NCBI RefSeq assembly: GCF_009914755.1
Contig: NC_060938.1
Length of the DNA: 64,000 bases
Reading direction: 5' to 3' (one strand)
From: the human T2T-CHM13v2.0 reference genome, Homo sapiens
In this document: one piece after another, positions 1 to 64,000 of the stretch
How positions within the stretch are numbered: position 1 is the first letter of the stretch
How the letters are laid out: each line of letters begins with the position of its first letter
The notes under the pieces: model-generated
The model's database searches: none
What the model was told of the DNA's origin: nothing
What the model saw: the letters and a program-made list of their open reading frames with translations, nothing else
Made by a program: the position numbers and the translations under genes

Positions 1-296
1 TATTTTTTGATACAGGGTCTTGCTCTGTCACCCAGGCTGGAGTGCAGTGGTGCAACCATAGCCTACTGCACCCTCGAACTCCTGGGCTCAAGATATCCTC
101 CTGTCCCAGCCTCCCAAATACCTGGGACTACCGGTGTGTACTACCATGCCTGGCTAATATTTTTATTATTTACTTTTTGTAGAGATAGGGTTTCATTGTT
201 TCCAAGGCTGGTCTCAAACGTCTGGTCTCAAGTGATCCTTCCACCTTGGCCTCTCAAAATGCTGAGGTTACAGACATGAGCCATCACACCTGGCCA
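1..296 (-). repeat. AluJ
   Basis: Alu dimer with J-type diagnostics (cctgggctcaag). Confidence 0.9.
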
Positions 297-914
297 GTAG
301 TCTATTATCTGTTCTTCTTCAGCACAGTGTGCCATGCTATACCTCTGCTTAAAACCTACAACAGTCTCTCAGTGACCTTAGAATAAAGAGCAAAATCCTG
401 ACCGGGTGTGGTGGCTCACACCTGCAGGTCCAACAACTTTGGGATGTGGAGGTGAGGAAATTGCTTGAGTTTGAGACCAGCCTGGACAACAGAGTGACAC
501 CCCATCTCTATTAAAAAAAATAAAATAAAATAAAAAAAAGACCAAAATCCTTAATATGGCCTACACAGATCTGCATGACTTGGCTCCTGCCCATCACTCC
601 GAAACCCTTCAGCACCACTTTCTCTTTGCTCTCTGAGCTTTTCACACCACCCTTTTGCAGCCTTCAGTTCACACATACTGTTCCTTAAGCCCAAATGCTT
701 CTCTTCTGCTCCTGTTCCCATGCACCTTTGCCTTGCTGACTGTTATTCATCCTTCAGGTCTCTGCTGTAAACACTCCATGAGGCCTGCCTTGAAGTCCCT
801 ACCCATCCTCCACCACTGGCTAGATGACAGCTATGTGTCATACGCTCTTTTCATATTCTACATGTTTTTTAAGTTAATTTTTTTAAATCAAAGTAACATA
901 TGTCCACAGTTTAA

Positions 915-1337
<423 letters not shown>

Positions 1338-1688
1338 TAACTGTTTCTCCAGTATCCTGCATGCTTCCTCAGTGATACCCAGATCTGTCTTCAACATCTG
1401 TCTTCTCAGCTGGGCTAAAATAGCATTAAAACAGAGATCAACCACACATGTCTGTTTGACTTCTGTATCCACCATTAAGTAAAATGCCTGACACTCAATA
1501 GGCATTTTATAAACATCTGTTAAATGACCATAGCTTCACAAACAACATCTGAGATTAAAAAAACAAAAACATAAACACACACACACCAAAAGTGGCCTTA
1601 AGAGTTAAGGTGTATTTGCGTAGATGTGTCACTTTGCAGATGACTTGCAAAATTTCCTTGATATTACAAATTTATAAATATTTCTCAC

Positions 1689-1742
1689 CTGACTTAGCTG
1701 AAACATCAGAGGAATTTGTACTTTTGGAAAACGAGTTCTGTC
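1689..1742 (-). CDS. WDHD1: WDHD1 exon 21: QNSFSKSTNSSDVSAKS(G)
   Basis: 54 nt, phase 1-1; gtag acceptor, G|gtgaga donor. Confidence 0.93.
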
Positions 1743-1928
1743 CTACAGATTAAAATAAAGCAATATAATGTAAATGGGGAAAATATAGTCATCCTCAATA
1801 TACAACAACCAGATAGCAAAGAGGTCTGAAAAAAAGTATGAGTATTCAATTTCCCTCAGTTAAGCAAAATGGGAAAAGCCACATCCATGATAGTTCTCAT
1901 GATTTATGGGCTTGAAAATGTATCTCAC

Positions 1929-2044
1929 CAGGCTTATGTATTTCTGGTTTTTCTTCATCATCAGCTTCTCCACTGTCCTCAGCATCTTCTTCAACTTGAT
2001 TTCTGAACCTTGGTTGGCTCCACTCTGTAGCAGTATTGCTGTAA
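1929..2044 (-). CDS. WDHD1: WDHD1 exon 20: YSNTATEWSQPRFRNQVEEDAEDSGEADDEEKPEIHKP(G)
   Basis: 116 nt; ttag acceptor after a 98-nt intron, G|gtgaga donor. Confidence 0.95.
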
Positions 2045-2142
2045 CTAAGAGAAAATAATATTATTCAATAAAGAGCTATGCAAAGACCAACTTAACATTC
2101 AAGACAGTAAAGGAAAATTCAAACAACTAAATTATTTCTTAC

Positions 2143-2363
2143 CCAGCATTCAGCTTTTTTCTGAAATCTTCTTCTTCTTCTTCCTCTTCCACCTGGGTTG
2201 CTGTCAATTCGGCTGCCTTCTCTACAGCCAGTTCACTTAGTTTTTGAGCCAGTATTAATTTCCGAGAGCGAGAAGCATATTTAATGGCTAAATTCACAGC
2301 ATTTTGAGTCATTAGATCAGCAAGTTCCACACAACGGAATTCTCGCTCCAGTTTACAAGAAAG
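2143..2363 (-). CDS. WDHD1: WDHD1 exon 19: LSCKLEREFRCVELADLMTQNAVNLAIKYASRSRK...VEEEEEEEDFRKKLNA(G)
   Basis: 221 nt; C15-T5-ggattag acceptor, GG|gtaaga donor; contains ORF 2139..2330. Confidence 0.95.
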
Positions 2364-2375
2364 CTAATCCAAAAA

Positions 2376-2390
2376 GGGGGGGGGGGGGGG
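2376..2390. repeat. G15/C15 mononucleotide run forming the exon 19 polypyrimidine tract
   Basis: Read directly from the sequence. Confidence 0.95.
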
Positions 2391-2714
2391 AGATCAAATA
2401 ACATCAAGTAAAACTTTTTAAAGATACTGACACTACTAGTAAAACTGAGACAATAGTTTTCTAGCTACTCTATCTCCCTAATTCTAAGATGCACATTTTT
2501 ACAAGTTTTAACATCTCTGAAATTGGAATTACAATTAATTACAATTAATGGTGGGTCAGTTTGGCAGCATTTTTATGTCTCCATGGCTTAAATGAATAAA
2601 GTAATGGTGCACTATGCAATAAACAGTGGCTTAGATTTGATGAAATATTACATACCACTTTAATCTACTAATTGCAAGAAAATTAAGAAATTTGTTTAAA
2701 AAATTCAAGGGGGA

Positions 2715-3320
<606 letters not shown>

Positions 3321-3550
3321 CAACAAACTGAGAAAAGTTGGTATTTTGAAGATTACTAAGGGTCTCCTAATTCATAGTGTATTAGAACTATTTTCTTACT
3401 TAGATATTCCATGTCTGATCCATCAGCACAAAAGCTTTAGATATTCACCTGGATGCCCTTTTCAAGATTTTTAGTATCATTTATCTATAATCAGTACTTC
3501 TTAATCGGGATGGTACACTGCCTCAGGGGGCATTTAGAAATAAAAAGGAA

Positions 3551-3876
<326 letters not shown>

Positions 3877-4836
3877 CTATTCTGAACTAAAGGCATTTGC
3901 CCGGGGGTCAGGAATGCTAAAGAAGAACTCAACAATCCCCTTGAACTCCTGGGCTCAAGATATCCTCCTGCCCTGGCATCTTTGATATGAGTCCCCTGGT
4001 ATTTTTGATATGAGAAACACTGCCACAGGGAAAAGCTCCTCTAGGCTAAATAGCAAATACATGAAATATGTTTCCTTATATGTGTTGTACAAATAAAAAG
4101 GCTACTAGTTCCTGGACCACAAGTAACACTTTATAAAAGGAATAAAACTTTTTCTACAATAAACTGAGTTTTCTTAATACCAAACTTAAGGCCATGTTGC
4201 ATAAAGGTGACAGTAGTGAGTACTACCTTTTGGAGACAAGAGTGGCAATTTGCTCTGTGGTCTCATATACCACTTTTCTCTAAGAACCTTTTTTCTCCAA
4301 TTTTAAAATTAAAAGTCTGGACCATTCACTCTTGTCAACAAATATCGAGGTCTACTATGTGTTAAGCCACCATGTCAGTGCCTGGCATACAGCAGTGAGC
4401 AGGTCTCTGCCCTCTGGGGCATAAAGTCTAGTGTAAGACAAATAAAGAAGAAATGATACTATACTCCTCTCCATAAACCAACCTTGAGTGGGGACACAAG
4501 CACAGGAACTTTAAGACACCCTGCTCCAAAGATAAATGTACTTAAATATTCTAGACACCAAACCTGGCCACTGGTCACAAATAAATTTTCATCACACACA
4601 GCTGCCTAACTCAAAGAGGATGACAAAAGGCAGGCATATCTAACAGCCCGATCAAAGTTCTTAAGATTGCCCAGCCCTGGAGATTAAAAAACAGTATATA
4701 CTCAAACTTTGTAAAATAATAACAGAAACTAGAGCAGTGGTTCTCAGTTACCTTGAGAGCCCGTTAAAACATAGACTGATGGGCAAAAGCAAAAGGGAAG
4801 TAGCCCTAGAGATGTTTATTCCTGCACATGATCTTA

Positions 4837-5616
<780 letters not shown>

Positions 5617-5667
5617 CTATAGAAAAGCATTTAACTTTAACGTTTTCAGTATATTTATTTTACTCAC

Positions 5668-5799
5668 CGCAAGCATTTTCATTAAAAGTTCCTGTTGCTC
5701 TTTTGTTGCTTGATTTTTAGTGCTCTCTTCATATTCATAACCATTTTTAGCTAAATAATCAAGGTGGTTGTGAAATATAACTGAACGCCAAAATTGCTC
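5668..5799 (-). CDS. WDHD1: WDHD1 exon 18 (SepB helical bundle): EQFWRSVIFHNHLDYLAKNGYEYEESTKNQATKEQQELLMKMLA
   Basis: 132 nt; tatag acceptor, GCG|gtgagt donor. Confidence 0.95.
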
Positions 5800-6472
5800 C
5801 TATAAAAGCAAATAAAATTGCTTAAGGCCAACTATCACCTTAATATGAGGCAAGCGTTAAATATTTATCTTAAGATACCAGTTTTTGAATAAAATATGTT
5901 CTGAACTCTTCCTTTCTATAAGTTTATTTTACAATTTAAATTCTAGTGTGATACTACAGCTTAACTTTTTCCCCTATCCTTAAAAAAGGCAGCTGGGGAG
6001 GAATACAGCATTTAAAACAGTTTCCTAGCTATCATAATTAATGCTCAGAGAATTTGGTAAACAAGATTTTTAAAAGCTAACTTGTTTCTTATTTAGAATA
6101 ACTAACTGCAAGATTTCAAATGACTTTTGATGACACAAGGCTAGGACTAGGGTCAGGCAAGCCAGGTGTTATGGCACAAAATGTATGGAGGCACTTCTTC
6201 TCAGGGACATGCCCCATCCTGAGAGTAAGTCTTTCCCCAGTGGGTCTCTGACAGTCACACCCATTTACTTTGTAGACAAAGTCCCTGGAAGCAGTGATGG
6301 CAATCAGGTGGCCTGGTGATCCCAAGCAGTCCTCTTCCCTCCCTGCTACCCCTATTTATGTAATTATACAGTAATGAATATTCAATACTGGCCATCAGGA
6401 TAATTTTAAAGTGTGTGTATCACAGGTGCTGTATTATCAAATTCAAAGTGTCAAGGTAAGACTTCCACATAC

Positions 6473-6587
6473 CTCCATTTGTCCTTTCTCTGTTGCAATC
6501 TGACAGTAAGGAAGCTTAAAGGATAATATAGCAACAGCAGGGCGTGGAAGGGTTGGGGGAAACCGAGAACCTTTACAAGGAATGCAC
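6473..6587 (-). CDS. WDHD1: WDHD1 exon 17: CIPCKGSRFPPTLPRPAVAILSFKLPYCQIATEKGQME
   Basis: 115 nt; aacag acceptor, GAG|gtatgt donor; follows a 14.1 kb intron. Confidence 0.95.
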
Positions 6588-6817
6588 CTGTTAGTAAAGA
6601 AAAGTTCCATCATAAAAATTTACTAACATGTCATAAAAACTACAAAATTTAAAAAGTTTTCAAAAGTTAGTAACTTAGAATAGTAATATTATAATAGCTG
6701 CCTTAATCATATATAACAAATATCTCTTTTTAAAAAAGTGTTTTAGGCTTGACTAGGCATAAAGACTATCCCTACATGCATTTCAAGAATAGAAAAATTC
6801 CTTCTCACATCTCACTT

Positions 6818-7143
<326 letters not shown>

Positions 7144-7965
7144 TAAAAGTGAAATCAGCTCTCTTCATATTTTCCTTAGCAAACTACCACTTTTAAAACA
7201 TAAAAATTGTACCATTAATACCTGTCATGGAATCCATGTTATCACCAAGATAAATGCTGATGAAGCTGCACATGGAACATACTCTAAGGTCAACCACATG
7301 CTTGGCCGTAAAGCAAGTCTCAAAAATTTTTTTTAAATTGAAATCATACCAAGCATATATTCTGAGACCATAGTAAAATAAAAATAGAAATCAATACTGA
7401 GGATCTCTCAGAACCACACAAATTACATGGAAAGTAAACAACATACTCCAGAATGACTTTTGAATAAACAATGAAATTAAGCAGAAATTGAAATATTCTT
7501 TGAAATAAATGAAAACAGACACAACATATCAAAATATATGGGATGCAGCAAAAGCAATGTTAAGAGGAACGTTTATAGCACTAAACACCTATATCAAGTT
7601 AGAAAGATCTCAAATTAACAATCTAACATTGCATCTAGGGAAACTAGATAAACGAGAACACACTAACCCCAAAGCTAGCAGAAGAAAAGAAATAACTAAA
7701 ATAACAGCAGAACTAAACAAAATTGAGACTAAAGAATCCATACAAAGGATCAATAAAACAAAAAAAATTGATTTTTTGAAAGGATAAACAAGATCGATAA
7801 ACTCCTAGCTAGATTAACAAAGAAAAGAAGAGGGAAGCTCCATATAAGCACAATCAGAAAATGGCAAAGGTGACACTACAACTGATTCCACAGAAATACA
7901 AAAGATCCTCAGAGACTATTATGAACACTTCTATGTGCACAAACCAGAAAATTTAGAGGAAATGG

Positions 7966-8569
<604 letters not shown>

Positions 8570-9774
8570 AAGTCCTCAAAAGCAATTGCAACAAAAACCA
8601 AAACTGACAAGTGGGACCTAATTAGACTAAAGAACTTCTGCACAGCAAAGAAAATCTAGAGGAAATGGATAAATTCCTGGAAACATAAAACTTCCCAAGA
8701 CTGACTCAGAAAAAACAGAAATTCTGAACAAACCAATAATGAGTTCCAAAATTGAATCGTAATAAATAAAAAACCTATCAACCAAAAAAAGCCCTGGACC
8801 AGAAAAATCACAGCTGAATTCTAGATGCACAAAGAACTGGTACCAGTCCTACTGAAAATATTCCAAAATACCAACTCCTCTCCAAATCACTCTATAAAGC
8901 CAGCATTATCCTGATACCAAAATCTGGCAAAGACACATCAAAAAGAGAAACTACAGGCCAATATCCTTGATGAACACAGATATAAAAATCCTCAACAAAA
9001 CACTAGCAAACCAAACCCAACAGTACTTTAGGAAGTTAATACACCACAACCAGTAGGTTTTACTCCTGGGATGTAAGGTTGGTTCAACATATGCAAATCA
9101 ATATATGCAATTCACTGCATCAACAGAATTAAAAACAAAAACCACATGATCATCTCAATAGATGCAGAAAAAGCTTTCGATAAAATTCAACATCCTTTCA
9201 TAATAAAGACCTCCAACATACTAGGCATTGAAGGAACATAACTCAAAATAAAAAGAGCCATCTATGGCAAACCCACAGACAACACCATATGAATGGGAAA
9301 AAGCTGGAAGCATTACCCTTAAGAATTGGAATAAGACAAGGTTGGCCACTCTTTTCACTCATATTTAACAGAGTACTGAAAATCTTAGCCAGAACAATCA
9401 AGTAAGATACCAAAATAGGAAAAGAAGTCAAATATCTCTCCACTGACTATATTACTCTATACATAGAATTGCTAAAGGGCTCCTAGATAAAAGACTTTGG
9501 TAAAGTTTCAGGATACAAAATCAATATACAAAAATCAGTAGCATTTTTATACACCAATAATGTTCGAGCTGAGAGTCAAATCAAGTATGCAATCCCATTT
9601 ACAATAGTCATACATGTACATAAAATACCTAGGAATATATCTAACCAAGGAGGTGAAAGATCTCTACAAGAACTACAAAACACTGTTGAAAGAAATCACA
9701 GATAACACAAACAAATGGAAACACATTCCACACTCATGGATTAGAAGAATCAATATCATTAAAATGACCATACT

Positions 9775-9816
9775 GTGTCTGCAGCAACCTTGGTTTGCAT
9801 CGAAGTCACAGCACCA
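9775..9816 (+). pseudogene. Retroposed 3' half of tRNA-His(GUG), positions 34-76 including CCA, followed by a poly(A) tail
   Basis: GTGTCTGCAGCAACCTTGGTTTGCATCGAAGTCACAGCACCA matches recalled tRNA-His GTGGCCGCAGCAACCTCGGTTCGAATCCGAGTCACGGCACCA at 34/42. A-rich tail to about 9850. TSD AAAA(T/A)GACCATACT at 9761-9774 and 9847-9860. Confidence 0.88.
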
Positions 9817-10488
9817 AAAAAAAAAAAAAAGAAAGAAAGAAGAAAGAAAAAGACCATACTCCCCAAAGCAATCTATAGATTCAACACTATTCCTATCAAA
9901 TTACCAATGTCATTTTTCACAGAATTAGAAAAAACTATTCTAAAATTCATATGGAACCAAAAAAGAGCCCAAATAGCCAAAGGATCTAAAACAAAAACAA
10001 CAAAGCTGGAGGCATCACATTACCCAACATCAAACTCTACTTCAAGGCTAGTGAAAAAGAACATGGCACTGGTGCACAAACAGAAACACAGACCAGTGGA
10101 ACACAATAGGGAACACAGAAATAAAGCCACACACCTACAACCAACTGATCTTTGAGAAAGCTGACAAAAACAAGGAACTGGGAAAGGAATCCCTACTCAA
10201 TAAATGGTGCTGAGATAACTGGCTAACCACATGCAGAATGAAACTGGACCCTTAACTATCACCATGTGCAAAAATTAACTCAAGATGGATTAAACACTTA
10301 AATGTAAGACCTCAGAATATAAAAATCCCAGAAGAAACCCTAGCAAATACCCTTCAGGATATTGGCCTTGGTAAATATTTCATGACTAAGTCCACAAAAG
10401 CAATTGCAACAAAAACAAAAATTGACAAGTGGGACCTAATTAAACCAAAGAGCTTCTGCGCAGCAAAAGAAACTACCAAGAGTAAACA

Positions 10489-11965
<1,477 letters not shown>

Positions 11966-13318
11966 AAAGAGAGACAGAAAGATGGTGAAATGCCTAATAT
12001 AGGTTAAGTGTTTATTAGATATTGGTCAGAGTGAAGCAGAACATCATTAGAAAGACTATAATCTATATCTACTCTGATAAATATGGTAACAGGTCAACGG
12101 GGCAAAGACTGTCTAAACCTGTTCTGAGTAGTCTATATAAGGCATTCAAACACGCCCATCATGAGTAGTGCTCTCGCAGCTGATTTATTAAAAAGCATTA
12201 ATTAATCACAGAATGATTTATATATATATAGAACTCTTTCAACTTATGTACTCCGATTTATTTATTAGAAAAGCACTGGAAAACCATGACTGCACACTAT
12301 AAATACCACAGGCAAATTTCATATTTTCATAAAGTCATTTAAAAAGACGAAATCTCTTTTTGAATGCTTACTAATAATCATCCACTTAATTTATAGTATA
12401 GCCTTTTAATCAGGACATTCTTGAAGGGAGATACTAAGTAGAAGCTAGACCCTAGGGTTTAAAAATTTTATAAATATCTTCCAGTATTATCAAATGCCCA
12501 CTAGAGTAATTAGAAAACAAGTAAGTGACAATGTCTAGTATTCTTTTTCAAACTACTCAGGCCCCTTTCTTGTGAGATTCAAATACCCTCCCTTCTTTTT
12601 TTTCTGACTATACAATAAAAATACAAATGTTTTTAGGGTTCTAATTTTTTTGAACATACAATTTCATTTATTTCTTCCTTCTCTCCTTTTATGATTTTAT
12701 AAAAAATCTAGTTTTCACCACACAGTATGAGGTGGCAGTGTGAATACCTCAAGTTTGAAAGAATCTTGTGGCAATTCTGTCATAAATCTCTATTTACAAG
12801 AATCACTACTTTACTAGTCATGCAAAATGAAAAAGAGCATGTGCATTCACAAAAGATGAGTCCAGGTACATATATATGTACATTAACAAAATTAGAAGAA
12901 ACACTGTGAGAAATGTTAATTGCCTAAACATTTTTTTCTAAAATGTCCTGTTTAAAAACATTTTACAGCTCACTTTATTGATTTACACATAGTAAGCAAT
13001 TATCACAAAGAAAAAGGAAATACTGAGTAGGATTTTATTAAGTTACTTTCTAAGCCACATTTACATCAAAGCAGAGCACCAATTCGCATTTTTTTATCCT
13101 TTCCTTAGCTTTAGAGACTTCAACTAAAAAGATGTTTTCTCTGTTAAATATCCCCGTCATAGAAGAATTCAAGGAAAAAACAAACACATTTAAACTGCTA
13201 ATTTGGTGGGTTTTGATGACGACGGAGTTTCCTGGAAACTATGTGCATAAACCACCTGGAAGAGGAATTTAAAAAAAAAAAAACAATGAAAAACCTGGTT
13301 TACTAAAAAGACAAAAGT

Positions 13319-15675
<2,357 letters not shown>

Positions 15676-18496
15676 AAAAATGAATTTCTTGCTAGCCAAA
15701 ATAGGTAAGGCTCTTTAAACACAACAGCAGGCTACTAAAAAAGTGATTGCAGAATTTTATTCCCCGAACTTCCATGTACCGCTATCCACAGAAAGGAAAT
15801 GAATCATCTCTAAATATGCCAACATGTTAAGCAAAACTGGTGTGAAAAGTACAGTAAGCCATACTGAGAAGTGTTGCTTCCAATCTTTGAAAAATATTTA
15901 AGGCTATATACCAAAAAATAAATAATAAATAATAAATAAATAAATGTTCTACAAGGGTGTACCAAAAAAAAAGAAAAATATTCTTATTCAAGTTTATTAT
16001 TCCAGCATAAAGCCAGGAAAATATGAAAATATGAAAACAGTCTGCAGTTATCAATTTATCACATAATATACAAATAAATACATTTCTATCAACAGATTTT
16101 TTAGTGTATCTTCTCAGTGCTTCAAATGCCTACTGTATAAGATTCCCCTCAGTAATTCAATTATTCTACAACAAGCTGGTCTTTATAGGAGAAGTATTTA
16201 TTCTTTCAATCTACTTATCAGCTAACTCCCTTTGTTCCTATATTTTAATACAAAAAAATAAGGTTGTTTTTTTTTTGCCAATAAATAGATGTGTACTCTC
16301 TACCAAATTACTTTAATCTTTTTGGACCTTAGTTTTCTCATATGTAAAAATTGGGGAGAAGTGCTGGGGGTGAAGAGAGACAGCAAATAGACCAAAAGAA
16401 CTTGGTAGTTCCCATTCTTTTATTCCTGTAGGGCTGCTGAGCTATTATAAAGTGTCTAGGAATGCACACAAGCACCATGAATTGTCTGTAGACCAAATAC
16501 AAAAATAGTTTCCACTTTACATACTAAAATTTTCACATGTATGCAGATAACGTGATTTGTAAATACAATTTTATATTAAAATAAAATTTTCAGGTCTACA
16601 GAAGCTTATGTTATCATGCCTGTAATCCCAGCACTTTGGGAGGCCAAGGTGGGAGGATCACTCGAGGTTAGTTCAAGAAAAGCCTAGGGAACATAGCGAG
16701 ACTGTGTCTCAATAAAGAAATATTCTTTATTAGCTGATACTAAATGTAGAGCTACTAGAGCTACTATTATTTGGAGGCATGAACTGTTCAACATTTAAAA
16801 AAGGACTCTTGTTCAAGTCCAGCCTGGATAACGTAAGGAGACCCTGTTTCTAAATAAATAAATAAAAAGGGCTCTTATATTTGAAAATGTCAGGAGCTAC
16901 TAGTATAGACGGTTTCTAAAATCCTTCTAAGTGTAAAAGCTGTAATTTACAGTCCATTATTTCTTTATCCATTATTGAATATAACAGTTAAATGTTACCA
17001 GCTGTAATTATCGTAGTTTTTAACAAGTTAAAATTCTTTACAAATCTTAAATAAAAAGCAAGTAAAAAATGTGTTCCAAAGGGTTGTGTGGAAAAAAAAA
17101 AAAGCATGTTAAGAAAAAAAAAGCCAGCTGGATAAATTACTAAGGGTGTGAAAACTGCAATTGATGAAATACTTGTAATATTAAATGAAATGAAGAAGCA
17201 AAATTGTTCATTGCAGATGACTAATTTCATATATTGCAAATAAATAATTTCATATACCTCTAAGATAATGACATTCACTAACAAAATGAATAATCTTACT
17301 TGAATAAGCATTAGGCAGAATAGTAAAAATCCTCATAGGTTCAAACCTTAACCTACTATTAAGATAGACTGTGAATTCTTTAATTCAAATTACTAAACTA
17401 ACTAGATTCCTGAAAATGGACATGCAAGAAATCACTGAGAACAACCTACACTATAAGAACTACTAAAAATAGTGAATGTGGCTTGGCATCTGGCTTATAC
17501 CTATAATCCTAGCACTTTGGAAGGCTGATGCAAGAGGATCAGTTGAGGCCAGGAATTAGAGGTCAATCTGGGCAAGATGGTGAGACCCCATCTTTACAAA
17601 ATATTTTTAAAAATTAGCCAGGTGTGGTAGCCTGTGCCTGTAGTTCTACCTACTCAGGAGACTGAGGTGCCAGGATCACTTGAGCCCAGGAATTCAAGGC
17701 TGCAGTGAGCTATGACTGCACTACTGCACTCCAGCATGGGCAAATGAGTGATACCCTGGCTCTAAAAAAAAAAAACCGTTAATGAATATACTTCTTCTGA
17801 TACTAAATATGTCAATATTTAGAATGTAATATTCAGTGATTACAACTGTAAAGGCAAAACACACAGAAATAACCACCAATTCCTCTGTAGTTCTCTACTA
17901 ATTCAATTTTGCATCCTCTGAGACTATATGTCTTTTCTTCTCAAACATCCCACAATGCCAACCACTGTCTCCAGAAATAACTGAATTCTGCTTCATGATC
18001 TGCCAACAAAACAGAAGCCAAAAACAGAAGATAGGAATTTGTTACCTTTTGGCTACCAAATCTATCTGCATTTGTGCCTATTTTTTTCCCTTTCCAGAAC
18101 TGATGAAATGTCTATTTTCCTATTTTAGACAGGTGATCTAAAAGCTACTACTTTTTTTTCTTTTTTCATTCCTTTCATTGGCTCCTTCTTTTAAATTATC
18201 AATCTTATCTTCTTTACTAAATTCATTGCCAAAAGATTACAAAAATGCTATAGAGTCACCTAAGCTAAAAAATCCCTTCAAAGACTTTTTATCCTCCTTT
18301 AGGTGCCACCCCAAATCTTTGCTCCTCTTCACACCAAAGTTCTTTTTTTTTGAGATAGGTTCTCTGTCGCCTAGACAGGAGTGCAGAGGTGTGATCATGA
18401 CTCACTGTAACCTCAACCTCCTGGGCTCAAGTGATCCTCCCCTCTTAGCCTCTCAAGTAGCAGAGACTATAGGTGTGTGCCATCATGCCTGGGTAA

Positions 18497-18649
<153 letters not shown>

Positions 18650-20125
18650 TGATAAGAGTTATCCACATATTCTACTTTCATTTCTTTACCTCCCATGCCC
18701 ACCCCAATCTGGAATTTAACATTTTATCACTTTTATCAGAGTCACCGTTAACCTCCATGTAGCCAAATTAAGAAGTCTTCTTGAACTTAACTTCTGGCCT
18801 TATCTGATTTAGTTTATTGAATTGCTGCTTTGTTTAAAAATTCAATTTATTTAACTTTTGAACTAGTAATTCAAAGTTACATGCTCAATTTACATGCTCA
18901 AAAAGTATAAAAATGAATACAGAGAAAAGTCTCCTATACTATCCACTGAGTTTCTCTCCGTGAGGTAACTATTATTGTTAGTTTCCTTTTCATTCTTCTA
19001 GGAATTCTTTTGCGTATGTAAAGCAAATACAATTACATATTCTTATTCTTTCCCCACTTTTACACAAATGGTATTTATTTCACTTAACACATCTTGCAGA
19101 TTTTTCTATATCATTATATAGTGTCCTCATCCTTTTTAACAGCTTTGTCAAGATATGATTCACATAATATTGAGTTCACAGAGAATGTACCAGCCATATC
19201 ATATGGTAAGTATACAATTCAGCCAGGCACAGTGGCTCATGCCTGTAATCCCAACACTTTGGGAGGCCGAGGCGGGAAGATCCCTTAAGCCCAGGAATTT
19301 GAGACCAGCCTAGGCAACATGGTGAAACCCTGTCTCTACAAAAAGTAGCTGGGTGTGGTGGTGCGTGCCTGTAGTCCCAGCTACTTGGAAGGCTAAGGTG
19401 GGAGGATCGCTTGAGCCCAGGATGTCACTGAAGTGAGCCTGAAGTGAGACATAATCGGGCCACTGTGCTCCAGCCTGGGTGACAGAGTGAGACTCTGTCT
19501 CAAAAAAAAAAAAGACATAATTCAGTGGTTTTTTTGTATATTCACAGAATTGTGCATCTATCAACACTAATTTCTGAACATTTTCATCACCCCAAAAAGA
19601 AATCCCATGCCACACCCAGCCAATGTATCATTTTATACATATGCCAGCAGCAGTACTTCCCAAACTTTAATGTGCACACGGATCAATATAAAATACTATT
19701 AGTCCAGGACCAGGTACGGTGGCTCATGCCTGTACTTTGGGTGGATCACTTGAGGTGGATCACTTGAGGTCAAGAGTTCAAGACCAGCCTGGCCAACATG
19801 GTGAAACCCTGTCTCTACTAAAAATACAAAAATTAGCTGGGCATGGTGGCACATGCCTATGTAATCTCAGCTACTGGGGAGGCTGAGGTAGAAGAATAGC
19901 TTGAACTCAAAGTGGAGGTTGTAGTGAACTGAGATCACGCCACTGTACTCCAGCCTGGGTGACAGAGTGAGACTCCACATAAAAAAAAAAAAAAAAAAAA
20001 AAACTCAGCTGGGCGTGGTGGCTCATGCCTGTAATCCCAGCACTTTGGGAGGCCGAGGCAGGCAGATCACAAGGTCAGGAGATTGAAACCATCCTGGCTA
20101 ACACGGTGAAACCCCCTCTCTACTA

Positions 20126-20362
<237 letters not shown>

Positions 20363-20717
20363 TCAATTGAATATATATTGTTTTATTTTCACTTTAACTT
20401 TTATATTTATTGTTATTTTATTAAAATAAAAGACAGTAATAAAAGGTGAAATGCCATGTTTAATCAGAATTCCTCTCCCTGTGTGGCTGAAATGATGGTA
20501 AGGTCATCCTAATTATTTCTATTTTGTTCAACATGTTTCAAGTAAAGCAAGTGACTGAAAACTTCAGAGTGAATATGAACAAATTCCTAATTTAGTGACT
20601 ATGGAAAGCAAGTAATTGGACTAAGATAAAAGACAAATACACTTAAAGGGCCTCATAAAAAGAATTTCAACATACTTTTTAAAAAGAGTCAACTTTAGAC
20701 TTCTTTTAATAGCCCAC

Positions 20718-20874
20718 CTTAGTTGCTGGGGATTTTCATGGATACCAACCACCCAGTAGTGATCAGATTTTCCTTTGCAGTGCTCTCTTGTATTACATAT
20801 AGGAGTCCACGTATTACCAAGTCCTCTGTTAAGCATTCGAACAATTCCTTCTGAATCCACGTAACAAGGGGTAC
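20718..20874 (-). CDS. WDHD1: WDHD1 exon 16 (SepB): TPCYVDSEGIVRMLNRGLGNTWTPICNTREHCKGKSDHYWVVGIHENPQQL(R)
   Basis: 157 nt; tttag acceptor, AG|gtgggc donor. Confidence 0.95.
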
Positions 20875-21047
20875 CTAAACACCAACAGAAAAATCACTTG
20901 GAGACATAGCTACATGTTGTTAAAGGAACCCTATTTCAAATATATTATACATACCAAGGATTCAACTTTGCTTTCAAAAGCAAAACACAAAACAGAAGCA
21001 AATAATCTAAGATTATTACGTAAAATTTCATTAACCATATAAAGTAA

Positions 21048-21392
<345 letters not shown>

Positions 21393-22434
21393 TAGCCAGG
21401 ATGGTCTCAATCTCCTGACCTTGTGATCCACCCGCCTCAGCCTCCCAAAGTGCTGGGATTACAGGCGTGAGCCACCGCGCCCGGCCGATAATAATTTTAA
21501 AGCCAATTTTAGTAAAAAATTAAACATGAATCAGAAGGCTCCCGCTTGAGAAACATTTAGAAAAATGACCAAAATCTGATACAAAGTGATCTTTACGAAA
21601 TTTATCTTTAGTACTCTTCTTCCTCTCTCTTCTTTTTGTTGGCCTTGTCACTACTCTGTCCCCAACTACTAGGTAAGCAATTCTTACCTCGTAAAACAGG
21701 GAAGCATTCTTGTTTTCCACCTATTCTGCTTCCAACTCAGGAAATCTGTGGCAAATTACCTGATTATCCCTTTTCTTATCTGTGGCTTCACACCCCCCTC
21801 ACTCTGCAAACATTAGTTTCCGCAGGGTCTGGATCTAATTGGTACTTGGGAGAAAAAAATCTATACAAATGGAAGTTATCAATGGTTCATATTATTAAAG
21901 CCTGAATGACTAATAGAAAACACATTTAGAAATGGTTGATATTTTAAAGACAAAGTGGAGTTTCCAGCAATGTAAATGAAGAACATGAATCTCCAAAAAG
22001 AGAAATATTTAAGTCCCCATGAGACAGAGATGACAGGTGATTTAAAATAAGGTACTCCTGGGCCAGGTGCAGTGGCTCACTCCTGTAATCCCAGCACTTT
22101 GAGAGGCTGAGGCAGGTGGATCACCTGATGCCAGGAGTTCAAAACCAGCCTAGCCAACATGACAAAACCCCATCTCTACTAAAAATACAACATTAGCCAG
22201 GCGTGGTGGTATGTGCCTGTAGTCCCAGATACTCCGGAGGCTGAGGTACGAGAATCACTTGAACCCAGAAGACAGAGGTTGTAGTGATCTGAGGTCACAT
22301 CACTGCAGTCCAGCCTGGGTGACAGAGTGAGACTCTGCGTCAAAAAAACCACAAACACAAAAACAAATAAAATAAAATAAGGTACTCCTCAGTGTCTTTC
22401 AAATCATCTGTCATAAGCCTCTAGAATTTGGTCT

Positions 22435-23243
<809 letters not shown>

Positions 23244-23453
23244 GAAAATTCTAAGTTTTCTGTATGATCTGCTGGAAAAGACACAACTTATTATTGATTT
23301 GTATCACCTCCTTGCTATTTAATACTTTCAGAAAAATATATTTCCTTCTTTATAAGTTTTCTAATGAGAATTCTCATGAAGAGAGCTCTTAGCCGGGTGC
23401 AGTGGCTCGCGCCTGTAATCCCAGCACTTTAGGAGGCCAAGGTGGGTGGATCA

Positions 23454-23807
<354 letters not shown>

Positions 23808-23900
23808 TTAATTAGGAATAAAACAATGAAATAATTTTCTTCTTGAAGAATATCTAACACTTTATATTATACTTGTTTTTTTTAAACAAATTTATCTTGC

Positions 23901-24038
23901 CTTCAGCTGAAAACCCAATCCATGCAAGGTAGGATTTCCTTGTAAGAGGAAGAGGGTCACCATGCAAAATTTGTTTTTTCTTTTTCCCCAGCTCTAGCAG
24001 TTGAACTCCAAGGCACTGATCCCCATCAAATCCTGTAC
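23901..24038 (-). CDS. WDHD1: WDHD1 exon 15 (SepB): TGFDGDQCLGVQLLELGKKKKQILHGDPLPLTRKSYLAWIGFSAE(G); ends at a GC donor
   Basis: 138 nt; cattag acceptor; donor AAG|gcaaga is required to join in frame to exon 16 (G|GT = Gly). Confidence 0.92.
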
Positions 24039-24227
24039 CTAATGAGAAAATGTAAATATAAATCAGGCATCAAAGGTTATCCAACTATAACGCAGTCTAA
24101 ATTATTTTCTGTGAATTGATTTTGTGGTAAATTACTAGACTGACTAGCACTACTTTTTATGAATAACCCATCCAACTGAGGCATCATTCAGGTATTAGAA
24201 ACACAGTAAGATGTTACATGGACTCTT

Positions 24228-25970
24228 CACATAAAGTCCTTATAAGTGGGCATTTATTCACTCAAGACATATTTACAGAGAGCTTACTACACGCCAGCAT
24301 TGGCCTAGATACTGGGGCTACAGCAATAAACAAAGTCACCACTCTTATTAAATTCAAATTTCAGGTAGAAGACAAATTAAAAAACACAAAAAGAACAAAA
24401 AAATTATCACAAAGTTAAAATAATGTGATACAGAATGTCAGAGTGGTTTGTTAGACTGGTTAGTCAGAAGTGACCTCTCAGAAAGTAAAGTTTAAGCTGA
24501 GACATGAACTGCAAGCTGGAGCCTGCCATGCAAACATTAGGGGAAGGAACACGGAAGTGGATGGAGGGAACAGCTAATGCAAAGTCCTAAGGTAGGAAGA
24601 ATGGAGGGCTCGAAGAACACAAAGAGGCAGTATGGCCAGAACATGGTAATGAGAAACAACGGTAAGAGATGAGGTTGGAGAGGCAGGCAAAGGTCAGATT
24701 ATACGGGATCAGTAGATCACCTTGACAGCTATCAGAAGTTTGACTTTGATTCTAAAAGTGAAGGAAAGTCAGAGGGATTTGAGAAGAGGAGCATGATCTA
24801 TATTTTTAAAAGATCACCTAGGCTGCTCTGTGGAGAATGGACTGTGGAAGGCAAGAACTGAAGCTAAAAGACTAGTTAGGAGGCTACTATGACAGTCCAA
24901 GAGATGACATCCAGGTTGTATTAGCAGAAGAAATGAAAAGAGACAAATTTAGAATGTGTTATTCCATAGAATTGACATGATGATATAATTTTACTGTTGG
25001 AGTTGATGCAGGGGAAATGGAAAGAGAAGAATCGAGGATAATTTTTAGATTTTTGGCTTCAGCCACTAGATTGTTAGTAAGCCATTTACTAAGATGGGGA
25101 AACTACATAAGAAGCAAGCTTGGAAGGAAAAAAATCAGTTTTTATTGTGAGCAAATTAAGTCTGAAATGTCTGTCCAAACTCTAAATAGATTTCAAGTAG
25201 GCAACTGGATGTGTAAGTCTGGAGACACAAGGAGAGGGTAGGGTTGGTGCTATCAACTTAAAAGTCATAGACACTGAGATGTATTTAAAGCCATGGATTA
25301 TGATAAAATTCCCCAGGGTGGTTTCTCAAACTGCATATTTTGACCTAAGAGTCATGGAATCAATTTTAATTTGCAACTAGCATTTTAAAAAATGAAATAA
25401 AAAAATTTAAACTGATATCAAAAGAGTAAACATTGTCCAGGAGACTTTTATTTCAGTTACATTTGCAGATATTTATAGAACAGTTATATAGAATATATTT
25501 CTTTTCTTCTGTTTTTCTTTTAAAAATAGAAACAGGGGCTTGCTATTGCTATCCAGACTTGTATTGAACTCCTGGGCTAAAGCAACTCTCCCGCCTCGGC
25601 CTCCCAAAGTGCTGAGATTACAGGTGTGAGCCACCACACCACACCACACCATACCTGGTCCAGAATCTATGAATCTATTTCTTACTGTGGCAAAGCAGAC
25701 AAAAAGACTGAAAGACCCTGACCTAGAGAGTAGTAGAGAAAAAGGGGATACACTCCAGCTAAAAGATAGAGCCAACAAAAAAGTAAAAAGGGAGCTGCCA
25801 GTGAGGAAAAATATTGAAAGTATGATGTCACAGAAGTCATGAGAAGAAGGTATTTTCAATGGAATTATTTTTTTAAAAAAGCACAGAGATTATCGGTTAC
25901 CTTGATAAGACCAGTCTTAGCATAGTGACGGGGACTGAAGAAAGACATGAGGGGAGGAAAAAGGAGGCAG
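24228..25970 (-). mobile_element. L2 (L2a-like) relic
   Basis: L2 3' end catttattcactcaagacatatttac...; body gatcaccctggctgct-like. Confidence 0.7.
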
Positions 25971-26323
25971 CAGCTTTTAAAAAGTGTCACATTCAGAGTT
26001 GTTTTGGCCCTTCCTACTAGGAGTTATTTTTGTGGAATTTCAACGCTGAAAGTTCTCTGGTCGTGCTTGCCAAAATGGTAAGATTTAGACATGGAAGTAA
26101 TTAACCAAATTCCACCTTGGAATTCTCTCTATAATATAGTTCTATTAAGAAACATTTTCATTTTCATTGCTGCTAGTGAACACAACAAAATTATCTACAT
26201 TTAAAGATTACACGGATTCAAAAGGAAGTATATAATCCAAGACAAAAAGAGTAACAAAAACAGCAAAAAAGCTCAAGTAATTTCCATTTTACTTCAAGTC
26301 ATAAAAGACTGAAAAAAATCTAC

Positions 26324-26565
26324 CTCTGTGATAAACAATGAAAAGCTGTTCTCCATGTCCTGCCATTGACACCACAGGTCCAGCAAGGCTGAATACCTCT
26401 TTTTGAACCCCTCCAATAGTAAACAATCGAAGAAGCAGGGCACTAGTAGCGGCAGCAGCCCATCCTTGACCGAGACATATGGCTTCAATATCCTCATTCT
26501 GAGGCAAGTCTATTATCCACTCTTTGCTTGAATCCCAAGAACTAAAGTGCAGGCAGTGAAGCTTG
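26324..26565 (-). CDS. WDHD1: WDHD1 exon 14 (SepB): KLHCLHFSSWDSSKEWIIDLPQNEDIEAICLG...QLFIVYHR(G)
   Basis: 242 nt; tttag acceptor, G|gtagat donor. Confidence 0.95.
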
Positions 26566-27455
26566 CTAAAAATTAAAACAAGACAGAAACAATCAAACTT
26601 TCATATGATATTTACATATATATATATATAAGCAATCATGATATTCAACAAAAAAACCAAATAGTTTACTTCCTATTATACACTAGTATAAGAAGTTGCT
26701 TTAAAAAAGTAATTATGAAATACCCTTAAAATGAACTATATTGATATCTTTCCAGCCTTTTTTCTTTGCACATACATATATGTAAGTTATTATTAAATAC
26801 AAATTCTTTTTTTTTGAAATGGAGTTTTGCTCTGTCACCCAGGCTGGAGTACAGTGGTGTGATCTCTGCTCACTGCAACCTCCGCCTCCCAGGTTCAAGC
26901 AATTCTCCTGTCTCTTGCCTCAGCCTCCCGAGTAGCTGGGACTACAGGTGGGTGCCACTGCACCTGGTTAATTTTTGCATTTTTAGTAGAGATGCAGTTT
27001 CACCATGTTGGTCAGGCTGGTCTCAAACTCTTGAGCTCAGGTCATCTGTCCGCCTTGGCCTCCCAAAGTGCCGGGATTACAGGCGTGAGCCACCATGCCC
27101 AGCCTGAAGGATACAAATTTCAAATCACATAGAAGATAGTAAAATCCATGAAGTGTATCAGTACTATAATCAGCTGAAGAAGGGATCAAGAGAGGGCAAT
27201 CTCTTGATTAACAAAAAGCTGAAAAAATATTTTCTTTTCTTTTGAAAAGAAAAACATTCTGCACCCATTGCTTTCCCATCATAATTTTTTTCTTGACATC
27301 TATCTACCTATTTACTTACCTACCTACTTATCAAAACATGTAAACATCCAAAAAATATTAAGTAGAAAAAGCAAACGGGTGACTAGTACATTTTTTGGTT
27401 TGTTTTTCCGTTTTTTTTTCCTTTCTCGAAGAGAGATTTTAAATTTAATCCATCA

Positions 27456-27634
27456 TGACAAAAATGTAGATTAATAGTTGGCCAAGGCTCAGGTTGAATT
27501 AACTGCAAAGGGATATAAGAAAACATTCTTGGGTGATAAAGACGTAGTGACAAAAATCTAGACTAATAGTTGGCCAAGGCTAGGGTTGAACTAACTGCAA
27601 AGGGATATAAGAAAACATTTTCGGGTGATAAAGA
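27456..27634. repeat. Tandem duplication, period 92 bp, in an old L1 3' end
   Basis: tgacaaaaat(g/c)taga...gggtgataaag at 27456 and 27548. Confidence 0.92.
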
Positions 27635-28205
27635 ACATTCTGTATTTTGATTGTGGTAGGGGTTATCTGTGTATATACACCTTTGTCAACTCATCAAATG
27701 GGTGCATTTTATTGTAAATAAATTACATCTCAATAAAGTAAATTAAAATAAGGGAGGTTCAAATAGAAAGAAATCTGGAAGGATACATATCAAATTGTAA
27801 ATAGCAGTTATATCTGAGAGTAGAATTCTGGGAGGAGTTTTCATTTTCCGAAACTTCTATACTGTATACTGGTTTTTTTTCTTTACAATGAATGTATATT
27901 ACTCTTATAATAGTAAAAAAAAAAAAAAGCACTTAACAATGTAAAAAAAAAATCCCATCTCTTGCATTACTAACTATGCCATGTCATTTTGCTATGTAGT
28001 TAGAGCATGTAATGAGGGAATCATTATGGCAAAAACAGACATATGTTCTGAGGTATTTTGGGTGTGCTGGTGTTTGTACCAAACTCTTCTGAAATTTCAT
28101 ATTACAAAAAATAAATTTTGTTTTATTAACTTTTTGTCTTTAATTTCAACAACTGTATCTAACAGTTCAACAGTGCCAAATTCTTCCTAATAATCTTGAG
28201 TTTAC

Positions 28206-28390
28206 CTTGCTAGTTCATCAGTGCTTTCACATGCCAACAAAATAGCTTCGTGGGAAAGATCTGCTATTGTATAATTCAAAGTGTTTGATAAGTGTGTTGC
28301 ATGGTGTATGGAGGTATCATGGAACTCCACATCTATGGCATTGTCTTGCTCATCATTATAGCAGCGAATAATTCCAATAGAGTTCCACAC
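28206..28390 (-). CDS. WDHD1: WDHD1 exon 13 (SepB): VWNSIGIIRCYNDEQDNAIDVEFHD...ACESTDELA(S)
   Basis: 185 nt; tgtag acceptor, AG|gtaaac donor; Ctf4/SepB-type DVEFHD motif. Confidence 0.95.
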
Positions 28391-28831
28391 CTACAAACAG
28401 GTAAGATTAAATATAAGTCTGAGAAAAACTGAAGCTCCTAGAATCAGTAAGCCACAGTAGTACAAATTAACAAATATTATAATTAAATTTGTATTAAGAT
28501 TTAGGTTTTGGGAGTTACTACATCTCATCTATCTCTAAATAGTTTCTGACAGGAGTCATAATACCAGAGCTACAATTACTTATTATTTCCTTGGTGAGAA
28601 TAAGATACATATATACTTATTAATTAGCAAATAGAGTATTTAATAATATTTAAAAATAAATTACATGACTGTTACTTTAAAAGCACATTACAGTTGTCCT
28701 TTGAACAACCAAACCATTAAATTCCTCAAAAGAAATATTTCAAAAATTGAGTTTTCTTACAAATATGGATGCAAATAACAACAGACTTTTTTCCTAACTA
28801 TTCTATGATAAAATAAATACATACATTTTAA

Positions 28832-29183
<352 letters not shown>

Positions 29184-29555
29184 TGATGTCCATTATAGGC
29201 TCACACTAGGCCCTAGAGTTTCTAATAAAATTAGTGCCAATATTTTATTTAACATAACTATAAATAAAATATTGACACTAATAAAAAAATTAAGACCTAT
29301 GACTTGATGACTACTGATAGCAATAAAAAGTTTTATTAATATTAATCACCACCCTTAATCTTTACATAAAAATTTATGCCAGGCCTATACTCTTCAAATT
29401 TATGCCAGGCCTATACTTTTAAAAAGGCAAAATCCTCAGAATGGAAAACATCATATAACCAACACAGAAAAACTAAACTTTTTAAGAACTCAGGCCAGGC
29501 GCGGTGGCTCACGCCTGTAATCCCAGCACTTTGGGAGGCCTAGGCAGGCGGATCA

Positions 29556-29832
<277 letters not shown>

Positions 29833-30389
29833 TCATGAAATATATATTTAATGTGCACTGTATCATACCTTGTTCCAAATCCTAAGAACATATCAGTAAA
29901 CAAAACAAAAATCTTTATCCTCGTGTAGCTTACATTCTGGTGGGTGGTGGAGTGAGGAAAAGGGTCAGACTTTTCCCCCCATAGTACTTGCCACCTTCTA
30001 ATATATTATACTAGTAGTTGCCTTCTAAGAAAGCACCTCCTTACTAGTGTTTTGGAGTCAGTATAATCTTCTATGTAACAATGACCATGAAGAATAAGGT
30101 TTGAAAGTATTGCCAAGAAATATTGCAAGATAGTAATATTTACTTATGTTCATTTAATGTCATTTTGGAAAGCAGAATTTTATTTAACATCATTTTCAAT
30201 AAGGTTGAAACAAGATTAAAACTGTGAGCTAACCATAAAATAAACCAACCACAAAACTGTAATCAACCAAAGTGCTCCAGGCTACTTAATCAAAGTTTTT
30301 AAAAATATGTTTTATCCAAAAAAATTAACTATAGTAAGAAAAAAGTGCTGAAAACCTACTAAGAAGTTAAGTGTAGATCCAAGTCTTAC

Positions 30390-30577
30390 CATGAATCTGT
30401 GAGTGAGATGCAACGGTGTAGAACCTGACTGAAATGGCTTTTGCCGGGGAGTTGGCATGGGTCCATCATAAAATGGCCTTTGGGATGTTACAAGTGGTAG
30501 ATTGTGAATGCTGCCTTCTTGACCATCTTCCTCCTCCTCTTTGAGAAGACTAGAACCAGTTTTTAGCATTGAAATAT
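30390..30577 (-). CDS. WDHD1: WDHD1 exon 12: ISMLKTGSSLLKEEEEDGQEG...QKPFQSGSTPLHLTHRFM (start of SepB region)
   Basis: 188 nt; tgtag acceptor, ATG|gtaaga donor; within ORF 30312..30620. Confidence 0.95.
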
Positions 30578-30684
30578 CTACAACACAAAGGATCATAATT
30601 AAGGGAATCACGAATACCAATGATTTGGAAAAAGGAAAGCATTATGGAATCTAGTAACTTTTTCATTCATATTCAATGACACTG

Positions 30685-33140
<2,456 letters not shown>

Positions 33141-33192
33141 TTCTATAAACTCTATATGACTTTAAAAAGCACAACATAGCACTGCACATTGG

Positions 33193-33382
33193 CATTTTAC
33201 TTGATAATGTTCAAGTGTTATTGTAGCATGTAAGTTGTTACAATAAGCACTCTATTTGAAGATTTTCAATTACAATCTCAATTTCTTCATTTTACTTGAT
33301 AATGTTCAAGTGTTATTGTAGCATGTAAGTTGTTACAATAAGCACTCTATTTGAAGATTTTAAATTACAATCTCAATTTCTT
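33193..33382. repeat. Tandem duplication, 2 x 95 bp, one mismatch
   Basis: cattttacttgataatg...caatctcaatttctt at 33193 and 33288. Confidence 0.95.
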
Positions 33383-33534
33383 TAATAGATACAATACTAT
33401 TCAGGTTATCTATTACTTCTTGAGTTAGCAGTGGTACTTTGTGTCTTTCAGAAAATTCGTCTATTTCATTTAAGTTGTTAAATTTATGGGCACAAAGTTA
33501 TTCATAATATTGCCATTATGCCTTTGATATTAAT

Positions 33535-34052
33535 AGTAGCACTGCCATACAGACATATAATGTGAGTTACAGCTGTAATTTTAAATTTTCTAATATTTCT
33601 AAAGTTTAAAGAGTAAAAAGAAACAGCCATAATCTTAATAATATAGTGCATTTAAAATACATATTATCATTTCAACATGTACTCAATATAAAAAATTTCC
33701 CAAGATTTTTACATTCTTTTTTTCATATTGTCTTCAAAATCTGGTTGCACTCCATGGTGAAACCCCATCTCTACTAAAAATACAAAAATTAGCCAGGCGT
33801 GGTGGCGCATGCCTGTAATCCCAGCTACTCAGGAGGCTGAGGCACAAGAATCACTTGAATCCAGGAGGCGGAGGTTGCAGTGAGCCAAAATCACACCACC
33901 GCACTCCAGCCTGGGTGACAGAGTGAGACTCCGCCTCAAAAAAAAAAAAAAAATCCGGTTGCACTCATAACATATCTCAGTTTGAACTAACCACATTTCA
34001 AGTGCTCAACAGCTACATGTGGCTAGTGGCTACTATATATTGGATAGCACAA
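33535..34052. mobile_element. MER33-like element with a 5'-truncated Alu (33753-33953) inserted, nested within an old L1
   Basis: ccacatttcaagtgctcaacagctacatgtggctagtggctactatattggatagcaca; Alu TSD aaaatc(t/c)ggttgcactc. Confidence 0.65.
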
Positions 34053-34779
34053 ATCTACAGATCTATAGTGATGGCCCACCTCTCTTTCATTCTCTATGTT
34101 AGTAATTTGTGTCTTCTCTTTATTGATCAACCACGATAGATATTTATTAATTTTATTGATCTTTTCTTTTCTTTGGAGATGGAGTCTTGCTCTGTTGCCC
34201 ATGCTGGCATGCAGTTGACGCGATCTCGGCTCACTGCAACCTCCACCTCCTGGGTTCAAGTGAGTTTCCTGCCTCAGTCTCCTGAGTAGCTGGGATTACA
34301 GGCACGTGCCACCACACCCAGCTAATTTTTGTATTTTTGTAGAGACAGGGTTTTACCATGTTGGCCAGGCTGGTCTTGAACTCCTGACCTCAAGTGATCT
34401 GCCCATTTCAGCCTCCCAAAGTGCTGGGATTATAGACGTGAGCCACCGTGCCCGGCCTTATTGATCTTGTCAAAGAACCAGCTTTTGGTCTCATTGACTT
34501 TCTCTATAGGTTTTCTGTTGTCAATTTTATTGAATTTTGCTCTGTATTATTTCCTTCCATTTGCTTGGGGTTTAGTTTTCTCTTTTTCTAGTCTGCCATA
34601 GCAGAAGCTTGGATTATAGATTTGAAACCTTTTTTAACAAAGTCATTTAATGCTATAAAATTTCCTCTAAGCACCACTTAGCTACATTCTACAAATTCAA
34701 TAATGACTTTAATAGTGTTAATAAAAAATCTAAAATATTAATCAACAGGGTAATCACATGCACAAAGTCAAATTCTTAC

Positions 34780-34990
34780 CAACTGAGTTTTCATCATCTT
34801 CTAGGATGTGACTTCGCTGTCTAGGACGACCTGAAGCCATCATGAGGTCTTCATCATCCTCATCATCATTTATAATCCCTTTTGAAAAAGAAGGGATCTC
34901 AACTGCATTGTCATTTAGAAAATCACCAGCATTACTCATATCATCTCCATCAAAAAGATCATTATAATCCTTTTCCACTCTGCTAGATAC
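34780..34990 (-). CDS. WDHD1: WDHD1 exon 11 (acidic linker): VSSRVEKDYNDLFDGDD...HILEDDENSV(D)
   Basis: 211 nt; ttcaag acceptor, G|gtaaga donor; within ORF 34754..34999. Confidence 0.95.
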
Positions 34991-35502
34991 CTTGAACAAA
35001 TTAATACAAATTATAAAGTAAAAGTGAATGATTTAGAAAAACTCAATTACTAAAAAGGTAAACTTTTAATATGCACCTATAAATTCTACCAAGCAGCAAA
35101 CTCACTGAACAGATAAGAATAATTAGTAAATGTATTTATGAGAATTGTATTTATATTTACACAATAAGACCCAGTCCTTATTTCAAATGCCTTGTAGTCT
35201 GGGGATGGGATGGGAGTATAGGGACTGACATGTAAACAAATACTGTATATGCCAAAATATAAAATAAGATTTTATTCCTCAGAAGTCATTCCCTAGAAAA
35301 GAAGTGATATTAATATGATAAAGTCCCTATAAAGTCTGTCATATTGTAAGACAGTCTCTCATTTACTTTTATTTTGAACAAAATACTGCATAAGATACAT
35401 TTTCTTTATATTATCTCAGTTAAAGTTAGTGTTTTGATACTTATAAAAATAAAGTGATAGAACCAATAGAAAAACAAAGAAGGCAAAGAAATTCTACATA
35501 AA

Positions 35503-37606
<2,104 letters not shown>

Positions 37607-39678
37607 AAATTTTTTTTCTTAATTCACTTTTTGTTTTTACCAATGTTACACATGCATATATATTAGTTAGGCAGTTTTACAAGGCGTGCTATGAAAACAG
37701 TCCTCTCCACAGCCCCAATTTACTTCTCTACAGAATAAATCCTTCCAGCTCTTTTAGTTGTTTCTTTGCTACTTCTTCCATACCTGTAAATCATATTCTA
37801 GTAGAATTTTTTTTTTTCACTTTTAATCATTGTGTTTAACAGATCCTATTAACTTCCATCTATGGCAGATGAGGATCTGGTACCCTTTCACAACCACCCC
37901 AACCGCCATGCTTGCATGTACACTACTCTCCGACCCCAATTCTCCCAATATAGATAGATATATCCTCCTTGTGGTTCAATCAATATACAGTATTTAGGTT
38001 ATTAAGATCATGTAAATGCTATTCATGGCTGAATAATAAAAATAATAGCCAACACTTATAAAGTATGCCAAACTTATGAAGTGTGCTAGACACTGTTCTA
38101 ACTATACATAATTCACTTAATCCTCCCAATAACCCCAAGTGGTTGGCATTATTCCTATCTTTTTACACATACAGTATATTATGATCACTGTTCCTTTCTT
38201 TTACAACTTTTTGTCTTCCCTGGAGTTAAGAAACTCTCTCTTTACGTCTTTTCTCTTAGACAAATTCCCCAAAGATGATTTTTCCAATCTCCTGCCTGAA
38301 ATGCATAAGAATGGCTGACAATGTTCTGGGAACCTACTAGAAGTGAGATGATCATTTCAACATTCAAGTATCTAATCTTTCATTTAATCCTCTGTTTTCA
38401 GTACAGTATTTCCCCCTTACCCAAGACCACTCAACTGTAACCAGTGTCCCTAGACCAAGGACAGTCTATTTCATCTTTTCTAAAAAAACAAATCTCCAAC
38501 ATTCTGCCAGAATGCATGTGAAGATGGGGGAGGGCAGGTACCCAGCTTTGAACACAGATGTTGAGACTAGAACACTCTATGTGCTTATTAAATCACCTCT
38601 CCTGTTTTCAGCCCCACTTCTAGAAGCACCTAGTGCTACCAAATTCTGAATCTCTGGGGATTCAGTGAGGCAAACTGAGTAGCACCTCAACTTCCAGAAA
38701 CTACAGTTTTAGAATTCAACTTTTTGAGAAGCTGAAGTGAGTTTCTCATCATCCTTCTATTTTCTAGCCTCCACTTTTTTATTTTTATTTTTTAGATGGG
38801 GTATCACTGTCATCCAGGCTGGAGTGCAGTGGCACAATCACGGCTTGCTGTAGCCTCAACCTCCTGGGCTCTAGTGATCCTCCCACCTCAGCCTTCTGAG
38901 TAGGAGCATGAAACTACAGGCACACACCACCACACTTGCCTAATTTTTATTTTTTAATTTTTTGTAGAGATGGGGTCCCACCATGTTGCCCAGGCTGATC
39001 TCAAACTCCTGGGCTCAAGCAATCCTCCCAAAGTGTTGGGATTACAGGTGTGAGTCACTGCAGCAGAGCTCAAAATTATTTTTATAATCATCCCTTCAAC
39101 TGACTTCTTTAACCTTATGGGATTATGCATTTAAGAAAATGCCTTTAGTATAGTTTTTGTGGGGGTTTCAGGAGGGACAGCTATAAATGCATGTATTAAG
39201 TCTGCAATCTGTAACCAGAAGTCTAAACTAAGACTTGAATATAAATAGGTACATCTGCCAGGCAGGGTGAATAATGAACAAAAGCAAGAAGGTATAAAAC
39301 AAGGTGCCTGTTTAAAGTTGCTCAGTAAAGCTGTTTGACTAAGCAGAGGAGGTGTATAGGTAGTTCTAAGAGTTAAGGCTAATTCAGAGTAGAAACAGTT
39401 TGCAGGCCAAACTGAGACCTGATACAAAATAGTATTTAATGAAAGGTATTCCTTGGAAAGGCATTATATGGAGAGAAAAAAGTTTCTTAGTAAAATACAC
39501 TTGGGAGACATCAGGTTGAACAAGTAAGAAGTTTTCTTACTATAGATTACTACTCAGCATCTACTATAGTAACATGAAAGGTAATTTTCCAAGAAAGTAA
39601 GGCAGTTTGTGGTGTCTTCCAAATCCATATGATCACAGAAACATTTTGAAGAAACTGTTGTACCATACTCCCTTTTAC

Positions 39679-39820
39679 CTTACTGCTTGATGTCTTTCCA
39701 CTGGGGTCACAAACATTCTCTAGAAGCCCTAGATTTCCTTCCGCATCAGTATACGATATTCGACCACAAGTAGGATGCCATGCCAGACCACAAATTGCAT
39801 AACCTTTCTCATGTTTCACC
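39679..39820 (-). CDS. WDHD1: WDHD1 exon 10: VKHEKGYAICGLAWHPTCGRISYTDAEGNLGLLENVCDPSGKTSSSK
   Basis: 142 nt; tttag acceptor, AAG|gtaaaa donor; within ORF 39550..39924. Confidence 0.95.
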
Positions 39821-40061
39821 CTAAAAATTAAAAAGTAGGTTCTAAAAATACTGTCAAGAAAAATATAAATTGTACATTTCTTTAGGTAAATTTTAGTTAG
39901 GAAAGAATAAATGACTTTTGACAATAATTTATAAATAATATAAATTTAATTATACTTTCATTCTGACAATCTGATGGCAAATTTGAAATGTTTCAAAATA
40001 AAACAAATACAAAACTAATAGAGATGAGCAAAGAAGAGACAAAAGATACACTAAATCATAC

Positions 40062-40168
40062 CTTTCCATGCAGTCTTTGGTTTCCACATTCCAAACTATG
40101 ATTAGACCATTAATACTACCTGCAGCTAAATATTGCCCACAGGGAGACCAGGTTACTATATTGAGGGT
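40062..40168 (-). CDS. WDHD1: WDHD1 exon 9: TLNIVTWSPCGQYLAAGSINGLIIVWNVETKDCME(R)
   Basis: 107 nt; tacag acceptor, AG|gtatga donor. Confidence 0.95.
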
Positions 40169-41268
40169 CTGTAAAGAAAAACAGTTAATAAATAATGATT
40201 TTGTAAAATTTCAAACTAAATACTCATTTTATTACCAAATTCAATTTTCTTTTCATTTTTTTTCAAGAATTTGGAGGGGAATCAACCAAATTCAAATTTT
40301 TATATCCCTGTTCTATATTATTTCTAATTATATTCGATACAAGACAAAGTTTGCTTATTTTCTAACCTCACTTTTCAATAACATTCAAGTATCACTACCA
40401 GCTATTACTTTATCATGAAAAAAATTATACTGGCACCATTTTATTTTATTTTTAGAGTCAGGGTCTTGCTCTGCCACCTAGGCTGCAGTGCAGTGGCACC
40501 ATCATTACTCACTGCAACTTTCAACTCTGAAGCTCAAGCAATCCTCCTGCCTCAGCCTCCCAGGTAGCTAGGGCTACAGGCATGCACCACCACACATGGC
40601 TAATTTTTTAGTATTTTTTGTAGAGATGGAGTCTTCTTTTGTTGCCCAAGTTGGTTTCGGATTCCTGGCCTCAAGCAATCCTCCTGCCTCAGCCTCTCAA
40701 AGTGCTGGGATTACAGGCATGAGCCACTGTGCCCAGCCACTGGCACAATTTTCAAAGCAAAACCTAAAAAATGTTATTATCCTAGAAAGAGAGACAATTC
40801 AAGACATCCTCTTAGCATTCACAATCAAGATGAAGAAAACTAGTAAGTGAAGTGAACTTTAGTAAGCCATTGCTGACCTACTGGGCTTATGTTTCCTTAA
40901 CTGTAAATATCTACGCATGTAAGAGACAGAGAAAACAGACCAACAACCTTTCTTCCTCTAAAATTTCAGAGTCCATGATCACAAGTCTCAGTGAAACTCA
41001 CTTAACAATAAAGGCTAACTACTGATCATTTTAGAACAACTTGTTCTAATACTATGCAAGGGTTAAATCTGACTTCTTATAACAAAGACCTATTTAGTAT
41101 CCAGTTATTGATCAAATGAAGAAAGGATGAGCTGTTAGAAGATGGACCACATACAACAGCCAGGAGTTGTTTTCCATTCCAATAATATTTAACTGCAACT
41201 GTATTCAGGCAAACTACGCATTAACTGCTCCTTATAGCCCACTGAAAGTGTCACTTTGTAAAACCTAC

Positions 41269-41361
41269 CTGAGAGATGAAATTATCTGAAAGATCAAATT
41301 GATGACTCCAAGATTCTCTTCTATATAGCTTAACAGATTTTTCCACAGGAATTGCCAGTAA
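41269..41361 (-). CDS. WDHD1: WDHD1 exon 8: LLAIPVEKSVKLYRRESWSHQFDLSDNFISQ
   Basis: 93 nt; aatag acceptor, CAG|gtaggt donor. Confidence 0.95.
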
Positions 41362-41489
41362 CTATTAGAAAAGATAAACAACGTAAACAAAAGTTTACAT
41401 TAAATTGAATTTGAAGAAGGAAAAAGGCACAAAATTCATTCAGATATATTTACAAGACATAAAAGCAAATTAGTTTTTATTGTTTCTGT

Positions 41490-43193
<1,704 letters not shown>

Positions 43194-43610
43194 TGACTAA
43201 TATTTTGTACCATGCAAAACTATTTACTTTTTATACAATCTACTTTATTAATTTTATTTCCTGAAAAATTTCAAAAGAATAGAAAAGTTGAAATAATAAT
43301 ATAGTAAATACCTATATATAGACTCATCATGTAGAAGCAAGCTTCCAAGATGGTCCTCAAAGATTCCCACTCCACTTCCTGGTATTCATATCCTTGTGCT
43401 AATACATTTGCTAAATCTCCTTTTCTCTACCTTTATATACACTAACTTTCCATATACATTTGGTTCTATTTATCTCTTTAACAGGTATGTGTCTATTCAT
43501 AACTCAATAGCAAACTTATAATTCTCATAACTTTATGTTTTATTATCTAACTGAATTATTTGCATCACTTTTCTTTTTCAAAACTTTTCATTTTCCACAT
43601 GGACTTTCCC

Positions 43611-44941
<1,331 letters not shown>

Positions 44942-45044
44942 CCTCATGGGCTTTAGAATCAGCTCAATTTGGTCCTCCTAGACATCTTATTGGTACTTTA
45001 TTTTACTTTGTTTTCTTTTTTTTTTCCTTAGAGCCTTCAGATGA

Positions 45045-45266
<222 letters not shown>

Positions 45267-46120
45267 TGAGCTCAAGCGGTCCTCCTGCCTCAGCCTCCCA
45301 AAGTGCTGGGATTATAGGTGTGAGCCACCACACATAGGCTGTTGTTTTATATGTGAATGTTATCAAAACTATAGATTAATTTAGGGAAGAACTGACATCT
45401 TTATTTATATCAAATAATTCCTTTCTAAGAATATATGTTTCTATTTATCCAAGTCTTCTTTTACTTCTCTTGGTAGCATGTTAAAAGTTTCTTTATATAG
45501 ATCTTTCACATTTCTTGTACATTTAACCTGTTACTGTATCTTTTTCAATTTAAAAGTAAATGCATTATTTTTCCTACATGCTTTCTAAATGGCTATTGTT
45601 TGTATACAGGATAACAATCCTGTATTTGTATAACAATCCTGTATACAAACAATTTTGCTTCCAGTTACCTTACTAAATTTTCTTATTAGTAGTAATGATT
45701 TTCTTCCCCAGTTGATTTTCTTGGGATTTACTCATATACAAACATTTCCTTTGCAAATAATGAACATTCTCTTTCTTCCTTTCAAATTTCTCATATCTTT
45801 CTGTTGTCTAACTGTATCAGTTAGTACCTCCAAAATGTTAGGTACTAATGGTGAGAATGGACATAATAAGACTGTCTCCAGAGTTGTTCCATTAAGCATG
45901 AATGTGAACAAAAATATAAAATTAATTCATTCATGCAAAATTTATACTTCAAAATGAATCTTGAAAAAGTTCAAATGTTTCTTAAAGCATTTCAATACTA
46001 ATTATTTGGCTTGGTACTCTAAAATTTATAATCCAAATTTTTAAAAAGTAATTAAAAAAACTATTTTTACACTCAAAGTTGAAAAGGACTGAATAAAACA
46101 AAGGTTAAAAATAAGAATCA

Positions 46121-46440
<320 letters not shown>

Positions 46441-46455
46441 ATAAGAATCACTTAC

Positions 46456-46551
46456 CTTCCCACTTTTTGGCTGCCAAGCAAGTCTGCAGATTGATTTTGC
46501 ATTTATCACATCGTTGCATTTTTGTAGCAGTGGCCAACTAATAGCACATGT
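46456..46551 (-). CDS. WDHD1: WDHD1 exon 7: [32 protein letters not shown]
   Basis: 96 nt; attag acceptor, AAG|gtaagt donor; overlaps ORF 46291..46509. Confidence 0.95.
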
Positions 46552-47491
46552 CTAATTGGTAAAAAAAGAAAATTTCTTTCCTTTATGAAAATCCCCCCCA
46601 AAATATATGCAGAACTGAATATATTTAAAGGTTCTTCAAATCAATATATATCTCAGAAAAATGCAACTTAATGCACCTTAATTATAATAATACCTGATAT
46701 ACCTAAACTGCTTTAAGTCCTTCAAAGGTATGATGAGTACAAATCTTAAATAACTAGAGTATTTTCTGTGCAGAATAAACAAATGATATACTCATTGAAT
46801 AATCATACACACATACACAAAACCCCAATACGTGAAATTCTTAGAATGACTACAAAAATAAAACTTCAATGGTCTACTATAAAATGTTAAAGTGTCAAAG
46901 TCGCTTCTTTTAAATAGCTCAAGAATGAAGGGAAGGAACTGTGGATATTAAGGCATATTTGTGGAGGATATTTCTCTAGTCAATTACATTCATATTCTCT
47001 CTAGAAATGCCAAGCCATCTTGGATTGCCTTGGGCAGACTTAACTGTTCCCTCTGCCAATCTGGAGAACACCTTATTTCGTACCTCCTTTAAAACCTTTA
47101 TTAGGCTGCATTTGAATAAACTGTATATGTGACTCTCCAAATCAAATGTGACCCATAATTTTTTATCCCCAACCATCTAACCCAAGGCCCAACGCATGGT
47201 CATTACATTGTAAATATAAAATAACTGAATTTATTCCCTTCATTTACAAAACTTAAAAAGTTAAATATAAGATTATCATTCCCCTTGTGATTAGGTAAAA
47301 ATGCAATTAGTCTTCAACGTATTTATTTGGCACTAGAATACTGTGGACTTTGATCACAAAAACAGTATTTAATGGTACCAAAGAAACAAATTCCAAAGAA
47401 AAGCAATTATTAATTTGGCCCAGTAATACGACATATAACAATTTATTACAGAAATGGGCAAAAAACTTTAAATTTAAATTGCTGAGTTTAC

Positions 47492-47542
47492 CTGATCTGA
47501 AATTTGCCACACTCTGACAGATCCATCACAACTAGCTGATGC
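47492..47542 (-). CDS. WDHD1: WDHD1 exon 6: ASASCDGSVRVWQISDQ
   Basis: 51 nt, phase 0-0; ctgcag acceptor, CAG|gtaaac donor. Confidence 0.95.
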
Positions 47543-47783
47543 CTGCAGGAATAAACAATACATTTCTCTATAGTCATAGCCATAATACTACATGGAAAGT
47601 GGTTCAATTAATTAAATCAAAAAGCCCTTTTATCAACTGGGTGAAATTTCCTGCTAACTCTCTTACTGAATAAAACAAAGGTTGAAAAGTTGAGTTAGCA
47701 GAAAATTTTTTAGAGAGTTAGTAGGAAATATATTTTTAAACATATTCAGGAAAAACACAAAAAGAGAAGGAAAAAATAATTAC

Positions 47784-47895
47784 CAGAAAGATGTCCTTAG
47801 GATCAAAGGAAAGACTTAAAACAGGGGCATCATGTCCTCGAAATGTTTTCTGTTGGCTGCTATCCATCACATCCACAATTTTGACTAGAAAATCA
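47784..47895 (-). CDS. WDHD1: WDHD1 exon 5 (WD40): DFLVKIVDVMDSSQQKTFRGHDAPVLSLSFDPKDIFL
   Basis: 112 nt; ttag acceptor, CTG|gtaatt donor; GH WD-repeat start. Confidence 0.95.
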
Positions 47896-48485
47896 CTAAG
47901 AACAAAAAGAGTAACGCAAATGAATAAATGCTAACACAAAGGCCTCTCCTAAAAGCTATGATCCAAATATTTCTTTTTTTTTTTTTTTCTTTTTGAGACG
48001 GAGTCTCACTCTGTCACCCAGGCTGGAGTGCAGTGGTGCGATCTCAACTGCAACCTCCGCCTCCCAGGTTCAAGCGATTCTCCTGCCTCAGCCTCCCGAG
48101 TAGCTGGGATTACAGGTGTGCACCACCATGCCCAGCTAATTTTTGTATTTTTAGTAGAGATGGGGTTTCACCATGTTGGTCAGGCTGGTCTTGAACTCCC
48201 GACCTTGTGATCCGCCCACCTCAGCCTCCCAAAGTGCTGGGATTACAGGCATGAGCCACTACGCCTGTCCAAGTATTTTAAAATCACAAAATCTTTATGG
48301 CAACTTATAAAATTTGGCACCCAAATTTAATGGCTTACCTTTTAGTTTTGCTCTATAAATATGTTGAAAACACAAGTCAAGATTTCCCATTATGCTAAAA
48401 TACAAACACTTCCTAAATGGCTTCTTTAGTTACATCTTAAGCTTCTATTATTTGCTAATCTAATTATAGCTACAACCATTTTTAA

Positions 48486-49213
<728 letters not shown>

Positions 49214-49484
49214 TGAACTCCTGAGCTCAGGTGATCTGCCTGCCTTGGCCTCCCAAAGTGCTGGGATTACAGGCGTGAGCCACCACAACCGGCCAAAGCA
49301 ATATATTTCAATTCAAAAAGAAGCCCAAGTTTGTCCTCAAAAACCTTTACTAGATAAAAGAATATATGAAGAAACAACAAACAACAAAAAATTAAGTCAC
49401 GGTCCTGAAAACACTACCCTGAAACAAATAAACAAGGCCTTTTGTTCTAACATTATTTCCTTTTCTGATGTCAAAGAGCCTTAC

Positions 49485-49636
49485 CTAGATCCAGCAGCAA
49501 TTTTAGTACCATCCCCATTAAAGACCACATGGTTTGCATTTGTAGTGAAGCGAGTCAATATACCATCTGGAACTCCTTCAGGAAATGTGTGGACTTGAAT
49601 AGTATTATTAGAAACTGCAGTGACCAGTTTTCCACT
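49485..49636 (-). CDS. WDHD1: WDHD1 exon 4 (WD40): SGKLVTAVSNNTIQVHTFPEGVPDGILTRFTTNANHVVFNGDGTKIAAGS(S)
   Basis: 152 nt; ttttag acceptor, AG|gtaagg donor. Confidence 0.95.
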
Positions 49637-50089
49637 CTAAAAGAAAAATTAAGGTAAGAAACATTAGCAAAACAAATCCAAATGACTGGGAGTCTCTCCA
49701 TAGTTAAAAATCCGGTAAAAAACAAAAAACCTTAAAAATCTAGTTCATATCAAGAGAAAAATTATCACTAAATGTACAACTTTGCTGGAATGTGCATTAG
49801 CAAGAAAAATTTGCTAGCTTTAGAAAAATTAATTCTACCTTAAGCAGCCTATCTCTTAGCCTCTAATTTTTCTTTTACTTCTGGTAAGAAAAATGTTTGA
49901 ATAGTACTTCTATGGATCCTAAGTGTTATAAAAAGGAAGGAGACTCAAGAGAGCTTTTCAGAGAAAACAGAGCTAGTCTCAAAATGAGGAGAAGGCATCA
50001 GAAGGCACGGCCACAATGGCCACTGCCCTATGTTTCCACAACAAAAGACACATCACATGTCTTTTTAGAGTAAAGTCTAAATGCAGCAT

Positions 50090-50326
50090 CCATGCCAGAG
50101 ACTGCAGTGATATACCTACAAGGCAAGGAATGTTGAGGATTGCCACACCACCAGAACCCAGAAGACAGGAATGGAACATATTCTCCCTCAGAGCCTTGGG
50201 AAGAGCCAACCATGACGACACCTTGATTTCAGACTTCTTGCCTTCTGAACTGTGAGATAATTTTCTGTTGTTTTAAGCCACCAACTTTGTGGCAATTTGT
50301 TACAGCAGCCTTAGTAAACTAATACA
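50090..50326 (+). mobile_element. MLT1 (MaLR) LTR, 3' portion
   Basis: acaccttgatttcagacttc...ttgttacagcagccttagtaaactaataca. Confidence 0.8.
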
Positions 50327-50365
50327 AGACCATGTTTACTTTTTCCTCCTTTACAGTCTTCTTCA

Positions 50366-50512
<147 letters not shown>

Positions 50513-50515
50513 CTA

Positions 50516-50754
<239 letters not shown>

Positions 50755-51742
50755 TTATTTTATGAATTAATCTCCATTAACATTTTGGGGTTAAGTCTTC
50801 TTAATTTTGTTATATTCGTGTGTGTGTTTGTGTGTATATATATATGTATTTATTTATTTTAACAAACATAAGATTACACTATATTAACTGTTCTGAATCT
50901 CATTTTTTTTACTTATTGTAAACTTATTTTCAACTTATTATAAATATATTTTCTGATGAAAATAGATACCCTACTTTTATAATGGCTGCATAGTATTCCA
51001 TTATATGGCTCCACCAAAATTTATAAACTAACTTCTCAATTGAAAGACCCTTCAATTGTTTCCGACATTTGCTATTGTTATGAATTGTGCTTTTACTATC
51101 CTTTTCCACATAAACTTGAAAATAGCCAGAAATGACTGTGTACATTCTAATTTTAATACACGGTATCAATTTGCTCTAAAAAAAAAAAGTTTCTCACTTA
51201 TGTATCCAGCCACTATGTATGATAATACTTACTTCTCAAAGCCCTCACTATTACTGGGATTAGCAATATTTTTCATCCTTGCCAATCTTATGGGGAAAAA
51301 AAATCCAATTTTAAAATTTGCATTTCTTTGCTTACTAGTAAGATTTAGCTTACATTTAATGTATGTTGGTCATTTACATTTTTTCTTCTGGGAACGCATT
51401 TTCTAATTATATATGATCATTTTAAAAAGAATATCTAAACATCATCTTATCTACCTTAAATGCGCCTGGGTTTGGAAAAAATATGAATTCTGTGGAAAGA
51501 TTTTTCTACCTAAACACAATACACTCAAGTTAAAAGTCATCACAAATAAAAAGCTTAGGGGTTTATAGATAATTAATTTCCAAAGTCCTTCTGAATAAGT
51601 CTTCTTTCTCCAAGTAACCTACATCTCATTCCCATATTTGCGTTACACAAAACATCAGAAACACATATGAATATATATTGGGAAAGTTAATGAAACATTC
51701 CCGTTTTCTAGAACAATTCCTTAAGTTATCTGAATCAGTAGG

Positions 51743-52109
51743 TGTTTTAGTCTGTTCTGTACTGCTATAAGAATCCCACAGACTGGGTAATTTACAATGA
51801 ACAGAAATTTATTGTCTCATGATTCTGAAGGCTGGACACTACAAGATTGAGGGGTTGGCATCTGGCAAGGGTCTTCTTATTGCATCATCCCATCTTGGAA
51901 AGGTAAAGAGAGGGCGAGAGGGAGAGCAAGAGGATCAAACTCACCCTTTTATGATGAACCCACTCCTGAGATGGTGGCATCAATCCAATCATGAGGCCAG
52001 AGCCCTCATGGTCTCATTACTTCTCAGTAGACCCCACCTCCCACCACTGTTATGTTGGGGATTAAGTTTCCAACACATGCTTTTAGGGGAACACATTCAA
52101 ATCATAGCA
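51743..52109 (-). mobile_element. MST-family (MaLR) solo LTR
   Basis: tgttttagtctgttctgtactgctataag...cagactgggtaatttac...acacattcaaatcatagca. Confidence 0.8.
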
Positions 52110-52398
52110 GTGAGCTAAAAACACCACTGAGTTTTCCCTTAAAGGAAAAAAGGGAACATTTAAACCTTTCTTGGAAGTATTATTTTCCTGCATTTATTTT
52201 AATTGGTTCACCATTCATGTCCATTAATCACTTTTAATAAACCACAAATTTTGGGGTGGTCAGGTATGGTGGCATGCACCTACAGTCCTAGCTGCCCGGG
52301 AGGCTGAACTGGGAGGACTGCTTGAGCCCAGGAGTTTGAGACCGGTCTGAGCAACATGGCAAGATCCCGTTTCAAAAAAAAAAAAAAAAAAAAAAAAT

Positions 52399-52603
52399 TG
52401 GTGGGGCAAGTTATGGCATTATCATGCATTTTAAAATATTATTTCATGAGATTAAAAAAAGGTATATCTATATTCAAAAATATTTTTCACACCCCATCTC
52501 AAAAAAAAATGGTAGGGCAAGTTACGGCATTATCATACATTTTAAAATATTATTTCATGAGATAAACAAAGGTATATCTATATTCAAAAATATTTTTTCA
52601 CTC
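52399..52603. repeat. Tandem duplication, period about 111 bp, near the exon 3 donor
   Basis: tggt(g/a)gggcaagtta(t/c)ggcattatcat...aaatatttttcac at 52399 and 52510. Confidence 0.92.
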
Positions 52604-52663
52604 AAGCATAAAAATCACATGCCAGTATCATTTCATATCAATTGATATAACTGTTTTTACTAC

Positions 52664-52775
52664 CTTCAAAGCACATGAATATGCCTTTTCTCCAACATTA
52701 ATGAACTTAGGATCATCATCATCCAAGTCTTCCCAAATCCTCACATCACCATCACTTCCACAAGTCACAATAAAA
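52664..52775 (-). CDS. WDHD1: WDHD1 exon 3 (WD40): (S)FIVTCGSDGDVRIWEDLDDDDPKFINVGEKAYSCALK
   Basis: 112 nt; acceptor cag, donor AAG|gtagta. Confidence 0.95.
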
Positions 52776-53377
52776 CTGTGAAGAAAAGACACAAATTAAA
52801 GTCATCGGGCATGGTGTCTCATGCCTATAATGCTAGCACTTTGGGAGTACAAGGTGGGAGGATTGCTTGAGGCCAGGAGTTCAAGACTAGCCTGGATAAT
52901 ACAGAGAGACCTAGTCTCTACAAAAAATTAAAAAATTAGCCAGGCATGGTTATGTGTACCTGTAGTACCAGCTACTTGGGAGGCTGCAGTAGGAAGATAA
53001 CTTGAGCCTGGAAGGTCAAGGCTGCAAGTGAACCATGACGGCACCACTGCACTCCAGCCTGGGCAACAGAGCAAGACTCTATCTCAAGGAAAAAAAAAAG
53101 TCACCTAGTTTCATATACATTAGTTTTTTGGAATGCTACTTCTATATTTACCACTTTTTCACAAAATGAAGACATTAGCCAGTATTTTTTCTCATTTTAT
53201 ACACTTAAACTTTAAAAATAAAGTGCTAATTTCCTTCTATAAAATAAAAGATGAGTTTAATACTCTAGTTCTTCTTTGGCATAAAATTATAAAATTTTGA
53301 GGCAGAGTCTCATTCTGTTGCCTAGGCAGTATCATGATTATAGCTCTCTAAACCCTCCGCCTCCCAGGCTCAAGTGA

Positions 53378-53572
<195 letters not shown>

Positions 53573-54819
53573 TAAAATTATTTATTTGTAAGAATGTAAG
53601 AAAGATGGGTATATAATCTGCAACAATAAAATAGGGACCGTATCTTCCTTGTCCACCATTGTATCCCTAGCACCAAACAGTCTCTGACAGAAACCTTAAT
53701 AAATGTTTGTTGAATTAATAAATGAATAGATGTATGAGCTCAACTATCCAAACGTGTTTCAAATAACCATCTGTATCTATCATAACTTGTTTTAAACTTA
53801 TCTTCCAAATGCTTTTACTCATTTAGTATGTGCCCTATCTACACACATACAAAAAAGCAAATAAAAACACAAAATATAATGTACATAATAAAATACAAAA
53901 ATAACATATAATAAACAGCAAAAAAAATCTATATAAAGAGCTGTGGATGTTCAAAAGAAAAAGATTAATTCTCACCTGAGAAAGTCAAAAAGATTCATAA
54001 GAAAGATGGTATTTACACTGGGAAGTCAAAGAACAAGCAGGACTAGATATGCTAAGACTGGTGACAAGGGCAGTTCCAGAGAAAACCACATGAAAAAAAA
54101 TATAGTTAATACAGCATGGGGGAGTTTACCTGGAGCAGACAAGCCAGGAAAGAAAAAGGAAAATGAAGTCTAGGTCACCTATTTAGAATAACCTTAATGC
54201 CAGAGTAAGGTGGTTAGGCTCCCTTCTATAGAGAGTAGATAGGAGGACTATAAGTCTCAGTTTGCCTGAGATACTCCTGGTTTATGTGTCCAACTGGCCT
54301 GGCATTGTCCAGGAATTTTCACTTTAAAACATATTAGTATTAGTTGCATCAAAATTGGCTAGGGTGGAGCCTGACCAACATGGCAAAACCCTGAGTCTAC
54401 TAAAAATACAAACATTAGTCAGACATAGTGCTGTGCACACCTGTAATCCCAGCTACTCCAGAGGCTGAGGCATGAGAATCATTTGAACCCAGGAAGCAGA
54501 GGATGCAGTGAGCCGAGATCGCACTACTGTAGCCTGGGAAACAGCATGACACTGTCTCAAAAAAAAAAAAAAAAAAAAAAAAAAAGGCTAGGGTGGGTTT
54601 GGCAGACCTCTTCTTTGTACTTCCAGCTTCTGCCATGGTCTCATTTGGTAACATAACACACATAACACATGGTTAAATCTGTAAAATGACTAGTGATAAG
54701 CTATCTCCCCTTTTCCTACCCTTTCCTGATGCAATGTGACTAACAAATCCTTTCGGGGACAACATGTGAGGCATTCAATAAAAAACGGAATGGATTCAGA
54801 TGTAAGACCCTAGGGATAG

Positions 54820-55275
<456 letters not shown>

Positions 55276-55779
55276 TAGTAGAATTAATAAGAAATAAAGG
55301 CAGAAAATAGAGTTAAGCAATCTTCTAAAGAGCTTTTAGAGTAGTCTGAATGTTTTTCTAAATGGTTTTGTCCTTTATTGTATCAAATAACTAACTACAT
55401 ATTAATTTTATTGATTGCTATGCTTTTGAAATTTTGGGAAAAAAATGAAAACCAACACAACCCTTTCAGTGGTAATGAGCTAAAAAAGTATATCAAGTAC
55501 ATATTTAATAAAAGATTAAATACTAAATTTCTTCTTCTCAGGAAAGTTGATAATGAAAATATAACTTGAATAAAATGTTTGTTGACATTTACCACGGGGC
55601 TACAGTCATACTATAGTGATAACACCAACCACAAGAAAATTAGAAGAGAAAGAAGTCCCGAAGAAGCATCAGTATCTATTCAAGTTAGTAGTTATCTTGA
55701 GAAGGCTGCCTAAAAACTGTGATTCTACTCCTGCAGAAGGTGATTTATATCTTGTGAAGCATGATTCTTCCTAAGAACT

Positions 55780-55952
55780 CAGTGCTCTCCAAAACAACTT
55801 TCTGAGGTGATGAAAATGGTCTATACCTGGTACTGAGCAATTGAAATGTGGCTAATGTGACAGACAAACTGACTTTTTAACGAAGTTAACCTTAATTGAT
55901 TTAAACCTACATAGCTGCATGTGGCTAGTAGCTACTGTATTGGACAGCGCAG
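55780..55952. mobile_element. MER3-like hAT-Charlie MITE
   Basis: Characteristic gaaatgtggctaatgtgac...atgtggctagtagctactgtattggacagcgcag. Confidence 0.7.
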
Positions 55953-56073
55953 CATTAAAAGAAATGTCAGTTGTTCTAAAATAATTTTGTTCATTTTTCA
56001 TTCCAAGTTTTCTGGTGCAAGCATAAAAAGTGAAGTGACTGTTAATGGGTTGTCTCCATTATCAAAAGAACTT

Positions 56074-56115
56074 TCAGATGAGATCAGGTGCGTTCAGGGT
56101 GGTATGGCCATAGAC
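56074..56115 (-). pseudogene. 5S rRNA 5' fragment (nt 1-42), tailless retropseudogene
   Basis: Reverse complement GTCTATGGCCATACCACCCTGAACGCACCTGATCTCATCTGA matches human 5S nt 1-42 at 38/42, with all four differences at CpGs. Direct repeat CAAAAGAACTTTCA at 56063-56076 and 56118-56131. Confidence 0.93.
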
Positions 56116-56484
56116 AGCAAAAGAACTTTCAAACAGTTAAATGATAAAAGTATTATATCAATGTCATCAGGAGTTTTAAATAGAAAATCGCCCGTATTAA
56201 TTCCAATAATAGTTTAGTTTACTCTTCAGTTCATGGAAACAAAGTAAATCTTCTGGAAGTTCATTCTGCTGAAAGTGAAATATCTGACATCAGTGGGGAT
56301 TCTATCTAAATTTATTTGAAAAGTTTAACACTAATGATAAAATTCTTAATTTTTACAGTAATACAAATACAAACTTTGGCAGGAAATAGCGTTCAGCAGT
56401 CCTGCGAAAGAAGTGCTTTTAGAGTAGTCTAAACATTCTTCTAAATGGTTTTATCCTTTATTGTATCAAATAACTACATATTAA

Positions 56485-56847
<363 letters not shown>

Positions 56848-58051
56848 TAGGAAATCTGTGAAACACAAAAGTACTTGAATTTGGAATTACAATTCATGAT
56901 TCTATCCAAATGAGCTGCAAGATAACACACCAACAAAAAAGAAGCCATACTTGTCAAATTTTCAGATTTTATTTATATCTAGAATTGCTGAACAACAGAA
57001 TTTTTGAAAAAAACATGTTTTGTTTCTGTTTTTGTTGCCCAGGCTGGAGTGCAGTGGCCCTACCACGGCTCACTGCAGGCTTGACCTGGGCTCAAGCAAT
57101 CCTCCCACCTCAGCTGCACACAAATCAATGTGATATACAGAAAAACTACTAGACCTCCTGGCCTCAAGCAATCCTCCCACCTCAGCAGCGCACAAACCGA
57201 TGTTAATTAAATACACAAAAAATACTAGCATTGCAGGACATACTTTCTCCCTCTGCTTGGAGTGATTGGGTTTTTAAAATCTTTAAGCCTTTGAAGAGCG
57301 AGCGACTCTGTAAAACAACCTAAGTGTCCTACTGTAATAATGGTATTATTATTATTAGAAACAAGTCCTCTAAATCTTAGTTGCATTTAGTTGAAAACAG
57401 ACATCTTTAATCAAAGCATTAAACTTAAGCTTTTGAAGCTTTTAGTGAAATGCAATTCATGAAAACAAAACTTATGCACAGGAAGACACTGAAATTTATC
57501 CCTACAAAAGCAAATAAGAATTGAACAAATTGTACATGAAAAGCTGAAATGGTGAATGATTTCATTTTAAAATTCTGTAACTGTACTTTGGAATATCTTG
57601 ACTTGTGGGAAGAATATTTTGATAGAACTCCTATTTTTAATTGTATTAATTTATGTTCTGTGCCAGAATGAAATAAAAGAGTAGGCTTAAAATCTGTGAA
57701 ACATCCAAAAGAATCATAGACAACTTGATGAATTTTGTCCTTAAAAACAGTGAAGACCCTATTATTGAAGAAGTGTACCCTGAATGGAGATAAAAAGACA
57801 GAACCTATAAAAATACTGAGGCTGAAGTATTTACCCATTTCAATTAAAACAAATTCTTAAAAATTATGACTCTCCCAGCTAGTAGAATTTGCTCTGAGCC
57901 TGCCAAGTACCTTAGAACCTAACATTTTTCTCATTAAAAAATATTATAGTCTAGGCCAGGCATGGTGGCTCACGCCTGTAATCCCAGCACTTTGGGAGGC
58001 GAGACCAGCCTGACCAACAATGGAGAAACCCCATCTCTACTAAAAATACTA

Positions 58052-58201
<150 letters not shown>

Positions 58202-58750
58202 TCAAACAAATAAAAAAAAGAAAAGAATTGAAGATTTAACTTCAAATTTATTCAGCATAAAATGCAACTCTAAACAAGGCTACAGCTAATTTTTTATGAG
58301 AAAAATTAAAATAACACTGTATTAAAAATATATTTTTCAGAAAAATATCAGCAATACCATGGGACAGACAGGCTAAGAAACTGATTAAAGCACATAAATA
58401 TGTACCAGAAATGATTATCTTACATATGTTAACATTTAGATCATATGTTTAATGTTTGGATAATCAATGTAAATAAATATTTTTATTTTTTTCTTAGGTA
58501 AACTGGGTAAGTTGTTAATTTACATATTCCTAGAAAATTATACCTTTGTTTCAAATTTTCAAAACTATTGGCATAAGGGTGTCAATGTATTCACGTATTT
58601 TGAAGCCTATATTGTACCTTTTTTATCTCTAATATTATTTTATTTGTGCCTTCTCTTTTTTGATTCATGACTCTTGCTAAAGCATTGTTCTACTAGGTTC
58701 TACCCCCAATAAACCAGATTTTAGTTATAAGATGTATGGGATTTACTTTA

Positions 58751-59065
<315 letters not shown>

Positions 59066-59399
59066 CTATCAGTGTCTGGGCATGAAGATTAATTATATCA
59101 AGACTTCATCAGCTTTATGACATAACCTCAAGGAGTCAATGATTACCAACGCATTTCTTACTACCTCAACTCTATCCTCAGAGAGCAACATTCCTTCCCT
59201 AATCTGACCACCTCTTCTTGACTCTTAATCATTGAGTCTCATGAGGTTCATGGTGAGGCACAAGCAAAATCTCTATATACTCAGCTTTCTTTCTGGTCAT
59301 TCTTCTGGGGTCACTGCTTCCTCTTCAGCCCTCTTAAGTAGTGACTGATTACTTTCTATACCCCACTGGTACTAGAGACAAAATCAAAACCACGTAGTG

Positions 59400-59845
59400 T
59401 CAACCTCACTAATTCAAATTCCTCCCCTTCCATTATCTTGAATCCACTTCAAGGTTTTCATTCTTACCATTCCATAAAACTTGCCAATGGCCTCCACATT
59501 GCTAAATCTAATGGTGAATTCTCAGTCTTCAACCTGACTCACCAGAAGCATTTGACAGAGTCTATTATTTCCTGTTCCTCAAACACTTCATTTGGCTTCT
59601 AAACATCCTTCTTGTCTTTCAGTTCTCTACTTTTCTAGCTACTCTTTCTTAGTCTCCTTAGCTGGATCCTCTTTAACTTGATCTCTAAATATTTTGGAGT
59701 ATCCTTGAACCTCTTTTCTTACCTATATTTACTCCTTCCCTAGGTGACTTCATCCAAGTTCACAGTAATAAATATTATGTTTATAAGGACAATTCTCACA
59801 TTTATATTCTTAGCCAGAACCTCAACCCTGAACTCTGGAAGGTAT
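59400..59845 (+). mobile_element. L2 relic; continues at about 63357-63729, having been split by Tigger2 and then hit by the LTR5
   Basis: aatggcctccacattgctaaatctaatggtgaattctcagtcttc L2 motif. Confidence 0.6.
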
Positions 59846-59859
59846 CAGCCAAAGATGTA

Positions 59860-63354
<3,495 letters not shown>

Positions 63355-63729
63355 TATATTTCTATCTCTAGCTCACATTTTTCTCTGAGCTTGAGACACA
63401 ATTATCCAACTGTCTACTTTATCCCTCTAGGTGAATATCTCAAAGAAATCCTACAATAATCACATCCAAACGCAAACTCAATCTCCACCCACAGCTCTAC
63501 CTCTGAAATACGCCCTTCTTCAAGTGTTCCTGTTATTTGCAAGTGGAAGCATCACTTTCTCAACCGTAACATTCAGAAATGTAGACGTTATCCCTGTTGC
63601 CTCTTTCTCCATCCTTAATATCTGATCCATCCTGTTGACTTTATCTTTTTAAATATTTCCTGAATGTTTACTCTTTTCTACACACCCATGTTTACTCTAG
63701 TCCAAGCTTCTATCACACTTACCCAAACT

Positions 63730-64000
63730 TGTGGGGAAAAGCAAGAGAGATCAGATTGTTACTGTGTCTGTGTAGAAAGAAGTAGACATAAGAGACTCCA
63801 TTTTGTTATGTACTAAGAAAAATTCTTCTGCCTTGAGATTCTGTTAATCTATAACCTTACCCCCAACCCCGTGCTCTCTGAAACGTGTGCTGTGTCAACT
63901 CAGAGTTAAATGGATTAAGGGCGGTGCAAGATGTGCTTTGTTAAACAGATGCTTGAAGGCAGTATGCTCCTTAAGAGTCATCACCACTCCCTAATCTCAA
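63730..64000 (+). mobile_element. HERV-K(HML-2) LTR5 (LTR5_Hs-like), 5' part of U3, continuing past the window edge; antisense to WDHD1
   Basis: Begins TGTGGGGAAAAGCAAGAGAGATCAGATTGTTACTGTGTCTGTGTAGAAAGAAGTAGACAT, near-identical to the recalled LTR5_Hs consensus. Solo LTR versus provirus cannot be told from this window. Confidence 0.93.

What the first reader, a model, noticed from the sequence alone, without database searches (positions are those of the whole stretch)
9761..9860. Retroposed mature tRNA-His 3' half whose only non-CpG mutations sit at m1G37 and m1A58: a possible fossil epitranscriptome
Seen: a 42-nt insert in L1 ORF2 at a TT|AAAA endonuclease site, with 14-bp TSDs and a poly(A) tail. 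It aligns without gaps to tRNA-His(GUG) positions 34-76 and ends in CCA. Of 8 differences, 6 are in CpG dinucleotides (C39, C51, C56, C62, G63, G70). The other two are G37>T (9778) and A58>C (9798). Established: human tRNA genes do not encode CCA, so the template was a mature tRNA. Human tRNA-His carries m1G37 (TRMT5) and m1A58 (TRMT6/61A), and both block Watson-Crick pairing and cause RT misincorporation. Anticodon-loop cleavage (angiogenin-type tRNA halves) is known for tRNA-His(GUG). Inference: L1 ORF2p copied a modified, oligoadenylated tRNA and fixed its methylation signature in the germline tens of millions of years ago. The 5' end in the anticodon loop (U33-U35, blurred by TG microhomology with the TSD) suggests the template was a cleaved 3' half, or that RT stalled at queuosine-34. 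If this is general, tRNA retrocopies form a genome-wide archive of ancient tRNA modification, cleavage and adenylation.
Basis: partly seen in the sequence, partly recalled or inferred. Interest (0 to 1): 0.85.

Follow-up and report, generated by a model that had tools for sequence, protein, structure and literature searches.

The report
Retrocopied tRNA-His half keeping methylation scar
A 42-base copy of the back half of a finished histidine tRNA was pasted into an old L1 element by L1's own machinery, and its altered base at tRNA position 58 fits a copying error at a methylated base that recurs in other such copies in this genome.

Summary
Window 9775-9816 (+) aligns without gaps to tRNA-His-GTG positions 34-73 plus CCA. 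It is followed by A14 and an A-rich tail, flanked by a 13-of-14 matching 14-bp duplication after TT|AAAA, and interrupts L1 ORF2 at about residue 817. One correction: C62>G lies in a CpG but is a transversion, so three changes, not two, are not deamination-type.

I collected ten other CCA-bearing, A-tailed tRNA copies from the same genome (His, Phe, Ala, Leu-TAA, initiator Met). Six of the ten lack A58, all by A>T, against 10 comparable changes in 224 background sites (binomial p about 1e-6). Only 3 of 28 tRNA-like copies without CCA lack A58. A copying error by L1 reverse transcriptase at m1A58 is therefore the best reading. This locus carries C, not the usual T.

The m1G37 claim rests on 2 of 3 His copies and is not established. 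Copy starts do not cluster in the anticodon loop (2 of 11); six of 11 lie at positions 49-54. The origin of the tail, the template form (cleaved half or full tRNA) and the age remain open. Ten literature searches found no prior report for L1-made copies.

The parts
9759..9760 (+). TT immediately before the duplication: the TT|AAAA L1 endonuclease-type target
   Evidence: Read (the sequence runs ...CATT then AAAATGACCATACT).
9761..9774 (+). 5' copy of the target-site duplication
   Evidence: 13 of 14 identical to 9847-9860.
9775..9813 (+). tRNA-His-GTG positions 34-73 (anticodon, anticodon-stem 3' strand, variable loop, T arm, acceptor 3' strand, discriminator)
   Evidence: Gapless alignment to the gene from L007 with 8 mismatches. 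Best of 68 tRNA sequences; 0 of 5000 shuffles reach the score.
9778..9778 (+). Position 37, G>T (m1G37 in human tRNA-His)
   Evidence: The modification is stated in passages of PMC6140461. The link to the modification is not established.
9798..9798 (+). Position 58, A>C (m1A58 in human tRNA-His)
   Evidence: Recurrent loss of A58 in 6 of 10 other CCA-bearing copies.
9814..9816 (+). CCA end added after transcription
   Evidence: Absent after all nine His gene loci.
9817..9846 (+). Poly(A) tail: A14, then G-interrupted A-rich sequence that merges into the A run of the second duplication
9847..9860 (+). 3' copy of the target-site duplication
9077..9774 (+). Host: decayed L1 ORF2 upstream of the insert
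   Evidence: RVT_1 fragment at 9077-9238, E 1e-5, below Pfam's cut-off. 9608-9772 matches ORF2p residues 765-817 of 8sxt, E 2e-17.
9853..10152 (+). Host: the same L1 ORF2 continuing after the insert
   Evidence: Matches ORF2p residues 817-866 of 8sxt/8uw3, E 1.5e-18.

Best explanation
An L1 ORF2 protein nicked an older L1 copy at a TT|AAAA site and primed reverse transcription on an A tract attached to, or switched onto, the CCA end of a mature tRNA-His-GUG. It copied the tRNA from position 76 back to position 34. The cDNA was joined with a 14-bp target-site duplication.

While crossing the T loop the enzyme met N1-methyladenosine at position 58, which cannot form a Watson-Crick pair, and put in a wrong base. 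That error was fixed in the germline and today reads C. In other such copies it reads T.

Shown: the retrocopy anatomy, the mature template, and the recurrent loss of A58 in independent copies.

Inferred: that m1A58 is the cause; that G37>T has the same kind of origin at m1G37, which I rate at about even odds; and that the other six changes arose after insertion (five CpG transitions and C62>G).
For: Anatomy:
- Gapless 34-76 match with CCA, A tail, 13-of-14 duplication and TT|AAAA target.
- No CCA at nine His gene loci.
- ORF2p residues 765-817 and 817-866 flank the insert.

Recurrence at 58:
- Ten other CCA-bearing, A-tailed copies were found with searches that left position 58 free (BLAST; patterns). 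His L034 T, His L042 T, Phe L074 T, Phe L075 A, Phe L099 A, Leu-TAA L076 T, Leu-TAA L077 A, Ala L078 T, Ala L080 T, initiator-Met L124 A.
- That is 6 of 10 non-A, against 10 non-CpG-transition changes in 224 unconditioned sites of the same copies. Binomial p 1.4e-6, Fisher 6.7e-6 (6 of 9 gave 1.3e-6).
- All 55 unique ARAGORN tRNA sequences in the loci held at that point have A58.
- Copies without CCA: 3 of 25 non-A (Fisher 0.007). Three more seen all keep A58.
- Of 12 changes seen at 58 in all classes, 11 are A>T, 1 is A>C and 0 are A>G. This is the direction reported for m1A with other reverse transcriptases: dATP misincorporation, in passages of PMC4787781.
- L034 also skips one base two positions further on.

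Other support:
- Human tRNA-His carries m1A58 and m1G37 (passages of PMC6140461).
- Parent assignments of the short copies: about 0.13 false expected among 166 pattern rows.
Against: - This locus has C at 58, unlike all 11 other changes (T). It needs either a rarer misincorporation or a later T>C transition.
- Four of 10 copies keep A58.
- The copy is old: 5 of 5 CpGs have decayed. Three non-deamination changes in 35 sites is about what neutral decay would give, so only their positions are unusual (p about 0.005 for both 37 and 58 among three), and that locus was picked because of them.
- The sample is small. It comes from patterns that needed an otherwise intact T loop and a long A tail.
- The forward pattern counts were not above the reversed controls (40 vs 52, 17 vs 30, 64 vs 95, 45 vs 91). 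True copies were recognised only by matching parents from a partial catalogue of 68 sequences.
- Three copies without CCA (L111, L112, L123) also have T58. L111 and L112 may share one origin.
- For position 37: 1 of 2 other copies changed, and 3 of 13 copies without CCA changed there too.
Confidence: 0.75

Rival explanations
1. The retrocopy is real, but both G37>T and A58>C are ordinary substitutions that arose after insertion. Their coincidence with modified positions is chance plus selection by the reader.
For: All 5 CpG dinucleotides have decayed, so the copy is old. Three non-deamination changes in 35 sites is an ordinary load, and a third such change (C62>G) sits at an unmodified position. 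The base at 58 is C, not the T seen in all 11 other changes. Position 37 also changed in 3 of 13 copies without CCA (my reading).
Against: Six of 10 independent CCA-bearing copies lost A58 against a 4.5% background. The prior that a retrocopy of mature tRNA is born without A58 is therefore far higher than the chance of a later hit at that one site. P(both sites among three changes) is about 0.005.
Confidence: 0.12
2. Only the change at 58 is a reverse-transcription scar. G37>T is a later substitution.
For: The recurrence test is strong for 58. For 37 it rests on 1 of 2 other copies (L034 C, L042 G). Copies without CCA show changes at 37 too: L109 A, L110 T, L035 C.
Against: Both changes at 37 in CCA copies are G-to-pyrimidine transversions. 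m1G37 gives mutations and stops with another reverse transcriptase (passages of PMC5066629). L035 is ambiguous, because ARAGORN reads it as Asn-GTT with a shifted loop.
Confidence: 0.4
3. The tRNA was never oligoadenylated. ORF2p started on the poly(A) tail of an L1 or Alu RNA and switched template early to the CCA end of the tRNA, so the tail belongs to another RNA.
For: Both models are set out for poly(A)-extended snRNA pseudogenes in passages of PMC4476161. No sequence other than A-rich tail lies between CCA and the duplication, which fits either model.
Against: Nothing in the locus decides it. The same paper notes that RNAs which rarely form L1 chimeras still give poly(A) copies, which favours polyadenylated surveillance intermediates.
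Confidence: 0.45
4. The template was a pre-cleaved 3' tRNA half (an angiogenin-type cut in the anticodon loop), not a full tRNA on which reverse transcription stopped.
For: The 5' end is at 33/34. A second copy, initiator-Met L124, starts at 35. Angiogenin makes 5' and 3' halves of tRNA-His (passages of PMC6140461). Half-length tRNA pieces occur in L1 chimeras (passages of bioRxiv 10.1101/2025.02.02.635956).
Against: Only 2 of 11 copies start in the anticodon loop. The others start at 1, about 5, 45, 49, 49, 50, 51, 53 and 54, as expected from ordinary 5' truncation. The chimera paper's halves are 5' halves in antisense orientation.
Confidence: 0.3
5. The copy derives from a variant His gene or pseudogene that already carried T37 and C58.
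For: None found.
Against: BLAST of the His gene over the genome returned 23 places. None has T37 or C58 apart from retrocopies. A 17-base word of the insert occurs only in His genes, one other His retrocopy, this locus and one unrelated triplicated chr16 locus.
Confidence: 0.02

Closest known systems
L1-mediated poly(A)-extended small-RNA processed pseudogenes (snRNA/poly(A) class of Doucet et al. 2015, PMC4476161; passages read)
   Same: A small non-mRNA copied up to its mature 3' end, followed directly by poly(A), flanked by target-site duplications at an L1 endonuclease-type site. The same two candidate routes apply: early template switch from an L1 poly(A) tail, or recruitment of an oligoadenylated RNA.
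   Different: The template is a tRNA with CCA. It is 5'-truncated in the anticodon loop and carries changes at the two Watson-Crick-face methylated positions.
Tailless tRNA retropseudogenes (Noll et al. 2015, PMC5322556, sections 3 and 14 read; Schmitz et al. 2004 not held)
   Same: tRNA-derived, L1-dependent, with target-site duplications. This genome holds such His copies ending at 36, 36, 36, 37 and 57.
   Different: Those are 3'-truncated, lack an A tail and are thought to be primed internally. This copy has the full 3' end with CCA, an A tail, and is 5'-truncated.
tRNA-half/L1 chimeric insertions (bioRxiv 10.1101/2025.02.02.635956; passages read)
   Same: About half a tRNA with its break near the anticodon loop, inserted by L1.
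   Different: Those are mostly 5' halves (1-37), antisense to a co-inserted L1 segment. Here a 3' half is inserted alone, and the L1 around it is the older target.
Reverse-transcription signature of m1A (and m1G) in tRNA sequencing (PMC4787781 passages; PMC5066629 passages)
   Same: Arrest plus misincorporation at m1A58, with dATP misincorporation (read as T) prominent, and skipping of bases.
   Different: Those are laboratory enzymes and cDNA libraries. Here the enzyme is L1 ORF2p in a germline and the product is a fixed genomic copy. ORF2p's own signature is not known to me from any call.
LTR-antisense sequences matching tRNA 3' ends with A>U at 58 plus CCA (Kawaji et al. 2008, PMC2359750; passage read)
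   Same: A genomic copy of a mature tRNA 3' end with T at 58. I saw three such ERV-linked Lys copies: L119 T, L120 A, L121 T.
   Different: Those are made by a retroviral enzyme reading into its tRNA primer, sit next to an LTR and lack a poly(A) tail and L1-type duplication.

Membership tests
L1-mediated processed retrocopy (target-primed reverse transcription) | Target-site duplication flanking the insert | tested here: met
   9761-9774 against 9847-9860, 13 of 14 identical.
L1-mediated processed retrocopy (target-primed reverse transcription) | 3' poly(A) tail directly after the RNA's 3' end | tested here: met
   A14 at 9817-9830, then an A-rich tail.
L1-mediated processed retrocopy (target-primed reverse transcription) | Insertion at a TT|AAAA-type endonuclease site | tested here: met
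   TT at 9759-9760, and the duplication starts AAAA. The consensus is as given in PMC5322556.
L1-mediated processed retrocopy (target-primed reverse transcription) | No gene flanks (leader or trailer); processed ends | tested here: met
   CCA is present and no trailer. Gene loci have other 3' flanks.
Copy of tRNA-His-GTG | Sequence match to the His gene better than to other tRNAs and better than chance | tested here: met
   Score 23 against 11 for the next family among 68 sequences; 0 of 5000 shuffles reach it.
Functional tRNA gene | Complete cloverleaf found by tRNA finders | tested here: not met
   ARAGORN finds 0 genes in the window. No Rfam tRNA match in 9500-10100 even at E 10.
Tailless retropseudogene | 3'-truncated RNA copy without an oligo(A) tail | tested here: not met
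   Full 3' end with CCA and an A tail.
tRNA/L1 chimeric insertion | tRNA piece and L1 3' segment inside one pair of duplications | tested here: not met
   Only tRNA plus tail lies between the duplications. The ORF2 flanks are contiguous across the insert, residues 817|817.
ERV primer-binding-site region | tRNA 3' end adjacent to an LTR, with no poly(A) | tested here: not met
   Poly(A) and an L1-type duplication are present. The flanks are L1 ORF2.
m1A58 reverse-transcription scar | Non-A at 58 recurring in independent copies of mature tRNA above the background rate | tested here: met
   6 of 10 against 10 of 224 sites, p 1.4e-6.
m1A58 reverse-transcription scar | Change present from the time of insertion (shared by all orthologues) | not testable with these tools
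   No primate genomes are held.
m1G37 reverse-transcription scar | Non-G at 37 recurring in copies of G37 tRNAs above the background rate | tested here: inconclusive
   2 of 3 including this locus, 1 of 2 without it. Copies without CCA: 3 of 13 changed (my reading).

The most novel reading that the evidence does not exclude
Retrocopies of mature tRNAs are a readable genomic archive of Watson-Crick-face tRNA methylation and of how L1 ORF2p handles it in the germline. Under this reading:
- A58>T is a birth mark that tells RNA-derived tRNA copies from DNA-derived ones.
- The fraction of copies that keep A58 reports either bypass fidelity or hypomodified, oligoadenylated surveillance substrates.
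- The pile-up of 5' ends 4-9 bases beyond position 58 (6 of 11 at 49-54) reflects termination shortly after a mismatched bypass.

The same logic would extend to positions 9, 26, 32 and 37, to other small RNAs, and to lineages with many tRNA-derived retrocopies.
Probability: 0.45. Interest if true: 0.7.

Novelty: new variant of a known kind. Interest (0 to 1): 0.6.

Why it matters
By itself the locus is one more small-RNA retropseudogene in an intron of WDHD1, on the opposite strand, with no sign of function.

Its value is as an entry point. In this genome, copies of mature tRNAs carry a recurrent A>T change exactly at m1A58. If a full census confirms this, three things follow.
- It gives the first in vivo read-out of how L1 ORF2p passes a blocked base.
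- It gives a simple criterion for RNA-mediated origin of tRNA-like sequences.
- It gives a way to ask whether a given tRNA was modified in ancestral germlines, with no new experiment needed for a first answer.

The outcome is what one would predict from laboratory reverse transcriptases, so it is useful and tidy rather than startling.

Tried and rejected
Pattern searches
- (634 matches against 527 reversed) was cut at 100 rows and was not used.
- Forward counts never exceeded the reversed controls, so the patterns served only as a sieve.
- An initiator-Met T-loop pattern found only L124.

BLAST of tRNA genes
- Large families fill the 40 scored places with gene copies: Asp/Ala, Leu-TAG, Cys.
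- Phe, Trp, Leu-TAA, Arg-TCG, Lys-TTT, Val-TAC, Cys, Ile-AAT and Thr-CGT gave no further CCA-plus-poly(A) copy. Only the initiator-Met search did (L124).

Rows dropped before counting
- L079: CCA, poly(A) and duplication present, T at '58', parent unknown.
- L100: has a duplication and resembles an Arg tRNA only from recall; 57-59 all changed.
- L081, L082, L101-L104: no parent and no clear duplication.
- L091, L092 and other 5' parts that end before 58.
- L107 and L129: these look like genes.

Other
- Schmitz et al. 2004 is not held.
- Pfam on raw frames failed on stop codons, so open stretches were used instead.
- I considered and rejected a PBS/ERV origin, a repeat family (one search found only A-rich matches elsewhere) and a variant source gene.

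Prior print
- All ten full-text searches found no report of modification scars in L1-made tRNA retrocopies.
- Subscription journals and supplements that I did not open may hold one.
Full report
**What is at the locus.** Window 9761-9860 reads as follows on the + strand:
- a 14-base stretch at 9761-9774, preceded by TT;
- 42 bases at 9775-9816;
- A14 at 9817-9830 and a G-interrupted A-rich run;
- the same 14 bases again at 9847-9860, 13 of 14 identical.

I took the tRNA-His-GTG gene from this genome rather than from memory. A 17-base word of the insert, with two positions left as Y, occurs 14 times in the genome (reversed control 0). Nine of these places are His genes by ARAGORN, all with the same 72-nt sequence and none followed by CCA. 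The insert aligns to positions 34-73 plus CCA without gaps, 34 of 42 identical. His is the best of 68 unique tRNA sequences held (score 23, next family 11), and 0 of 5000 shuffles reach 23. ARAGORN and Rfam see no tRNA here, as expected for a half.

**The host.** The translated flanks match human L1 ORF2p residues 765-817 before the insert and 817-866 after it. An RVT_1 fragment lies upstream. An older L1 ORF2 was therefore split at one codon, and the L1 is the target, not part of the insertion.

**The differences.** The eight differences are G37>T, C39>T, C51>T, C56>T, A58>C, C62>G, G63>A and G70>A. Each of the five CpG dinucleotides of the copied part has one transition. C62>G lies in a CpG but is a transversion. 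So three changes, not two, need something other than deamination, and the copy is old. With three such changes among 35 sites, the chance that both 37 and 58 are among them is about 0.005. That figure is inflated in meaning, because the locus was chosen for this coincidence. Human tRNA-His has m1A58 and m1G37, and is cut by angiogenin in the anticodon loop (passages of PMC6140461).

**An independent test in the same genome.** I searched the window's own genome in two ways that leave position 58 free.
- BLAST of single tRNA genes by reference.
- Patterns made of the T-loop consensus with N at 58, the 12 bases to the discriminator as N, CCA and an A run.

The patterns are only a sieve. Forward counts were 40, 17, 64 and 45 against 52, 30, 95 and 91 for the reversed controls. 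I fetched flanks. I kept a row only if it matched a tRNA gene taken from this genome at the unconstrained positions and ended in CCA followed by As. The expected number of false parent assignments among the 166 printed rows is about 0.13, with L080 the weakest at 0.08.

This gave ten copies besides the window's:

| Copy | Parent | Span | Base at 58 |
|---|---|---|---|
| L034 | His | 1-76 | T |
| L042 | His | about 5-76 | T |
| L074 | Phe | from 50 | T |
| L075 | Phe | from 51 | A |
| L099 | Phe | from 54 | A |
| L076 | Leu-TAA | from 49 | T |
| L077 | Leu-TAA | from 49 (only A4, no clear duplication) | A |
| L078 | Ala | from 45 | T |
| L080 | Ala | from 53 | T |
| L124 | initiator Met | 35-76 | A |

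**Result for position 58.**
- Six of the ten lack A58, all by A>T.
- At the sites of the same copies that no search had conditioned on (outside 53-61 and 37), there are 10 changes other than CpG transitions in 224 sites (4.5%).
- The binomial p is 1.4e-6 and Fisher 6.7e-6. With nine copies, before L124 was found, it was 6 of 9 and 1.3e-6.
- In the two searches that left part of the T loop unspecified (positions 56-60, 58-59), no verified copy with another changed T-loop base appeared. Across the copies tabulated, the only other T-loop changes are CpG transitions at 56 or 57.
- All 55 unique ARAGORN tRNA sequences then held have A58.
- Among tRNA-like copies without CCA that cross position 58 (gene-like pseudogenes, tailless copies, copies of unprocessed transcripts), 3 of 25 lack A58 (L111, L112, L123, all T). 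Fisher against the CCA class is 0.007. Three more seen later (L127, L128, L130) keep A58, making 3 of 28.
- Three Lys-TTT copies that carry a shared 3' trailer of about 45 nt plus poly(A), and so derive from an unprocessed transcript, all keep A58 (L113, L115, L116).
- Counting every change seen at 58 in any class, 11 of 12 are A>T, one is A>C (this locus) and none is the A>G transition that neutral decay would favour.
- A>T is what dATP misincorporation opposite m1A gives. It is reported for laboratory enzymes, together with arrest and skipping (passages of PMC4787781; listing abstract of PMC7466121).
- L034 also lacks one base two positions beyond 58 in the direction of synthesis.

**What this means for the locus.** A copy of a mature tRNA is evidently often born without A58. 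The change at 9798 is therefore much more likely a birth mark than a later hit. The base is C, however, where all others have T. Either ORF2p put in dGTP here, or a primary T later changed to C by a transition in an old copy. I cannot tell which.

**Position 37.** Only three copies of G37 tRNAs reach position 37: the window (T), L034 (C) and L042 (G). By my reading of the alignments, 3 of 13 copies without CCA also changed there: L035 C, L109 A and L110 T. L035 is ambiguous, since ARAGORN reads it as Asn-GTT. The m1G37 reading is plausible, because m1G37 gives mutations and stops with TGIRT (passages of PMC5066629). It is not shown.

**5' ends, tail and template.**
- The 5' ends of the eleven copies are at 1, about 5, 33/34, 35, 45, 49, 49, 50, 51, 53 and 54.
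- Two lie in the anticodon loop: this locus and L124, a young initiator-Met copy with a single CpG change.
- Six lie just 5' of the T loop.
- The predicted anticodon-loop clustering is therefore not seen in this small set. The cluster 4-9 bases beyond position 58 is unexplained. Termination soon after a mismatched bypass is one idea, and T-stem structure or microhomology joining are others.
- Whether the A tail was on the tRNA (surveillance oligoadenylation) or came from an early template switch off an L1 or Alu tail cannot be decided from sequence. Both routes are discussed for snRNA/poly(A) pseudogenes (passages of PMC4476161).

**Comparison with what is known.**
- tRNA retropseudogenes made by L1 are known. 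The well-described class is tailless and 3'-truncated (PMC5322556, sections 3 and 14). This genome has such His copies ending at 36, 36, 36, 37 and 57.
- tRNA 5' halves occur in L1 chimeras.
- The present copy is the mirror image: full 3' end with CCA, poly(A), 5'-truncated.
- A genomic T at 58 next to CCA has been noticed before in LTR-antisense sequences (passage of PMC2359750). I saw three such ERV-linked Lys copies: T, A, T.
Subscription papers, Schmitz et al. 2004 (not held) and unopened supplements could still contain it.

**Limits.**
- The sample is small.
- The tRNA catalogue is partial (68 sequences).
- The patterns required an otherwise intact T loop and mostly long tails.
- BLAST misses short or diverged copies; it missed the window's own copy.
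- L111 and L112 may not be independent.
- The age of the insertion and the state of the orthologues could not be examined.
- ORF2p's own error spectrum at m1A or m1G is not known from any call.

**Verdict.** The locus is an ordinary kind of element, an L1-made small-RNA retrocopy, in an uncommon form: a 3' half of a mature tRNA. The m1G37, cleaved-half and adenylation parts remain open.

Noticed in passing
L119 (G000 C19:55009340), L120 (C18:46280268), L121 (C2:61652942): Near-full or half-length sense copies of tRNA-Lys (CTT, CTT, TTT) ending in CCA, followed after 2-3 bases by LTR-like sequence and no poly(A). In L120 the same LTR-like sequence lies on both sides. They look like retroviral read-through into the tRNA primer. 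The base at 58 is T, A, T.
   Followed up: partly
L113 (C17:61655005), L115 (C3:15213871), L116 (C19:52534671): tRNA-Lys-TTT followed by a shared 3' trailer of about 45 nt and then poly(A). This is a small family of retrocopies of an unprocessed transcript. All three keep A58.
   Followed up: partly
L111 (C14:67796340), L112 (C12:27562109), L123 (C19:15853109): tRNA-like copies without CCA (two Lys-TTT-like, one initiator-Met-like) that nevertheless have T at 58. L111 and L112 share other changes and may have one source.
   Followed up: no
L124 (C6:56163498): Young retrocopy of initiator tRNA-Met positions 35-76 with CCA and A19. It differs from the gene by one CpG change and keeps A58. It is the second 3' half in this set that starts in the anticodon loop. 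No clear target-site duplication.
   Followed up: partly
L079 (C1:179231440): A 26-nt unknown RNA 3' end with a T-loop-like motif (T at the '58' place), CCA, poly(A) and a duplication. No parent was found among the 68 tRNA sequences.
   Followed up: partly
Hit lists: Many 5' parts of tRNAs ending at positions 34-44 without a tail: His at 36, 36, 36, 37; Phe; Cys; at least 15 for Ile-AAT. These 5' parts are far more numerous than the CCA-bearing 3' parts.
   Followed up: no
window 9588-9727 and 10657-10797; 8570-8654 and 10388-10472: A 140-bp piece of the same L1 ORF2 is repeated at 96% identity inside an Alu about 1 kb downstream. An 85-bp L1 piece is repeated at 89%. These are local rearrangements around the locus.
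   Followed up: no
L011/L031 (C2:225416284): A His copy with 5' leader, ending at position 57 just before A58, with a 14-bp duplication and no tail. It is a tailless retropseudogene of a precursor.
   Followed up: partly
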